Positions 1-64,000 of a stretch of DNA of 64,000 bases are shown in pieces. The notes beneath the pieces were generated by a model. That model was not told the DNA's origin. It ran no database searches and saw only the letters and a program-made list of their open reading frames with translations. Made by a program: the position numbers and the translations under genes. Source of the stretch: an uncultured Bacilli bacterium (lineage in GTDB: Bacteria > Bacillota_I > Bacilli_A > RF39 > UBA660); contig CANRPY010000007.1 of assembly GCA_947632595.1 (NCBI GenBank), forward strand, positions 238 to 64,237. Reading direction: 5' to 3'. Each line of letters begins with the position of its first letter. The stretch's first letter is position 1.

Positions 1-363
1 TATAAAGGAGTAACGGTTGGTGTTGCGGGTGGAAAGAAAAAAGAAGTGTATGGAGCATTTCGTCCAACCATCTTAATCTCCTCTGGACAAGAAATTGGTG
101 GGGGAAGAGAATTCTCTTTAGTAACTTCTTGTGATGTCATTATTGCAATATCCGGAGGGTCTGGTACTCTAACAGAAATAGCCATAGCCTATCAAGCAGG
201 AATTCCCATTATTGTCATTGATCAGTTTAATGGTTGGAGCAAAGAACTAGCAAACGAATATCTAGATGAAAGATTCCGAGTAAAGTGTATACCTGCATCT
301 ACTCCAGAAGAAGCAGTAAAAAAAGCAATCTCTGCTGTACAAAAAGAGAAAAAAAACGTATAA
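1..363 (+). CDS. 3' part of a TIGR00725/LOG-like (SLOG fold) Rossmann nucleotide-binding protein; the 5' end lies upstream of the window
   Basis: Frame 1 is open from base 1 (YKGVTVGVAGG...). The C-terminal block DVIIAISGGSGTLTEIAIAYQAGIPIIVI matches the GGxGTxxE core of the LOG/TIGR00725 family. Confidence 0.55.
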   Translation, partial: YKGVTVGVAGGKKKEVYGAFRPTILISSGQEIGGGREFSLVTSCDVIIAISGGSGTLTEIAIAYQAGIPIIVIDQFNGWSKELANEYLDERFRVKCIPASTPEEAVKKAISAVQKEKKNV

Positions 364-389
364 TAAACACTTAGAAATGGAGGGGTCCT

Positions 390-1364
390 ATGAATTTTTA
401 TGAGAAAGTAAAAGATTTAGATGAAAAAACACGAAGAAAGAAAATACAAAAGAGGATCTCTTCTCTTGAAAAAAGATCTAGAAAAGAAAACGGTGGCAAT
501 AAACAAATAGGCTATCATGTTGGTTACAATCCAGAGAGAAAAGAACTAATTGATCGTGGAGATAAAGTAGAATTTAACCTAGAGGCAACCATCTTCTGTA
601 ATGGCTATATTCCACGTGGTTCTGAAATCGTCTATGGACTTCATTACAATAATTTTGGAGAAGCAGGAAATCATGGGAAATATTATACAATTGATGATGA
701 CTCCTATATTTATGATTTCTTTGACTATATGGATGGAGTAGAAGTCGTTTCCGATTTTGAGATGTTTAACTACATTGAAGAGTTTTTAAGAAGTTATTTT
801 GGATTCTTTCCTGATGGAACAAGAGATGAAAGATTTCGCTTAATTGCAAAGAATGATGATAGATACTATGCTCCAACAATAGAACACAGTATTAAGTCTT
901 TTAAGAAAACAGGAAGAGCCCTTTGTAGCGAATATGCAATTCATGCTCAAAACATCCTACAAGTACTAGGCTATGATTGTTGCATGATCATTGGAAATGT
1001 AGAACAGGAATATGCTGGAAACATTTCCCATGCTTTTAACTTAATATCCTATAAACCAAAAGCATCCAAAGAAATAAATGATTTTCTAATTGATTTCGCA
1101 AGCATGGTAAGTATCTATGATGAAAACTATGAAAGGTTAGGACTTGCTCCTTTTATGGGTAAAATTGAAGATTTATCCGATGACTTTTTAAATGATTTTG
1201 TAGAAGGAAAAGAAAAATTAGTATTTGAAGACTATGAATATGTCTTAATTGGTGGCACATTATTTAAAATTGGATATAGTCAAATGCGAGAATACCGAGT
1301 AGATACCGATCTAATACCAGATCAAGACATTGAAAAAACAAGAACCTATCAATATAAAAAATAA
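390..1364 (+). CDS. Hypothetical protein, possibly a transglutaminase-like Cys-His fold
   Basis: GGAGGGG RBS 4 nt before the ATG and a terminator after the stop. ALCSEYAIHAQN followed about 40 aa later by NISHAFNLI resembles the Cys/His core of transglutaminase-like peptidases. Basic N-terminal tail. Confidence 0.4.
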   Translation: MNFYEKVKDLDEKTRRKKIQKRISSLEKRSRKENGGNKQIGYHVGYNPERKELIDRGDKVEFNLEATIFCNGYIPRGSEIVYGLHYNNFGEAGNHGKYYTIDDDSYIYDFFDYMDGVEVVSDFEMFNYIEEFLRSYFGFFPDGTRDERFRLIAKNDDRYYAPTIEHSIKSFKKTGRALCSEYAIHAQNILQVLGYDCCMIIGNVEQEYAGNISHAFNLISYKPKASKEINDFLIDFASMVSIYDENYERLGLAPFMGKIEDLSDDFLNDFVEGKEKLVFEDYEYVLIGGTLFKIGYSQMREYRVDTDLIPDQDIEKTRTYQYKK

Positions 1365-1387
1365 CAGGATTTCCTGTTATTTTTTTC
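1363..1387 (+). terminator. Rho-independent terminator
   Basis: AACAGGA-tt-TCCTGTT hairpin followed by a T-run. Confidence 0.65.
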
Positions 1388-1395
1388 CATTTCTA

Positions 1396-1404
1396 TGATA
1401 TAAT
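1396..1404 (+). promoter_or_regulatory. Extended -10 promoter element TGaTATAAT
   Basis: Exact TGnTATAAT about 28 nt upstream of the 1432 start. Confidence 0.5.
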
Positions 1405-1431
1405 CAAAGAGAGTAGAGATTAGGAGGAAAC

Positions 1432-2817
1432 ATGAAAGAATTATTCAATAACAAAAAATTAGGAATTACAACGTTAGTCGTATTATTTTATTTCGGAATC
1501 TTCTTCTTTATGAATTATACAGAAGAAGCATATCTTCTTTTTGCAGGAGGTTGGGAACAAGTATCTTCATATATGAAAGTAGGTAGTGTTTTACCAGGAG
1601 CATTTTTCGCAATCCTAAAATTCATAAGAATCCCATCCTATGGTATTTATTTGCTCTCATATGGTATGGCAATTGTTCTAACCGTTCTAACAATATTAGA
1701 ATGTACAAAATGGCTAGAAAAATATACAAACCAAGAAAATATGGCACTTCTACTTAGTATGGGAATTGTACTAAATCCATGGATAATCGGAGGATACCTT
1801 ACTTTAGAAAAAGGGTTTATCTTATTATCCATTTATGCTTGTATAAAAGCAGTTCAATTACTAGATCAAAAGATAGAAGAAAAAGACAAATCCCGTAAGA
1901 AATTAATAAAACCATTTTTATGGCTTCTTCTAGTGGCTTTCACAACGCCAAAGATGATGAGTTTGTTTGTTGTATTAACCATTTTACCAATTTTAAAATA
2001 CTCTAAATCTCTAAAGCAATGGTTAAAAAATGAAGGAAATGTTATCTTATTCTATACAATTCCATCTGCATTAAGTTATGTATGGTGTAAATTACTACAA
2101 GACGAAGGATTAGAAGGACCGATTCAAATGATAGAAAATGGTAAAATCTTCTTTGTAAAATTCTATGAAGGAATCAAAAATGGATTTGGAATCTATCCTG
2201 CCTTTTTCCTACCTCTAATAGGAATCCTTTTACTTGCACTTTCCATCTTCTTTATCCAAAACAAGAAAAAGAAAAAACTAAATTCTTATGGTTCTATTAT
2301 TTATATGGCAATCATCACGTTAGTCTTTACCATGATTCCATTCTTATTCCGTAATGAAGAAAGTATTGTAATAGATGAAATTTCTTTATATGCGATGGGT
2401 AGTATGATTGGAATCTTTATGGTAGTCTTCCAAAAAACCATCAAAAAAGAATTTTTACTCATCATTCTAATTCTAATGTTAGGAGGAGAATATTTTGCTT
2501 TTACGAATTCTGCCATCAACCGTTTTGTTGGAAATTATGCAGAAAAGCAAATGATGGAAACGATTAATAAAAAAGTATCTGCCTATGAATCTACAACAGG
2601 TCAAGCCGTTGATAAGATTGCAATCTACCGAGATGATTTAAATAGAAACAAAGATACCGCAATCGGTATGCTAAAATACTATACAAAAAGAGATCTAACC
2701 ATTACTGAACAAAATGATTACATCTCTGATCGTTATTTTAAATCAAAAGATTGGAAAGAGTTTACAGAAGATCAAGTAGTCATTGTAAATGAAACTCTTC
2801 ACTGGTATTTATATTAG
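1432..2817 (+). CDS. Polytopic integral membrane protein, function unknown
   Basis: AGGAGG RBS. About 10 or more hydrophobic segments separated by short basic loops. No recognised catalytic motif. Confidence 0.6.
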   Translation: MKELFNNKKLGITTLVVLFYFGIFFFMNYTEEAYLLFAGGWEQVSSYMKVGSVLPGAFFAILKFIRIPSYGIYLLSYGMAIVLTVLTILECTKWLEKYTNQENMALLLSMGIVLNPWIIGGYLTLEKGFILLSIYACIKAVQLLDQKIEEKDKSRKKLIKPFLWLLLVAFTTPKMMSLFVVLTILPILKYSKSLKQWLKNEGNVILFYTIPSALSYVWCKLLQDEGLEGPIQMIENGKIFFVKFYEGIKNGFGIYPAFFLPLIGILLLALSIFFIQNKKKKKLNSYGSIIYMAIITLVFTMIPFLFRNEESIVIDEISLYAMGSMIGIFMVVFQKTIKKEFLLIILILMLGGEYFAFTNSAINRFVGNYAEKQMMETINKKVSAYESTTGQAVDKIAIYRDDLNRNKDTAIGMLKYYTKRDLTITEQNDYISDRYFKSKDWKEFTEDQVVIVNETLHWYLY

Positions 2818-3503
2818 TCTTCGCAAGCAACTCCAACACGACAAATGGTAAGAGTATAGGAACTATTTCCCCTGTACTCTCCCTTCTCATCGAAGTCATC
2901 CTCTCCATCATAAGTAAAAACAGTTAGGTGAATGCTGCTATCAATTTCCGAAATTTGATAACTACTTTGTAATTTGATTGCCGTATATAAAGTATCTTCA
3001 TGGAAATCTTGATCTTCAATATGAGAATAAAATCCTTTTCCCTGATTGGCATAGTCATCATATAGATAATTCATCAAATGTTCCCATCTTTTCATGGTAT
3101 CAGAAGGATATCGAATGATATAAGAAACATCTTCGCCACTAGTTAAATGGAATTGGATTTGAAAACCAACATGTAATTTTCCCTCTGTATTATATTTCAT
3201 CCATTCTTCGTAATAAGAATTCGCAAAACCATTTGGTAAAGAGATGGAATCTAAATTAGAAGGATAGATTTGAAAAATACCAATATCTTGTTCTACTTGT
3301 AAATCTTTAGTAACTTTGGTGAGTTTTGTTAAAGTATTTCCCTCCAAAGAATAAATTCCAATAGGAGTTGTATTAGAGTCTTGATAATCCTCCAAGACTT
3401 CTTCAGGAGAAATCGTTTTCTCCTTCTTTGGAAGAGTTTTCTCATCTTTTACGCAACCCGTTAAACAAATTAGTAAAAGAATCCAAACGAAATATTTTTT
3501 CAT
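2814..3503 (-). CDS. Lipoprotein, function unknown
   Basis: Signal peptide with lipobox: MKKYFVWILLLICLTG-C. GAGGTGG RBS. Convergent 4-nt overlap with the 1432..2817 gene. Confidence 0.7.
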   Translation of the reverse strand: MKKYFVWILLLICLTGCVKDEKTLPKKEKTISPEEVLEDYQDSNTTPIGIYSLEGNTLTKLTKVTKDLQVEQDIGIFQIYPSNLDSISLPNGFANSYYEEWMKYNTEGKLHVGFQIQFHLTSGEDVSYIIRYPSDTMKRWEHLMNYLYDDYANQGKGFYSHIEDQDFHEDTLYTAIKLQSSYQISEIDSSIHLTVFTYDGEDDFDEKGEYRGNSSYTLTICRVGVACED

Positions 3504-3566
3504 AAGACCACCTCATGATTATCATTATAATATAGAATATGAAAAATAAAAAGGAAAATAAGAGAG

Positions 3567-3770
3567 GTGATTACTTTGAATATTGGACTATTTATCGGTG
3601 TCTTAATGGGAGTTACTGTAGTAACAATTCTAAATGAAAAAATGAAAAAAGATTTAGAAAAAGAAGAAAAAAAGAAAAAGTTATCGGCAGAGCTTTCCTT
3701 AAAAGAACCAGATGTAAAGATAGAAAAAGTAAAAAAAGAAAAATTAAAAAAACCAAAAGAAAAAGAATGA
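3567..3770 (+). CDS. Small membrane protein with a Lys/Glu-rich tail; the start may be TTG at 3576
   Basis: One hydrophobic helix (GLFIGVLMGVTVVTIL) followed by a KE-rich tail. GAGGTG lies 7 nt before TTG 3576. A strong terminator follows directly. Confidence 0.45.
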   Translation: MITLNIGLFIGVLMGVTVVTILNEKMKKDLEKEEKKKKLSAELSLKEPDVKIEKVKKEKLKKPKEKE

Positions 3771-3787
3771 TTGCTCATTCTTTTTTT
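3763..3787 (+). terminator. Rho-independent terminator
   Basis: AAGAATGA-ttgc-TCATTCTT hairpin plus a T-run. Confidence 0.65.
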
Positions 3788-4590
3788 ACAGAAAGAAGAA
3801 GTAAAATCCATATAGAATATCTCTATAGAAAGTCTTTTTCTATCAAAGTTAGAATTAAGAATTAGAAACCTCTTAAGATAGAAATCTTTTAAAAAGTTAC
3901 TCTTCTCAAAAAAGGAATTATAAAAACCCTTTTAAGAGAACTTTTGAAGTCCTACAATACTTTGAATTACCGAATCATAAGATCAACATTGACTCTATCT
4001 AGTTGAGAAAAAGTATCTTAAAAAAATCATTCTAGGAAAAGAAATCAAAAATCCTGAGTCCTAAACAGAAATAAAAATCAAAATTCAAATAGAACATCTT
4101 TTGCCGGTATTCTTAAAACTTCAAAACCTAAGAATAACAGACTCGCTTTTGAAAAGCGTCTTACCATAATTAAGAATCTCTGATTTTAAGAATATCTTCG
4201 ATACTTCGTTTTTAAAACAAGAAAACTGGTAACTCAACTTTCTTATATTAAAAGGGGTAACTGCGTATCAAACAAAAGATGCAAATAAACTATTGGCCAA
4301 TAATAATTCTTTTGAAACCAAATGGGATTACCCCAAATGGATTCTTATCTTTGATTGGCTGATTGGGTATATAAGATAAGAATGAAATAGGGTAGTACCA
4401 ATTCCATTGGCAAAACATCGACTACAACACTATTTCTAAAGGATTATTACTGGATTTTACCAATGTTTTTCTCCTTTCTTAACCCACTATTATAATCATG
4501 TACAAGGAAAAATGCAAGAAAAAAGGAAAAGAATAAAAAAGGATGTCTTTTAAAAGGAAAATATGATAAGATGATAATAGGTGAAAAGAT

Positions 4591-5763
4591 ATGAATAACA
4601 ATAACATGATGGAACTTAATACGGAGAAAAGCCAAAAAAGAAAAGAAAAAGAAGAAAAAAAAGAGGAAAGACTTCGTAAAAAAAGAGAACGATTAGAACT
4701 TCTTAAGGAAGAAAAAGAGGAACGTTTAAGAGAAAAAGAAGCAAAAAAGAGATTAAAGGAAGAAAAAAAGAAAGGTTCTGTTCCGGAAGAACCATCAGGG
4801 CCACCTCTTGGAGGAGATTCTCTATCTCCAACCCCTAGTTTTCCGCCTCTTGGAGTATCAGGGCCATCGACTACCCCTCCGCCACCTCCAAAGCTTCCAA
4901 AAGTAGAACTAAATCCCTTAGAGAAAAAGAAACAACAAATCAAAAGAAAAAAGTTCCTACAAGCGGTTTTAACAATTCCAGAAGTCATTATTGTAATCAT
5001 TCTTGCCATCTTTTGTAAAAGTAAATACATATCTTATTCCAAAAATGTTCATCAAGTTCTAAATTATTCATCAGGAGACTATGTCTATGAAATCAAAAGA
5101 GATAACGAGAAAATAAGAGTAAAGAAGAGTACGAAAGAAGGTTGCGTTATGGAACCTTGTGAGATAAAAGAACTAGAAGAATATAATATTAATTTTAAAG
5201 AAGATAAAATGAAAATGATTCGCTTATTTCTAGATATAAAATTTCAGTTTAAAAGTAAGACTTTATCCATAACAAAAGAGGATTTTCATACTTTCTTATC
5301 GAGAAATTGTATCTATAGTATGATTCATAATAAAGAAAACTTTTTATCTTTCCAAAAATATAAAAAATATGAAATATCTGATTATGAACAAATGAGTAGT
5401 TATACAACAAGAGGATATCAAGTAAAACAAACAGATGGAAACGCAACGCTAACGATTGCCATGGGAGAAAAACAATCAAGTGGCTATGCCATGGTAGTAA
5501 ATAGTGCATATAAGATTGGAAATGATTTATATGTCTACATTGAAGAACAAATTCCAAGCAAAGAAGAACAATCTCTTACGGTAATTACCCATCCAATGTT
5601 ACAGTTACAAATGTCATCTTCTTTTGAACATATCTATGTATATAATGTAGAAACAGGGGAAGCTTTTCCTAATTTAGATGCACAAGAGACTACTCCTAAT
5701 CCACAAGCCAAAAAAGAAGAAACGATTCAATTTGGTACAAGTTTAATTGATTTATTAACATAA
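4591..5763 (+). CDS. Single-pass membrane protein: KE-rich coiled N-terminus, Pro-rich linker, TM, extracytoplasmic domain (possibly PrcB-C-like)
   Basis: KE-rich run, then PPLGG...TTPPPPPK, then TM helper segment AVLTIPEVIIVIILAIF. The C-terminal block GEKQSSGYAMVVNSAYKIGNDLYVYIEEQIP...VITHP resembles the PrcB C-terminal domain. Confidence 0.45.
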   Translation: MNNNNMMELNTEKSQKRKEKEEKKEERLRKKRERLELLKEEKEERLREKEAKKRLKEEKKKGSVPEEPSGPPLGGDSLSPTPSFPPLGVSGPSTTPPPPPKLPKVELNPLEKKKQQIKRKKFLQAVLTIPEVIIVIILAIFCKSKYISYSKNVHQVLNYSSGDYVYEIKRDNEKIRVKKSTKEGCVMEPCEIKELEEYNINFKEDKMKMIRLFLDIKFQFKSKTLSITKEDFHTFLSRNCIYSMIHNKENFLSFQKYKKYEISDYEQMSSYTTRGYQVKQTDGNATLTIAMGEKQSSGYAMVVNSAYKIGNDLYVYIEEQIPSKEEQSLTVITHPMLQLQMSSSFEHIYVYNVETGEAFPNLDAQETTPNPQAKKEETIQFGTSLIDLLT

Positions 5764-5790
5764 AAGAGCAAATGAACTATTTGCTCTTTT
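5764..5790. terminator. Bidirectional terminator between convergent genes
   Basis: AAGAGCAAAT-gaact-ATTTGCTCTT hairpin flanked by A and T runs. Confidence 0.6.
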
Positions 5791-7492
5791 CTTCTTCTTC
5801 TAATTTTCGATAGTCAACTTTCCCAACCATAGTCTTTGGTAGGGCACTACGATAAACAAAATCTTTTGGAATCATATACTTTGCTAGATTCTTCTCACAA
5901 TATTCTCTAATCTCTAAGCGAAGAGAAAAACTATCTTTAACATTATTTTTTAAAACAATATACGCTTTTGGTACTTGTACTTTATAAGGATGAGGAATTC
6001 CAACCACACAAGAATTTAAAATAGCTGGATGTTTATTTAAAACTTCTTCAATATGAGAAGGATAAACATTATATCCAGAAGAAATAATAAGTCTTTTTAA
6101 TCTTTGAACAAAGAAAAGTCTTCCATCTTGATCAAGATATCCTAAGTCACCTGTATGAACCCAAATCTTTCCTTTTCTGTCTTTCTCTAAGACTTTGTTT
6201 GTCTCTACCTCATCATCCAAATATCCCATCATAACAGAAGGACCACTAATTAGAATTTCTCCAACATCTCCTGTTTCAACTTCTTCCCTTGTATCGGGAT
6301 CGACAATTTTAATATCATTAGAAGGAAGAGGAATTCCAACACTACCCAAAGCGTAAGATGCCTTAGTACTAAAAATACAACCACCGCTAGTCTCTGTCAT
6401 TCCATATCCTTGTACAATTTTACTAGGACAATGATGTTTTTTCAAAAACTCATTAACCGCAAGATTTCTCTCTTCATTTAAAGAGTCTCCACCAGACACT
6501 ACATACTTAACATTCGATAAATCAATATCATCCATATGTTTATTGGTAAGCAATGCTTCAAACAAAGTTGGTACACCAGGAATAATAGAAGGGCGATATT
6601 TACGAAGCAACTTATCAAATCTTGCCGCATCAAATTTAGGAACTAAGATGAGACAAGCACCAAGTGTTAAAGGATAGTGGACACACTCTACAAGTCCAAA
6701 ACAATGAAACATAGGTAAGATTCCAAGCATCGAATCACTGCTATCATTTTCAGGAAGAGCAATTCTTGCTTGATTCATGACAACATTAATATTTCCATTA
6801 GAAAGTAAGATACTCTTAGGTTCCCCAGAAGTTCCACCACTATGAAGAATCACTGCTAAATCTTTCGCACGACATGGTTTTAATACCTTTTGTTGATACT
6901 CAGCACCCAAAAGACGAAAATCCTTCCACAAACGAAAATGAGCATCCTCTTTTGGTAAACGAATTTTACAATCATTTGTTAAAAAGTACCCAATCCCAAG
7001 TGCCGTAGGCATAGAGTCTCTTGGAGAGATTAGAATCGTTTGAATAAGACTTGTCTCAGGATAAATAGCTAAAATCTTCTTATAATTAAAGTTCACAGTA
7101 AAAAGATAAATAGACTTTGTATCAACTACAGATTTTTTAATCTCTTCTTCTGCAGATAGGGGATGAATCATATTCGCAACTGCTCCAATTTTACTAACTG
7201 CATAAAACAAAATAACAGCTTCCGGTACATTGGGTAAACAAATAGAAATCACGTCTCCATCTTGTACCCCAATTTTTTTAAGAGCCTTTGCACAAAGTTC
7301 TATCTCATAAAATAACTCTCGGTATCTCATCTTTTTTCCAAAATAATTCAGTGCATAATTATCTTGTCGAAACTCATTTTCTTGCCATAAAAATTCATAA
7401 AGAGACATATCCGGTACATCGACTTTTCTTTCTTCCCTCGAATAATATTTTTCCCATAATTTTTTCTTTTTTAAAAAAGAAAATAATTTCAT
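5777..7492 (-). CDS. AMP-dependent acyl-CoA synthetase (long-chain fatty acid-CoA ligase family)
   Basis: AMP-binding motifs LHSGGTSGEPKS, GYGMTETSG and GDLGYLDQDGRLFFVQRLKRLI. Confidence 0.85.
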   Translation of the reverse strand: MKLFSFLKKKKLWEKYYSREERKVDVPDMSLYEFLWQENEFRQDNYALNYFGKKMRYRELFYEIELCAKALKKIGVQDGDVISICLPNVPEAVILFYAVSKIGAVANMIHPLSAEEEIKKSVVDTKSIYLFTVNFNYKKILAIYPETSLIQTILISPRDSMPTALGIGYFLTNDCKIRLPKEDAHFRLWKDFRLLGAEYQQKVLKPCRAKDLAVILHSGGTSGEPKSILLSNGNINVVMNQARIALPENDSSDSMLGILPMFHCFGLVECVHYPLTLGACLILVPKFDAARFDKLLRKYRPSIIPGVPTLFEALLTNKHMDDIDLSNVKYVVSGGDSLNEERNLAVNEFLKKHHCPSKIVQGYGMTETSGGCIFSTKASYALGSVGIPLPSNDIKIVDPDTREEVETGDVGEILISGPSVMMGYLDDEVETNKVLEKDRKGKIWVHTGDLGYLDQDGRLFFVQRLKRLIISSGYNVYPSHIEEVLNKHPAILNSCVVGIPHPYKVQVPKAYIVLKNNVKDSFSLRLEIREYCEKNLAKYMIPKDFVYRSALPKTMVGKVDYRKLEEEEKSK

Positions 7493-7636
7493 GTAATCAC
7501 CTCATTAAAAATAAACACATGTTGAATATCAAACACATATATTGTATAATTGATAAGAAGAAACTTTCAATAATCAATGTTTAGATAAATGTTAAATAAT
7601 GAACAAATAAACAACACGTGTTCAGAAAGGACCATT

Positions 7637-8209
7637 ATGGATAGAAGAACAAAATATACAAAACAATTAATCAAAGAGACTTTTCTAAATCTATTAGAGA
7701 AAAAAGATATGAATGCCATTACGGTAAAAGAACTATGTGAAATAGCGGATCTAAATCGAGGAACTTTTTACCGTTACTATTTAGATATCTATGATTTATT
7801 AAAACAAATAGAACAAGAATTTATCGATGAGATTAAAAACTCTCCTCCTATAGAACGAATAGAAGAGCATTCTATCTATTCGTTTACCAAAGGAATTTTA
7901 TCGATATTTGAAAATAATAAGAAATTAGTAAAAATATTATTTAATACGGATAGAAATATTTATTTTTTAAATGAAGTATTAGAAGTAGCGTATGATAAAT
8001 GTATGAATAGATGGGAGAATTTAAACCCAGATATCGCCGGAGAAGAAGTAGAAAATGCAGTCGTATTTATTTTTAATGGAGCACTAGGAGTCATCAACAA
8101 CTGGGTGAAAAATGATTTCTCATCTTCATCAGAAGACATTGCAATCTATATTGAAAAGTACTGTCAAAAAGGAGCAAGAAGATATCTTCCTAAAGAAAAA
8201 CAAATTTAA
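7637..8209 (+). CDS. TetR/AcrR family transcriptional regulator
   Basis: HTH segment TVKELCEIADLNRGTFYRYY. GAAAGGA RBS before ATG 7637; the ORF-track start at 7589 lacks an RBS. Divergent from the acyl-CoA synthetase gene. Confidence 0.85.
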   Translation: MDRRTKYTKQLIKETFLNLLEKKDMNAITVKELCEIADLNRGTFYRYYLDIYDLLKQIEQEFIDEIKNSPPIERIEEHSIYSFTKGILSIFENNKKLVKILFNTDRNIYFLNEVLEVAYDKCMNRWENLNPDIAGEEVENAVVFIFNGALGVINNWVKNDFSSSSEDIAIYIEKYCQKGARRYLPKEKQI

Positions 8210-8297
8210 CGTAAAAAGGAATATTTTTATGACAAATCCTGTATAATTTGAAACAGAAAAAAAGATTTATGTTAAAATCAAAGAGGAGGAAGAAAAC

Positions 8298-9128
8298 ATG
8301 ATAGAGATTTTAAAAGCAATATTATTTGGTATAGTAGAAGGAATCACAGAGTGGTTACCAATATCCTCAACAGGACATATGATTTTATTAAATGAATTTG
8401 TCCAATTAAATGTATCGAATGATTTTTATAAAGTATTTGAAGTAGTGATCCAACTAGGAGCAATTCTTTCTGTAGTAGTATTATATTTTAAGAGTATTTG
8501 GCCTCTTAAAAAAGAAAAAGATAAGGTTGTAATCGATAAGAAAACAATGTCTTTATGGGGTAAAATTTTAGTTGCCTGTATTCCAGCAGCAATCATTGGT
8601 CTATTATTCGATGATTGGATTGATGCTCATTTTTATAATAGTATAGTAGTCTCACTAGCCCTAATCGTATATGGTATTTTATTTATTGTAATTGAAAAGA
8701 AAAACTTAGGTTCTAGAAAAACAAAGAGTATAGAAAAAATAACATACAAACAAGCTCTACAAATAGGAGCATTCCAACTTTTAGCATTAATACCAGGTAC
8801 TTCAAGAAGTGGTTCTACCATTATTGGAGGATTATTAATTGGACTAGAAAGAAGTGTTGCCGCAGAATTCACTTTCTTTTTAGCAATCCCTGTTATGGCA
8901 GGAGCATCTTTATTAAAATTAGTAAAATATATTCTAAGTGTTGGACTATCTTTTACAGGATTAGAAATTACAATCTTATTAGTTGCAACAGTAGTAGCTT
9001 TCATTGTAAGTATTGCAGTCATTAAATTTTTAATGAATTATATTAGAAAACATGATTTTAAAGCATTTGGATATTATCGTATTGCTTTAGGATTATTAGT
9101 ATTATTATATTTTATAATCATGAAATAA
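8298..9128 (+). CDS. uppP: Undecaprenyl-diphosphate phosphatase
   Basis: GITEWLPISSTGHM and PGTSRSGSTI motifs; 8-TM profile. Confidence 0.9.
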   Translation: MIEILKAILFGIVEGITEWLPISSTGHMILLNEFVQLNVSNDFYKVFEVVIQLGAILSVVVLYFKSIWPLKKEKDKVVIDKKTMSLWGKILVACIPAAIIGLLFDDWIDAHFYNSIVVSLALIVYGILFIVIEKKNLGSRKTKSIEKITYKQALQIGAFQLLALIPGTSRSGSTIIGGLLIGLERSVAAEFTFFLAIPVMAGASLLKLVKYILSVGLSFTGLEITILLVATVVAFIVSIAVIKFLMNYIRKHDFKAFGYYRIALGLLVLLYFIIMK

Positions 9129-9153
9129 AGAGTAACGAAGATTACTCTTTTTT
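9129..9153 (+). terminator. Rho-independent terminator
   Basis: AGAGTAA-cgaaga-TTACTCT hairpin plus TTTTT. Confidence 0.6.
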
Positions 9154-9170
9154 AGGTAGGGAGGATTAGT

Positions 9171-10307
9171 ATGAAAGAACAAACAAAACAAAATAGTTTG
9201 CGCTTAATGGTATTTGAAAGTGCAAAAGAATTAGGAGAAAAGGTAGATAGACATTTACTAGAGATGTATGGAAAAGATCCAAATAAGGAAACTTTTATTG
9301 TACCCATCAAAGAAAACTTCTTTGAAGATGGTCATCTAAAAGTAGAAATTGAAGAAACCGTAAGAGGAAAAGACATGTTCTTATTAACAGACATTGGAAA
9401 TTATTCCATAGAATATAAGATGCATGGTTTTATCAATCACGCATCTCCAAATGATTTAATGATTCAATTAAAAGATGGAATTGGTGCTTGTAAATGTCAT
9501 GCCGATAAGATTAATATTGTCATGCCACTATTATATGCAGGAAGACAACATCGTAGAAATGTAAGAGAAAATCTCTCTTGCGGAATGGCACTTCATGAAT
9601 TAGATAACTTAAGTCATGTAAAAAGTTTTATAACATTTGATGCTCATGACCAAGGAGTAGAACATGCTATTCATAATATGGAATTTGATAACTTTTATCC
9701 AACCAATACCATTCTAGAAAGCATGATCGAAGATCTTCCAAAGGCAAGATTAAAAAAACTAGTATTTGTCGCTCCAGATAATGGGGCAACCGGAAGAAGA
9801 AATGTATACTTAAATTCATTTAATTCCAAATTTATTACAAGAGAAGCAGGAAGTTTTGTAAAACAAAGAGACTATAATAACTTAGTAGATGGAAAATACC
9901 CTGTAATTGCTCATGATTATTGTGGAAATGATGACTTAGAAGGATTTACTGCCATCGTATCAGACGATATGATCTCAAGTGGTGGAAGCATGTTCGATGT
10001 CATTGAAGAATTACAAAAAAGAAATGTAAAACACATTCTAATTGTCGCAACCTATGCACTCTTTACGAGAGGAATTGATCAATTTAAAGAATATTATGAA
10101 AAGAAAATGTTTGATGGAATCTATACAACCAATCTATCCTATATTCCAGAAGAATATCGCAAAGAAAAATGGTTACATATCTGTGACTGTTCAAAGTATT
10201 TAGCAGAAATTATCTATAATATTCATAATGATATTTCGATTACTCCATTATTAAGAGATAAATCCTTACCAGTAAAATTAATAGAAGAAAAATTTAAAGA
10301 AAATTAG
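9171..10307 (+). CDS. Ribose-phosphate pyrophosphokinase family protein (long, divergent form)
   Basis: HLKVEIEETVRGKDMFLL, YAGRQHRR, FDAHDQG and the PRPP-binding loop IVSDDMISSGGS parallel Prs motifs. The sequence is longer and more divergent than canonical Prs. Confidence 0.7.
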   Translation: MKEQTKQNSLRLMVFESAKELGEKVDRHLLEMYGKDPNKETFIVPIKENFFEDGHLKVEIEETVRGKDMFLLTDIGNYSIEYKMHGFINHASPNDLMIQLKDGIGACKCHADKINIVMPLLYAGRQHRRNVRENLSCGMALHELDNLSHVKSFITFDAHDQGVEHAIHNMEFDNFYPTNTILESMIEDLPKARLKKLVFVAPDNGATGRRNVYLNSFNSKFITREAGSFVKQRDYNNLVDGKYPVIAHDYCGNDDLEGFTAIVSDDMISSGGSMFDVIEELQKRNVKHILIVATYALFTRGIDQFKEYYEKKMFDGIYTTNLSYIPEEYRKEKWLHICDCSKYLAEIIYNIHNDISITPLLRDKSLPVKLIEEKFKEN

Positions 10308-10316
10308 GTGAAATAC

Positions 10317-11069
10317 ATGAAAATCATATCTTGGAATGTAGCAGGACTAAGAGCTTGCGTAAAAAAAGGATTTGAAGATTTCTTTACCAAAGAAGATGCT
10401 GATATCTATTGTCTACAAGAAACAAAAATTCTAAAAGAACAGACTCCTTTTCATAAAGAAGGGTATGAAGAATACTTGTATCCTGCCCTAAAGAAAGGAT
10501 ACTCAGGAACAATGGTTTATACAAGAATCCATCCAGAGTCAGTAACTTATGGAATAGGGGAAGAAGAATATGATCAAGAAGGAAGAACAATTACCCTAGA
10601 ATTTAAAGACTTTTACGTAGTAAACTCCTATGTACCAAACTCGAAAAGAGAATTACTAAGACTTTCTTCTAGAATGATCTTTGAAGAAAAAATAAAAGCA
10701 TATTTAAATCAGTTAAAGAAGAAAAAAGATGTAATCTATTGTGGAGACTTAAATGTAGCTCATGAAGAAATCGATATTAAAAATCCAAAAGAAAATAGAA
10801 GAAGTGCAGGGTTTACCGATGAAGAACGAGAGAAAATGACCGAGTTATTACAAGAAGGATATATCGATACCTTCCGTCATTTTCACAAAGAAGAAGTAAA
10901 ATATACTTGGTGGAGTTATTTAGGACACGCTAGAGAAAGAAATGTAGGATGGAGATTAGACTACTTTATCACCAATCAAGAAATGTTAGAAAAAATAGTA
11001 GATTCTAAGATTCTAGACGATGTGGAAGGATCAGACCACTGCCCAATCGAATTAGAAATAAAAAGTTAG
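10317..11069 (+). CDS. xth: Exodeoxyribonuclease III (AP endonuclease)
   Basis: MKIISWNVAGLRA N-terminus, CLQETK, and C-terminal SDHCPIELE. Confidence 0.9.
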   Translation: MKIISWNVAGLRACVKKGFEDFFTKEDADIYCLQETKILKEQTPFHKEGYEEYLYPALKKGYSGTMVYTRIHPESVTYGIGEEEYDQEGRTITLEFKDFYVVNSYVPNSKRELLRLSSRMIFEEKIKAYLNQLKKKKDVIYCGDLNVAHEEIDIKNPKENRRSAGFTDEEREKMTELLQEGYIDTFRHFHKEEVKYTWWSYLGHARERNVGWRLDYFITNQEMLEKIVDSKILDDVEGSDHCPIELEIKS

Positions 11070-11149
11070 CGTAAAGATAAGTCAAATAATACAAATCTTT
11101 TCCAAAGAAAAAAGAATTAAAGTTATAATAAAAGTAGAGGTGTAAGATT

Positions 11150-12052
11150 ATGAAAGAATATATGGATCAAGAAAAATTAAAAGTAGTAAGAGATAGAAAA
11201 GGCTTTATTGCTGCTTTAGATCAAAGTGGAGGGTCAACGGCAAAGACTCTAGAAAAGTATGGAATTTCTGAAGATAGATATCATACAGAAGAAGAGATGT
11301 TTAATCTAATTCATGAGATGAGAAAAAGAGTATTTACATCCCAAGTATTTACAAGTGAAAAAATATTAGGAAGTATTTTATTTTATAAGACAATGGAATC
11401 GGTTGTAGAAGGAGAATATACAGCAGACTATCTATGGAATAAGAAAAATATTGTCTCTTTCTTAAAAGTAGATAAAGGTCTTGCCGAAGAAAATCAAAAA
11501 GTAAAAGTCATGAAAGAAATTCCTGATTTAGAAGATCAATTAAAAGAAGCAAGAGCAAAACATGTTTTTGGTACCAAAATGAGAAGCGTTATTTTAGGAG
11601 CCAATAGAGAAGGAATCAAAGAAGTTGTAAAACAACAATTTGCTTTTGCCAAAAGAATATGTGATAACGGACTCGTACCAATTATTGAACCAGAAGTAGA
11701 TATTCATATTCCCGATAAACAAGAAGCAGAACAAATTCTAAAAGAAGAAATTAGTGAAGTTTTAAAAACATGGAATCAAGAAGATTTTATTATGTTTAAA
11801 TTTACGATTCCTACGGTAGCAAATCTATATGAAGATTTCTATGCCTATCCATGTGTTGTAAGAATTGTAGCACTATCAGGTGGTTATGAAACAGACGAAG
11901 CTTGTCGTCTATTAAAACAAAATCATCGAATGATTGCTTCTTTCTCACGTGCCTTACTACAAAACCTATCCGATCAACAAACAGAGGAAGAATTTGATGC
12001 AGAATTACAAAAAGCAATCAATGAGATTTATGAGGCATCTGTAGAAGACTAG
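11150..12052 (+). CDS. fda: Fructose-bisphosphate aldolase, class I
   Basis: KGFIAALDQSGGSTAKTL signature of Gram-positive class I aldolases; about 300 aa. Confidence 0.85.
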   Translation: MKEYMDQEKLKVVRDRKGFIAALDQSGGSTAKTLEKYGISEDRYHTEEEMFNLIHEMRKRVFTSQVFTSEKILGSILFYKTMESVVEGEYTADYLWNKKNIVSFLKVDKGLAEENQKVKVMKEIPDLEDQLKEARAKHVFGTKMRSVILGANREGIKEVVKQQFAFAKRICDNGLVPIIEPEVDIHIPDKQEAEQILKEEISEVLKTWNQEDFIMFKFTIPTVANLYEDFYAYPCVVRIVALSGGYETDEACRLLKQNHRMIASFSRALLQNLSDQQTEEEFDAELQKAINEIYEASVED

Positions 12053-12070
12053 AGAAATCTAGTTTTTTTC
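12048..12070 (+). terminator. Rho-independent terminator
   Basis: ACTAGA-gaaa-TCTAGT hairpin plus a T-run. Confidence 0.55.
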
Positions 12071-12079
12071 TTTTTTCTA

Positions 12080-12108
12080 TTTACAAACATACGTTTGAAT
12101 ATTATAAT
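12080..12108 (+). promoter_or_regulatory. Promoter TTTACA-N17-TATAAT with an embedded SOS-box-like palindrome CAAACATACGTTTG (12084..12097)
   Basis: Exact 17-nt spacing. The perfect inverted repeat CAAAC-N4-GTTTG resembles the Gram-positive LexA (Cheo) box GAAC-N4-GTTC. It sits just upstream of a Y-family polymerase gene. Confidence 0.5.
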
Positions 12109-12127
12109 AAAAGTAGAAGGTGATACC

Positions 12128-13591
12128 ATGAAAAGAGTCTATGTATGTATTGATTTAAAGAGTTTTTATGCATCCGTAGAATGCCAAGAAAGAAATTTAG
12201 ATCCTCTAGATACCAATCTTGTGGTAGCTGACCAATCAAGAACAGAAAAAACGATTTGCCTAGCGGTATCCCCATCGCTAAAAAAATATGGAATTCCAGG
12301 AAGAGCAAGACTTTTTGAAGTAATGGAAAAAATAAGAGAAATCAATCAAGAAAGAAGAAAAAGAAATAAAAATCGGAATTGGACAGGAAAAAGTGTTAGT
12401 GAAAAAGTTCTAAAGCAAGATCCAACGAAAGAACTAGATTTAATCATTGCTCCTCCTAGAATGAAAGTATACATGGAGTATAGTACAAAGATATATCATA
12501 CGTATTTAAAATTTGTTGCCGAAGAAGATATCTTTGCATACTCGATTGATGAAGTCTTCTGTGATATTACAAACTATTTAAAAATGTATAAAGCAACGCC
12601 AAGAGAATTATTAACCAAGATGATTCATACTGTCTATGAAGAAACAGGAATTACCGCAACAGGAGGAATTGGAGAGAATATGTATCTTGCAAAAGTGGCG
12701 ATGGATATCGTTGCAAAACACACAGAACCGAATCAATTTGGTGTAAGAATTGCAGAACTAGACGAAAAGAGTTATCGCAAATTTTTATGGAATCATACTC
12801 CTTTGACAGACTTCTGGCGAATAGGCGGAAAAACAGCAGAACACCTAGCAGAAAAAAAGATATACACGATGGGAGATATTGCAAGAGTATCCTTAGAAAA
12901 TGAAGAACTTCTCTACAAAGCATTTGGAGTCAATGCCGAGTTTTTAATAGACCACGCATGGGGAGTAGAACCATGTACCATACAAGATGTAAAAAAATAT
13001 AAGCCAAAAGTAAAAAGTATCTCTTCTGGACAAGTTCTACATAAACCATATGACTATGAACACGCCAAATTAATTGTAAAAGAAATGGCAGATAATTTAA
13101 TCTTAGATTTAGTAGAAAAAGAATTAGAAACCGATTTAATCGCCCTTCAGATTGGCTATGATAAAGAAAGTCTGACATACTATAAGGGAGAGACCATGAA
13201 AGACCATTATGGAAGAGTAGTCCCTAAACACGCTCATTCTTCTCTACGTCTAGAAGAAAAAACATCCTCTAGTAAACAACTTCAACAAGCATTCCTAACA
13301 CTATATGAAAAAATAGTAAATAAAGACTTAACCATTAGAAGACTAAATCTAGCAGCTTGTAATATTACGAAAAAAGGAGAAGGAGCAAAAGTAAAACAAT
13401 TAGATCTCTTTTCGATAGAAGAAGAAAAAGAACAAGAGAAAAAAGACCAAGTAAAAGAAAATCACTTACAGAAAACATTAGTAGAACTAAAAAAGAAATA
13501 TGGAAAAAATTCCATTCTAAAAGGAATGAATTTAGAAGAAGGAGGAACGGCAATTGAAAGAAACAGACAAGTGGGAGGACATAAAGAATAG
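12128..13591 (+). CDS. Y-family (translesion) DNA polymerase, UvrX/YqjW type
   Basis: VYVCIDLKSFYASVECQERNLDP and YSIDEVFCDIT catalytic motifs. The start is moved to ATG 12128, behind the GAAGGTG RBS. Confidence 0.85.
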   Translation: MKRVYVCIDLKSFYASVECQERNLDPLDTNLVVADQSRTEKTICLAVSPSLKKYGIPGRARLFEVMEKIREINQERRKRNKNRNWTGKSVSEKVLKQDPTKELDLIIAPPRMKVYMEYSTKIYHTYLKFVAEEDIFAYSIDEVFCDITNYLKMYKATPRELLTKMIHTVYEETGITATGGIGENMYLAKVAMDIVAKHTEPNQFGVRIAELDEKSYRKFLWNHTPLTDFWRIGGKTAEHLAEKKIYTMGDIARVSLENEELLYKAFGVNAEFLIDHAWGVEPCTIQDVKKYKPKVKSISSGQVLHKPYDYEHAKLIVKEMADNLILDLVEKELETDLIALQIGYDKESLTYYKGETMKDHYGRVVPKHAHSSLRLEEKTSSSKQLQQAFLTLYEKIVNKDLTIRRLNLAACNITKKGEGAKVKQLDLFSIEEEKEQEKKDQVKENHLQKTLVELKKKYGKNSILKGMNLEEGGTAIERNRQVGGHKE

Positions 13592-13982
13592 TTTTCCCTA
13601 TCTCGATATTTTAGAAAAAGATCCACCCATTTCCAAAAAACATCCCAAACAACCTATGGAAGCAAGAGCAGCACAGTTTTCTCCCTTTGCAGCCTTAACA
13701 GGATATGAAGATGCCATCAAAGAAGTCTCTCGTTATACAGAAGAAAAAATTTCTCTAGAAGAAGAAGCAAAAAATGAATTAGATCAAGAACTTCAAAAAA
13801 TAGAACAAAGAACCCGTGCAAAAATAACCATCGTATACTTTGAAAAAGATCCTAGAAAAAAAGGAGGAAAATATAAAGAAATACAAGGTATCTTCCAAAA
13901 AATAGATAGAGAAAAAAGAATCCTTTTTCTAGAAGACAAAACTAAAATTTCATTAGAGGATATTGTAAAGATAGAGAGTTAA
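13554..13982 (+). CDS. YolD-like protein (partner of Y-family polymerases)
   Basis: TTG start 7 nt after GGAGGA. AAQFSPFAALTGYEDAIKE motif. Overlaps the polymerase 3' end by 38 nt, as in the B. subtilis uvrX-yolD and yqjW-yqjX pairs. Confidence 0.6.
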   Translation: MKETDKWEDIKNSFPYLDILEKDPPISKKHPKQPMEARAAQFSPFAALTGYEDAIKEVSRYTEEKISLEEEAKNELDQELQKIEQRTRAKITIVYFEKDPRKKGGKYKEIQGIFQKIDREKRILFLEDKTKISLEDIVKIES

Positions 13983-14029
13983 TGCATCAAGAGTAAGAAT
14001 TCTTTGTTATAATAAAAGAGGTGAAGAAA

Positions 14030-14932
14030 ATGGATTCTAATTGGTTAATCGCAAGTGAAAAAGAATTTATTGATCAAATAAGTGATGCCTATGGATATGA
14101 TTCCAATATTAGACACTTACTCTATGTCATGATACCGGCATTTATAATCAAATATGGAAGAGGAAAAGAAAAGCAAATTAAGAATGCATTTCGAGAAATT
14201 CGAATTACTCCAAGTAATCATAAAGAAAAATATATCAAAGCCTATTATTCATCAAGACCAATTCGTACCAAAGAAGGGTATACGACTGTAAAAACAGTGG
14301 TATTACAAAATTATCAAGAAACCTCTCTAGTAGACTTATTAGATAATTTAGTCCATGAATTTAATCATGCCGTAAATTCCTATCTACAAGAGATAAAAGA
14401 AACAAAAAATTATCTATATCTAAGAACAGGATTAACATACCGAATCTATAGAAAAGAAGATTTAAGTTTTGTAAAGAAAACATCTTCTTATATTCTAGAA
14501 GAAATCATCAATACCAAACAAACAGAAGAAATCATAAATATTATCAAATCATTTGACGGCAAAAATAGAGAAATTGAAAATACGATATATGCAATCAATA
14601 GTGAGACAAGTCATAAATATAGTTCTAATTCATATTATCTAGAAGGAACCATCTGTAAACGAATTTTAGAAAATAGGACCTTTATCAATACTTTAGCAAC
14701 CCTTCGATTAAGCGGAGAAGTCTATGATATTGAGAAATGGTTTGATGATATTACAGGAGAAGAAAATTCCTATAAAAAATTAAACGAATCTTTAAAAGAA
14801 ATCTATGATTTAGAAATTAAGTATACAACACAAAAGTTTTGGAAAGCACTAACCTTAAATAAGATTCGCTCGATATCAGAAGATGTCATGAGGATTGTAA
14901 AGAAATTTGATAGAAATGTAAATTTTAGATAA
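14030..14932 (+). CDS. Hypothetical protein with an HExxH motif (possible zinc metallopeptidase)
   Basis: LVHEFNHAVN motif. AGAGGTG RBS before ATG 14030. Confidence 0.35.
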   Translation: MDSNWLIASEKEFIDQISDAYGYDSNIRHLLYVMIPAFIIKYGRGKEKQIKNAFREIRITPSNHKEKYIKAYYSSRPIRTKEGYTTVKTVVLQNYQETSLVDLLDNLVHEFNHAVNSYLQEIKETKNYLYLRTGLTYRIYRKEDLSFVKKTSSYILEEIINTKQTEEIINIIKSFDGKNREIENTIYAINSETSHKYSSNSYYLEGTICKRILENRTFINTLATLRLSGEVYDIEKWFDDITGEENSYKKLNESLKEIYDLEIKYTTQKFWKALTLNKIRSISEDVMRIVKKFDRNVNFR

Positions 14933-14953
14933 AATAAAAATGAGGTGAACAGA

Positions 14954-16303
14954 ATGAATCAGGAGAAATTTAAGGAATATCGAGAAAAGTATAGAGAATT
15001 TATCTATCATTCCTATACCTATGAACAAAAAGAAGATTTAAAAATAGAATATTATTTTGAAATTCCTGGGTTATGTGAATTTCATCCAAGAATCATTCTG
15101 GAACACTTAGGAACAAAACAAGTTCCAAGCAAAGATCATTTAGAAGCACTTATCTTTCGTTTAGGAATGATAGAACTAATCAGTTACGTAAAAGCAACAT
15201 GTTCAAAGAAGATCAAAATAGAAGCAGGATACTTAGAAAAGGAGGAGATTCCTTTCTATCAAAAATTATATTGGAATGGGCTAGGAGAATTCTTATATAG
15301 GAATGGTATCGAAACAACCGAAGAAGAATTATTTGAATTTGAATGTTTCCATGAAGAAACGACCCTTCCCAAAATTACGTATGAAAAAGCAGGAAACTTA
15401 ATCTGTGTTGGTGGTGGAAAAGACTCCTGCGTATCCCTAGAATTATTAAAACAGGAACCAGGAAACGTATGCTTACTAATGAATCCCAAAACACCTTCTA
15501 TAGAATGTGCGAAAATTGCAGGATACGAAAAAGATAACATGGTATTTGTAGATAGAATACTAGATCCTAAAATCAAAGAATTAAATGAAAAAGGATTCTT
15601 AAATGGTCATACGCCATTATCTTCCCTAATCGCATTCTTATCTTACTTGTGTGCCTATTTAATAGGAGTAAAAAACATTGTCTTATCCAACGAAGCAAGT
15701 GCCAACGAATCCACTGTAAAAAATACAAACGTAAATCATCAATATTCAAAAACTTTAGAGTTTGAAAATGATTTTCGAAAATATATGGATGACTTTATTG
15801 GTTTAGAAATCAATTACTTTAGTCTCCTAAGAGGACTATCCGAATATAACATTGCCAAACTTTTTTCAAATTATAAAAAATATCATCCAGTCTTCCGTAG
15901 TTGTAACTTAGGAAGCAAAGAAAAAGAGTGGAAATGGTGTTGTAATTGTCCTAAGTGTCTTTTTATCTATATCATATTAACCCCACATCTAACAAAGAAA
16001 GAAAGAATAGAAATCTTTGGAGAAGACTTATTAGATAGAAAAGATTTACTAAATACATTCTTAGAGTTATTAGGATATCAAGAAACAAAACCATTTGAAT
16101 GCGTAGGAACCATGCAAGAGGCAAGATTATGTGTAAGTCTTGCCATCGAAAAAGGGGAAGAAGCTTATCTCTTACATTATTATAAAGAGCATTTTCCACT
16201 AGAGTTAGACAAAAAAGAAGTAGAAGCTTATCAAGAAGAGAATAATGTAGAGAAATATTACGAAACCATCATAAAAGAGGAATTAAAACGATATGATAAA
16301 TAA
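14954..16303 (+). CDS. PP-loop-type ATP-utilising enzyme; candidate UDP-MurNAc-L-Ala-L-Glu epimerase (MurL-like)
   Basis: PP-loop-like CVGGGKDSC. C-terminal Cys cluster WCCNCPKC. 11-nt overlap with the murD start. Confidence 0.4.
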   Translation: MNQEKFKEYREKYREFIYHSYTYEQKEDLKIEYYFEIPGLCEFHPRIILEHLGTKQVPSKDHLEALIFRLGMIELISYVKATCSKKIKIEAGYLEKEEIPFYQKLYWNGLGEFLYRNGIETTEEELFEFECFHEETTLPKITYEKAGNLICVGGGKDSCVSLELLKQEPGNVCLLMNPKTPSIECAKIAGYEKDNMVFVDRILDPKIKELNEKGFLNGHTPLSSLIAFLSYLCAYLIGVKNIVLSNEASANESTVKNTNVNHQYSKTLEFENDFRKYMDDFIGLEINYFSLLRGLSEYNIAKLFSNYKKYHPVFRSCNLGSKEKEWKWCCNCPKCLFIYIILTPHLTKKERIEIFGEDLLDRKDLLNTFLELLGYQETKPFECVGTMQEARLCVSLAIEKGEEAYLLHYYKEHFPLELDKKEVEAYQEENNVEKYYETIIKEELKRYDK

Positions 16304-17645
16304 AATAATAGAAAAATTAGAAGGAAAAAGAATTGCCATCTTAGGTTTTGGAAAAGAAGGAAAATCAACCTATCATTTTCTAAAGAAGTATGGGAAAAAT
16401 CTAAAGATTGCAATTCTAGATCAAAATCCAATAGAAATAGACGATAAAGAAGTAGAAATAGTAACCGGAGAAGACTATCTAAGTCATTTAGAGAATTATG
16501 ATAAGATTATAAAGTCTCCTGGGATCTCCTTAAAAGATGAAAATAAAAAGCCTTATCAAGACAAGATTACTTCTCAATTAGAACTCCTACTAGAAGTAAA
16601 TAAAGAAAATGTAATTGGAGTAACCGGTACCAAAGGGAAATCAACGACTTCTACCTTAATCTATGAAGTCCTAAAAGATCAATTAAAAAATGTCTACCTT
16701 CTAGGAAACATTGGAACTCCCGTCCTAGATAAAATAGAAGACTATGATGAAAAGAGTACCCTAGTCATTGAGATGAGTTCTCATCAATTAGAGTTCTTGA
16801 AAGAAAGCCCTCATATAGCTTGTATCTTAAATTTATATGAAGATCACCTAGATCATGATGGAACACTAGAACATTACCATCAAAATAAAATGAATATTTG
16901 GACGCATCAAACAGAAAAAGACTACTGCATCTATGCATCCGATAATGAATATTTAAGAAAGTATTTAGAAAAAAATGATACAAAGAATAGAATATATACA
17001 GTAAGATCAGATGACAAAGAAAATGGTAAAAATAGTACAAGAGTAAAAGAGAACAAAGTATTTTTAAATGAAGAATGTGTCTATGTAGATGATGACAAAA
17101 GATTATTAAAAGGAGATCACAATCTAAAAAATATCATGTTTGCCTTAACCGTTGCAAAAATACTTGGACTAGATATGGAACAAGCCAAAAAGAAAATAGA
17201 CTCCTTTGCGGGATTAAAATACCGTATGGAATACATCACAACCATAAAGGGAGTTTCATACTATAACGATACTATCGCAACCATCCCAGAAGCAACAATG
17301 AATGCCATAAAAACCATTCCAAATATCAAGACTTTAATTGTAGGAGGAATGGATAGAGGAATTGATTATGAAGAGTTTATTGACTTTTTAAAAGCATCTT
17401 CTCTAGATACCATTATTTGTATGCCAACAACAGGTATGAAAATTGGCAAAGCATTAGAGTCTTCCAACAAGAAAATAATCTATGTAAATACCCTAGAAGA
17501 AGCCTATCAGGCAAGTAAACAAGAAACCAAGAGTGGAACCTCTTGCCTATTATCTCCCGCCGCTGCAAGTTATGAATTCTTTAAAAACTTTGAAGAAAAA
17601 GGAAAATGTTTTGAAGAATTGGTAAGAAAAGATGAAACGATGTAG
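16293..17645 (+). CDS. murD: UDP-N-acetylmuramoyl-L-alanine--glutamate ligase (MurD; possibly MurD2 type)
   Basis: Mur ligase P-loop GVTGTKGKSTTSTLI; N-terminal Rossmann segment ILGFGKEGKS; about 450 aa. Confidence 0.85.
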   Translation: MINKIIEKLEGKRIAILGFGKEGKSTYHFLKKYGKNLKIAILDQNPIEIDDKEVEIVTGEDYLSHLENYDKIIKSPGISLKDENKKPYQDKITSQLELLLEVNKENVIGVTGTKGKSTTSTLIYEVLKDQLKNVYLLGNIGTPVLDKIEDYDEKSTLVIEMSSHQLEFLKESPHIACILNLYEDHLDHDGTLEHYHQNKMNIWTHQTEKDYCIYASDNEYLRKYLEKNDTKNRIYTVRSDDKENGKNSTRVKENKVFLNEECVYVDDDKRLLKGDHNLKNIMFALTVAKILGLDMEQAKKKIDSFAGLKYRMEYITTIKGVSYYNDTIATIPEATMNAIKTIPNIKTLIVGGMDRGIDYEEFIDFLKASSLDTIICMPTTGMKIGKALESSNKKIIYVNTLEEAYQASKQETKSGTSCLLSPAAASYEFFKNFEEKGKCFEELVRKDETM

Positions 17646-18183
17646 TTGGGTAAAAGAAAACAATGAAGTCTATGTGAAATATCATGATGAAGAGTGGGGA
17701 AGAGAAAGCCATGATGACTCGCATTTATTTGAAATGCTAATATTAGAGTCCTTCCAAGCAGGCCTATCCTGGGAATGCATTTTAAACAAACGAGAAAACT
17801 TTCGAAAAGCGTTTGATCAGTTTGATAGGAAAAAAATCGCAAATTATGATGAGAAAAAGATAGAAGAATTAAAAAAAGATTCTGGAATCATTCGCAACGA
17901 AGGGAAGATCATCGCAGCGATTCAAAATGCAAAAGTCTTCCAAGAAATCGAAAAAGAATTTGGAACCTTCTCTAACTATCTATGGTCTTATACAAACAAT
18001 ACCCAAATCATAAATAACAAACAACAGACAACCTCTCCTTTATCGGATCAAATCTCAAAAGATTTACAAAAAAGAGGAATGAAATTTGTAGGAAGTACTA
18101 TAATCTATTCATACCTACAAGCAGTAGGAGTTATCAATGACCACGAAAGAGAGTGTTTTTTAAAAAAAAGAACAAAAAAATAA
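17632..18183 (+). CDS. tag: DNA-3-methyladenine glycosylase I
   Basis: YHDEEWGRESHDDSHLFEMLILESFQAGLSWECILNKRENFRKAF. 14-nt overlap with the murD 3' end. Confidence 0.9.
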   Translation: MKRCSWVKENNEVYVKYHDEEWGRESHDDSHLFEMLILESFQAGLSWECILNKRENFRKAFDQFDRKKIANYDEKKIEELKKDSGIIRNEGKIIAAIQNAKVFQEIEKEFGTFSNYLWSYTNNTQIINNKQQTTSPLSDQISKDLQKRGMKFVGSTIIYSYLQAVGVINDHERECFLKKRTKK

Positions 18184-18245
18184 AATGAATGGATTTACAG
18201 ATCCATTTATTTTCATTATAATAAAACCTACAGGGGATGAGACAA

Positions 18246-20015
18246 ATGGCAAATAAGTATGTCGCAACAATTCTAAATCGTATATATTTAGGAGGAGATG
18301 ACTTCCTATATTATCCAAGTCATACCGTAATAGGAGAGATTGATCCTAAATCAAGAATCTTAAAAGATAGAAATGGGGATGAGTTTCTATCCATTACGGA
18401 TCCAACTCTTTTAATGTCAGAAGTAACTTGCGGATATGCAAATGTAGAACAATTACGCGAGCTTCCAAGATTAATGGGAAGAGAGAATTTAAAAGATGCC
18501 ATTTCTGATTATTCCGATTATTGTAAAAGACTATTATTTTATGTATCGAGATTACCAAATCATAAAATATTATCCTATGTCATTAATTATCATGATATTA
18601 GAGAACACTATAAAAAAAGTATAGAGTTAATTGAAAAAAACGGTGGGTTTGAGAAAGTCTCTGAAAGAAAAGAAGGAATTCCAAATCCAGAAAGACAAAA
18701 GTCTCCTGAAAAAAAAGAAGAGCAAAGGGAAGAAGATGAGGAAGAACCTATTGCCAAAGCCATTCTTCAAGAAGAGGTTCGTTCAGAAATTGCTGCTTTC
18801 TTTATGGAAGTAATGGAAGGAGTATACTCTTTAGAGGAACTAAAACAAATTAGAAAAAATGTCATTCTACAAAAAGAAGATATTGAGTCTCTCTTAGACT
18901 CTATTAACTTACAAATAGAAGCAAGTGAAAATGGGGAATCCAGTATCAAACTAAAAGGGGAGGGCGACACTCCAACAAGATTAGAACGAAAAGCAAGAGA
19001 GCAAAAATACCCGAAACCAAGAGTAGAAGGATATATCGATATTGATGACCTTTATAATAAGATTACAAGAACATTAATTGCCCAAGATGAACCAACCAAA
19101 AGAGTCTTAACAGAAATCATTCGAAAAATAAGAAGCAAGGAAAGTAATCGTAGAGGAATCTTAATTACAGGATCAACCGGTGTTGGAAAAACAAAAATGA
19201 TGGAGTTAATTGCCAAATATATGGGAGTTCCTTTTCATAAAATTGATTCCACCAAATTAACCATACCAGGATATGTAGGAACCGATATCGAAGAAGAACT
19301 TTGGAAACTATATGTCAAATGTGGAAAAGATAAGAAAAAGGCAGAGCATGCCATTATCTACTTCGATGAGATTGATAAAAAAGGATCTAGTAAAAAAGAA
19401 GATATTAGTGGTAGAGGCGTTCTAAATGTTTTACTACCTTTTATTGAAGGGGCAACCTATGATGCAACAGAGAATATGAAGTATCAAAAAGAAACGGTTC
19501 AAATAGACACGAGTAATATGATTGTCATTCTAGGAGGAGCCTTTACCGATGTCTACAAGGATTTAGCAGAAAAAAATAGTATTGGTTTCTTAAGAGACCA
19601 AAAGTCAACGAATAAAAGTAGGGAAGCAACAACAGAAGATTTTGTGAAAAAAGCAAATATGCCTGATGAATTTATGGGTCGTGTCTTGATTGTAAAACTA
19701 AACGATTTAGATGTAGATGCCATTAAGAGACTTCTTCTAGAGTCTGATGAATCTGCAATCAAAGTTCAACAAAGACTATTTGAAGAATTAGGCGTAAGAC
19801 TAACGACAGGAGCAGGCTACTTAGATGCCATCGCAACAAAAGCAGTCGCAAAGAAAACAGGGGCAAGAGGATTAAATACCGTAGTTGATGAAACAACCTG
19901 GGAAGCCTATAGAGATGCCTATACTCACCTAGGAGAATATGAAGAAATCATACTAGGAGAAGAAACCGTAGAAGATCCAAAAGTCTATCAAAAAATACCA
20001 AGAAAGAGAAAGTAA
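18246..20015 (+). CDS. ClpX-like AAA+ ATPase with a non-canonical N-terminal domain of about 290 aa
   Basis: Walker A GSTGVGKTK, pore loop GYVG, Walker B IIYFDEIDK, an IGF tripeptide (NSIGFL) and GARGLN sensor 2. No N-terminal zinc-ribbon cysteines. Confidence 0.7.
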   Translation: MANKYVATILNRIYLGGDDFLYYPSHTVIGEIDPKSRILKDRNGDEFLSITDPTLLMSEVTCGYANVEQLRELPRLMGRENLKDAISDYSDYCKRLLFYVSRLPNHKILSYVINYHDIREHYKKSIELIEKNGGFEKVSERKEGIPNPERQKSPEKKEEQREEDEEEPIAKAILQEEVRSEIAAFFMEVMEGVYSLEELKQIRKNVILQKEDIESLLDSINLQIEASENGESSIKLKGEGDTPTRLERKAREQKYPKPRVEGYIDIDDLYNKITRTLIAQDEPTKRVLTEIIRKIRSKESNRRGILITGSTGVGKTKMMELIAKYMGVPFHKIDSTKLTIPGYVGTDIEEELWKLYVKCGKDKKKAEHAIIYFDEIDKKGSSKKEDISGRGVLNVLLPFIEGATYDATENMKYQKETVQIDTSNMIVILGGAFTDVYKDLAEKNSIGFLRDQKSTNKSREATTEDFVKKANMPDEFMGRVLIVKLNDLDVDAIKRLLLESDESAIKVQQRLFEELGVRLTTGAGYLDAIATKAVAKKTGARGLNTVVDETTWEAYRDAYTHLGEYEEIILGEETVEDPKVYQKIPRKRK

Positions 20016-20036
20016 GAAAACCTTACTTTCTTTTTT
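20008..20036 (+). terminator. Rho-independent terminator
   Basis: GAAAGTAAG-aaaac-CTTACTTTC hairpin plus TTTTTT. Confidence 0.7.
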
Positions 20037-20100
20037 AAGAAAATAAAAAAATGGTTGCAATTTAATTTTGAATTTGATACAATCATATTACGTGAGAAAT

Positions 20101-20177
20101 GGCGAAATAGCTCAGCTGGCTAGAGCGTTCGGTTCATACCCGAAAGGTCGGGGGTTCGATCCCCTCTTTCGCTACCA
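20101..20177 (+). tRNA. tRNA-Met (anticodon CAT, elongator-like; a lysidine-modified Ile2 identity cannot be excluded)
   Basis: Hand-folded cloverleaf: acceptor GGCGAAA/TTTCGCT, D arm GCTC..GAGC, anticodon stem TTCGG/CCGAA with loop TTCATAC, T arm GGGGG-TTCGATC-CCCTC, encoded CCA. Confidence 0.9.
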
Positions 20178-20214
20178 GATGGATAGGAAACTCGAACTTT
20201 TCGAGTATCAATAT

Positions 20215-20243
20215 AAAACGACTTGTCAAAAAGTCGTTTTTAT
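20215..20243 (+). terminator. Rho-independent terminator after tRNA-Met
   Basis: ACGACTT-gtcaaa-AAGTCGT hairpin plus TTTTT. Confidence 0.6.
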
Positions 20244-20422
20244 GTTATTATGAATATGTCAAGGTTTCCTTGCATAAAATAAAAAAGGGAACATTCAGTT
20301 TTAGTAAGTTGAATGTCTACCCAATTGATATTGTTTAGACATTTAATTCAATGAAGAATTAAGTGTCATTTTTTTATTACTACTATCATAATGATAAGGA
20401 GAAATACTTTTACAACAAAGAG

Positions 20423-20448
20423 AGAAAAAAAGATGATGGTTATCATCT
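20423..20448 (-). terminator. Rho-independent terminator (minus strand)
   Basis: AGATGAT-aacc-ATCATCT hairpin followed by a T-run on the minus strand, directly after the stop of the ASCH gene. Confidence 0.6.
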
Positions 20449-20790
20449 TTATAATAATTCAATACGGATACCAAGAACACCATACTGTTCTTGTTTTTCT
20501 TTTGTATAGTATTTTTCTAAATCCTTCATCAATTCTTCACGAGAAACAGAAGTATCTGCAAGTAGAGAAATATCAAGATCTTGAAACATTTCTTCAAAAG
20601 TGGAGTATCTTAATAAACCAACCACTCTTGTTTGAAAGGACTCTTGAAGATCAGGTTCCTTATAAAAGGTAACCGTATCTCCAATCTTTATTTTTTGCCG
20701 TTTCTCATCATAGAGTCTAATTTCAATTCTCTTGGTTCCATTTAACATAAAATAATAATGAGTAGGTTGTAATTTCATTTCATGATTCAT
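20449..20790 (-). CDS. ASCH domain protein
   Basis: YYFMLNGTKRIEIRLYDEKRQKIKIGDTVTF is the typical ASCH/PUA-like beta-barrel opening; about 113 aa. Confidence 0.55.
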   Translation of the reverse strand: MNHEMKLQPTHYYFMLNGTKRIEIRLYDEKRQKIKIGDTVTFYKEPDLQESFQTRVVGLLRYSTFEEMFQDLDISLLADTSVSREELMKDLEKYYTKEKQEQYGVLGIRIELL

Positions 20791-20810
20791 AACACTTTCT
20801 CCTTTCTTAT

Positions 20811-21788
20811 CTATTGGTCTTCTCGGAAACTATAGATAACATTATAAATATCTCCAGTAGAAGAAGGACCTTCTAATCCTAAGTAATGGGTCTTACCACT
20901 CTTAGATTCAAAGAACCATAAAGTAAAATATTTATTTTCTTGAGTAAAATGTGTAGTGACGATATATGCCTTATAAGAAGCAATGGTTCCGGTAGAAGTA
21001 TTGATACTATCAACATTTCTTTTAGACAATTCATTATAATTAGAGTTGGCCCAATCAGCAGCTCTCATACTAGTAGTAGGTAGAGCATATAAAGTAGCAA
21101 TCCAAGTTCCATCAGAATATTGTAGAGTATTATTTCCATTTTGATCTTGGAACTTATGCCAAGTCTTGGGAATAGAAATAAATCCAAATTCTTCACTTCC
21201 AACACGGAAAGAATTTTCTGCGGTAAAGTAATTAGAGTAGTCACCGCCACTTCCTACTTCACCAGCAGGATCTTCATTAGAAAATGGTTTTTGATTAGAA
21301 TCTGCTTTTCCATAAAAATATAAAAATAAGAAAAAAGCAATAAGAAGAACAATGGAACCTACAATAATACCAATCGCAAGGATTTTAATTCTCTTCTTTT
21401 TCTTTTTCGCAGCCATTCTCTTTTGTGAGATTTGTGCATTAGGAAGAGGAGTAGATGCGGGAACCGTAGGAGGAGTAGTTGCCTCTTCATTAGGAAGCTC
21501 CATCTCTTTAGGGATTGCAATCTCATTACTAAGAGTAGGAGTATCACCCATCATAAAAGAAGGAACATCGGCAAAAGAACCATCAGAATTACTAACATCC
21601 CCAACAGCTAAAGAATTGGCAACTGGCATAAGCCCATTATTACTTGCTCCAACAACTTCTACAGTAGGTTCACCAAGACCCTGAGCAGGAGCAGGAACTT
21701 CTTCCCGAATATCATGGCTACCACATTTACTACAAAAATTTCCATCTTCTTCAATCACACTTTGACATTGATTACAAATCTTTGGCAT
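20811..21788 (-). CDS. Zinc-ribbon membrane protein with an extracytoplasmic C-terminal domain
   Basis: N-terminal CNQC...CSKCG zinc ribbon, Pro/Thr-rich linker, basic stretch, TM ILAIGIIVGSIVLLIAFFLFLYF, then a domain of about 170 aa. Confidence 0.6.
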   Translation of the reverse strand: MPKICNQCQSVIEEDGNFCSKCGSHDIREEVPAPAQGLGEPTVEVVGASNNGLMPVANSLAVGDVSNSDGSFADVPSFMMGDTPTLSNEIAIPKEMELPNEEATTPPTVPASTPLPNAQISQKRMAAKKKKKRIKILAIGIIVGSIVLLIAFFLFLYFYGKADSNQKPFSNEDPAGEVGSGGDYSNYFTAENSFRVGSEEFGFISIPKTWHKFQDQNGNNTLQYSDGTWIATLYALPTTSMRAADWANSNYNELSKRNVDSINTSTGTIASYKAYIVTTHFTQENKYFTLWFFESKSGKTHYLGLEGPSSTGDIYNVIYSFREDQ

Positions 21789-21940
21789 ATCACCACATCC
21801 TTAGTATCATTTTACCATAAAAGAAAGTCCTGAAAAGTTGAAAAAGGAAGAAAAACAGTTTTTGACACCGAAAAAAGAACAAAACTTTGCAATCCTATCT
21901 TTCCAAATGAAAAAAAATAAGGTAAAATAATAAAAGAAAT

Positions 21941-22015
21941 TGCCCCATAGCCAAGTGGTAAGGCAGTGCGCTCTGACCGCATCACGCGTTAGTTCGAATC
22001 TAACTGGGGCAGCCA
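21941..22015 (+). tRNA. tRNA-Gln (anticodon CTG)
   Basis: Acceptor TGCCCCA/TGGGGCA with U1-A72 and a G discriminator, as in bacterial tRNA-Gln. Anticodon stem GTGCG/CGCAT with loop CTCTGAC. T loop TTCGAAT. Encoded CCA. Confidence 0.9.
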
Positions 22016-22139
22016 ATTAAAATAAAGAAGAAATCAATGAAGAAGGCAATGCCTTTTTTCTATTTTCTTTTTAGAAAAAATAGTGTATGATAGGAATGAA
22101 TTTATTTCCTGCGTGAAAAGGTTAAAAGAGGTGTAAATC

Positions 22140-23807
22140 ATGACAGTAGAAGAAAGAAAAGAACTTGCAGAATTATTATTTCCAAATATCAAACAGGATA
22201 GAGATTACTATGAGAAAAAATACCCAGAAAGAAACTTAAAAGAAGGAGCCATGGTAACAAGATATGCTCCCTCTCCAACCGGTAGTGTCCATTTAGGAAA
22301 CTTGCTAAGTGCTTTTGCAGACATGGTATATGCAAGACAGAGTGGAGGAAGTTTCTATTTAAGAATTGAAGATACCGATCAAAAAAGAATGATTGAGGGC
22401 GGTATTGAAAATATTACAGGCGTTCTACATGACTTTGATATGATTCCAACAGAAGGATATTCTTTTGGAGGTGACTATGAACCATATATTCAAAGTGAAA
22501 GAACAGAAATTTACCAAACATATATCAAAGACTTGATAATAGAAGGGTATGCCTATCCTTGTTTTATGACCGAAGAAGAAATCGAAAATATTCGAGAAGA
22601 ACAAGAAATCAATAAAACAAAAATTGGAATTTATGGTGTATATGCTGTCGATAGAGACCTATCTCTAGAAGAAATTAAGAGTAGACTAGAAAAGAAAGAA
22701 GATTATGTCATTCGTCTAAAATCTCCAGGAGATGCTTCCAAAGAAATAGAAGTTGTTGACTGTATCAAAGGAAAAATGAAATTTCCAGAACACAATGTAG
22801 ATACGATTCTACTAAAAAAAGATGGTACTCCAACATATCACTTTGCTCACGTAATTGATGATCATCTAATGCATACAACCCATGTCATTCGAGGAGATGA
22901 ATGGGTATCCAGTCTTCCTCTTCATATTCAATTATTTGAATTACTTGGATTTACACCAGTAAAATATGCACACATTGCTCCAATCACAATCAAAGATCAA
23001 GAAACAGGAAATATTCGTAAGATTAGTAAAAGAAAAGATCCATGGTTTGGAGTAAAATACTATGATGAAAATGGTATCCCAATCGATGCTCTTCACTTAT
23101 ATCTCGCAACAATTACCAATACAAACTTTGAAGAGTGGTATTTGAAAAACCCAGAAAAGAAAATATCAGATTTTACCTTCTCTTTTGAAAAACAAGCAAT
23201 CGGAGGAACTTCTTTTGATGAAGCAAAACTAGAAAATCTTTGTAAAACATATTTCTCTAGAAAAAGTGGAAAAGAAGTTTATGAAGAAACCCTTGTTTGG
23301 GCAAAAAAACATGATGAAGAATACTTTAAGCTACTAACGGAAAACAAAGAAGACATGATAAAATTCTTAGGAATCGAAAAAGATGGCGATAGACCAAGAA
23401 AAGATATTGCCAAATATAGTGATGTCAAAGAAGAATTTTCATATGCCATTGACTCTCTATTTGAAAAAGAAGCGTATCAAAAGTTTGATGGAGAAAAAAC
23501 ATATAATACCGACTTTATTCAAGAATATGTTGACAATATCTTAGATTTAGAAGTCGATAACGATACTTGGTTTAGTACCATCAAACAATTCGCAACGGAT
23601 CACGGATATGCTGCTAGTCCAAAAGAATATAAAGCATCTCCTGAATCCTACAAAGGACATGTTGGAGATATCTGTGAAGCCATTCGAGTTATGATAACAG
23701 GACGCTTAAAGTCACCGGACCTATTAAGCATTATGAAAATTCTTGGCAAAGAAAGAATTACAAAAAGAATTGCCATGTATAAAGCATATAAAGAAAAGAA
23801 CGATTAA
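22140..23807 (+). CDS. gltX: Glutamate--tRNA ligase (long form, about 555 aa)
   Basis: TRYAPSPTGSVHLGNL (HIGH-type motif), RIEDTDQKR, and KISKRK (KMSKS-type motif). Confidence 0.85.
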   Translation: MTVEERKELAELLFPNIKQDRDYYEKKYPERNLKEGAMVTRYAPSPTGSVHLGNLLSAFADMVYARQSGGSFYLRIEDTDQKRMIEGGIENITGVLHDFDMIPTEGYSFGGDYEPYIQSERTEIYQTYIKDLIIEGYAYPCFMTEEEIENIREEQEINKTKIGIYGVYAVDRDLSLEEIKSRLEKKEDYVIRLKSPGDASKEIEVVDCIKGKMKFPEHNVDTILLKKDGTPTYHFAHVIDDHLMHTTHVIRGDEWVSSLPLHIQLFELLGFTPVKYAHIAPITIKDQETGNIRKISKRKDPWFGVKYYDENGIPIDALHLYLATITNTNFEEWYLKNPEKKISDFTFSFEKQAIGGTSFDEAKLENLCKTYFSRKSGKEVYEETLVWAKKHDEEYFKLLTENKEDMIKFLGIEKDGDRPRKDIAKYSDVKEEFSYAIDSLFEKEAYQKFDGEKTYNTDFIQEYVDNILDLEVDNDTWFSTIKQFATDHGYAASPKEYKASPESYKGHVGDICEAIRVMITGRLKSPDLLSIMKILGKERITKRIAMYKAYKEKND

Positions 23808-23828
23808 TCAATCATCGTTCTTTTTTTG
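23797..23828 (+). terminator. Terminator hairpin for gltX, overlapping the 3' end of convergent pyrH
   Basis: AGAACGAT-(9 nt)-ATCGTTCT hairpin plus a T-run. Confidence 0.5.
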
Positions 23829-24524
23829 ATGTACCAAAGTACAAACGCCATCTCCTTCTAAGACTTTTAGAAGGTTTCCTTTTTTATTAATATTAAATAC
23901 CAAAATAGGAATATCTTCTTCCATACAAAGACTAATTGCCGTAGAATCCATAACATTTAGTTTTTGATTCAAAACATCAATATAAGAAATCTCATCATAT
24001 CTCTTCGCATCTTCAAATTTCTTAGGATCCTTATCAAATACTCCATCGACTTTAGTAGCTTTTACCAAAACATCGGCTAAAATTTCAGCAGCTCTAAGAC
24101 TAGAGGCCGTATCCGTTGAGAAAAAAGGACTTCCAGTACCACAACCAAAAATGACAACTCTTCCTTTTTCTAAGTGACGAATAGCACGGTCCTTAATATA
24201 AAATTCCGCAATCTGTCTCATCTCAACTCCTGTTTGTACACGAACCGGCGTATGAATTTGTTTAAAAGCATCTCCAAGAGCCAAAGCATTCATAACCGTA
24301 CCCATCATTCCAATATAATCACTAGTTGCTCGGTCCATATATTCATTGCTTTTTCCTCTCCAGAAGTTTCCTCCTCCAACAACAATTCCAATCTCATATC
24401 CTAAATCAACACAGTCTTTAATCTCTCTAGCAATCTCTAAAGTTCTCTCAAAATCAATCCCTGTTTTATTACTTCCTGCAAGGACTTCTCCACTAAGTTT
24501 CAAAAGAATTCTCTTGTACTTCAA
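23808..24524 (-). CDS. pyrH: UMP kinase
   Basis: YKRILLKLSGEVLAG, VVGGGNFWRG and DGVFDKDP motifs. Confidence 0.92.
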   Translation of the reverse strand: MKYKRILLKLSGEVLAGSNKTGIDFERTLEIAREIKDCVDLGYEIGIVVGGGNFWRGKSNEYMDRATSDYIGMMGTVMNALALGDAFKQIHTPVRVQTGVEMRQIAEFYIKDRAIRHLEKGRVVIFGCGTGSPFFSTDTASSLRAAEILADVLVKATKVDGVFDKDPKKFEDAKRYDEISYIDVLNQKLNVMDSTAISLCMEEDIPILVFNINKKGNLLKVLEGDGVCTLVHQKKNDD

Positions 24525-24587
24525 AAAATATCATCTCCTAAAAATAGTGTAACATAAGAATTTCCTCTTAACAAATATTAATTTTTG

Positions 24588-24596
24588 TGATATAAT
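24588..24596 (+). promoter_or_regulatory. Extended -10 element TGaTATAAT
   Basis: Exact TGnTATAAT 33 nt upstream of ATG 24629. Confidence 0.5.
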
Positions 24597-24628
24597 AGGC
24601 AAATCGAAAAAGAAAGGGGATTCCTAAT

Positions 24629-25579
24629 ATGATACAAAAGATAACATTTACAGAAGATTTAGAAAACATCCTAAAGAAAATGGAGAGTAATTGTTATGAC
24701 GGTATGACTCTTAGAAAACAAATACGAGAACTACAAGAAGAACAAACACCTCAAGTCGTAACCCAAGCACCAGCTCCAACAAAGCCTCACTTTGAGATTC
24801 CAAAAGCAGAAGAGGTAGGGGAAGATGATGAATTAAACGCCTATATAGAAGAATATCGTAAAACAAGTTTTGAAGACATGAACACTTTCATTGAACTATT
24901 ACCAGATAGTGATGACCACCAATATGAAAGAATCATTCTACGTTTGCAAGCAGAATCCATAAGAGAAATAAAAGAAATTATAGAAATGATGGAAAAAGAA
25001 GACAAAACAAGTCGTGGAATCTTTGAGGAATTTCTAAAAAATGAACAAAAGAAACTTGCAAAATTAAAGAAATTATTACAAGAAGAAGAGAAAAAAGAAG
25101 AAAAACAAACGAATCATAACACGATTATCCTAGTTCCAAATAAATCGGGTAAGATTCGTATCTTTGATGAAATAGAAGATATTCCATCAGACTTTTATGA
25201 AGAAATCTATGAATTAATCGTATCCATCATAAATGGTAAATTTAAAAGAAGAAAACGCTTTAATATCGGTTCCAATGCAGCCCTAGGTTCTGTATCAGAA
25301 GTAAGAGGAAATAAAGTAAGAGTTCTATACCAAAGACTTGCTCAAGATGTATACGCAATCTACTCTGTTTTTTTAAAGAAAACATCCAATGCTAGAGGAT
25401 ACCGAAGCCTATTATTAAATCGTGTAGGAGACTACAAAGAAGTAGAAGAAAGCATTAAGAAAAACATTGAAAATGGCGAATTCTTAGAAGCAAACGATCA
25501 ATATGTAGAAGAACTATGGAATAAACTTGGATATTCCGAAGCAGCAAAAATCTATAGAAAGGGGAGAAAAGACGTATGA
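24629..25579 (+). CDS. Hypothetical protein; the C-terminal half resembles a RelE/ParE or Gp49-type toxin fold
   Basis: KIRIFDEIEDIPSDFYEEIYELIVSIINGK...VSEVRGNKVRVLYQRLAQDVYAIYSVFLKK follows the RelE/Gp49 pattern (ElR..iRvlY....v.il.vF.KK). The N-terminal 170 aa are acidic and coiled. Confidence 0.4.
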   Translation: MIQKITFTEDLENILKKMESNCYDGMTLRKQIRELQEEQTPQVVTQAPAPTKPHFEIPKAEEVGEDDELNAYIEEYRKTSFEDMNTFIELLPDSDDHQYERIILRLQAESIREIKEIIEMMEKEDKTSRGIFEEFLKNEQKKLAKLKKLLQEEEKKEEKQTNHNTIILVPNKSGKIRIFDEIEDIPSDFYEEIYELIVSIINGKFKRRKRFNIGSNAALGSVSEVRGNKVRVLYQRLAQDVYAIYSVFLKKTSNARGYRSLLLNRVGDYKEVEESIKKNIENGEFLEANDQYVEELWNKLGYSEAAKIYRKGRKDV

Positions 25580-27483
25580 CATTAGAAGAGTTACTAAGAG
25601 CAATCGATGAAACCAAAGAAGAAATTACTCCAACGTATGAAGAAGATCCTGGATACGCTATGTGTAAAGAGTTTCTAGATAATAACAAAATGATGAGAGC
25701 AGAGCAATTAACAGAAATCGATATTTGGAAATGTATGAAGTGTCTTGCTTACCTAATCACCGAAAAGAAACTAACGATAGAAGAATGTGAAGAATTAGAA
25801 GAAACGAACAGAACCTTATTTGAAGATCTAGACTATGATACTTTTAAAGATGTGATTTCTGTTTTATATGTCATTACCGATCTTCCAAAAAACAAAAGAG
25901 ATCTTGTCTTATTATATATTGAAGAAACGAGTAAAATAAGAGCCTCTCTAATCCTTGGAACCATCAACGAAAAAGAGGTAGGTTTTCAAGAAATAACCGA
26001 GGGAGATTTTGAAGATTCTGACTTTAAACGAATCCTAAAAGAAGTAAGAGAACTAGAACAAACAAAAGGAAGCATTCGAAAAATTGTAGAATTTATTGAA
26101 AGAGGACCAGAAATTGCCTCTAAACTATATATGTACGTACAAGCTCAAAAACACATGAGAGGAGAATGTGCTTCTTTTGAAGAAGAACTTGCAGAGGAAA
26201 ATTTCAGAAAAAAGATCAAAGCAAAAATGATACAAGAGTTTGTTGCTTCTTGTTATAACCAAAAAAATATTTTAACAATCTACAATAACATTACTAGATT
26301 TGTAAGTGCAGAAGAAGGAAAACGTCAAAGTGCCAGTAAAGAAGCAAGACGAATAGATAGAAATTGTGAAAGAGCAAAAGACGTTTTAATAAAAGCAGAT
26401 CAAGAAGAAGAAATTACCAACCTAAGAGAATTAGTCCGTTATCTTCCAACAGAAGACCTAAAAAGAAAAGCATTAATGTGGGCACAGGAAAGAAATGCAG
26501 AATACTACTTATCTCTAGAAAAGAAATTAGAAGAATTAAGTGCAAACTCTATTAACTTATATATGGCAATACTAAATCGCTATCATATCGCAATGGATAG
26601 AAAAGATATCCCAACACTTTTACAAAACACTCCAGGAGAACTAGAAGAAATCTTATCGATGATTCCTCTTCATGCATTTACAATGGAAAGTCAAATAAAA
26701 ATCATTCAATCTACCAATGTAGGAATTGCAAAAAGAATCAGAAAATACCTAGATAATTGTTTTATAACCTTAGAAATCTTAGGAGACAACTGGGACTTAT
26801 ATGACCATAATAGTACAAAACTAACAAGATTTGAAAAGTCCGTTGAATACATACAAGGAAAAGGAATCAACCCAAGAATTCTATATGAATATGCAAGCAT
26901 CTTATGGGCAAGTCCAGAAATATTTCAAAGAAATATCGATACCTTAGAATCCTATAATTTATTAAGAGCCTTAAGAACAATAGATGATTTTAGTTTCTTA
27001 ATGGATCCAACAACTCCAACCAAATTAGATTTGATGACAGAACTTGGATATTATGAGTATCTAGAAGAAGATATTGGTCTAATCAATACGTCAAAACAAA
27101 GAATCAAACGACTAGAATTATTAAAACGAATGAATATTCCAGTAGAAGATATCGATACTCTATATGAAGTATTAGAAGGAAATGACTTTATTGTAAAAGA
27201 TGAAGAACTAGATAAATACTTAATTGATTATGCATCTCTAAGACAAGAAAAAGAATTAACATTAACCTTAGAAGAATTAAAAGAAAAAGCAACAAACTCT
27301 GTTTCAGCGTCTATTGGAGGAGAAATATTTTCTCTACCAAAGATAGAACGTCTAATGAAAGAAGGTTATAGACTAGAACAAGCAATGTTTGTTGGTAAAA
27401 GATGTGATGTAGAAGAATATAAAAAGATACAAAAAGCCTTAAAACCTTATCAAAAAACAAAAAAGAGGGAAGCAAACGTTTGA
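25576..27483 (+). CDS. Hypothetical 635-aa all-helical repeat protein
   Basis: ATGA overlap with the upstream gene. No enzymatic motif recognised. The C-terminal half shows repeated blocks of about 35-45 aa (L..LG...-type, mTERF-like by eye). Confidence 0.5.
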   Translation: MTLEELLRAIDETKEEITPTYEEDPGYAMCKEFLDNNKMMRAEQLTEIDIWKCMKCLAYLITEKKLTIEECEELEETNRTLFEDLDYDTFKDVISVLYVITDLPKNKRDLVLLYIEETSKIRASLILGTINEKEVGFQEITEGDFEDSDFKRILKEVRELEQTKGSIRKIVEFIERGPEIASKLYMYVQAQKHMRGECASFEEELAEENFRKKIKAKMIQEFVASCYNQKNILTIYNNITRFVSAEEGKRQSASKEARRIDRNCERAKDVLIKADQEEEITNLRELVRYLPTEDLKRKALMWAQERNAEYYLSLEKKLEELSANSINLYMAILNRYHIAMDRKDIPTLLQNTPGELEEILSMIPLHAFTMESQIKIIQSTNVGIAKRIRKYLDNCFITLEILGDNWDLYDHNSTKLTRFEKSVEYIQGKGINPRILYEYASILWASPEIFQRNIDTLESYNLLRALRTIDDFSFLMDPTTPTKLDLMTELGYYEYLEEDIGLINTSKQRIKRLELLKRMNIPVEDIDTLYEVLEGNDFIVKDEELDKYLIDYASLRQEKELTLTLEELKEKATNSVSASIGGEIFSLPKIERLMKEGYRLEQAMFVGKRCDVEEYKKIQKALKPYQKTKKREANV

Positions 27484-27508
27484 CAGAGAGTAGAGTCTAT
27501 GTTATAAT
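27480..27508 (+). promoter_or_regulatory. Consensus sigma-A promoter TTGACA-N17-TATAAT of the rplU operon
   Basis: Perfect -35 and -10 hexamers with a 17-nt spacer. Confidence 0.7.
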
Positions 27509-27608
27509 CTAAATGTTTGACGCCTCATGCTCAAACCGCATTGAAAAGGTAAAAACGGATATCCCGTACCTTAAGAGCGAGTCTTAAGTTGAATAAAGGA
27601 GGTAAAAA
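27509..27608 (+). promoter_or_regulatory. Structured 5' leader of rplU-prp-rpmA (possible L21-leader-type autoregulatory RNA)
   Basis: Hairpins AAGGTA-(15 nt)-TACCTT and CTTAAG-agcgagt-CTTAAG lie between the promoter and the RBS. Firmicute rplU operons are known to carry a ribosomal-protein leader. Confidence 0.35.
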
Positions 27609-27911
27609 ATGAAAGCTGTAATTAAAGTCGGTGGAAAGCAATACTATGTAACGGAAGGTGCAGAAATCTACGTTGAAAAGTTAAATTGTTCAACAGGAGA
27701 TGTTGTAAATTTCGACCAAGTATTAATGCTTGATGAAAAAATCGGAAATCCTTATCTTACAGGAGTTACTGTTCAAGGAGAAGTTCTAAAGAATGGTAAA
27801 AACAAGAAAATAAAAGTTTTCAAGTATAAATGTAAAGATAGATCTAACCGTGTAAAACAAGGACATAGACAACCTTATACAAAAATCAAAATTACAAAAA
27901 TTACAAAATAA
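27609..27911 (+). CDS. rplU: 50S ribosomal protein L21
   Basis: MKAVIKVGGKQYYVTEGAEIYVEKL. Confidence 0.95.
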   Translation: MKAVIKVGGKQYYVTEGAEIYVEKLNCSTGDVVNFDQVLMLDEKIGNPYLTGVTVQGEVLKNGKNKKIKVFKYKCKDRSNRVKQGHRQPYTKIKITKITK

Positions 27912-27913
27912 GT

Positions 27914-28216
27914 ATGATTACAATCCAAATTCAAAAAGAAAATAAAAAATATAAAAAGCTTAGTATTCTAGGACATGCAATGTATGCCGATCGAGGAAAA
28001 GACATTGTATGTAGTTCAGTAAGTAGTATCGTAATTACGACAGTAAACGGAATACTAACATTGGATAAAGGAAGTCTATCGTATATGGTTGGGAAAAAAG
28101 GAATGACTATCGATATTAAAAATGATGATGAAACAACCCAATTACTCATCCATAATATGGTTAATCTATTAAAAGATCTGGAAAAACAATATCCAGAAAA
28201 TGTAGAAGTGAAATAA
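27914..28216 (+). CDS. prp: Ribosomal-processing cysteine protease Prp
   Basis: [21 protein letters not shown] (His/Cys dyad); located between rplU and rpmA. Confidence 0.85.
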
Positions 28217-28227
28217 GGAGGAGAATT

Positions 28228-28518
28228 ATGAAGTTATTAAAATTAGATATACAATTATTTGCTCACCACAAAGGGCAAGGATCAACATCTAATGGTCGTG
28301 ATTCTGCAGGAAGAAGACTAGGAGCGAAAGCAGCAGATGGAGAATTCATCACAGCTGGATCTATTATATATCGTCAAAGAGGAACAAAAATGTTTCCTGG
28401 AAACAATACTCGTCGTGGAAACGATGATACTATTTACGCAACAGTAGATGGAATTGTAAAATTTGAACGCTTAGGTAGAGACAAAAAACAAGCTTCAGTA
28501 TACCCAGTAGAAGGATAA
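28228..28518 (+). CDS. rpmA: 50S ribosomal protein L27 with a Prp-cleaved N-terminal extension
   Basis: [26 protein letters not shown]. The propeptide ends in the LFA-type cleavage motif. Confidence 0.95.
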
Positions 28519-28529
28519 AAGAAAATAGA

Positions 28530-28553
28530 AGAACCATTAGGGTTCTTTTTTTT
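28530..28553 (+). terminator. Rho-independent terminator
   Basis: AGAACC-attag-GGTTCT hairpin plus a T-run of 8. Confidence 0.65.
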
Positions 28554-28617
28554 CGAAGAACAATGTACAAAACAAAAAGAAAATGATATAATTTCTAGGA
28601 AAAAGGAGGGATTCTTT

Positions 28618-29889
28618 ATGTTCGTAGATGAAGTCATATTACGTGTAGAAGCAGGAAATGGTGGAGACGGATGTACGGCATTTCGTAGAGAAAAATTTGT
28701 GCCACTAGGAGGCCCTTATGGCGGAAATGGTGGACATGGATCGGATATTATCTTTAGAGTCGATGAAGGACTTCATACACTATTAGACTTACGTTATCAA
28801 AAAATGATTAAGGGGCCAAAAGGCGAAAATGGTCGAGGAAAGAATCAACATGGAAAAGGTGCAGAACCAACGATTATAAAAGTCCCTCAAGGAACCGTAG
28901 TAACCGATATGGATAGCGGTCTAGTAATTGCCGATTTAAAAGAAAAAAATGAAGAAGCCTTAATAGCCAAAGGGGGTAGAGGAGGAAGAGGAAATACTGC
29001 GTTTAAAACCCAAACCAATACCGCCCCTGATTATTCCGAAAACGGAGAAGAAGGCGAAAGAAAAAATATCAAAGTAGAAGTAAAAATGCTTGCAGATGTA
29101 GGTTTAGTTGGACTACCAAGTGTTGGAAAATCAACGATTATTTCCTGTATTTCTGCTTCACGCCCAAAAATTGCAGCCTACCATTTCACAACTCTAAGTC
29201 CAAACTTAGGAGTAACCAAATCATCAGATGGTAGAAGTTTTGTTGTTGCAGACCTACCAGGATTAATTGAAGGAGCAAGCAAAGGAGAAGGACTAGGAGA
29301 TAAATTCTTAAGACACATCGAAAGAACAAGAGTCCTTGCTCATGTAGTAGACATGTCAGGAAGTGAAGGAAGAAATCCTTACGAAGACTATGTCTTAATT
29401 AATAAAGAATTAAAAGAATACAATGAAAAATTATTGCAAAAACCAATGATAATCATTGCCAATAAAATGGATCTTCCCAATGCAAAAGAAAACTTAGAAG
29501 AATTCCGTAAAAAAGTAGATTGTGAAATCTGGGAAGTCAGTGCCGCAACCAATACGGGTCTACAAAAAGTAGTCAATCGTCTTGCGGACATCTTAGATAC
29601 CATTCCGCAACAAGCATTATATGAAGATAATCAAATAGAAAGTAAAATCTTATATAAATTTAAAAAAGAAGAACCATTTACCATAACAAGAGAAAACGAT
29701 GTCTGGGTTATCTCTGGAGAAGAAATTGAAAGAATCTTTAAGATGACCAAATTCCAATCAGAAGAAGCAGCATATCGTTTTGCCAAAAAAATGAAAAGAT
29801 TAGGAATTGACGATAAATTAAGAGAACTTGGTGCCAAAGAAGATGACCAAGTACGAATTCTAGATTTTTATTTTAACTATAAAGATTAG
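28618..29889 (+). CDS. obg: GTPase Obg
   Basis: MFVDEV..EAGNGGDGCTAFRREKF Obg fold, G1 GLPSVGKST, and a C-terminal OCT-type domain. Confidence 0.95.
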   Translation: MFVDEVILRVEAGNGGDGCTAFRREKFVPLGGPYGGNGGHGSDIIFRVDEGLHTLLDLRYQKMIKGPKGENGRGKNQHGKGAEPTIIKVPQGTVVTDMDSGLVIADLKEKNEEALIAKGGRGGRGNTAFKTQTNTAPDYSENGEEGERKNIKVEVKMLADVGLVGLPSVGKSTIISCISASRPKIAAYHFTTLSPNLGVTKSSDGRSFVVADLPGLIEGASKGEGLGDKFLRHIERTRVLAHVVDMSGSEGRNPYEDYVLINKELKEYNEKLLQKPMIIIANKMDLPNAKENLEEFRKKVDCEIWEVSAATNTGLQKVVNRLADILDTIPQQALYEDNQIESKILYKFKKEEPFTITRENDVWVISGEEIERIFKMTKFQSEEAAYRFAKKMKRLGIDDKLRELGAKEDDQVRILDFYFNYKD

Positions 29890-29934
29890 TATCCCCTTAA
29901 TTTATCAACAAGAAAAACACCAAGGGGGATATTT

Positions 29935-30747
29935 ATGGCATTATATAGAAATACCTGCATAGAGTTAAGCAAAGAGTCATATACAAAAGAATTGTATCGT
30001 TTCCAAGGAGCAAAAACCTGTAGTCGATTAGAAATAGGAAAGCCAAATGAAAAAAAATATATCTACGTGTCAGCTTCTCTTGATCATCATATGTACTTTA
30101 CAATGAAGAGATTAAAACAATTAATTGACCAACTTCTTCAAGAGACAAATGGAACAAGATTAAACGGAAAAGCGCTTCAAGAAACAGAAAGTTATAATTT
30201 AGTAAAAAAATTAGTTTTATACCAAGAAGGATTAGATGGTCTTACAAGTTACCGATTAATTACACCAAAATCTTTTGACAGATTAGTAAGAGGACACTGC
30301 GTAAGAAGTGATCAGAAAGTATCCGGAAAACATTACGTAGAAAAAGTAGATAGAAGAGTCTGCGGAGGAGGATTTGGGTTTGGAGAAGAATGGAAAGACC
30401 TATTAAATTATGTAACCTTATTCTCTGCAACCGCAAAAATTAGTAGAAAAGATATTTTAGAAATCATATCTAACATGCGAAAAAGTGGAAAAATGAATCA
30501 AAAAGATAACTTGCGTTTTTTACTGGGAGACCCAAATCGTTATCGCTATGAAATGAATCCAAATATTATCAGTGATTTTAATAAATATGATATTATAAAT
30601 GTATTGGAAATAATTCTAGAAAAAGGACTTATACCAGCAGGTTCTCCTCTAGAAGAGTCACCTAAACAAGTCATCAAAGAAGTCGTAGAAGACTATGAAG
30701 TAGGAAGACAAAAAACATTAGAATTATTAAGAAAGAAATATAAATAA
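29935..30747 (+). CDS. Hypothetical protein
   Basis: AAGGGGGA RBS 5 nt before the ATG. No recognised motif. Contains VCGGGFGFGEEW. Confidence 0.5.
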   Translation: MALYRNTCIELSKESYTKELYRFQGAKTCSRLEIGKPNEKKYIYVSASLDHHMYFTMKRLKQLIDQLLQETNGTRLNGKALQETESYNLVKKLVLYQEGLDGLTSYRLITPKSFDRLVRGHCVRSDQKVSGKHYVEKVDRRVCGGGFGFGEEWKDLLNYVTLFSATAKISRKDILEIISNMRKSGKMNQKDNLRFLLGDPNRYRYEMNPNIISDFNKYDIINVLEIILEKGLIPAGSPLEESPKQVIKEVVEDYEVGRQKTLELLRKKYK

Positions 30748-30759
30748 TAGGGTGGTTAT

Positions 30760-31452
30760 ATGAAGAGTTTAGAAAACAGAACACACTATCAAGAAATATT
30801 AGAATTTTTATATAAACATCCTACTTACTACACTTCTTTTGAGAGAAAAGGAATTCAAAGTTATGCCTTTCACGATAAAGAAGAAAATTTCTATTTAGAT
30901 GTGTTAAGAGAAATCTATGATGAATTAGGACTCATTCCCGATGAGAAAAATATCTACATTACATTCCAGAATCTAATTCAAGAATTATTTGGCACGGAAG
31001 AAAAAAATATCATTGAAGTAGGAGGAGGAGTCATTCCTAGACTTGCTACAAGAATTCGTATGCATCAACAAAAAGGAACCATTACTGTATATGATCCCCG
31101 TCTTGCAAAAGACATTAGAGGAGATGAAAGACTCATCTTAAAAAGAGAAAAATTCACGGATAAAACCCCAATTAAGAGAGCAGACTTATTAATAGGACTC
31201 ATGCCTTGCGAAGGAGCAGAACCATTAATTGACCAAGCACTAAAGCATAAAATAGACTTTGTCCTATGGTTTTGCGAAGGAGGGCCTCATGGAGATTACT
31301 TCGACTATTTTGAATCCGAAGAAGAGTGGTTATACAGTACACTATATTACGCAAGAAATGGTGTAGAAAATAAAGGAATGGGCAAATTAATGGTAAAACA
31401 TCTAGAACCATATCCAAATTACCCCATTATTTACAATCAAAGAGAAAAATAA
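30760..31452 (+). CDS. Hypothetical protein with a Rossmann-like (UPF0146/methyltransferase-like) core
   Basis: IIEVGGGVIPRLA (motif I-like), ITVYDPRL (acidic beta-2 end) and ADLLIGLMPCEGAEPL resemble the UPF0146 layout. Confidence 0.4.
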   Translation: MKSLENRTHYQEILEFLYKHPTYYTSFERKGIQSYAFHDKEENFYLDVLREIYDELGLIPDEKNIYITFQNLIQELFGTEEKNIIEVGGGVIPRLATRIRMHQQKGTITVYDPRLAKDIRGDERLILKREKFTDKTPIKRADLLIGLMPCEGAEPLIDQALKHKIDFVLWFCEGGPHGDYFDYFESEEEWLYSTLYYARNGVENKGMGKLMVKHLEPYPNYPIIYNQREK

Positions 31453-31473
31453 GTATGGATTTTTGAAAAAATA

Positions 31474-31482
31474 TGCTATAAT
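31474..31482 (+). promoter_or_regulatory. Extended -10 element TGcTATAAT
   Basis: Exact TGnTATAAT 31 nt upstream of ATG 31513. Confidence 0.5.
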
Positions 31483-31512
31483 TTTTGTAGAGTATACTAA
31501 AGAGGTGTTTGT

Positions 31513-32322
31513 ATGAAAAGTATAAGTTTCTTAGAAAAAAAGGGAGTAGACATAAAAACAAGTATGGAATTATTTGGAGATGTGTCTAAATATAACGATA
31601 AATTAGGAGAATTTTTAGTTGGAATTCATACAAAAATCAAGCAACTAATTGTATTTATGCAAAAGCAAGATTTACAAAATTACAATAGTTGTGTACGTTC
31701 TATGAAAAATGATGCCAAGTATTTTGGATTTAATTCTCTAGCAGAAAAAGCAGAAAATCATGAAGAGAGAAGTGAAGCAGGAGACTTATATTATATTTCA
31801 GAAAACATAAATGATTTAATAAAAGAAACCAATGATTCGATTGTCTTAATTCAAGAATATATGAACGGAAATGAAAAAGGAGAAGAAATTACTCCAACAA
31901 CAGAATCTGCAGAAGTATATTCTTCTGATACCATATTAGTTGTAGACGACTCCAACATTATTCGTAATTTCGTAAAAAGAATCTTTAAAGATAAATATGA
32001 AATTGGTACAGCAAAAGATGGAGAAGAAGCCATTAATATTATTGAAGCAAATAAAGATAATGGTACCATTAAGGCTATGCTACTAGATCTAAGTATGCCT
32101 AAAGTAGATGGATTTGGAGTCCTAGAATTCATGAGAAAAAATGGTTATTTGGAAGAAATCCCAGTATCTATCATTTCAGGTGACTCATCAAAAGAGACAA
32201 TTGATCGTGCCTTTACTTATAATATTGTAGATATGTTAAGTAAACCATTTAATGATAGTTCAATTACTTTAGTAGTAGAAAAAACAATAATGAGAAAGTC
32301 ACCAGAAGACGCAGAAGAATAA
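31513..32322 (+). CDS. HPt-like domain fused to a CheY-type receiver domain
   Basis: The N-terminal four-helix HPt-like segment has VRSMKNDAKYFGF where HPt domains have xHxLKGxAxxxG. The receiver shows ILVVDDS, LLDLSMPKVDG and SKPF. Confidence 0.6.
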   Translation: MKSISFLEKKGVDIKTSMELFGDVSKYNDKLGEFLVGIHTKIKQLIVFMQKQDLQNYNSCVRSMKNDAKYFGFNSLAEKAENHEERSEAGDLYYISENINDLIKETNDSIVLIQEYMNGNEKGEEITPTTESAEVYSSDTILVVDDSNIIRNFVKRIFKDKYEIGTAKDGEEAINIIEANKDNGTIKAMLLDLSMPKVDGFGVLEFMRKNGYLEEIPVSIISGDSSKETIDRAFTYNIVDMLSKPFNDSSITLVVEKTIMRKSPEDAEE

Positions 32323-32344
32323 AAAAGAAGGAAAAATCCTTCTT

Positions 32345-32665
32345 TTATTTTTGAAAAGAAATATGGTCTCCTACAGAAAAGAAAGAAGAAGAACCAACGG
32401 GTAAGACCAAAACACTTTTAGCCTTAAAATGAAGAAATCTCTTCTCACTTCTAACATTAGAATGAGAATAAAGAACAACTTGATCCTGATTTAAGAAATA
32501 AAGATCGACTCTTTGACAGAAAAAAGTCGTAGAAAAATATTTTTTTTTGGGAAAATACAAACCAAATTGTAAAGGTTCTAAATAAAACTTAAGAGATCGA
32601 AATCGATTAGAAAAAGTATCATAGGTCTTGATCTCTATTTTTTTATGATTATACTTTAAATACAT
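32345..32665 (-). CDS. DUF192 (COG1430) family protein
   Basis: FSNRFRSLKFY..LQFGLYFP...VDLYFLNQDQVVL...VLVLPVG follows the DUF192 pattern. Confidence 0.45.
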   Translation of the reverse strand: MYLKYNHKKIEIKTYDTFSNRFRSLKFYLEPLQFGLYFPKKKYFSTTFFCQRVDLYFLNQDQVVLYSHSNVRSEKRFLHFKAKSVLVLPVGSSSFFSVGDHISFQK

Positions 32666-32756
32666 AAGAGAAAATCACCTAATAGAATTATAACATATTT
32701 TGCTTTTAAATTTAGGAAAAATGTGGTATCCTAGAAAAGGAAATGGAGGGTTATAG

Positions 32757-33488
32757 ATGAGTGGACATTCAAAATGGGCAACAATTCATAGAAAAAAAGG
32801 ATTGTTAGACCAAGCTCGTGGAAAAGTATTCCAAAAACTTGCAAAAGAAATTATGGTTGCAGCGAAGGGCGGAAGTCCTGACCCGAGTCAAAATGCTGCC
32901 CTAAGATTAGCAGTTGACAAGGCAAAAGCTCAAAATATGCCAAAAGATAACATTCAAAAAGCCATTGAAAAAGCAACAGGCGGTGCAGATGGTGCAAATT
33001 ATGAAAACGTTCGTTATGAAGGATATGGTCATGGAGGAGTAGCCTTCATGGTAGATTGCCTAACAGATAATAGAAATCGTACCGCATCTCAAGTAAGAGC
33101 AGCCTTTACCAAAGCCGGAGGAAATCTTGGAACAGATGGATCCGTTAGTTATATGTTTGAAAGACGTGGTTCCATTGTAATACCAGGAGAATATGATGAA
33201 GATACTATGATGATGACATCTCTAGATGCAGGAGCTCTAGACTTTGAAAAAATAGAAGATACTTACAGTATCACAACCGATGCAAATTCCTTTACTGCAG
33301 TAAAAGATGCCTTAGAAGAGGCAGGAGTGAAAGAATTCCTAGAGTGTGAATTAACCTATATTCCAAATATGGAAGTAGAACTAGATGAAGAAGGACAAGA
33401 AAAAGTAATGAAACTAGTAGATGTTCTAGAAGACTTAGATGATGTACAAGATGTATACTATAACTTAAAAGAAACAGAAGATAGATAA
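32757..33488 (+). CDS. yebC: YebC/PmpR family DNA-binding regulator
   Basis: MSGHSKWATIHRKKG N-terminus and conserved body. Confidence 0.92.
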   Translation: MSGHSKWATIHRKKGLLDQARGKVFQKLAKEIMVAAKGGSPDPSQNAALRLAVDKAKAQNMPKDNIQKAIEKATGGADGANYENVRYEGYGHGGVAFMVDCLTDNRNRTASQVRAAFTKAGGNLGTDGSVSYMFERRGSIVIPGEYDEDTMMMTSLDAGALDFEKIEDTYSITTDANSFTAVKDALEEAGVKEFLECELTYIPNMEVELDEEGQEKVMKLVDVLEDLDDVQDVYYNLKETEDR

Positions 33489-33503
33489 TTTCTATCTTTT
33501 TTC
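33479..33503 (+). terminator. Rho-independent terminator
   Basis: AGATAGA-taatt-TCTATCT hairpin plus TTTTT. Confidence 0.6.
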
Positions 33504-33582
33504 TTTACACGATAAAACATTTGTTCAATTATTATTTGCTTATTTTTCTTTTTTCATATATAATGATAATGGAGATGATAAA

Positions 33583-34146
33583 GTGTACGATTATATCAAA
33601 GGAACCATTACCAATATTAAAAATAATGCAATTGTAGTAGAAAATAATAATATAGGATACTTAGTAAATGTATCCAATCCTTTTTCTTATGAAATTGGTA
33701 AAGACTATAAAATCTATATCTACCAACATATAACAGAAGAAGAAAATACTCTTTATGGATTTAAAACACCAGAAGAAAAAGACTTTTTCTTAAAATTAAT
33801 TAGTGTAAAAGGACTAGGTTGTAAAATGGCATTACCGATTTTAGCAGTAGGTTCTATTGAAGGAATCATGGATGCCATTGAAAGAGAAAATGTCTTATAT
33901 TTAAAAAAATTCCCAAAAATTGGAGATAAATTAGCAAAACAAATTGTTCTAGATTTAAAAGGAAAATTAGAGTTTATTGGTGTAGGAATTAGTGAGGATG
34001 AAATGGAGACCGAAAACGAATTAAAAGAAGTATTAATTGGTTTAGGATACAAAGAAAAAGAAATTACACCAGTTCTAGCCAAAGTAGATACCTCTCTTCC
34101 GATAGAAGGACAAGTAAAAGATGCCTTAAAGCTATTACTACGTTAA
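33583..34146 (+). CDS. ruvA: Holliday junction helicase subunit RuvA
   Basis: GTG start. YDYIKGTI..., HhH region LISVKGLGCKMAL, immediately upstream of ruvB. Confidence 0.9.
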   Translation: MYDYIKGTITNIKNNAIVVENNNIGYLVNVSNPFSYEIGKDYKIYIYQHITEEENTLYGFKTPEEKDFFLKLISVKGLGCKMALPILAVGSIEGIMDAIERENVLYLKKFPKIGDKLAKQIVLDLKGKLEFIGVGISEDEMETENELKEVLIGLGYKEKEITPVLAKVDTSLPIEGQVKDALKLLLR

Positions 34147-34164
34147 TGAGAAAGGAGTACGAGT

Positions 34165-35157
34165 ATGAAAGAAAGTATTCTAAAAAACTATGATTTATTG
34201 GATGATCAAGCAATGGATAATACCATTCGTCCAGAAACCATGGAAGAATATATTGGTCAAACCGATGTCAAAGAAAATATTAAAATCTTTGTAGAAGCCG
34301 CTAAAATGAGAAATGAAGCGCTAGACCATGTTCTTTTATATGGCCCTCCTGGTCTTGGAAAAACCACTCTTGCCTTTATTATTGCAAGAGAATTAGGAAG
34401 TAACATTAAAACAGCAAGTGGACCAAGTATTGAAAAAAGTGGCGATTTAGCAGCCATTTTATCAACCCTAGAACCAGGGGATGTCTTATTTATAGATGAA
34501 ATTCATAGAATGCCAAAATATATCGAAGAAATTCTCTATCCTGCAATGGAAGACTTTTCTCTAGATATCATAGTAGGACAAGAAGGAAACACGAGAAACA
34601 TTAAAATAGACCTTCCTCCCTTCACTCTTGTAGGAGCAACCACAAGAGCAGGAGACTTATCTTCTCCTCTAAGAGATCGTTTTGGAATTGTATCGAAATT
34701 ACAATTTTATACAGTAGAAGAATTAACAGATATCATTAAAAGAACCTCTAGAGTCTTACAAATGCCAATTGAGGAAGAAGCTGCTGTAGAGCTTGCAAAG
34801 AGAAGTAGAGGAACTCCAAGAGTTGCTAATCGTTTATTTAAAAGAGTAAGAGACTTTGCAATGGTAAAACAAAAAGATGCGATTACATTAGAAGTAACAG
34901 AAGAAGCACTCGAACGTCTAAAAGTAGATAAAATAGGATTAGATAGTACCGATAGAGAACTCTTACTTGCCATCATCAATCGCTTTAATGGAGGGCCTGT
35001 CGGAATCGAAGCACTAAGTAGTTCTATTGGAGAAGAAACAACAACCATAGAAGATGTCTATGAGCCTTATCTATTACAAGTCGGATTATTAAAAAGAACC
35101 GCAAGAGGTAGAGTAGTAACCGATAAGGCATATGAAGTATTAGGAATAAAAAAATAG
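34165..35157 (+). CDS. ruvB: Holliday junction helicase RuvB
   Basis: [12 protein letters not shown], Walker [10 protein letters not shown], and DEIHR. Confidence 0.95.
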
Positions 35158-35180
35158 GAAAGTCGAAAGACTTTCTTTTC
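35158..35180 (+). terminator. Rho-independent terminator
   Basis: GAAAGTC-gaaa-GACTTTC hairpin plus TTTT. Confidence 0.6.
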
Positions 35181-35195
35181 TATCCTTATAAAATA

Positions 35196-35204
35196 TGGTA
35201 TAAT
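35196..35204 (+). promoter_or_regulatory. Extended -10 element TGgTATAAT
   Basis: Exact TGnTATAAT 26 nt upstream of ATG 35230. Confidence 0.5.
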
Positions 35205-35229
35205 GTAGCTTAGTTATGGAGGAAGTACC

Positions 35230-36264
35230 ATGAAAGTAGAAGACTTTGATTATAATTTACCAGAAGAGTTAATTGCTCAAACTCCTATCAAAGAGCGAGA
35301 TCACTCTAGACTACTCGTTCTAGACAAAACAACAGGAGAGATAGAACATAAACACTTTTATGACATCATAGACTATTTAGAAGAAGGGGATACCCTAGTC
35401 TTAAATGATTCGAAAGTTTTACCTGCAAGATTAATTGGAATCAAAGAAGAAACCAATGCTGTGATAGAGATTTTACTTCTAAAAAACATTGAAAAAGATG
35501 ATTGGGAATGTTTGGTAAAACCAGCAAGAAGAATAAAAGTAGGAACTACAGTATTTTTTGGAAATGGAGAACTAAAAGCAACTTGTTTAGAAGAAAAAGA
35601 AGAAGGAATCCGCATCTTTCATCTAGAATATCAAGGAATCTTATTAGAAATTCTAGAAAAATTAGGAACCATGCCTCTACCTCCTTATATCCATGAAAAA
35701 TTAAAAGATCAATCTAGATATCAAACGGTATATGCCAAAGAAGTAGGAAGTGCTGCAGCTCCAACCGCAGGACTACACTTTACGAAAGAACTATTAGAAA
35801 AAATTGAAAAGAAAAAAGTAAATATTGCCTATATTACCCTACATGTTGGTTTAGGAACATTCCGACCAGTCAGTGTAGAAAAAATAGAAGACCACGAGAT
35901 GCATAAAGAGTTCTATATGATGTCAAAAGAAGTAGCAGACTTGTTGAACAAGACAAGAGAAGAGAAAAAAAGAATCATTGCGGTAGGAACAACGAGCACC
36001 AGAACTCTAGAAACCATCGCAAGTAAATACCAGGAATTTAGAGAATGTAGTGGCTGGACCGATATCTTTATTTATCCAGGCTATGAATGGAAAGCAGTCG
36101 ATTGTTTAATTACCAATTTTCATCTACCAAAATCGACATTAGTTATGTTAGTCTCATCCCTTGCCGGTAGAGAAAACATTCTTCATGCATATCAAGTAGC
36201 AATCGAGGAGAAGTATCGTTTCTTCTCCTTTGGAGATGCCATGTTTATCACGAATCATAAATAA
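35230..36264 (+). CDS. queA: S-adenosylmethionine:tRNA ribosyltransferase-isomerase
   Basis: [25 protein letters not shown] and [10 protein letters not shown]. Confidence 0.93.
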
Positions 36265-36338
36265 ATTTTATAGCGAAAAAGAATTGACACGATTTTTCTT
36301 TTTTGCTAGCATATTCTTTGCACTTAGGGGGAGAATCC

Positions 36339-37337
36339 ATGAAATTAGTGGCAGAACAAATAGAAGTATTACGAAAAAGAAAACAAGAATTATTACAAAG
36401 AATCGAAGAGTATCAAAAACATTGTCAAACAAGAGAAAGTGTAGGGTTAGATGGCATCGGCGCTCCCCATTTTCAAGATTTAGAGATGGATTTAGCAAAT
36501 CATTCTGAACGTAGTGAATTAAATCAAATCGATGAATTATTAAAGACATCAGAATTTTTAGTAGATAGAAACTTTGAGGTAATTGATATTGGAACAGCAT
36601 TCTATATAGACTTTGGTCATGGTGATAAAGAACGTACCATGTTAGTAGATGAAGGAACAGGAATCTACCGAAAAGCAGAAATTACACCAACAGTAACCAG
36701 TGACTTTGGTCGTGCAGTAAGAGGAAAAACAGAAGGAGAAACGATATCTTACCAAGTAAAAGCAACCGGAAGAATGGTCAGTGTAACAATCGGTGAAATC
36801 GATCGTATTCAAAAAAATTACACCCACTTCATCAAAGAAAAAGAGTACGCTTCTCGTATTAGTAAACCAGTAAAAGTAGAACATGGTCGTCTAAAAAAAG
36901 AAGACGAAGAAGAATATAGAAGAAGACATGCGATAACACCTAGTCAAGTAGAAATGTTAAAAGAAGAATTATCGAAAATAAAAGATTCTAGCAAAGATCC
37001 AAAACAAAAATCAAGAAAGGCAATTATTCTAAAGTTATTGGCAGAAAACAATATTGCCCCATCTCCAACCGGAACAAAAGTAGAAGTAGGATCCATAGTA
37101 GAATTTATGTTAAAAGAAGAAGGACAAGATCCAACTTTCCATCAAGTAGAATTCATCAATCAAGCAGTCTCAACCGAAACAGATGGAATGTATGTAGAGC
37201 GAATCTCTCCTTTAGGAGCAGCTCTATATGGATTAGAAAGGGAAGAAACCTTTGAAGTAAAAAGAAAACACTTACCGAGTATAAAAGGCATGGTTACAAG
37301 AGTAATAAATGCCGAAGAAAAGAGAAGAGCAAGATAA
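36339..37337 (+). CDS. GreA/GreB-related protein with two GreA C-terminal-like domains
   Basis: AGGGGGA RBS before ATG 36339. N-terminal coiled coil. Two FKBP-like GreA-C motifs: SDFGRAVRGKTEGETISYQV and ISPLGAALYGLEREETFEV. Confidence 0.5.
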   Translation: MKLVAEQIEVLRKRKQELLQRIEEYQKHCQTRESVGLDGIGAPHFQDLEMDLANHSERSELNQIDELLKTSEFLVDRNFEVIDIGTAFYIDFGHGDKERTMLVDEGTGIYRKAEITPTVTSDFGRAVRGKTEGETISYQVKATGRMVSVTIGEIDRIQKNYTHFIKEKEYASRISKPVKVEHGRLKKEDEEEYRRRHAITPSQVEMLKEELSKIKDSSKDPKQKSRKAIILKLLAENNIAPSPTGTKVEVGSIVEFMLKEEGQDPTFHQVEFINQAVSTETDGMYVERISPLGAALYGLEREETFEVKRKHLPSIKGMVTRVINAEEKRRAR

Positions 37338-37368
37338 GCTCTTCTTCTTGTTTTGAAAACAAATATAA

Positions 37369-38526
<1,158 letters not shown>

Positions 38527-38538
38527 ACTCTTCTTTTT

Positions 38539-38789
38539 TTAAACGTAAAAAATAGAAGAAGAGGAAGAAGAATTTTTCTCTTCCAAAGCATCATCATTCT
38601 GAAAAATATTACCGATTTGAGAAAACGTTCTAAGATTAGAAAGAATCGGTTTTACCTGTTGGTAGACAGGAATTGCTTGATGAACCACCGATAACGTCTT
38701 ACTCGCGCCATCTAAAAGTCCTGCAAAATCAATATCTTTTAAAAAAGAAAACCCTCGAAAAAAAGAATGACCACCTGGATTTGGATACA
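38539..38789 (-). CDS. YqfQ-like small protein
   Basis: AGAGGTG RBS before ATG 38789 (MYPNPGG...). LLDGASKTLSVVHQAIPVYQQVKPILSNL resembles the YqfQ/VrrA core. Confidence 0.4.
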
Positions 38790-38906
38790 TAAAAAACACC
38801 TCTAACATAGTGTATGTAAAAGTAAGAAAATGTTTAAAATTCTATTTAAAAATAGTAAGATCTATGTTAGAATAAAATAGAGTAAGAATAGAAAGGAGGA
38901 TATCAT

Positions 38907-40523
38907 ATGGGTATGTTTTCTAAGAAAGAACCTCGTCCTGTAAAAACAGGCGTAAAGCCTCCAAAAGAAAAAAAGTCAAAAAAGAAACCAAAACCAGAAG
39001 ATTTAACCCCAGCATATGATAACCCAGCCTTTCAAGCACCCGCAATCAATAATACGTATACAGAGCAAACAGGTTCCCTTGCAAACCGCGACAATTCTCT
39101 AATTGATGACAATGCCGTACAACAACAGCCTGCAGAGCAACCACTTCCACAAATTGGTCAAAACTATGATCAAGCCCAACAACCACAAGCAGACCCTAAC
39201 TCTGTACAAGCACAAGTAAATTATAATACAGGAACTCTAGCTCCTCCTCCAACAGAAGTAGCTCTTCCAGAAGAAGCATCTGTCCTTGCCGAAAAAAGAG
39301 GAAAAGTAGAACGCCCTGTTATTCGTTATCGTTACACCATTATCAATAGTATGGGTAAAAAAGAACAAGGTACGTTTGAAGCAGAATCAGAAGGAGATGT
39401 TAGAAACTTCCTTCTAGCACAAGACTATCAAGTTCTAGAAGTAAAAGAACGTTCTGCAACCGATATCGATATTGGAGGAAATGGAAAAATCAATGCCAGT
39501 GACTTATCCTTTTCTCTAACCCAATTATCAACATATTTAAAAGCAGGAATTCCTCTATCTGACTCTGTAAGAATTCTTGCAAAACAATCTAAAAAAGAAA
39601 ATTTAAAGAAAAGTTTTAATCAATTAGTCTATCAATTACTAAAAGGAGAAAACTTCTCAGATGCACTAGAAAAACAGGGAGAAGTATATCCGAAATTATT
39701 AATAAACATGGTAAAAACAGCAGAAATGACAGGAGATTTACCATCGATTCTAGATGATATGGCAGAGTATTATACTTCCATGGATCAAACCAAAAAACAA
39801 ATGAAATCTGCAATGACATATCCATTAGTCGTTTTAACCATCGCAGTTGGTGTATTAATCTTCATGTTAACGTACTTAGTACCACAATTTACCGCAATGT
39901 TTGAAGAGCAAGGAGCAGAACTTCCTCTTTTAACAAGAACAATTGTTAGTGTAAGTGCCTTCATCAAAACAAAATGGTATCTCTTAGTAATTGGAGTAGT
40001 TGCTGTAGTAGGAACTTTCTATTTACTATTTACCAAAGTACAAAAGTTCCGTGAAGTAATTCAAATTATTTTAATGCATCTTCCTGTATTTGGAAACATC
40101 ATTATTTATAATGAAATGGCAAACTTCTCAAAGACTTTTGCTTCCCTTTTAAACCACAGCGTATTTATCACAGACTCTATGGAAATCTTATCCAAAATCA
40201 CATCGAACGAAGTCTACAAAAAGATTATTCAAAAGACTCTAGAAAATCTTGCCAAAGGAGATTCGATTTCCAGTGCCTTCCGTGGAGAATGGGCAATTCC
40301 TATCGTTGCTTATGAAATGATTGTAACAGGAGAATCAACGGGTCAATTAGGAGCCATGATGGAAAAAGTAGCAGCGCACTTCCAAATGTTACATAAAAAT
40401 ATCATTGATCAGATGAAGAGTTTAGTAGAACCTATGATGATTTGTTTCTTAGCTGTCATAGTAGGAATTATCCTAGTATCTATTATTCAACCAATGTTTG
40501 GTATCTATAGCCAAATTAAATAA
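38907..40523 (+). CDS. pilC: Type IV pilus / type II secretion platform protein (PilC/GspF/ComGB family) with a low-complexity N-terminal extension
   Basis: Two GspF-type repeats (SDSVRILAKQ..., TDSMEILSKI...), three TM segments, and the typical YRYTIINSMGKKEQGTFEAESEGDV opening. These are preceded by about 130 aa rich in Q, P and A. Confidence 0.85.
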   Translation: MGMFSKKEPRPVKTGVKPPKEKKSKKKPKPEDLTPAYDNPAFQAPAINNTYTEQTGSLANRDNSLIDDNAVQQQPAEQPLPQIGQNYDQAQQPQADPNSVQAQVNYNTGTLAPPPTEVALPEEASVLAEKRGKVERPVIRYRYTIINSMGKKEQGTFEAESEGDVRNFLLAQDYQVLEVKERSATDIDIGGNGKINASDLSFSLTQLSTYLKAGIPLSDSVRILAKQSKKENLKKSFNQLVYQLLKGENFSDALEKQGEVYPKLLINMVKTAEMTGDLPSILDDMAEYYTSMDQTKKQMKSAMTYPLVVLTIAVGVLIFMLTYLVPQFTAMFEEQGAELPLLTRTIVSVSAFIKTKWYLLVIGVVAVVGTFYLLFTKVQKFREVIQIILMHLPVFGNIIIYNEMANFSKTFASLLNHSVFITDSMEILSKITSNEVYKKIIQKTLENLAKGDSISSAFRGEWAIPIVAYEMIVTGESTGQLGAMMEKVAAHFQMLHKNIIDQMKSLVEPMMICFLAVIVGIILVSIIQPMFGIYSQIK

Positions 40524-40542
40524 TAAAGGAGGTAATGATTGG

Positions 40543-41310
40543 ATGAATATTATCTATATGATTATCTTTTTTATTTTAGGAACTTGTATGGGCTCATTCT
40601 ACACCGTAGTTGGAGAAAGTCTTCCAGAGAAAAAACCTTTTCTAACGAGAAGAAGTGAATGCCCCTCTTGTAAACACATACTTCATTTATGGGATATGGT
40701 TCCTATCCTTTCCTATCTCTTTTTAGGAAAAAAATGTCGTTATTGTAAAAAGAAAATAGATGGTCTATCTACCTATATGGAGTTTTTTACAGGAATTTTA
40801 TTCGCATTGTCTTTTTATCGTTTTGGGATGAGTTACAATCTATGGATCTCTTTTGGAATCATTTCCTTATTGATTATCTTATCCGTATCAGATATCAAAT
40901 ACTATATTATTCCAGATGAAGTCTTAATCTTCTTCTCAGGTTACTTTATCATTATAAATGCCTTATCAGAAGGAGTAATGATTGCACTTCTTCATATCGT
41001 ATATGGACTCATTCTATTTGGATTTATGTATGCCATTCTTCTATTAGGAAACTTTATCTTTAAAAAAGAAACCCTAGGAGGAGGAGATATCAAATTAATG
41101 TTTGTCTTTGGGCAAGTCATCAATCCATTCTTAGGAATTATCGTCATCTTTTGTGCAAGTTTCTTAGCTCTTCCGATTTCTTTAATAATTTTATGGAAGA
41201 AAAAACAAAATCTAATTCCATTTGGGCCCTTCTTAATGGTAAGTTTTCTACTAATCTTTTTCCTACAATTAGACATGACTTCTATAATAGAATGGATCAA
41301 ATCAATTTAA
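40543..41310 (+). CDS. pilD: Prepilin peptidase (A24 family)
   Basis: AAAGGAGG RBS before ATG 40543. CPSC...CRYC zinc motif. Catalytic Asp contexts SDIKYYIIPD and GGGDIKLM. Confidence 0.88.
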   Translation: MNIIYMIIFFILGTCMGSFYTVVGESLPEKKPFLTRRSECPSCKHILHLWDMVPILSYLFLGKKCRYCKKKIDGLSTYMEFFTGILFALSFYRFGMSYNLWISFGIISLLIILSVSDIKYYIIPDEVLIFFSGYFIIINALSEGVMIALLHIVYGLILFGFMYAILLLGNFIFKKETLGGGDIKLMFVFGQVINPFLGIIVIFCASFLALPISLIILWKKKQNLIPFGPFLMVSFLLIFFLQLDMTSIIEWIKSI

Positions 41311-41367
41311 GAAAGAACTTCTTTCTTTTTTTTTCGTTTTAAGGTACTATAGAAATAGGTGAGGAGT

Positions 41368-42666
41368 ATGAAAAATAATTACATAGTACCAGCAGATACC
41401 TATACAGTAGTGAATAAAAGTATCATAACAGAAAATGACCGAAAAATTGTTTCTATGTTATACCAACCAATTATGGGATATGCCGCAACTTCTCTATATT
41501 ACACGCTATTAAGTAGTTTAAAAGAAGAAGAATTCATGAGTGAAGACATGACCCATCATCATCTAATGTCACAGATGCAATTACGTCTAGAAGACATCGT
41601 AATCGCAAGAGAAAAACTAGAAGCAATGGGTCTTATGAAAACCTATATGAAAAAAGATAATATCAATCACTATGTATATTGTATGTATTCTCCTCAACAA
41701 GCATCAGACTTCTTTAATCATCCAATTTTAAATATCGTGCTTTATAATAATATTGGTAAAAAAGAATATGAAAAACTTGTAAATTACTTTAAGATTCCTA
41801 ATATCAATCTAAAAGAATATGAAGATATTACTTTATCCTTTGATGAAGTCTTTAAACCAGTAGAAGGTACAGTAGAAGAGATGAAAGAAGACTTAACCAA
41901 GAGAGATTCCAATAACATTGAATTAAATAAAGGAGTAGATTTTAATCTCATCATATCCGGTATTCCACCCAAAGAAATGAATGAAAAATGTCTGAATGAG
42001 GAGATGAGAAAACTAATCAATAGCCTAAGTTATATTTATAATCTAAGTAGCCTAGATATGCAAGGAATTATTAGAAATTCTCTAAACGAAAGGGGATTAA
42101 TTGATAAAACAACGCTAAGAAAAAATTGTAGAGAGTATTACCAATTTGAAAATGCCGGAAACTTACCAACATTAATCTATAATAAGCAACCAGATTTCTT
42201 AAAGAAACCAGTTGGTGATAATTCAAAATGGGCAAAAATGGTTTATGCTTTTGAAAATATCAGTCCGCTGCAACTATTACGAGCAAAATATAAAGGAGCA
42301 GAACCAACGGATAGAGATAAACGATTAGTAGAAAGTCTAATGGTAGATCAAAAATTAAATCCTGGAGTAGTAAATGTTTTAATTAGTTATGTTTTAAAAA
42401 CCAATAATGAGCAGTTAAAGAAAAGTTATGTAGAAACAATTGCTGGTCAATGGAAACGATCTAACGTAGAAACCGTGGAAGAAGCAATGCGTATTTCTGA
42501 GAAGTATCACAAGAAAATGAAAAAGGAATTAGCAGAAAAAAATCCTGTAAAGAAAAAGCCTCGAGAAGAGTCCTTACCAGCATGGTTTGATGGCAAACAA
42601 GAGTTAGAACAAACTACGGATGAAGAAATGAAAGAACTAGATGATATCCTAAATGGACTTGTCTAG
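41368..42666 (+). CDS. Replication initiation and membrane attachment protein (Firmicute DnaB/DnaD-domain family)
   Basis: YTVVNKSIITENDRKIVSMLYQPIMG opening and the C-terminal DnaD-type motif YVETIAGQWKRSNVETVEEAMRI. Confidence 0.75.
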   Translation: MKNNYIVPADTYTVVNKSIITENDRKIVSMLYQPIMGYAATSLYYTLLSSLKEEEFMSEDMTHHHLMSQMQLRLEDIVIAREKLEAMGLMKTYMKKDNINHYVYCMYSPQQASDFFNHPILNIVLYNNIGKKEYEKLVNYFKIPNINLKEYEDITLSFDEVFKPVEGTVEEMKEDLTKRDSNNIELNKGVDFNLIISGIPPKEMNEKCLNEEMRKLINSLSYIYNLSSLDMQGIIRNSLNERGLIDKTTLRKNCREYYQFENAGNLPTLIYNKQPDFLKKPVGDNSKWAKMVYAFENISPLQLLRAKYKGAEPTDRDKRLVESLMVDQKLNPGVVNVLISYVLKTNNEQLKKSYVETIAGQWKRSNVETVEEAMRISEKYHKKMKKELAEKNPVKKKPREESLPAWFDGKQELEQTTDEEMKELDDILNGLV

Positions 42667-42775
42667 TTCTTTACTTTTAAGAAACGTAAAAAAATGTCAA
42701 AAAGAAAGAAGAATCTGCATAAGAATATCATAGGGAGTAAGAAATATGTTATTATGATTAAGGGAGTCAAGAACT

Positions 42776-43273
42776 ATGATAAAGAAAAACAAACAAGAAT
42801 TAAATGACATTTTAGCAGATTATAAAAATCATCCAAAAGTATTAGAAATGAAGCATTATTCCCACCATGGTATTAGAAGATACGATCATTGTTATCGTGT
42901 TGCCTATTATACCTATAAAGTGACGAAATTCCTAAATTTAAATTATCACTCTGCAACAAAGGCAGCGATGTTGCATGATTTTTATACAAATGAATTAGAA
43001 GAAGAATCAAGTAGTGTATCAAGATTTCGTAAACATCCAGAAATTGCTTTAGAAAACGCTAAAAAATATTTTGAGATTAATGAGATGGAAGCAGATATTA
43101 TATCAAGTCATATGTTTCCAGTTACCAATAAGCCACCAAAATATTTAGAGAGTTGGATTGTAGATCTAATAGATGATGGAACCGCAATCTATGAAAAAGC
43201 CTCATCCATGAAAAGAGAAATCCAGTCATTTGCTAGCGTAATGATTTTTATGATTTTTACATTTTTAAGATAG
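42776..43273 (+). CDS. HD-domain phosphohydrolase with a C-terminal membrane helix
   Basis: HSHHGIRRYDHCYRVA...MLHDFY HD signature. Confidence 0.7.
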   Translation: MIKKNKQELNDILADYKNHPKVLEMKHYSHHGIRRYDHCYRVAYYTYKVTKFLNLNYHSATKAAMLHDFYTNELEEESSSVSRFRKHPEIALENAKKYFEINEMEADIISSHMFPVTNKPPKYLESWIVDLIDDGTAIYEKASSMKREIQSFASVMIFMIFTFLR

Positions 43274-43293
43274 AGCAAAAATGCTCTTTTTTA
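43272..43293 (+). terminator. Rho-independent terminator
   Basis: AGAGCA-aaaa-TGCTCT hairpin plus a T-run. Confidence 0.55.
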
Positions 43294-43306
43294 TTACTTT
43301 ATTTTA

Positions 43307-43315
43307 TGATATAAT
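43307..43315 (+). promoter_or_regulatory. Extended -10 element TGaTATAAT
   Basis: Exact TGnTATAAT 24 nt upstream of ATG 43339. Confidence 0.5.
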
Positions 43316-43338
43316 GTTGCAAAGAAAGAAGAGATTAC

Positions 43339-44955
43339 ATGGAAAAAACATATATATTTGGGCATCGTAAACCAGATACCGACTCTGTGATGTCTGCAAT
43401 TGCTCTCTCTTATCTTAAGAATAAATTAGGGGAAAATACAGAACCACGAATCTTAGGAAGCATGAACAAAGAAACAACATATGCCCTAAATTATTTTAAG
43501 GTAAAAGAACCAGTTTATTTAAATGATGTGAAACTTCAATTAAAAGATATCCATTATCATAAAGGTTTTATGATACAAGATACTAAGAGTATTTATGATG
43601 GATATCAAGAAATGTTAAAAGAAGAATTAACAGGAATTCCTGTATGTAAAAAGAATGGAGATTTTCTAGGACTAGTTACCCTAAAAGATTTATCCCATAA
43701 TATCGTAAATGAAAATGTAGAAGATTTATACACTTCTTATGAAAACTTAATTCATGTTTTAAAAGGAGAAGAAATCGTTCATGCATCTGATGATATTATA
43801 GGAAAATTAATAGTAGCAGCCTATCGTTCAACAACATTTTTAAGTAATGTAAAATTAAATAGTAGTCATATTCTAATAGTAGGAGATCGTCATAGTGTAA
43901 TTGAATATGCCGTAAACTCTGGAGTAAAATGTATCATTTTATCAGGAGACTCTTACATTAAAGAAGAACATATCAAAGTAGCTCAAGAAAATGGAGTAAA
44001 CGTAATAAGAACTCCATATGATACTTATCGAGTATCCAAATTAGTTGCTTTAGCAAACTATATCAAAACAATGTTAAAACTAAATAATCCAATCAAATTC
44101 CAAGAACTAGATTATGTAAGTGACATCGTAGATATCAACAATATTCAAAAGCACACCAATTACCCAGTAGTAGATCATAAAAATAAATGCTTAGGTCTTC
44201 TAAAAATAACAGATTTATCCGATAAAAATCCAAAAAAAGTAATCTTAGTAGATCATAATGAAAAACTACAAAGTGTAGAAGGTCTAGAAGAAGCAGAAAT
44301 CTTAGAAATCTTTGACCACCACGCATTAGGTAGTATCACAACAAGCAATCCGATTAACTATCGAAATATGGTGGTGGGTTCTACTTGTACCATTATTTAT
44401 ACATTGTATAAAGATACAAATACGAAGATACCAAGAGAAATGGCAGGACTCATGTTATCCGGAATCTTATCCGATACTTTAATTTTAAAAAGTCCAACCG
44501 CAACTAAGAAAGATCAAGAAGCCGTACAAGACTTACAAACAATTGCTGGTGTAGATTATGAAATGTATGGAATGGAACTATTAAAATCAGGAACTTCTTT
44601 AGAAGGATTAAGCAAAGAAGATGTTTTATATAATGATTATAAATTGTTTACAGTAAACGAAAAAACATTCTCAGTAGGTCAATTCTTCACTATGAATTTT
44701 GAAGAAATCGAAAAAGAATTAGACGAATATGTCGATACCCTAGATAGAGTAGCAGAAAGAAATAATCATTGTTTAGTAGCCTTATACGTAACTGATATTA
44801 TAAAAAATGGTAGTTATGTTCTATTCAATCGCAAAGCCCAAAATATTATGAATTTAGCATATCAAGAAGAAGTAAAAGAAGGATACTTTGTAGAAGGCTG
44901 TGTCTCTAGAAAGAAACACGTAGTTCCAATCTTGATGCAAATAATAGAAAGTTAG
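43339..44955 (+). CDS. ppaC: Family II (DHH) inorganic pyrophosphatase with a CBS-domain insertion
   Basis: IFGHRKPDTDSVMSAIAL, LVDHNE and FDHH motifs, a CBS-like insert, and LSGILSDTLILKSPT. Confidence 0.85.
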   Translation: MEKTYIFGHRKPDTDSVMSAIALSYLKNKLGENTEPRILGSMNKETTYALNYFKVKEPVYLNDVKLQLKDIHYHKGFMIQDTKSIYDGYQEMLKEELTGIPVCKKNGDFLGLVTLKDLSHNIVNENVEDLYTSYENLIHVLKGEEIVHASDDIIGKLIVAAYRSTTFLSNVKLNSSHILIVGDRHSVIEYAVNSGVKCIILSGDSYIKEEHIKVAQENGVNVIRTPYDTYRVSKLVALANYIKTMLKLNNPIKFQELDYVSDIVDINNIQKHTNYPVVDHKNKCLGLLKITDLSDKNPKKVILVDHNEKLQSVEGLEEAEILEIFDHHALGSITTSNPINYRNMVVGSTCTIIYTLYKDTNTKIPREMAGLMLSGILSDTLILKSPTATKKDQEAVQDLQTIAGVDYEMYGMELLKSGTSLEGLSKEDVLYNDYKLFTVNEKTFSVGQFFTMNFEEIEKELDEYVDTLDRVAERNNHCLVALYVTDIIKNGSYVLFNRKAQNIMNLAYQEEVKEGYFVEGCVSRKKHVVPILMQIIES

Positions 44956-44963
44956 GAGAAAAC

Positions 44964-45479
44964 ATGGTAGAAAGTATAGTACAATCAATATTAAGTTTAT
45001 TAAGTGGACTAGGTAACATTCCTTTTGGAAGAGAAATCTCAGTATTTCTAATTTCCCTAATGCCCATTTTGGAATTAAGAGGAGGATTAATTGCCGCAGC
45101 ACTATTAGATGTCAATCCTGTCGCAAGCTACATTATCTCCATCATAGGAAATATCATTCCAGTCCCTTTTATTCTATGGTTTATTAATAGAATACTAGAC
45201 TGGATGAGAAAAGGAAAACGACTATCAAAAATTGCCAAATGGTTAGATAAAAAAGTAGAAAAACACAAAGGACAAATCGAAAAATTTGGTTTTTGGGGAC
45301 TAGTATTCTTTGTAGGAATCCCTCTTCCAGGAACTGGAGCATGGACAGGATGTTTAATCGCATCTGTCTTAGAAATGGATAGAAAAAAAGCTTTTTTAGC
45401 AGCGATGATAGGAATCTTTATGGCAAGTATTATTATGATGCTTCTATCCTTTGGATTATTAAAAAATATCATAGGTTAA
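44964..45479 (+). CDS. Small multidrug export-like membrane protein (COG2426)
   Basis: LISLMPILELRGGLIAA and IPLPGTGAWTG motifs; 4-5 TM segments. Confidence 0.6.
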   Translation: MVESIVQSILSLLSGLGNIPFGREISVFLISLMPILELRGGLIAAALLDVNPVASYIISIIGNIIPVPFILWFINRILDWMRKGKRLSKIAKWLDKKVEKHKGQIEKFGFWGLVFFVGIPLPGTGAWTGCLIASVLEMDRKKAFLAAMIGIFMASIIMMLLSFGLLKNIIG

Positions 45480-45522
45480 ATAGGAAGAAATTCCTATTTT
45501 TCTTTTTCTAAAAAAGAAAACA

Positions 45523-45531
45523 TGGTATAAT
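45523..45531 (+). promoter_or_regulatory. Extended -10 element TGgTATAAT
   Basis: Exact TGnTATAAT 31 nt upstream of ATG 45562. Confidence 0.5.
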
Positions 45532-45561
45532 GAACATAGAATAAGAATAAGAGGTAAGAAT

Positions 45562-46134
45562 ATGAAAAATACGAAAGGATTTACTCTAGTAGAATTACTC
45601 GCAGTCATTGTTATACTAGGAGTCATTACAGGTATGTCTTGGCCAGTAATTCGTAGACTACAAGAACAAAATACATTAAATAAATTTGAGTATTACGGAA
45701 AATCATTAATAGATGCCGCCAAAGTCTACGTAGATAGTTATGAAGAAGATACGTTTTATGATGAAGAAGTATTCAACAATTTAACATTAACAGTAGTACC
45801 ACCTGGTGTAGATAAAGCAAATGGACAATGTGCCACAATCCCGTTATCAGACTTAAAAGCAAAAGCTTTGGCAAAAGATTACCAAGCAGATAATATGTCT
45901 TGTGTGAATGAAGGAACTTTTGTTCTTGTCATCAAAAAGAAAGAAAAGTATACCTATAAATATTTTCTTGCATGTGGTAAAAAAGAAAAAGATGAATTTG
46001 GTAAAACAGTAACAAACAGTCCAAGTCTCATTCTTCCAAGAGATGGAACTCATCGTGCGAGTGATTATTGCAAAATAGCAAAAACGGAAATTGATGATAA
46101 AGAATTTAGTGTACATATTGCTGCTACTACATAA
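45562..46134 (+). CDS. Type IV pilin / pseudopilin (prepilin N-terminal cleavage-methylation domain)
   Basis: MKNTKG/FTLVELLAVIVILGVITGM shows Gly-1, Phe+1 and Glu+5. Four Cys in the globular part. Confidence 0.85.
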   Translation: MKNTKGFTLVELLAVIVILGVITGMSWPVIRRLQEQNTLNKFEYYGKSLIDAAKVYVDSYEEDTFYDEEVFNNLTLTVVPPGVDKANGQCATIPLSDLKAKALAKDYQADNMSCVNEGTFVLVIKKKEKYTYKYFLACGKKEKDEFGKTVTNSPSLILPRDGTHRASDYCKIAKTEIDDKEFSVHIAATT

Positions 46135-46151
46135 AACAAAGGAGAATCGAA

Positions 46152-47534
46152 ATGAAATATAAAAAAGAAATTAATGAAAATATATTTAGAGGATATGATA
46201 TTAGAGGAGTCTATCCTACGGAATTAGATGAAGATACTGCTTATTCTATTGGATTGGGATTTGGTAGTCATATTAAACGAATGGGAAAAAATAAATGTGT
46301 AGTAGGGCATGATAATCGTCTAAGTCGCGAGATCTTAACCAATGCTCTTATCAAAGGAATTACCGAAACTGGAATTGATGTTGTCTACCTAGGACTTTGT
46401 ACAACACCAATGTATTACTATGCCTGCATTAAAATGAATATCCCAAGTGGCGTTATGGTAACAGCTTCTCATAATCCAAAAGATGAAAATGGATTTAAAT
46501 TTGCCTTTGATGAAAGTGGTAACTGTAAGGGCCAAGAGATTCAAGACTTTTTAGCTTTCATTAAAAAAGGAGAATTCGAACAAGGAGAAGGATTAGTAGA
46601 AAAAAGAGATATCACAGAAGATTATCTTGCATTATATAAAGAAAGCCTTCACTTTGGACCAAGAAGAGTAAAAGTAGTAGTAGATCCTGCAAATGGTACA
46701 ACAGGAATGATTGCAAGAAAAATACTAGAAATGTTTCCTCTAGACCTAACGTTTATCAATGAAGAAAGTGATGGAAACTTTCCCAATCATCATCCAGACC
46801 CATGTGTTGAGAAAAATCTAGACCAATTAAAGCAAAAAGTAAAAGAAGTGGGAGCAGATTTAGGAATCGGTTATGATGGAGATGGAGATAGACTAGGAGT
46901 TGTTAGCGGACAAGGAACCTTTATCCCAACCGATAAATACATGATCGCAATCGTAAGAGATATTATAGATAAAGTAGAAAAAAAAGAATTTTTATGCGAT
47001 GTAAAATGTTCGAAATGTTTCTCAGATGAAGTAGAACGACTTGGAGGAAAAACCATCACTTATCGAACAGGAAACTCCTATACCAAAGCAAAAGTAAGAG
47101 AGGATGATCTTCCATTTGGAGGAGAACTATCTGGACATGTTTACTTTAGAGATCGTTGGCCAGGATTTGATAGTGGAATCTATGCTGGTTTGCGACTATT
47201 AGAAATTCTATCAAGAAGTGATAAATCGGTAGAAGGCCTACTGGAAGGAATTCACGAATATTATGCAACAGAAGAATTAAAGTTTACCTCATCAGATGAT
47301 AGAAAGTTTGAAATCATTGATGAGATTGCAGAATATGTACGAGAAAAAGGCTATTCTTACTTAGATATCGATGGTGTAAAAGTACTATATGAAGATGGAT
47401 GGGCACTAGTAAGAGCAAGCAATACGGGACCAAACATTACCGCAAGGTTTGAAGCGAGTACACCATCACGTCTAGAAGAGCTACAAAAGGAGTATACAAG
47501 CCTAATCGAAAGACTAAATACAGAAGAGCAATAG
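46152..47534 (+). CDS. Phosphomannomutase/phosphoglucomutase family enzyme
   Basis: FRGYDIRG, active-site TASHNPKDENGFK, metal loop YDGDGDR, and GELSGH. Confidence 0.85.
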   Translation: MKYKKEINENIFRGYDIRGVYPTELDEDTAYSIGLGFGSHIKRMGKNKCVVGHDNRLSREILTNALIKGITETGIDVVYLGLCTTPMYYYACIKMNIPSGVMVTASHNPKDENGFKFAFDESGNCKGQEIQDFLAFIKKGEFEQGEGLVEKRDITEDYLALYKESLHFGPRRVKVVVDPANGTTGMIARKILEMFPLDLTFINEESDGNFPNHHPDPCVEKNLDQLKQKVKEVGADLGIGYDGDGDRLGVVSGQGTFIPTDKYMIAIVRDIIDKVEKKEFLCDVKCSKCFSDEVERLGGKTITYRTGNSYTKAKVREDDLPFGGELSGHVYFRDRWPGFDSGIYAGLRLLEILSRSDKSVEGLLEGIHEYYATEELKFTSSDDRKFEIIDEIAEYVREKGYSYLDIDGVKVLYEDGWALVRASNTGPNITARFEASTPSRLEELQKEYTSLIERLNTEEQ

Positions 47535-47547
47535 CTCTTCTTTTTTA
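47522..47547 (+). terminator. Rho-independent terminator
   Basis: AGAAGAGC-aata-GCTCTTCT hairpin plus a T-run. Confidence 0.65.
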
Positions 47548-47638
47548 CGAAAATTTTACAGTAAAAAAATGTCTAAAAGAGAAGCAAAATTACAAAAATA
47601 TGATATGATGAAAAAGACTAGACTAGGGAGGTAGTAAG

Positions 47639-49669
47639 ATGGCAATTTCTGAAGAAGAATTTCAAAAAGAAAAGAAAATATTACGAAAAGTATCAACACT
47701 CCTAGAAAAAACATTACAAGATCTTGGCCAAGATGTCATTCAAGATGAAGAAAACTTAACAGAATTTAAGAAAATGATGTGGGAAAATGCATCTAGTTTT
47801 GACTCTGGAGAAGCAAGTCAAGCACTATATGCAACAGCCTTAGAAGCAGACAAAGCTTATCAAAAACAAAAGTATTTTAAAAGACTATGTACAATTAAAG
47901 ATAAACCCTATTTCGCAAGTATTGTCTTTAAAGATGAAGAAGGAGAAATCTATAATATTTATATGGCACTTACTTATTTAAAAGATGCCGATTCCAACAA
48001 CATCTTATATGACTGGAGAAGTCCAATCTGTAGCTTATTCTATGACTATGAAACAGGTCCTGCTAGTTATAAAGCACCAGGGGGAACTTATTCTGGAGAA
48101 TTAAAGAGAAAAAGGCAATATAAGATAGAAAAAAGAAAGTTACTAGGAGTATTCGATAACTCCCTAAATATTGACGATGAAGTTCTACAAGAAGTACTCG
48201 CAACAGAGTCCAGTGAGAAAATGAAGAATGTTGTAAATACCATTCAACAAGAACAAAATCAAGTAATTAGAAACTTAGAAGACCATAATTTAATTGTTCA
48301 AGGAATAGCAGGAAGTGGAAAAACAACCGTTGCTCTTCACAGAATCGCATTTTTACTTTATCGCTTAAAAGAATTAAATAGTAATAATATTTTAATCTTT
48401 TCTCCCAATAATATCTTTACCGAATACATCTCAGACGTCTTACCATCTCTTGGAGAAGACAACACCCTACAAACGACTTTTGCAGACTACCTAATGTCAT
48501 TCTTAAAAGAATATCATGAAATCGAAGACTTCTCTGACTTCATCTCAAGATATTATTCATACCAAGAAGAAAACCCTGACTTTGTAGAATATAAACAAAG
48601 TGATCATATCATCGATGACATCGATGCCTTTATCGAAAATTTCTTAGATAATTGTAAATTTCTACATGACTTTAAAGAAGGAGATAAAAATCTTATCTTA
48701 AAAAATGACTTAAACGAAATGTTACATGATCGATATGAAAAACTACCTTTATTTGAAAGAGTAGAGGAAATGGCAGAGAAACTAAGTTCGAATTATTATA
48801 AAGGTTCTAGCAAAAAGAAAGCTACTTTCCTAAAATTATTATATGAAAATGCAAATTTTAAAAAGGATTATAAAGAAATTATCAAAGAATTTTATTCAAG
48901 TGATTTTTGTCGCATGAAAGTATCTGAAAAAGAAATTAGAAAATGTGTAGAAAGGGATCCTCTTCATTATGAAGATGCTTTAATTTTTGCCTACTTTAAA
49001 GGAAGATTAGAAGGATTCTTATATGAAGGAAGAATCAAACAAGTAGTAATTGATGAAGCCCAAGACTACAATAAATTACAATACATTATTATTAATAATA
49101 TCTTTAAAAAAGCAGATTTTACTATTTTAGGAGATATCAATCAAAATATAAATCCTTATTATCATTATGATTCTTTAGAAGACTTAAAACCTCTTATGAA
49201 AGAAGAATCAAAATATATTGAATTATTAAAAACCTATCGTTCTTCTCCAGAAATTATTGAATATACAAATAAAATTCTAAATTTAAAACATGTAAATGCA
49301 ATTCGTAAAGAGAACAATAAACCAGTACTCATTAGAAAAGATGTAAAAGATTTAAAAGAAAGTTTAATTGCCGACATCAAGTATCTACAAGATCAATATA
49401 AATCAATGGCTATTATTACAAAAGATGATAAAGAAGCGTTCAAATTATATGAATTATTAAAAGAGGATGTAGAAATATCCTTAGTAGAAGCAAACTCGAA
49501 ACAATTTAAAAAAGAGTGCATTATCATTCCTGCTTACGTATCAAAGGGCTTAGAGTTTGATAGTGTTATAATCTATAATGATCGAACGAATTCTTATCGG
49601 AAGAATGAAAAGAATTTATTATATGTTGCTTGTACAAGATGTCAACATGAATTAATCATCTATAACTAG
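47639..49669 (+). CDS. helD: HelD-type UvrD-like helicase (RNA polymerase recycling ATPase)
   Basis: VQGIAGSGKTTVALHRIAFLLY, VIDEAQDY, KGLEFDSVII, and a long N-terminal coiled-coil arm. Confidence 0.85.
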   Translation: MAISEEEFQKEKKILRKVSTLLEKTLQDLGQDVIQDEENLTEFKKMMWENASSFDSGEASQALYATALEADKAYQKQKYFKRLCTIKDKPYFASIVFKDEEGEIYNIYMALTYLKDADSNNILYDWRSPICSLFYDYETGPASYKAPGGTYSGELKRKRQYKIEKRKLLGVFDNSLNIDDEVLQEVLATESSEKMKNVVNTIQQEQNQVIRNLEDHNLIVQGIAGSGKTTVALHRIAFLLYRLKELNSNNILIFSPNNIFTEYISDVLPSLGEDNTLQTTFADYLMSFLKEYHEIEDFSDFISRYYSYQEENPDFVEYKQSDHIIDDIDAFIENFLDNCKFLHDFKEGDKNLILKNDLNEMLHDRYEKLPLFERVEEMAEKLSSNYYKGSSKKKATFLKLLYENANFKKDYKEIIKEFYSSDFCRMKVSEKEIRKCVERDPLHYEDALIFAYFKGRLEGFLYEGRIKQVVIDEAQDYNKLQYIIINNIFKKADFTILGDINQNINPYYHYDSLEDLKPLMKEESKYIELLKTYRSSPEIIEYTNKILNLKHVNAIRKENNKPVLIRKDVKDLKESLIADIKYLQDQYKSMAIITKDDKEAFKLYELLKEDVEISLVEANSKQFKKECIIIPAYVSKGLEFDSVIIYNDRTNSYRKNEKNLLYVACTRCQHELIIYN

Positions 49670-49689
49670 TACCTATGTACTAGTTTTTC
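49665..49689 (+). terminator. Rho-independent terminator
   Basis: ACTAGTAC-ctat-GTACTAGT hairpin plus TTTTT. Confidence 0.65.
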
Positions 49690-49709
49690 TTTACAAAAAG
49701 AGCTAAATA

Positions 49710-49718
49710 TGGTATAAT
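49710..49718 (+). promoter_or_regulatory. Extended -10 element TGgTATAAT
   Basis: Exact TGnTATAAT. It overlaps the ORF-track start at 49717, which argues for the downstream ATG at 49747. Confidence 0.5.
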
Positions 49719-49746
49719 GAGAAACATAAAAAGAGGGGGTTGCGTT

Positions 49747-51189
49747 ATGGGAGAATCTTTTTATACACAATTATCGAATCCAATAAGAAATCAAGCAGTG
49801 ATTGGAAAAGTAATTGATCAATATGTAGATAGATACAGTATGTATAGTGCAATTACGAGAAACCCAGAAGAAAAGAAAGTAACAGGATATTGTAATAGAA
49901 AAGATAGAGATGACCTATACTGTTTCTTATTTTCAGAATGGAAAATGATCATGCAAGAACTAGTAAAAAGAGATGTTTTAACAAAAGACTATAAAGGCTT
50001 AGGTAGATACTTAGTAAGATATCTACAAGATAAGAATCCAAAGACGTATGAAGAAGTAATCAAATTAATGGATGAGGAACTTTGTACAGATCCTATGGCC
50101 AAAAAAGCAATCGAACTTTTTGCATGGAATAGAATTGGAAAATATAGTGGATGGGAACATCTTCATTCGAATTATATTCGATATGGTACATCAAAAAATC
50201 AAATAATAAGACACCGTCTTTATATCAATTGTGATTCAACAGTCGTTCACAAAATTGCATTAAAATTTATTCAAAAATGTAATGCTGTTCATTCCTCTTA
50301 CTACCTAAAGTTTGATGATATTGGAAATCGTAGTGATACTTTAGTTGTATATTCAGATAGAAAACACCTTCCTCTCTATGTAAGAATCTTAAAAGAAATT
50401 ATCGAAGAAGAAAAATTAAGTCTAAATATGCATACACCTCCACTTTTAACAAGTAAAATAGGAAGTTTTATTGGATATGGTTCCGAACCACAAGAAAAAG
50501 ATACTTCATTTAATGAAAAAAGAGCAGAGCACTTAGAGTACTGTATGAAAAATGAGTATGCCAACTGGTTGAAGAAAAATAAAAATGCAACCGTAACGAA
50601 AAATAATACCTCTTGTACTTATGAGGAATACCTAGTAAGAGCCATTACCCAAAATACGTATCAGTATTATTTAGAGAATACAAAAGATACGCAAGAAGAA
50701 AGAACTAGAAAAGGATATCAAAAAAGAGATTTGAATACACAAAACTTCTTAAATCAAGTAAGAAGAACCATTCAACAAAATTGGGTTGCCATCACTTCTT
50801 ACTTACAAGGAGCAGGGATCCAATCAACAATCGAATTTCCTTTCCTAAATGGAAGAATAAGAATCAATTCTTCTATTTTAGAAAAAACTAGAAAAGAACA
50901 AATCGCTTTTCTATATCATAATTCTGAATCTTTCCGTACATCTTTACTAAAAAGAATCAAAGATACGTCTCATAATTTCGGAATAGATCCAGAAAACTAT
51001 GCATGTGACTTATATGTAAAACAAGAATTACAAGAAGAAAATCATGGTGTTAAAAACCTTCATCCTACAAACAATGTGGAACCAAATGTTACTTATCAAA
51101 GAGCTCCACAACGTAGAAAAAAAGCATACATTTATCAACCTATGAGCGAGGAAGAAATCAAAGCAGCACAAAAAAAATTAGGATTTTAA
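49747..51189 (+). CDS. Hypothetical protein (weak resemblance to the HopA1-type effector family)
   Basis: AGAGGGGG RBS 7 nt before ATG 49747. The block HRLYINCDSTVVHKIALKFIQKC...YLKFDD...RSDTLVVYSD recalls the R.Y.N...K.....R.D..V.Y pattern of that family, recalled from memory. Confidence 0.3.
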   Translation: MGESFYTQLSNPIRNQAVIGKVIDQYVDRYSMYSAITRNPEEKKVTGYCNRKDRDDLYCFLFSEWKMIMQELVKRDVLTKDYKGLGRYLVRYLQDKNPKTYEEVIKLMDEELCTDPMAKKAIELFAWNRIGKYSGWEHLHSNYIRYGTSKNQIIRHRLYINCDSTVVHKIALKFIQKCNAVHSSYYLKFDDIGNRSDTLVVYSDRKHLPLYVRILKEIIEEEKLSLNMHTPPLLTSKIGSFIGYGSEPQEKDTSFNEKRAEHLEYCMKNEYANWLKKNKNATVTKNNTSCTYEEYLVRAITQNTYQYYLENTKDTQEERTRKGYQKRDLNTQNFLNQVRRTIQQNWVAITSYLQGAGIQSTIEFPFLNGRIRINSSILEKTRKEQIAFLYHNSESFRTSLLKRIKDTSHNFGIDPENYACDLYVKQELQEENHGVKNLHPTNNVEPNVTYQRAPQRRKKAYIYQPMSEEEIKAAQKKLGF

Positions 51190-51190
51190 A

Positions 51191-51216
51191 AAGAGGAAAT
51201 TACTCCTCTTTTTTGC
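51191..51216. terminator. Bidirectional terminator between convergent genes
   Basis: AAGAGGA-aattac-TCCTCTT hairpin flanked by A and T runs. Confidence 0.6.
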
Positions 51217-52603
51217 TAGAAAGTGGCATGCGGAAATAGAAAGTAGATCCTTCTCCAACAACACTATCCACTCCATACGGAAATTGATGTTTTTCTAAAA
51301 TACTTTTTACAATCGATAACCCAAGACCAGTTCCCACAAGATTTCTTTGATGATTTTTCTGACTCTTATAATAACGATTCCAAATATAAGGAATCTCTTC
51401 TTTTGGAATTCCTTTTCCCGTATCCTTAATCTGTACCAAAACATCCTCTTTTTCTACTTGAAGGTGAATCTCAACTTTATGATCTTCTCCTGTATAAGTA
51501 ATCGCATTATTAATCAAATTATAGAGTACCTGTTCCATTTTTCTTTTATCCGCAACAACATAAATTCTTTTCTTATTCGATTGGAAAGAAAACTCATATT
51601 GATTCAACTCTTCATAAAAAGAATATCTCTTTAAAATCTCTTGAATGAGTTCATATAAATGAAATTTTTCCATCTCTAACTCATCAATATGACTCTCCAT
51701 TTTAGAAAGATCTAAAATATCGTTCACTAAATTGGATAATCGATCTGTCTCCGATACAATGATATCCATATCTTCTTTTTGTTTGATAGGATCCTTCGCA
51801 TGTAAATCTTGACTCATTTCTGCATAAGCCTTAATCATAGTAAGAGGAGTCTTTAAATCATGAGAAACATTGGACATTAATTCTCTTCGTAAATCATCTG
51901 TCTTTTGTAATTCTAATCTTGCAAAGTTAAGAGTATTACTAAACTCATTTAATTCTAAGATAGAACTTTGATCGTCAAATGGACTTTCTAAATCTCCACT
52001 GGCAAGCCTTTTTGACTGTTCATTTAATTGATGAATTGGTCTTGCAAGATACTTAGAAATCCATAGACTAAGAAAAAAAGATAAGACAAAGACCAAAATC
52101 ATGACAACAACAAGTTGTTTTTTTAACACCGCTGCCGTCTGATCAATAGGTTCCAGTGGGGTATGTATAAAAGCATATTGTGAATCATTTAACTTAAGGG
52201 CATACACTAAAGTTTGATTCTCATACTGATCATTTTGAAATGAATTAGTATTCTCTTCTAATCCACTATGAATAAATTGCTCAATATAAGATGACTTTAA
52301 GTTCCCATCCATTAAACAGCCTTTCTCAAAGAAAATAGATTCATATAAGTAATGATTAGAATCGGTAATCGTAATACAAACCTCATTCTCAATAGAAACC
52401 CCATCTAAAAGAGAAACAAAGTTATCTTTCGTTTGATTTTTTAAGATAAAATTACCAACTTTTTGTATACTTTTTTCTTTCTCATGTTGATAAAACTGTT
52501 TTAAAAATAAGACTTGAAAGCCCCACAAGAATCCTAAGATAAGAATAGAAAAAAGAAAAAAGAAACAAAGAAAATGAAAACGTAAACTATTTTTCTTCCA
52601 CAT
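51200..52603 (-). CDS. Sensor histidine kinase
   Basis: Two TM segments flank a sensor domain of about 120 aa. HAMP linker, H-box SHDLKTPLT, N-box NLINNAITYT, and G-boxes DTGKGI and GTGLGLSIV. Confidence 0.88.
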   Translation of the reverse strand: MWKKNSLRFHFLCFFFLFSILILGFLWGFQVLFLKQFYQHEKEKSIQKVGNFILKNQTKDNFVSLLDGVSIENEVCITITDSNHYLYESIFFEKGCLMDGNLKSSYIEQFIHSGLEENTNSFQNDQYENQTLVYALKLNDSQYAFIHTPLEPIDQTAAVLKKQLVVVMILVFVLSFFLSLWISKYLARPIHQLNEQSKRLASGDLESPFDDQSSILELNEFSNTLNFARLELQKTDDLRRELMSNVSHDLKTPLTMIKAYAEMSQDLHAKDPIKQKEDMDIIVSETDRLSNLVNDILDLSKMESHIDELEMEKFHLYELIQEILKRYSFYEELNQYEFSFQSNKKRIYVVADKRKMEQVLYNLINNAITYTGEDHKVEIHLQVEKEDVLVQIKDTGKGIPKEEIPYIWNRYYKSQKNHQRNLVGTGLGLSIVKSILEKHQFPYGVDSVVGEGSTFYFRMPLSSKKEE

Positions 52604-53252
52604 ATTTATAACCTATACCATGTACAGTAACAATACACTTCCGGTAACTTCCTAGGCTATTACGAAGCATCTTAATATGTGTATCAACTGTACGGTCCTC
52701 TCCAAAAAAGTCATACCCCCAAACATGAGATAAAAGTTGTTCTCGAGAAAGAGCAATTCCTTTGTTTTTAATAAGGTAAGACAATAAATCAAATTCTTTT
52801 GGGGTAACAGAGATTTCTTTTTGATCAATAAAAATACTTCTAGATAAGAAATGAACTTCTAATCCTTGATATGTATAAATATCTCCTATAGAACTTTGAC
52901 ATCTTGCTAAAACAGCCTTTACTCTAGCAATCAATTCTTTCGGAGAAAAAGGTTTGGTAACATAATCATCAATTCCAAGAGAGAATCCGGATAGTTTATC
53001 TACTTCTTCTCCTCTTGCGGATAAGACAATAGTAGGAATTCTCTTTTCCTTAGGAATCTCTTTTAATAAGGTAAAGCCATCCATCTGAGGCATCATAATA
53101 TCTAAGATTAAAAGATCAAAATCCTGTTTCAAAATCATAGAAAGAGCATCTTCTCCGTTACTTGCTAAAAAAACATCATATTGATTGGCTTTTAAATATT
53201 CAGAGATTACATCTTGAATTAACTTTTCATCATCTACAACTAATATCTTCAT
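52587..53252 (-). CDS. OmpR-family response regulator
   Basis: GGAGG RBS 8 nt before ATG 53252 (MKILVVDD). LLILDIMMP. Winged-helix C-terminus TVDTHIKMLRNSL...GIGYKY. 17-nt overlap with the kinase gene. Confidence 0.9.
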   Translation of the reverse strand: MKILVVDDEKLIQDVISEYLKANQYDVFLASNGEDALSMILKQDFDLLILDIMMPQMDGFTLLKEIPKEKRIPTIVLSARGEEVDKLSGFSLGIDDYVTKPFSPKELIARVKAVLARCQSSIGDIYTYQGLEVHFLSRSIFIDQKEISVTPKEFDLLSYLIKNKGIALSREQLLSHVWGYDFFGEDRTVDTHIKMLRNSLGSYRKCIVTVHGIGYKYVEEK

Positions 53253-53307
53253 GGAACAATCCTCCAAATAACTATATTATACAATAAAAGTGAAAGTTTC
53301 GTGAAAT

Positions 53308-54591
53308 TTAAGAAAAATAACGCCGAATTCGAAAAAATTGAAAGAAAAATAAGAAAAGAATATTCGTAAGAAAAGAAAATAGTAATCCATAGATGCCAAA
53401 GCCTAAGAATAAATAGAGAATAAGAGAAAGAATTCTAACCAAAGAACTAAAGAAAGAGGCATAGAAAATCTCTTTTGTTTTTCCTATGGCTAAAAAGAAA
53501 TAAGAGAAAATAGATTGAGAGTAATAAAAGAAAGAAAATGGAGCTAAAATCTTTAAATAAGAATAACCTTGAGTAGAGTGATATAAGAAAAATAAGAGCC
53601 TCTCTCCAAAAAGTAGAAAACAAATACAAAAGCAAAGACTAAAAACAAAGAATCCAAATAATTCTAAGAAAAAGATTTTCTTAAGATTCTCTTTTCTTCC
53701 TAATTCATATTCCCTAGTCTCATAAGATAAAATAGATTGCACGAACGCATACGTAAAAAAAGTAGGTAAGAAGTATAGAGGAAAAACATATCCTGTAAGA
53801 ACTCCATAATCTTGTAAAATAAGACTCTTTGATGCCCCAAGAGAAAGTAAAATACTCGTATATAAAATAGGTTCCAAGAAATAAGTAAGATTTCCTAAAA
53901 GAGTACCACTAATATTAGGAAGAGATAAAAATAAGACTTCTTTTAGATAAGAAAAATGAAAAGAAGTATTGGAAAAATCAATCTTTTTCGGTAAGAAAAG
54001 AAGTAAAAGAAAAGTAGAAGACAATTCACTAACAATATTAAATAAAAGAAAAGAAACAACAACAATAACCGTAGAATATTGCATCAGATGAGGAATCACA
54101 AAGAGTAGAAAACCAAGACGTAAAGAGTTTTCTAAAATATTGGATAGTACTGAAGGAAACATTCTCTCTTTCCCAATAAAATAACTTCTAAAAATACTAG
54201 ATAAGGTGGTAAAAGGAATCACTATCGCAATAGCAAGTAAAGGGTAATAAGTATCTGGATTATGAAGCAAATGCTTACTAAAAAAAGGAGCTAAGAAAAG
54301 AATGATGAAAAAAAGCAAGAAATTATACAGAAGAATAAAAGAAGTAATGGTAAAAAACAGATTCTTATTTTTCTTCTTGTTTGTCGCAACCATTCTCGAT
54401 AAAGAAAGAGGAACTCCTGCTTGACCAAGACTCATAAATAAAGAAAAAGTAGGTAAGACAAGCATATACAATGAAATACCGTCAAGTCCAAGTCTTCTTG
54501 ACATCAAGATTTTGATAAACATTCCTAAAAATTTCGTGATACAACCACCAATTAATAAGATAAAAGTAGATTTGATAAATTGTTTTCTCAT
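53308..54591 (-). CDS. MOP-superfamily flippase (SpoVB/MurJ-like polysaccharide biosynthesis protein)
   Basis: MRKQFIKSTFILLIGGCITKFLGMFIKILMSRRLGLDGISLY opening typical of SpoVB-type flippases; about 12 TM segments. The start is taken at Met 35 of the ORF-track frame. Confidence 0.7.
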   Translation of the reverse strand: MRKQFIKSTFILLIGGCITKFLGMFIKILMSRRLGLDGISLYMLVLPTFSLFMSLGQAGVPLSLSRMVATNKKKNKNLFFTITSFILLYNFLLFFIILFLAPFFSKHLLHNPDTYYPLLAIAIVIPFTTLSSIFRSYFIGKERMFPSVLSNILENSLRLGFLLFVIPHLMQYSTVIVVVSFLLFNIVSELSSTFLLLLFLPKKIDFSNTSFHFSYLKEVLFLSLPNISGTLLGNLTYFLEPILYTSILLSLGASKSLILQDYGVLTGYVFPLYFLPTFFTYAFVQSILSYETREYELGRKENLKKIFFLELFGFFVFSLCFCICFLLFGERLLFFLYHSTQGYSYLKILAPFSFFYYSQSIFSYFFLAIGKTKEIFYASFFSSLVRILSLILYLFLGFGIYGLLFSFLTNILFLFFFQFFRIRRYFS

Positions 54592-54729
54592 AGTAAAAAA
54601 TATGAAAAAAAATAAAAAAATATGTAAATTGTTGCAAAAGTATGATATAGTTAAATAAAGATTGGATAGCAAAACAAAAGATAAGAGATACAAGTAGTAA
54701 CAAGCTATTACAAAAATGAAAATTATGAG

Positions 54730-55737
54730 GTGACTAAATTGAGCGATTTAATGGCATTCCTAACATCAAAAGAAATAATAATTGTTTATATAATAGCCGG
54801 ATTAGCGTGTTTTATATGCTTTATTGTTTATTTAGTGGAAAGAAATAATGAAAGAATTAGAAAAAAACATAATACCAAAGAGTTAAATAAACTAGTACAA
54901 GAAATTAGAGAAAGACTTCCAGAAACCGAAGAGGAAGTTATGTATGAGACACCTATCTTAGAAACAATTTTAGAAGGAACAGATAATTCTAAAGTTGCGA
55001 CTGAACCATTGATTATAGCTCCAATTCATGTAGAAGAAACGGTAGAAGAAAATACGGTTGTAGAGCCTACTCCTGTTGTAGAAGAGAAAGTAGAGACTCC
55101 TGAGATTATCGCAACAGAAGAGTTACAATATACATCGATTGAACCAGATCAAGAAACAGCAAAACTTCAATTAAAACAATTAGAAGAAGAGTTAGAAAAA
55201 CAAGAAGATATAGAAGAAGTAAGAAATGCAACTCTTGCTAGTTTCGAAGAAGAACAAGAACGTACAGCAATTATTAGTATGGATGAACTATTATCAAAAG
55301 GTAGACAATTATATGAAGCAAATGATATCGTTCAATATGAAGATGAAGGAAACGAGCCAATTTCTCTACAAGATTTAGAAAGAAGAGTAGAGAAAAAAGC
55401 TGCAGTGTATGAAGAACCATTTATCATTGAAAATGTTGTAGAAGAAGAGACTGTGGAAGAGCAAGCACCAGTTGCAGAAGAACCACAAATGGTAATGCAT
55501 ATGGATGATTTCCATACCATCCAAGAAGCAACGGTTATGCCAGTAAAACAAGCCCCAGTAGAGAGAAAATTCAAGAGTACTCCATTTATTTCTCCAATCT
55601 ATGGAATTGAGAAAGATCCATCGGATCAAAGTCTATCTTTAGAAAATACGGCAAATTATGAGAAGTTAGATGCAGAAATTAGAAAATCAAATGAATTTGT
55701 AATGTCATTACAAGAACTAAAAAATAAAGGTGATTAA
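54730..55737 (+). CDS. N-terminally anchored, highly acidic membrane protein; start uncertain (GTG 54730, TTG 54739 or ATG 54751)
   Basis: TM IIIVYIIAGLACFICFIVYLV, then an E/V/T-rich region, then a conserved-looking tail FKSTPFISPIYGIEKD. Confidence 0.5.
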   Translation: MTKLSDLMAFLTSKEIIIVYIIAGLACFICFIVYLVERNNERIRKKHNTKELNKLVQEIRERLPETEEEVMYETPILETILEGTDNSKVATEPLIIAPIHVEETVEENTVVEPTPVVEEKVETPEIIATEELQYTSIEPDQETAKLQLKQLEEELEKQEDIEEVRNATLASFEEEQERTAIISMDELLSKGRQLYEANDIVQYEDEGNEPISLQDLERRVEKKAAVYEEPFIIENVVEEETVEEQAPVAEEPQMVMHMDDFHTIQEATVMPVKQAPVERKFKSTPFISPIYGIEKDPSDQSLSLENTANYEKLDAEIRKSNEFVMSLQELKNKGD

Positions 55738-55761
55738 GCTCGAGAAAATCTCGAGTTTTTC
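55738..55761 (+). terminator. Rho-independent terminator
   Basis: CTCGAGA-aaa-TCTCGAG hairpin plus TTTTT. Confidence 0.65.
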
Positions 55762-55781
55762 TTTGAGAAAGGCGACTAGTA

Positions 55782-55790
55782 TGTTATAAT
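55782..55790 (+). promoter_or_regulatory. Extended -10 element TGtTATAAT
   Basis: Exact TGnTATAAT 29 nt upstream of ATG 55819. Confidence 0.5.
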
Positions 55791-55818
55791 AAGAAAATCA
55801 ATTAGGGGAAGTGAAACC

Positions 55819-57087
55819 ATGAAAACAGTAGGAATCTATACATTAGGTTGCAAAGTAAATACTTATGAATCAGAATATGTCCTAAATGAATTAAAAAAGA
55901 ATGGATACGAAATAAAAGATTTTAATGATGTATGTGATGTTTATATTATAAATACCTGTACAGTAACAAATAATAGTGATAGTAAATCAAGAAAAATGAT
56001 TCGTCAAGCAATCAAAAAGAATCCCAATGCTTGTGTAGTTGCCATGGGATGTTTCATCGCAGCGAACCAAAATTATCAAGAAGATGGTCTAGATATTGTA
56101 TTAGGAAATAAAGATAAATCAAAAATAGTCAGCCTATTAGAAGAATATTTTGAAACAAAAGAACAAATTCGTTGTGATTATAAAGAACGTTTAAAAGACT
56201 TTGAAGATATGGAAATCACAGACTTTCCAGGTAGAACAAGAGCATTTGTTAAAATACAAGATGGATGTGATAACTTTTGTGCATACTGTATTATTCCTTA
56301 TGTAAGAGGAAAATGTAGAAGTAAATCAGAAGAAAAGGTGATAGAAGAAGTAGAAAACCTTGTAAAAAATGGATATAAAGAAATAGTCTTAACAGGAATC
56401 CATACAGGTAGTTATGGAGTAGATTTAGAGACCAACTTTGCAGATTTATTAAGAAAATTAGGAAAGATAGAAGGACTACATCGACTTAGAATCTCATCCA
56501 TTGAAATCACGGAATTAACAAGCGAGGTTTTAGACTGTTTAAGAGAAGAAAAAGTATTAGTAGATCACCTACATATTCCAATTCAAGCAGGAAGCGATGA
56601 GATCCTAAAAAGAATGAGAAGAAAATATACTTTAGAAGAATTTAAAAAGAAAATAGAAGAAATTAGATCGATTCAAAAAGACATTTCAATAAGTACCGAC
56701 ATCATTGTAGGATTTCCTGGAGAAACAGAAGAATTATTTGAACAAAGTATCAAAACTTGCAAAGAAATAGGTTTTTCAAAACTGCATGTATTTCCATATA
56801 GTGAAAGAAAAGGAACCCTATCTTCTAAGATGGATGGAAAAATAGAAGAATCTGTTAAGAAAGCAAGAGCAAGAAAATTAATAGAAGTATCCAAAGAATT
56901 AGAAATAAAATATATGGAAAAGTTTATAGGAAAAGAAGTAGAAGTCTTAATAGAAGAAGAAAAAGAGGGATTCTGTTATGGACATACAGGAAACTACTTA
57001 CATGTTAGAGTGAAAGATAAGTATCCGCACAATGAAATCGTAAAAGTAACGATTAAAAAAGTAAATTATCCATATTGTGAAGCATAA
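55819..57087 (+). CDS. mtaB: tRNA (t6A37) methylthiotransferase, MtaB type
   Basis: YTLGCKVNTYESEY MTTase N-domain, radical SAM CDNFCAYC, and a C-terminal TRAM-like segment. Confidence 0.85.
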   Translation: MKTVGIYTLGCKVNTYESEYVLNELKKNGYEIKDFNDVCDVYIINTCTVTNNSDSKSRKMIRQAIKKNPNACVVAMGCFIAANQNYQEDGLDIVLGNKDKSKIVSLLEEYFETKEQIRCDYKERLKDFEDMEITDFPGRTRAFVKIQDGCDNFCAYCIIPYVRGKCRSKSEEKVIEEVENLVKNGYKEIVLTGIHTGSYGVDLETNFADLLRKLGKIEGLHRLRISSIEITELTSEVLDCLREEKVLVDHLHIPIQAGSDEILKRMRRKYTLEEFKKKIEEIRSIQKDISISTDIIVGFPGETEELFEQSIKTCKEIGFSKLHVFPYSERKGTLSSKMDGKIEESVKKARARKLIEVSKELEIKYMEKFIGKEVEVLIEEEKEGFCYGHTGNYLHVRVKDKYPHNEIVKVTIKKVNYPYCEA

Positions 57088-57116
57088 AAAATAGGATGAA
57101 TATCATCCTATTTTTC
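57086..57116. terminator. Bidirectional terminator between convergent genes
   Basis: ATAGGATGA-ata-TCATCCTAT hairpin flanked by AAAAA and TTTTT. Confidence 0.7.
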
Positions 57117-58355
57117 TGTATCTTCCTCATCGCTTTCTTCGTCTTCATCAATTTCTTTATGAATGTTTTTGGTAAGACCAATTCCTGCGGCACCAGAAAT
57201 TACACCAACAAGAGCAGGAGTAATATAGTCTTCAATTCCCATCTTACCACCAACTCCCGTATCAGGAATTGGAGCATATTCTGTTGTGGCAGGTGGAGTA
57301 GTAACTACCGTAGGATTGGTAGGAGTGGTAATGGAATGTTCATCTATTCCACTAGTTTCTTCACGATATTGAGGCGCTGGTGCAGGCTCTGTAGGAGGTG
57401 GACCATAAAGTAATTGACGATCCTCTTCGAAACTATACTGTAAATCATCATCCGCTTTTACCCCATATAATACTTGTTGAACAGGTTCTGTTGTTTCAAC
57501 TGGATGAACTTCAGGAGCAGGACGAGGACCATATAATACTTGTTCCACTCGGCCAGAATCTTCGATGGCATGAATTTCAGGTTCTGGCTCAACTGGAGGA
57601 GGTCCATAAAGTAACTGACGATCTTCTTCGTAGCCAACCTGCAAATCATCATCCGCTTTTACTCCGTATAATACTTGTTCAACTCTGCCTTCTACTGGAT
57701 GAGCCTCAGGAGCAGGACGAGCCCCATATAAGACCTGTCGATTTTCTTCTACGACAACAGTCTCTTCATCTCCAGTTAAAACATCATCGCTAGATCTTAC
57801 TCCATATAAAACTTGTTCCACACGCTCTGGTTCTTCCACCATATGAACTTCAGGAGTAGGACGAGCTCCGTATAATACCTGTTGAACAGGTTCTGCTTCC
57901 ACCGTTTGTACAATATCCGGTTTTTTCACTCCATATAATACTTGAACTTCTCTTTCACGAACAGTCTTCACATCAATGATTTTTGGCATACCATTTAATG
58001 TTTGTGCACCAGCCGCAATCGCAACCGCACTAGAAGCAGCAATTGTTTTAGGAATAGCCGCAGAATCTTGTGTTGGAGTATCCAAACTCTTAATTTTCTC
58101 AGCAGAATCAACCATTTGATCATATAATTTTTTAGTATCTTCTCTACATTGAACCATTAATTTTTCAGGCATTCTCATATTAATAGAAGAATCATCTTGT
58201 TCTAGAAAAGAAAACCCTTTTGCATAAGCAATATCCATAACAGCACGATACAATAGATAATCAACATCAATCAAATCATTTTGAATATCCTGGAAAAGAG
58301 CAATCGCATCTTGTACTTGCCCTTCATTATATTGAATCCCAAAATCATTACTCAT
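57108..58355 (-). CDS. Repeat protein: helical N-domain, nine (V/L)LYG repeats, C-terminal TM anchor and acidic tail
   Basis: GTGAGGTGA RBS. Nine Q(V/L)LYG(V/A/P) motifs. TM ITPALVGVISGAAGIGLT near the C-terminus, then DEDEESDEEDTEK. Confidence 0.7.
   Translation of the reverse strand: MSNDFGIQYNEGQVQDAIALFQDIQNDLIDVDYLLYRAVMDIAYAKGFSFLEQDDSSINMRMPEKLMVQCREDTKKLYDQMVDSAEKIKSLDTPTQDSAAIPKTIAASSAVAIAAGAQTLNGMPKIIDVKTVREREVQVLYGVKKPDIVQTVEAEPVQQVLYGARPTPEVHMVEEPERVEQVLYGVRSSDDVLTGDEETVVVEENRQVLYGARPAPEAHPVEGRVEQVLYGVKADDDLQVGYEEDRQLLYGPPPVEPEPEIHAIEDSGRVEQVLYGPRPAPEVHPVETTEPVQQVLYGVKADDDLQYSFEEDRQLLYGPPPTEPAPAPQYREETSGIDEHSITTPTNPTVVTTPPATTEYAPIPDTGVGGKMGIEDYITPALVGVISGAAGIGLTKNIHKEIDEDEESDEEDTEK
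57395..57950 (-). repeat. In-frame coding tandem repeats
   Basis: CCATATAA(T/G)AC(T/C)TGT recurs on the + strand. Two long units of about 200 nt, starting at 57401 and 57601, begin with near-identical GG(A/T)CCATAAAGTAA(T/C)TGACGATC(C/T)TCTTCG. Confidence 0.8.
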
Positions 58356-58743
58356 AGCTAGTCACCTCACTAGGAACGCCGCCTTTTAATTCTAACTGTT
58401 CTTTTTCTTGTCTTTTTGCTTCCTCGTTAAGAATAACTTGTTTACGATTAAGTACCTTTTCACAAGTAGTTGTAATAGAGCTCGCTAAATCATCTAAATA
58501 CAAAGAAAAATTTTGAACACTTTTCTGATATTCACCAATTTTTTCATCAAATCCAACACCATCAATAGAAAGATTCTCTTTCGTACAAAGACTTTGTAAA
58601 GTTCCAATTTTAAAAGAAATATCATTTAATTTTTGAGAGACATCTTTCATAGAAGAACAACCACTTAATATGGTAGATGCATCAATCATTTCATGAGCAT
58701 CTTGAGCTGTAACGATAGTTCCCTTATATATATCAATTGCCAT
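58348..58743 (-). CDS. Hypothetical 131-aa helical protein, translationally coupled to the repeat protein
   Basis: AGGAGG RBS. 8-nt overlap with the downstream gene. No signal peptide. Three Cys. Confidence 0.6.
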   Translation of the reverse strand: MAIDIYKGTIVTAQDAHEMIDASTILSGCSSMKDVSQKLNDISFKIGTLQSLCTKENLSIDGVGFDEKIGEYQKSVQNFSLYLDDLASSITTTCEKVLNRKQVILNEEAKRQEKEQLELKGGVPSEVTSYE

Positions 58744-58865
58744 AATATCTATCCTCCTAAACTAATTTAATTGTATCATAGAAAAGAAACGAAAGAAAAT
58801 AGAAAAATAAATTATTCTAGCAAACCATTTCCTATTGTGTTATAGTTAATGGTAGAGGTGTAACA

Positions 58866-59963
58866 ATGATAAGTGATTTAGAAAAAAGAAAAAAAGAATA
58901 TGAAATGGAATTACTACATGAAGAGAGAAAAAGATTATATGAACATCCACAATTAAGACACTTATTTTTGGAAGTAACATCAAGATGCAATGCAAGATGT
59001 GAACACTGTGGAAGTAGATGCGATGAGAACGAGCAAGGAGAAGAAATTAGTGCAGAAGCATTAAAGAAAACACTAAAAGAAGTTGCTGAATGCTATAACC
59101 CTAGAAAAATACTTTTAAATGTTACAGGAGGAGAGCCTCTTGTTAGAAAAGATTTATTTGATATCTTAGAATATGCAGTAAGTCTAGGTTTTCCATGGGG
59201 AATGACTTCAAATGGAATTCTTATTTCCGATGAAATGGTAAAAAAACTAGAAAAAGCAAAAATGTCAACAGTATCGATTAGTATAGATGGACTAAGAGAA
59301 ACTCATGAATCCTTCCGTAAAGTAAAAAACTGCTATGACAGAATTCTACATGGAATCGATAAAATGATTGAGTCTCCTGTCATTAAAATTGTGCAAGTAA
59401 CAACAGTAGCCAATAAGAAAAATATTCATGAATTAGAAGCAATCTACCAAATGTTATTAGAACATAAAGTCCAATATTGGAGAGTAGTAAATTGTGATCC
59501 AATTGGTAGAGCAAATGATAACAAAGAGATTTTCTTAGATATGGAAGACTATAAATATTTATTTAAATTTATTACAGAAAAACAAAAAGAAGGAAAAATG
59601 AAAGAAATTTCCTATGGATGTAGTCACTATCTAGGATTAAATGCAGAAAAAACAGTAAGAAATAATTATTTTATTTGTATGACAGGATTATATGTAGGTA
59701 GTATTTTAAGTAATGGAGATATCTTTGTATGTCCAAATGTCCCAAGAAGAAAAGAATTAATTCAAGGAAATATTAAAACCGATAGTTTTGTAGATGTATG
59801 GGAAAATAAATTTAAATGTTACAGAACAGAAAATAGAACTTCGAATGCAAAATGTAAAAGATGCAAACACTGGAATTATTGTGGAGGAGATTCTTTCCAT
59901 ACCTGGAATTTTGATGAGAAAAAACCAAATATCTGTTTAAAAGAAATCTTTGAAGATCTATAG
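58866..59963 (+). CDS. Radical SAM enzyme with a C-terminal SPASM-type auxiliary cluster domain
   Basis: CNARCEHC (CX3CX2C). GGEP. ISIDG. SPASM pattern C-x12-G-x4-C, then CKRCKHWNYCGGDS, with Ser where the fourth Cys of CX2CX5CX3C is expected. Confidence 0.8.
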   Translation: MISDLEKRKKEYEMELLHEERKRLYEHPQLRHLFLEVTSRCNARCEHCGSRCDENEQGEEISAEALKKTLKEVAECYNPRKILLNVTGGEPLVRKDLFDILEYAVSLGFPWGMTSNGILISDEMVKKLEKAKMSTVSISIDGLRETHESFRKVKNCYDRILHGIDKMIESPVIKIVQVTTVANKKNIHELEAIYQMLLEHKVQYWRVVNCDPIGRANDNKEIFLDMEDYKYLFKFITEKQKEGKMKEISYGCSHYLGLNAEKTVRNNYFICMTGLYVGSILSNGDIFVCPNVPRRKELIQGNIKTDSFVDVWENKFKCYRTENRTSNAKCKRCKHWNYCGGDSFHTWNFDEKKPNICLKEIFEDL

Positions 59964-59986
59964 AAACTAGCAATGCTAGTTTTTTA
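59964..59986 (+). terminator. Rho-independent terminator
   Basis: AAACTAGC-aat-GCTAGTTT hairpin plus a T-run. Confidence 0.6.
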
Positions 59987-60075
59987 TTTGGAAAAATGAA
60001 AAAGAGAAAAGATAGGATATTGCTTTTTTAAATGGTCTCAATTATAATGTTAAATATAAGATAGTAGGTGTATGT

Positions 60076-63000
60076 ATGAAGAAAAATGGTAAAAAGAATA
60101 TGAATCACAAAGGATTTTCCTTTGTTGAGCTTTTAGCGGCAATTGTAATAATTGGAATTCTCTCCTTTTTCGCAGTAACTGCTGTCAATAGATACATCAA
60201 GCAATCAAAAGATGTAAAAAATGACGAAAATATAAAAAATATTAAGATGGCTGCCCAAATGTATCTGCAAGCAAATCGTAGTAGTCTTCCAAAAAATATA
60301 GGAGAAAACGTAATAATAGAAGCAAAGACCCTAAGAGATTCCAATTATTTAAAAGAAGACATTACAAACGCAAAAGGGGAAAACTGTATGCAGTCATCCG
60401 TTCGCGTTTATCACTATGATCGAGATGAATACTCCTATTATGTTAATATGGCATGTGGAAATGAAGAAGGCCTAAAAGATGATGATGATACAATACCAGC
60501 TCCAAGCATTGATATCGATTTCTATAACGATGATAAAGCAACAAAAGAAGTAAAAACAAATGATGTTAACAATGTTTACTTTGAAGCAAATATTTGCGGA
60601 GATGATGCTTGTGACGGTTCATCAAAAGACGATGAGCAACTAGGAATCTATAGTTATTCTTATGAAATCTATGCCATATATGACGAAGATAATAAAGAAA
60701 AAGAAGAAAAACAACAATTAGTATATAACAGCGGTAATTTAAAAGGTGGTTTGCAAACACAACTTAAAATAGTATCCAAACGTGTTTCAGAATATGTCAA
60801 TTTTTCTGGATTTACCATGATAAGCGTAAAAATAACAGCCGTAAATGAACAAGGAATCAGTTATACAGAAACGGTCGCAAGTGCAGATTATAAAGATAAT
60901 AATCCACCAGTTTGTAAAACAGGGAATCAAGATAGCCAAGAAGAAAGCAAATATTATCCAGGAGAAGCAATAAACGATAATGACTGGTTAAATAAAAAAG
61001 CCTATTATAATTTTATAAATGGAAAATCCTATGAATCTACCTATCGTACAGATACGGTAAATAACTTAAGAACAGAAAAGTTTAAAAATGATCATACATT
61101 TAAAATAACTGCATATTGTGATGATGGATTTGGATCTGGATGTATTAGAAACTCTTTCGTTAGAACATGGCCTAACGGAGATAATTCAAAGAATAACCAA
61201 ATTAAATACCAATACGGTGCAAGATGGTCTAATATAACCATAAAAGATAATGCAAATCATGCTACAGATTGTTATGTACGTGCAAATGTTGACTTAAAAG
61301 CACCAACCATAAAAGTAGATGTATATAAAGTAAATGGTAATAAAAAGACCTTACTAAAAGAATTATCAAGAGAATTTACAAATAACGAGATAGAGGATAA
61401 TGGTGAAGGAGATAATTATACAATTTCTTGTGCGGATTCAAAGGATAAAAAGAATTGTCCAAAAGATTTAGTAGAATCAAGCACAGGAGAACTTTGGATG
61501 AATGCAGAGAATTATCCTGGAGGAACTCTAGAAATTGATATTGAAATGGAAGATAATTTGTATTTACATGACTATACATGGGAATTAAATGATCCATATA
61601 TCGGAAGTGGAAAATCTGTTGGAGATCCTTCTTTGAAGAACGCAAAGGATGAACAAGGAAATAGTGAAATAGTTCAAAAAGTTTTTGCAGAAAATAATTC
61701 GGACGAAAGAGTTAGCGATTTGAAAGGTGACAATGTAGAACATTCAAGATTATCGGCAAGTGTAGAAGGGTTAAAAATTAATCGAGAAGGAAAACGATAT
61801 GGAAAATTCACGGCATGTGATAAAGCAGGAAACTGTACAACAGTTAATTTCTACTTTAATATTGATATAACACCACCTCCAACACCAACTCCTAGCTATG
61901 TTAAAGATAATAAAAATCATACAAAATATAGTCCTGCGGATTGGACTAATTATAGTAAGGAAGAAGCCACACATTGGTCAAATATAAATGTTATAGCTTA
62001 TATTCCAGAAACTTATGCAAACGATAAAAATACACAAGATAAAAATAGAAAAGATAGTTTATCAGGATTTGATCATTTTAATTATTATTATGCTCAACAA
62101 AATGGTAAATGGTCTTGGAAAAAAGCAAACCGTACACAATTATCAAATTATAGTTCCTATAAGTATGGATACTTAATAAAGGACCAAGGAACTCACAAAA
62201 TATCATTTACGAGTTGTGACAAAGCGCAAAATTGTACACCAAAGCCAAAATTAGATGATTATATTCGTGTTGATACGCTAGCCCCTTCTTGTACTACAAG
62301 AAAAGTACCTAGCGATAACAACTGGCAGAACCAACCAGTTACTGTTTATGGTGATTGTTACGAAAGCAATAAAATAGGCGAGGATTATTCAAGTGGTTGT
62401 GTAAAAGATAAGGACGGTTTAACATCTATTTATAAACGTTATGAGAATGACATAAATACAAATAATGCAGGAGCTGCGGGAGTAAATGATAAAGGAACAG
62501 TTTACGATTATGCAGGTAATTCCGCAACTTGTGGTTATAAAACCGTAAAGATAGATACAGAAGCACCGACATGTTCATATCATCCAGAAGATGTAGCGTG
62601 CCAAACAAATATGTATGGACGAAAAGTTTGTACAAAAATTAGATATGATTTTTCGTGCTATGATGATTACGTAAATGGTGTGCGTTCAGGATGTAATCCT
62701 GCCCCAAATTCTGTAACTTTTTCAAGCAATGGCAAATTTAAACCTTCAAGTTATTCCGTATCAGACAAGGCGGGCAACAAAAGAAAATGTTCAGGTGATG
62801 AAATAGATGTTGTATTAGAAGATGCACCAAAAGGAAAATGTTCCATTTCAAATGGAAAAATTAATGTACAAGTAATAAAAAATGAGAATTCAAGTGGAGT
62901 TCAAACTATTACATACAGTTTAGATGGAACAAATTATTCGTCTGATAATTCTATACCAAGTTGCGAATCAACAAAAAAGACATATTATCCGAAGGCTAAA

Positions 63001-63489
63001 ATTATATCTAAATCCGGACTTGTAAGTGAAGAAATATCCTGCGGCAATGTTGAAGTTCCTAATTGTTGTTCTAGCACCTATTCTAAACAAGGTACCTGTA
63101 ATGCAGAATGTGGTGGAGGGAAAGCAACTAATAGATATTATTCGACATATGATAATAGAGATTGTGGTAGTAGTAGTCAAGTAGACTGTAACACCGATCC
63201 TTGTGGTTCACAGGTGAATGACTGTAAAGTCCGTGGGAAAACAAAATATAATGTATCAAGATGGTATAATTGTTCAGGAAATGATGCTACAGAATCTGCT
63301 CCGCACATGAAAGCTTATATTCATTATTGCTGGGATGCAAAAAAACAAAAATATGTAACAAAAAATGAAGATGATAGTTTAAATACTTTCTCATATGTAT
63401 GCCCAAATAAACCTTATACAGAACAAGATGGATGGACAATCATTGATGATCCAGCAGACAATGGATATCAAGGAAGAGAGGTTAAGTAA
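60076..63489 (+). CDS. Giant modular type IV pilin-like protein (prepilin signal, pilin head, Cys-rich adhesin-like modules)
   Basis: MKKNGKKNMNHKG/FSFVELLAAIVIIGIL shows Gly-1, Phe+1 and Glu+5. The pilin head resembles the 45562 pilin. Five DxAGN...C...D..AP modules. C-terminal CX3CGGG...CNTDPC motif. Confidence 0.8.
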   Translation: MKKNGKKNMNHKGFSFVELLAAIVIIGILSFFAVTAVNRYIKQSKDVKNDENIKNIKMAAQMYLQANRSSLPKNIGENVIIEAKTLRDSNYLKEDITNAKGENCMQSSVRVYHYDRDEYSYYVNMACGNEEGLKDDDDTIPAPSIDIDFYNDDKATKEVKTNDVNNVYFEANICGDDACDGSSKDDEQLGIYSYSYEIYAIYDEDNKEKEEKQQLVYNSGNLKGGLQTQLKIVSKRVSEYVNFSGFTMISVKITAVNEQGISYTETVASADYKDNNPPVCKTGNQDSQEESKYYPGEAINDNDWLNKKAYYNFINGKSYESTYRTDTVNNLRTEKFKNDHTFKITAYCDDGFGSGCIRNSFVRTWPNGDNSKNNQIKYQYGARWSNITIKDNANHATDCYVRANVDLKAPTIKVDVYKVNGNKKTLLKELSREFTNNEIEDNGEGDNYTISCADSKDKKNCPKDLVESSTGELWMNAENYPGGTLEIDIEMEDNLYLHDYTWELNDPYIGSGKSVGDPSLKNAKDEQGNSEIVQKVFAENNSDERVSDLKGDNVEHSRLSASVEGLKINREGKRYGKFTACDKAGNCTTVNFYFNIDITPPPTPTPSYVKDNKNHTKYSPADWTNYSKEEATHWSNINVIAYIPETYANDKNTQDKNRKDSLSGFDHFNYYYAQQNGKWSWKKANRTQLSNYSSYKYGYLIKDQGTHKISFTSCDKAQNCTPKPKLDDYIRVDTLAPSCTTRKVPSDNNWQNQPVTVYGDCYESNKIGEDYSSGCVKDKDGLTSIYKRYENDINTNNAGAAGVNDKGTVYDYAGNSATCGYKTVKIDTEAPTCSYHPEDVACQTNMYGRKVCTKIRYDFSCYDDYVNGVRSGCNPAPNSVTFSSNGKFKPSSYSVSDKAGNKRKCSGDEIDVVLEDAPKGKCSISNGKINVQVIKNENSSGVQTITYSLDGTNYSSDNSIPSCESTKKTYYPKAKIISKSGLVSEEISCGNVEVPNCCSSTYSKQGTCNAECGGGKATNRYYSTYDNRDCGSSSQVDCNTDPCGSQVNDCKVRGKTKYNVSRWYNCSGNDATESAPHMKAYIHYCWDAKKQKYVTKNEDDSLNTFSYVCPNKPYTEQDGWTIIDDPADNGYQGREVK

Positions 63490-63968
63490 TGAAACAAAAA
63501 CGAAAATTAAAACTCATTATAACAGTCATAATTATCATAGTCATAATTATAGTAGGAGCATATCTTATCTTCCATAAAGAAGAGAAAAAAGAAAAAGAGA
63601 AAGGGTATCCAATCAAAAATATAGTGAACAAAGATCTTGGTGATGAGCATTGTTTAGATGATTTCTGTTTAAAGAATATGACAATTGCCTATTATAAAGA
63701 TTCTATCTCTTCAATTTATGCAGAATTAATAAATAAGAGTGGTGAAGTAAAAGATATATGTTTAAAAATTTCTTTTAAGTCGAAAGGAATTGAAAAAACA
63801 TTTGATTATAGCACTTGCTATTTAAAAGCAGATCCAAACAAAGAAAATCCAATTGAAACATATTTTGGAGAAGAAGAAAAAGACGTTGTTTTTGCAAACA
63901 ATTATCAAATATCATATCTAGCACCAGAAGAAGAACAAGAAATATTAAGTACAAAAGAAAGTGAATAG
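63489..63968 (+). CDS. Single-pass membrane protein coupled to the giant pilin gene
   Basis: TAATG stop/start overlap. N-terminal anchor LIITVIIIIVIIIVGAYLIF. Four Cys in the external domain. Confidence 0.6.
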   Translation: MKQKRKLKLIITVIIIIVIIIVGAYLIFHKEEKKEKEKGYPIKNIVNKDLGDEHCLDDFCLKNMTIAYYKDSISSIYAELINKSGEVKDICLKISFKSKGIEKTFDYSTCYLKADPNKENPIETYFGEEEKDVVFANNYQISYLAPEEEQEILSTKESE

Positions 63969-63975
63969 TTAGAAA

Positions 63976-64000
63976 AAGTCAATGTGAGATACATTGACTT
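63976..64000 (+). terminator. Probable terminator hairpin, cut by the window end
   Basis: AAGTCAATGT-gagat-ACATTGACTT hairpin. The T-run would lie beyond base 64000. Confidence 0.45.

Follow-up and report, generated by a model that had tools for sequence, protein, structure and literature searches.

The 1137-aa protein encoded on the forward strand at 60076..63489 of the 64-kb stretch of DNA analyzed here (the window) is, with a probability that we put at roughly 60%, a giant modular minor type IV pilin displaying an adhesin stalk, probably at the tip of the pilus. A first-pass annotation, made from the sequence alone, had read the protein as the fusion of a pilin head with Cys-rich adhesin-like modules totaling about 1000 aa, and this central reading was upheld in all the refuting checks that we ran; its adhesin function and the description of the host as an anaerobe are points that we infer. 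Modular pilins consist of an N-terminal pilin module, a short linker, and one or more modules which are not specific to pili (Raynaud et al. 2021, PMC8179133), and the protein has this composition, with a head (residues 1 to 127), a linker (residues 128 to 143), and Ig-like and thrombospondin-like modules. Such proteins are how simple pili gain many functions, and the studied examples carry one grafted domain of 30 to 40 kDa. In the family described here, the modular pilin principle is taken to 110 to 260 kDa, two or three times the sizes described so far.

Reading frame and integrity of the gene

60076..63489 (+): giant pilin open reading frame (ORF), 1137 aa, ATG start, reading frame intact

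The ORF proposed in the first-pass annotation is real, and the approximately 38 Cys residues attributed to it are exactly 38 by count, corresponding to 3.3% of the residues. Beyond the odd size and the metagenomic origin, nothing speaks for an assembly chimera or a decaying pseudogene, and we rejected this reading as practically negligible in probability: the open frame is uninterrupted, an independent 6.3-kb ENA contig carries the identical protein with the same neighbors, meaning that the locus was assembled twice, and the architecture is common to well over a hundred homologues. The gene also looks native, since its GC content (32.6%) is close to that of the window (31.9%).

Prepilin signal and pilin module

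60076..60114 (+): prepilin leader peptide, aa 1-13, MKKNGKKNMNHKG, last residue Gly-1 (N_methyl/TIGR02532, homologue alignment)
60115..60456 (+): pilin module, aa 14-127, with Phe+1, Glu+5, alpha1 to aa 66, a small beta-sheet, and Cys104-Cys127 (N_methyl, AF2, hhalign)
60457..60504 (+): acidic/Pro linker, aa 128-143, GNEEGLKDDDDTIPAP (pLDDT drops to 57-60)
45562..46134 (+): stand-alone pilin, 190 aa, with a head homologous to that of the giant pilin (N_methyl 33.4 bits)

The N terminus of the giant pilin, MKKNGKKNMNHKG followed by FSFVELLAAIVIIGILSFFAVTAV, comprises a 13-aa basic leader ending in Gly-1, then Phe+1 and Glu+5. It had been described as a substrate of prepilin peptidase, and both Pfam N_methyl (23.8 bits; cut-off, 21.2) and TIGR02532 (22 bits; cut-off, 16.3) match it above their cut-offs. 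Read as MKKNGKKNMNHKG followed by FSFVELLAAIVIIGILSFFAV, it shows the composition of a class III signal, i.e., a short basic leader up to Gly and about 21 hydrophobic residues with Glu+5. In an alignment of 37 homologues, F14 and E18 are invariant, as are Y119, Y121, and C127 further along the head, while P143 of the linker is nearly so.

The only other prepilin motif in the window belongs to the stand-alone pilin, which is a candidate filament subunit. BLAST aligns the giant pilin head with this protein over alpha1 only (35% over 57 aa); hhalign, using a profile of the head, aligns residues 7 to 131 with residues 2 to 143 of the stand-alone pilin (probability 98.9%, E 2.6e-17, 122 columns), and the alignment takes in the pattern C..V.V.K....Y.Y....CG. 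The parallel that the first-pass annotation drew over the first 130 aa or so is borne out by this comparison, according to which residues 1 to 131 appear to be a complete pilin module, homologous to the stand-alone pilin along its whole length. Cys104 occurs in 33 of the 37 members and Cys127 in all of them, and the stand-alone pilin has the same C...CG spacing; a putative Cys104-Cys127 bond would close a D-region-like, disulfide-bonded loop at the C-terminal end of the head.

Modeled alone by AF2 (pLDDT 87.5), the head folds as a 50-residue alpha1 helix (residues 16 to 66) against a small beta-sheet (residues 78 to 124), and the profile of alpha1 matches solved pilins with E values from 1e-12 (Geobacter PilA-N) to 7e-9 (S. 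sanguinis PilE1). A Foldseek search of the PDB with the head alone gave a best E value of 0.55, which is not significant, and placed pilins at ranks 2 and 10 (E 1.4-1.8). The pilin fold claimed for residues 14 to 130 is therefore upheld as to the predicted helix and sheet and not as to a significant PDB match, so that it rests on sequence profiles and predicted topology.

Ig-like stalk

60505..60909 (+): D1, aa 144-278, unique all-beta domain (AF2 strands)
60910..61305 (+): D2, aa 279-410, most conserved module (conservation, profile comparison)
61306..61878 (+): D3, aa 411-601, Ig-like with an insertion, terminus C-DKAGN-C...IDITPP (AF2, profile comparison)
61879..62286 (+): D4, aa 602-737, Ig-like, terminus C-DKAQN-C...VDTLAP (profile comparison)
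62287..62829 (+): D5 (aa 738-831) and D6 (aa 832-918), Ig-like modules of ~90 aa (hhalign, AF2)
62830..63045 (+): D7, aa 919-990, degenerate copy of the Ig-like module (hhalign: D2 83%, D5 73%)

Profile-profile comparison within the giant pilin found no relation of D1 to the other modules. The six modules spanning aa 279 to 990 are interrelated with probabilities of 25 to 98%, with 12 of the 15 pairs at 58% or above, and the best score is that of D5 with D6 (98.1%, E 7e-14 by hhalign). D2 features four invariant Cys residues (280, 348, 356, and 399), the motif D-G-x-G-S-G-C, and the terminus D-N-A-N-H..C..VD..AP, while D5 and D6, modeled with a pLDDT of mostly 80-93, each carry S-G-C and D-x-A-G-N...C...D...AP. 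The first-pass annotation had listed five recurrences of the terminal motif, all of which lie within about 10 nt of the positions given for them: D-x-A-[GQN]-N occurs without mismatch at aa 582, 715, 811, and 897 (nt 61819, 62218, 62506, and 62764), and the looser D-N-A-N-H is found at aa 391 (nt 61246), where D391 is invariant among the 37 homologues. Judging from the profiles, these recurrences are true internal repeats. Their Cys residues are gained and lost in pairs, which is the pattern expected of disulfides: among the 37 members, Cys581 and Cys587 are both present in 19 and both absent in 18, and the pairs 714/720 and 861/873 are each present in 23 and absent in 14, with zero singletons in every case.

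The repeats had been described as HYR/Ig-like modules, of which the Ig-like part stands and the HYR part does not. HYR (Pfam PF02494) was rejected because it has no match in the giant pilin at E<=1 and gives weak matches in 6 of the 37 relatives (best E 0.034), and the D-x-A-G-N...C...D..P terminus that the modules share with it is a resemblance only. Big_3_2 matches 12 of the 37 relatives (best E 8e-5) and Big_13 matches 9 (E 3.3e-5); of these Ig-like families, the giant pilin itself shows only a weak OmpL47-type match, at aa 690 to 722 in D4 (27 bits versus a cut-off of 40). The AF2 model of the whole protein is a string of beta domains, and AF2 and Foldseek together favor beta-sandwich arrays; in the PDB and viral libraries, Foldseek matched the whole model to generic Ig/FN3 arrays only (TM 0.1-0.3), the best being 9flp (E 2.6e-11) and 6xi3 (E 1e-6).

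Thrombospondin-like unit and C-terminal tail

63064..63207 (+): thrombospondin type-1-repeat (TSR)-like unit, aa 997-1044 (family profile versus human thrombospondin-1)
63208..63489 (+): C-terminal Cys-rich tail, aa 1045-1137, plus stop codon (pLDDT mostly <60)

The stalk is followed by a unit with the pattern CC...C-NAE-C-GGG...R...C...C-NTDP-C. A profile built from 16 such units of the family matches the TSRs of human thrombospondin-1 with an E value of 5.8e-8 (best E with the reversed-sequence control, 0.39) and the set of TSRs listed below with E values from 5.8e-8 to 0.07, aligned over the full repeat. Pfam TSP_1 matches 5 of the 16 units (best E 5.8e-6). The unit of the giant pilin taken alone, which has no Trp residues, reaches E 0.45 and stays below every Pfam cut-off, so that the TSP_1 check suggested by the first-pass annotation is positive at the family level and sub-threshold for this single unit. 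The units share the spacing C-S-x-x-C-G-x-G-x-x-x-R...C...C...C with the TSRs of human TSP-1, F-spondin, ADAMTS13, and apicomplexan TRAP/CSP; they differ from these in their bacterial host, in the CC pair ahead of the repeat, and in a Trp ladder which is often reduced and, in the giant pilin copy, absent. TSRs mediate adhesion in animals and parasites (PMC3417536). In the present family, a repeat usually deemed an animal or parasite adhesion domain is placed, together with many paired Cys residues, on the surface of uncultured Bacilli from gut and rumen, which suggests that hosts or particles are bound. For the tail, profile searches found no family match.

Conservation of the fusion

The prepilin motif is present in 37 of 37 close homologues. 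When a profile devoid of the head was used, 244 representatives were retrieved at E<=1e-30, with matches starting at about residue 125 to 160 of the target; among the best 150 of them, 120 have the prepilin motif in full and another 7 begin within alpha1, so that prepilin-type starts occur in 127, in proteins of 494 to 2450 aa. The fusion of head and adhesin modules is thus conserved. The proteins form a large, unstudied family of gut bacteria, in which the sole source name encountered is that of the homologue P0007, given by NCBI as "type II secretion system protein [Bacilli bacterium]". Since the clusters at this threshold are named generically, where they are named at all, a defined family model would improve annotation.

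Genomic context and transcription signals

59964..59989 (+): hairpin and T-run after the radical SAM/SPASM gene (read from the sequence, AAACTAGCAATGCTAGTTTTTTATTT)
63489..63968 (+): partner protein, 159 aa, with an N-terminal membrane anchor and an external domain of ~120 aa with 4 Cys
63977..63999 (+): hairpin after the partner gene, likely terminator (from the sequence; T-run beyond the window end)
38907..40523 (+): PilC/GspF-type platform protein, 538 aa, with an N-terminal extension of ~140 aa (T2SSF 172.8 bits)
40498..41310 (+): prepilin peptidase (A24) (A24_N_bact 92.5 bits, Peptidase_A24 53.3 bits)

On the same strand, 112 nt ahead of the giant pilin, is a radical SAM/SPASM gene (TIGR04133-like, 298 bits), and the hairpin at 59964..59989 separates it from the pilin transcription unit. 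Between this hairpin and the giant pilin ATG we read TATAAT and then an AGGTG ribosome-binding site; the TATAAT promoter is missing from a consensus scan because its -35 element is weak. The proximity of the two genes and the abundance of Cys could suggest that the giant pilin is a substrate of the radical SAM/SPASM enzyme, with its Cys residues in thioether cross-links instead of disulfides. We consider this very improbable and rejected the link, since the genes are separated by a terminator-like hairpin and are not kept together in relatives, the radical SAM gene being absent beside the giant pilins in 7 of the 7 contexts examined; moreover, co-variation groups the Cys residues into local pairs, as is typical of disulfides, and the substrates of SPASM maturases are small peptides, modified in the cytoplasm.

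Downstream, the start of the partner gene overlaps the stop of the giant pilin (TAATG), and from this arrangement the partner appears to be translationally coupled to the giant pilin and co-transcribed with it. Partner homologues are located downstream of the giant pilins in L002 (39% identity) and L006 (30%), and a second partner family occurs downstream of other giant pilins; in total, a partner gene accompanies 10 of the 11 giant pilin genes examined in relatives' loci, in addition to that of the window. The most distant relative examined, L062, is flanked differently, by a pair of 191-aa proteins and signal peptidases, and is devoid of both partner families.

The giant pilin gene lies outside any pilus operon, here and in every relative examined; in relatives, it occupies a housekeeping site, yceD-rpmF ... 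addBA. In L028, an Erysipelotrichaceae metagenome-assembled genome, pilins are located after yceD. The platform and prepilin peptidase genes of the window are found 20 kb upstream of the giant pilin, and the A24 peptidase is the enzyme expected to cleave and methylate it. No assembly ATPase (T2SSE/PilB) was found among the ORFs of the 64-kb window.

The name of P0007 and weak NCBIfam matches to GspG and ComGE over alpha1 could be taken to indicate a pseudopilin of a type II secretion-like or competence system. This is improbable in our judgment, because the matches cover the N-terminal helix only and score far under the cut-offs (18.6 versus 88.85 bits for GspG and 22 versus 49 bits for ComGE) and the platform protein scores as PilC/GspF type (GspF 305 bits) and not as ComGB (142 bits). 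In monoderm bacteria, a type II secretion system would find no outer membrane to cross, and the name of P0007 is generic since it is triggered by the N_methyl motif.

Proposed mode of display

As a minor pilin, the protein would enter the membrane through Sec, after which the A24 peptidase would cut it behind Gly13 and N-methylate Phe14; the type IV pilus machinery would then pick up its alpha1 helix. By analogy with S. sanguinis PilB and PilC, it may be located at or near the tip of the pilus, since there is no room for a module of ~110 kDa within the filament body. The Ig-like array would form a thin stalk of ~30 nm, threading the cell wall and presenting the thrombospondin-like end for ligand binding; the ligand would probably be a glycan or protein of host or microbial origin in the gut. 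The partner protein may help to fold, hold, or load the giant pilin at the membrane. The apical subunit of a pilus is usually without Glu+5 (PMC10628169); this residue is invariant in giant pilins, and another subunit may therefore be needed above them.

Some of the evidence runs against a tip pilin, namely, the ATPase not found in the window, the location of the gene outside a pilus operon, the lack of a significant Foldseek match of the head to a solved pilin, and the invariant Glu+5. The first two of these, the second most clearly through the housekeeping site in relatives, away from the pilus machinery, would fit a pilin-anchored surface protein outside any filament, which would use the class III signal for export and membrane anchoring only, or sit in a very short pseudopilus, with a stalk that spans the wall and exposes the distal domains like a sortase-anchored adhesin or an S-layer-associated protein. 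In addition, a rod of ~30 nm would be about as long as a Gram-positive wall is thick, and two relatives, P0018 and P0080, contain SLH (S-layer-homology, cell wall-binding) domains, for which a wall-associated protein is a better fit than a distal pilus tip. We regard this alternative as possible, albeit unlikely, since the head is complete, with Phe+1, Glu+5, and a globular part that is conserved, and is homologous throughout to a pilin of normal size from the same genome, whereas a mere anchor would not need such a conserved head; the presence of a PilC-type platform gene also counts against it.

The questions raised by the family are how so large a protein is extracted from the membrane and passes the Gram-positive wall, whether it is a tip subunit, and what the job of the partner protein is. 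A broader proposal, which we put forward as a doubtful speculation, is that one lineage of low-GC gut Bacilli might use its type IV pilus machinery as a general display route for very large adhesins, each with a small pilin carrier, an Ig-like stalk of 1000 to 2450 aa, an animal-type thrombospondin tip binding host matrix or glycosaminoglycans, its own membrane-anchored loading factor, and, in some, SLH domains; this would be a distinct pilin-dependent system replacing sortase-anchored adhesins.

Comparison with known systems

Tip-located modular pilins are a published concept (PMC8179133; PMC10628169), exemplified by the modular minor pilins PilB (vWA module) and PilC (lectin module) of S. 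sanguinis type IV pili (PMC8179133; PMC9934059; PMC10628169). The giant pilin shares with them a monoderm host, a class III signal with Glu+5, a small pilin module, a short linker, and a bulky effector which cannot be packed in the filament body and for which display and adhesion at the tip are expected. The S. sanguinis proteins had been called much smaller in the first-pass annotation, and correctly so: PilB is ~50 kDa with one grafted domain, and the most extreme modular pilin of the 2021 survey has 860 aa (PMC8179133), whereas the giant pilin carries ~1000 residues in nine or more modules and its relatives reach 2450 aa. Moreover, unlike in PilB and PilC, the graft is an Ig-like stalk with a thrombospondin-like repeat and abundant paired Cys residues, and the gene lies outside the pilus operon with a dedicated downstream partner gene.

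At the tip of type IVb pili, CofB and TcpB start assembly and bind a partner (CofJ, or TcpF/phage pIII). These minor pilins of ETEC and Vibrio cholerae resemble the giant pilin in having beta-rich extra domains after the pilin module (PMC8179133). They differ in their size (~500 aa, two extra domains), in belonging to type IVb pili of diderms, and in being encoded inside the pilus operon; they have no sequence similarity to the giant pilin beyond alpha1, and the short leader and Phe+1 of the latter are type IVa-like. The PilY1/PilC tip adhesins of type IVa pili in diderms are likewise large (~1000 aa or more) and modular, with variable effectors. However, PilY1 lacks a class III signal, is not itself a pilin, and attaches to a minor-pilin complex by a beta-propeller, whereas in the giant pilin the pilin module is the carrier. 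The predicted beta-sandwich stalk also recalls the grappling hook GhpA of Aureispira, the extenders of RTX adhesins, and the S-layer protein EA1 of Bacillus anthracis, but this is a generic fold similarity only (TM 0.15-0.3, 8-10% identity), and those systems use type IX or type I secretion or SLH.

Our literature searches on "giant" or "large modular" pilins yielded the S. sanguinis papers and no others, and a search on pili in Erysipelotrichaceae yielded only the tad and comG loci of Bulleidia. A scan of genome contigs with the pattern G-F-T-L-V-E-L-L detected ordinary pilins in many phyla.

Giant pilin gene and class III signal

The gene at 60076..63489 has an ATG start and encodes a 1137-aa protein, called here the giant pilin, which we read, with a probability of roughly 0.6, as a giant modular minor type IV pilin. 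The features of the window considered with it are as follows:

38907..40523 (+), platform protein, PilC/GspF type
40498..41310 (+), A24 prepilin peptidase
45562..46134 (+), stand-alone pilin, 190 aa
49717..51189, 490-aa protein
57108..58743 (-), two genes divergent from the next
58866..59963, radical SAM/SPASM protein
60076..63489 (+), giant pilin
63489..63968 (+), partner, a small N-terminally membrane-anchored protein, 159 aa

By sequence reading, the ATG is preceded by a terminator-like hairpin following the preceding gene, then by TATAAT and an AGGTG ribosome-binding site. The protein contains 38 Cys residues (3.3%) and is rich in N, K, S, D, and Y, in line with the window, whose GC content (31.9%) the gene matches (32.6%). 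Its N terminus carries a class III signal, MKKNGKKNMNHKG/FSFVELLAAIVIIGILSFFAV, and passes the cutoffs of both Pfam N_methyl (23.8 bits; cutoff, 21.2) and TIGR02532 (22 bits; cutoff, 16.3), and the open reading frame and prepilin signal described in the first-pass annotation are both real. Only two prepilin motifs occur within the window. GspG or ComGE equivalog identity was ruled out by NCBIfam comparison.

The pilin head

A profile built from 37 family members matches alpha1 of solved pilins, with E values of 1e-12 for Geobacter PilA-N and 7e-9 for S. sanguinis PilE1, and likewise that of Pseudomonas, Neisseria, and other pilins. When the profile of the first 140 residues was aligned to the stand-alone pilin with hhalign, 122 columns were matched (probability, 98.9%; E 2.6e-17), extending across the beta region to the terminal C...Y-x-Y....C-G; this substantiates the parallel previously drawn by eye, while BLAST alone limited the likeness to alpha1. 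The AlphaFold model of the head, made with the family alignment, has a helix at residues 16 to 66 and strands at 78 to 124 (pLDDT 87.5). Since its Foldseek comparison to the PDB gave no significant match (best E 0.55, with pilins at E 1.4 to 1.8), the pilin assignment rested on sequence profiles, according to which the head is predicted to be a complete pilin module. Its cysteines are kept in 33/37 (Cys104) and 37/37 (Cys127) members. The stand-alone pilin gene has a small-multidrug-export-family gene on one side and a phosphoglucomutase gene on the other.

Conservation of the fusion

The giant pilin belongs to a large, previously uncharacterized family. The first search gave 37 homologues (797 to 1914 aa), every one of them with the prepilin motif K/R-G-F-[ST]-x-x-E-L-L. 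A profile lacking the head, searched against 1.84 billion representatives, matched 3407 proteins at E<=0.001, 1139 at <=1e-10, and 244 at <=1e-30. Among the best 150 matches (494 to 2450 aa), the full motif is present in 120, and another 7 start within alpha1 and look like start-codon miscalls; most of the remaining 23 are fragments truncated at the N terminus, and about nine are unrelated Sec-signal proteins having only Ig-like repeats in common with the giant pilins. The matches in this set begin almost always at target residue ~125 to 160, and therefore the head always precedes the first beta domain, D1. The fusion proposed from the single sequence thus recurs in its homologues. To judge from sample names (Hadza gut, rumen MAG series) and from the one source name, "Bacilli bacterium," the carriers appear to be uncultured gut Bacilli. 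One family member has a choline-binding repeat match in the Pfam scan.

Ig-like array and cysteine pairs

In the full-length AlphaFold model (mean pLDDT 76.8), the protein is all-beta beyond a low-confidence acidic/Pro linker at residues 128 to 143. Profile-profile comparison of sub-alignments related D2 to D7 to one another, with 12 of the 15 pairs at 58% or more (range, 25 to 98%), and found no relation between these modules and the C terminus.

Beta domains following the linker (profile-profile comparison)
Domain	Residues	Relation
D1	144-278	Unrelated to other modules
D2	279-410	D3-D7
D3	411-601	D2, D4-D7
D4	602-737	D2, D3, D5-D7
D5	738-831	Other D2-D7 modules; with D6, E 7e-14
D6	832-918	Other D2-D7 modules
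D7	919-990	D2-D6

The five motif recurrences noted earlier are in place, four as exact D-x-A-[GQN]-N (residues 582, 715, 811, and 897) and one as a looser DNANH (residue 391). They had been attributed to HYR/Ig-like modules; in the Pfam scan, Big_3_2 and Big_13 performed better than HYR, and therefore the repeats are probably Ig-like; the assignment to HYR proper did not hold.

Pfam matches among 37 members
Profile	Members matched	Best E
N_methyl	37/37	1.9e-8
Big_3_2	12/37	8e-5
Big_13	9/37	3.3e-5
HYR	6/37	0.034
TSP_1	3/37	0.0018

Whole-model Foldseek matched only long Ig/FN3 arrays, with low TM-scores, namely, the GhpA grappling hook, complement MG domains, the EA1 S-layer protein, an adhesin extender, and viral FN3 proteins.

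Cysteine pairs among 37 members
Pair	Both	Neither	One only
581/587	19	18	0
714/720	23	14	0
861/873	23	14	0
452/461	2	35	0

Four Cys residues of D2 are invariant in the family. This invariance and the joint gain or loss of the pairs form the pattern expected of structural disulfides, from which we infer the bonds.

Thrombospondin-like C-terminal repeat

The last ~95 residues of the giant pilin are Cys-rich and poorly modeled. Aligned Cys-rich units of the family follow the pattern CC...C-S-x-x-C-G-G-G-x-x-x-R...C...C-N-T-Q-x-C, and their profile matches human thrombospondin-1 repeats (7yyk, E 5.8e-8; 1lsl, E 2.2e-5) as well as F-spondin, ADAMTS13, semaphorin 5A, and TRAP, with the full repeat aligned; the best match of a reversed-sequence control was an unrelated protein at E 0.39. 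Pfam TSP_1 matched 5 of 16 units (best E 5.8e-6). Both the Cys framework and C-x-x-x-C-G-G-G are present in the unit of the window (residues 997 to 1044; 63064..63207), but the Trp residues are missing and, taken by itself, the unit falls below threshold. The thrombospondin type-1 repeat is usually regarded as an animal or apicomplexan domain. In the homologues P0003 to P0022, one to two such repeats per protein stand at the C-terminal end, some retaining W-x-x-W-S-x-C-S (e.g., P0015, P0016, and P0019).

Partner gene and chromosomal site

A TAATG overlap couples the giant pilin translationally to the 159-aa partner with its N-terminal membrane anchor, and a hairpin lies at the window end. In relatives' loci (L numbers), 10 of 11 giant-pilin genes are followed in the same manner by a gene for a small anchored protein.

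Partner genes
Window	63489..63968
L002	13530-14039 and 17537-18283
L003	14022-14768
L005	15546-16253
L006	9481-9978
L063	13113-13838

The partners form at least two unrelated sequence families, one of 159 to 169 aa with E-H-C-L-D-D-x-C (the window type) and one of 235 to 248 aa; neither has a Pfam match. Tandem arrays, in which a giant pilin and its partner are followed by a second such pair, are frequent (L002, L005, and L006), and in three relatives (L002, L063, and L064) the pair lies between yceD-rpmF and addB-addA. In L028, from an Erysipelotrichaceae MAG, yceD is followed instead by pilins of normal length (188 and 458 aa). In L062, the farthest of the relatives examined, paralogous 191-aa proteins (9376-9951 and 13161-13736; 48% identical), both with ...AYAAMS signal-like N termini, lie on either side of the giant pilin, and two S26 signal peptidases and a DUF5305 gene lie further along; this flanking cassette resembles SipW-dependent (TasA/camelysin-type) secretion cassettes.

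Pilus machinery and proposed mode of action

No pilus machinery adjoins the giant pilin gene in the window locus or in the relatives' loci examined. The platform protein (538 aa) has an unusual N-terminal extension of ~140 aa and scores higher as GspF (305 bits) than as ComGB (142 bits). Its gene overlaps that of the A24 peptidase. These two genes form an isolated pair, flanked by tgt and a DnaB-like loader gene; an assembly ATPase is not encoded next to them, nor was a T2SSE ATPase found among the ORFs of the 64-kb window. The pilus genes are scattered in this organism. This lack of operon linkage and of an ATPase in the window speaks for the main rival explanation, a wall-spanning adhesin held by the pilin helix or carried on a short pseudopilus, as do the SLH (S-layer-homology, cell-wall-binding) domains within two pilin-headed relatives, P0018 (residues 1095 to 1137) and P0080 (2450 aa; from residue 1166). 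We regard this explanation as the less likely one; the giant pilin, as predicted from its sequence, falls within the definition of a modular minor pilin and would work like one.

As a modular minor pilin, it would be processed by the A24 peptidase, its alpha1 would be taken up by the pilus machinery, and it would be displayed at or near the pilus tip, by analogy with S. sanguinis PilB and PilC, for which a tip location has been proposed (PMC8179133, PMC10628169). Glu+5 is invariant, which suggests that the giant pilin is not the very apical subunit (PMC10628169). The thin Ig-like stalk would pass through the cell wall, ligand binding would be left to the distal Cys-rich modules, and the partner may help to load or fold the giant pilin.

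The most extreme modular pilin in a 2021 survey has 860 aa (PMC8179133). The family attains sizes two- to threefold that of the largest modular pilin described, and the giant pilin differs from the described cases in its multi-module Ig-like stalk, paired Cys residues, thrombospondin-like repeat, dedicated partner gene, and site outside pilus operons. CofB/TcpB-type IVb pilin and PilY1 identities were considered and rejected.

Other genes of the window

The radical SAM/SPASM protein is nearest to TIGR04133 (298 bits, under the cutoff of 425), and its gene adjoins the two divergent genes, which are without a family match; together they may form a peptide-maturation locus. We treated this gene as unrelated to the giant pilin because a terminator lies between them and it is not conserved beside the relatives' pilins. 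For the 490-aa protein, the match is to PF17914, the HopA1 effector family (E 4e-6; 27.3 bits; cutoff, 22.7). This family is known from type III effectors of plant pathogens and would not be expected in a low-GC gut bacterium.
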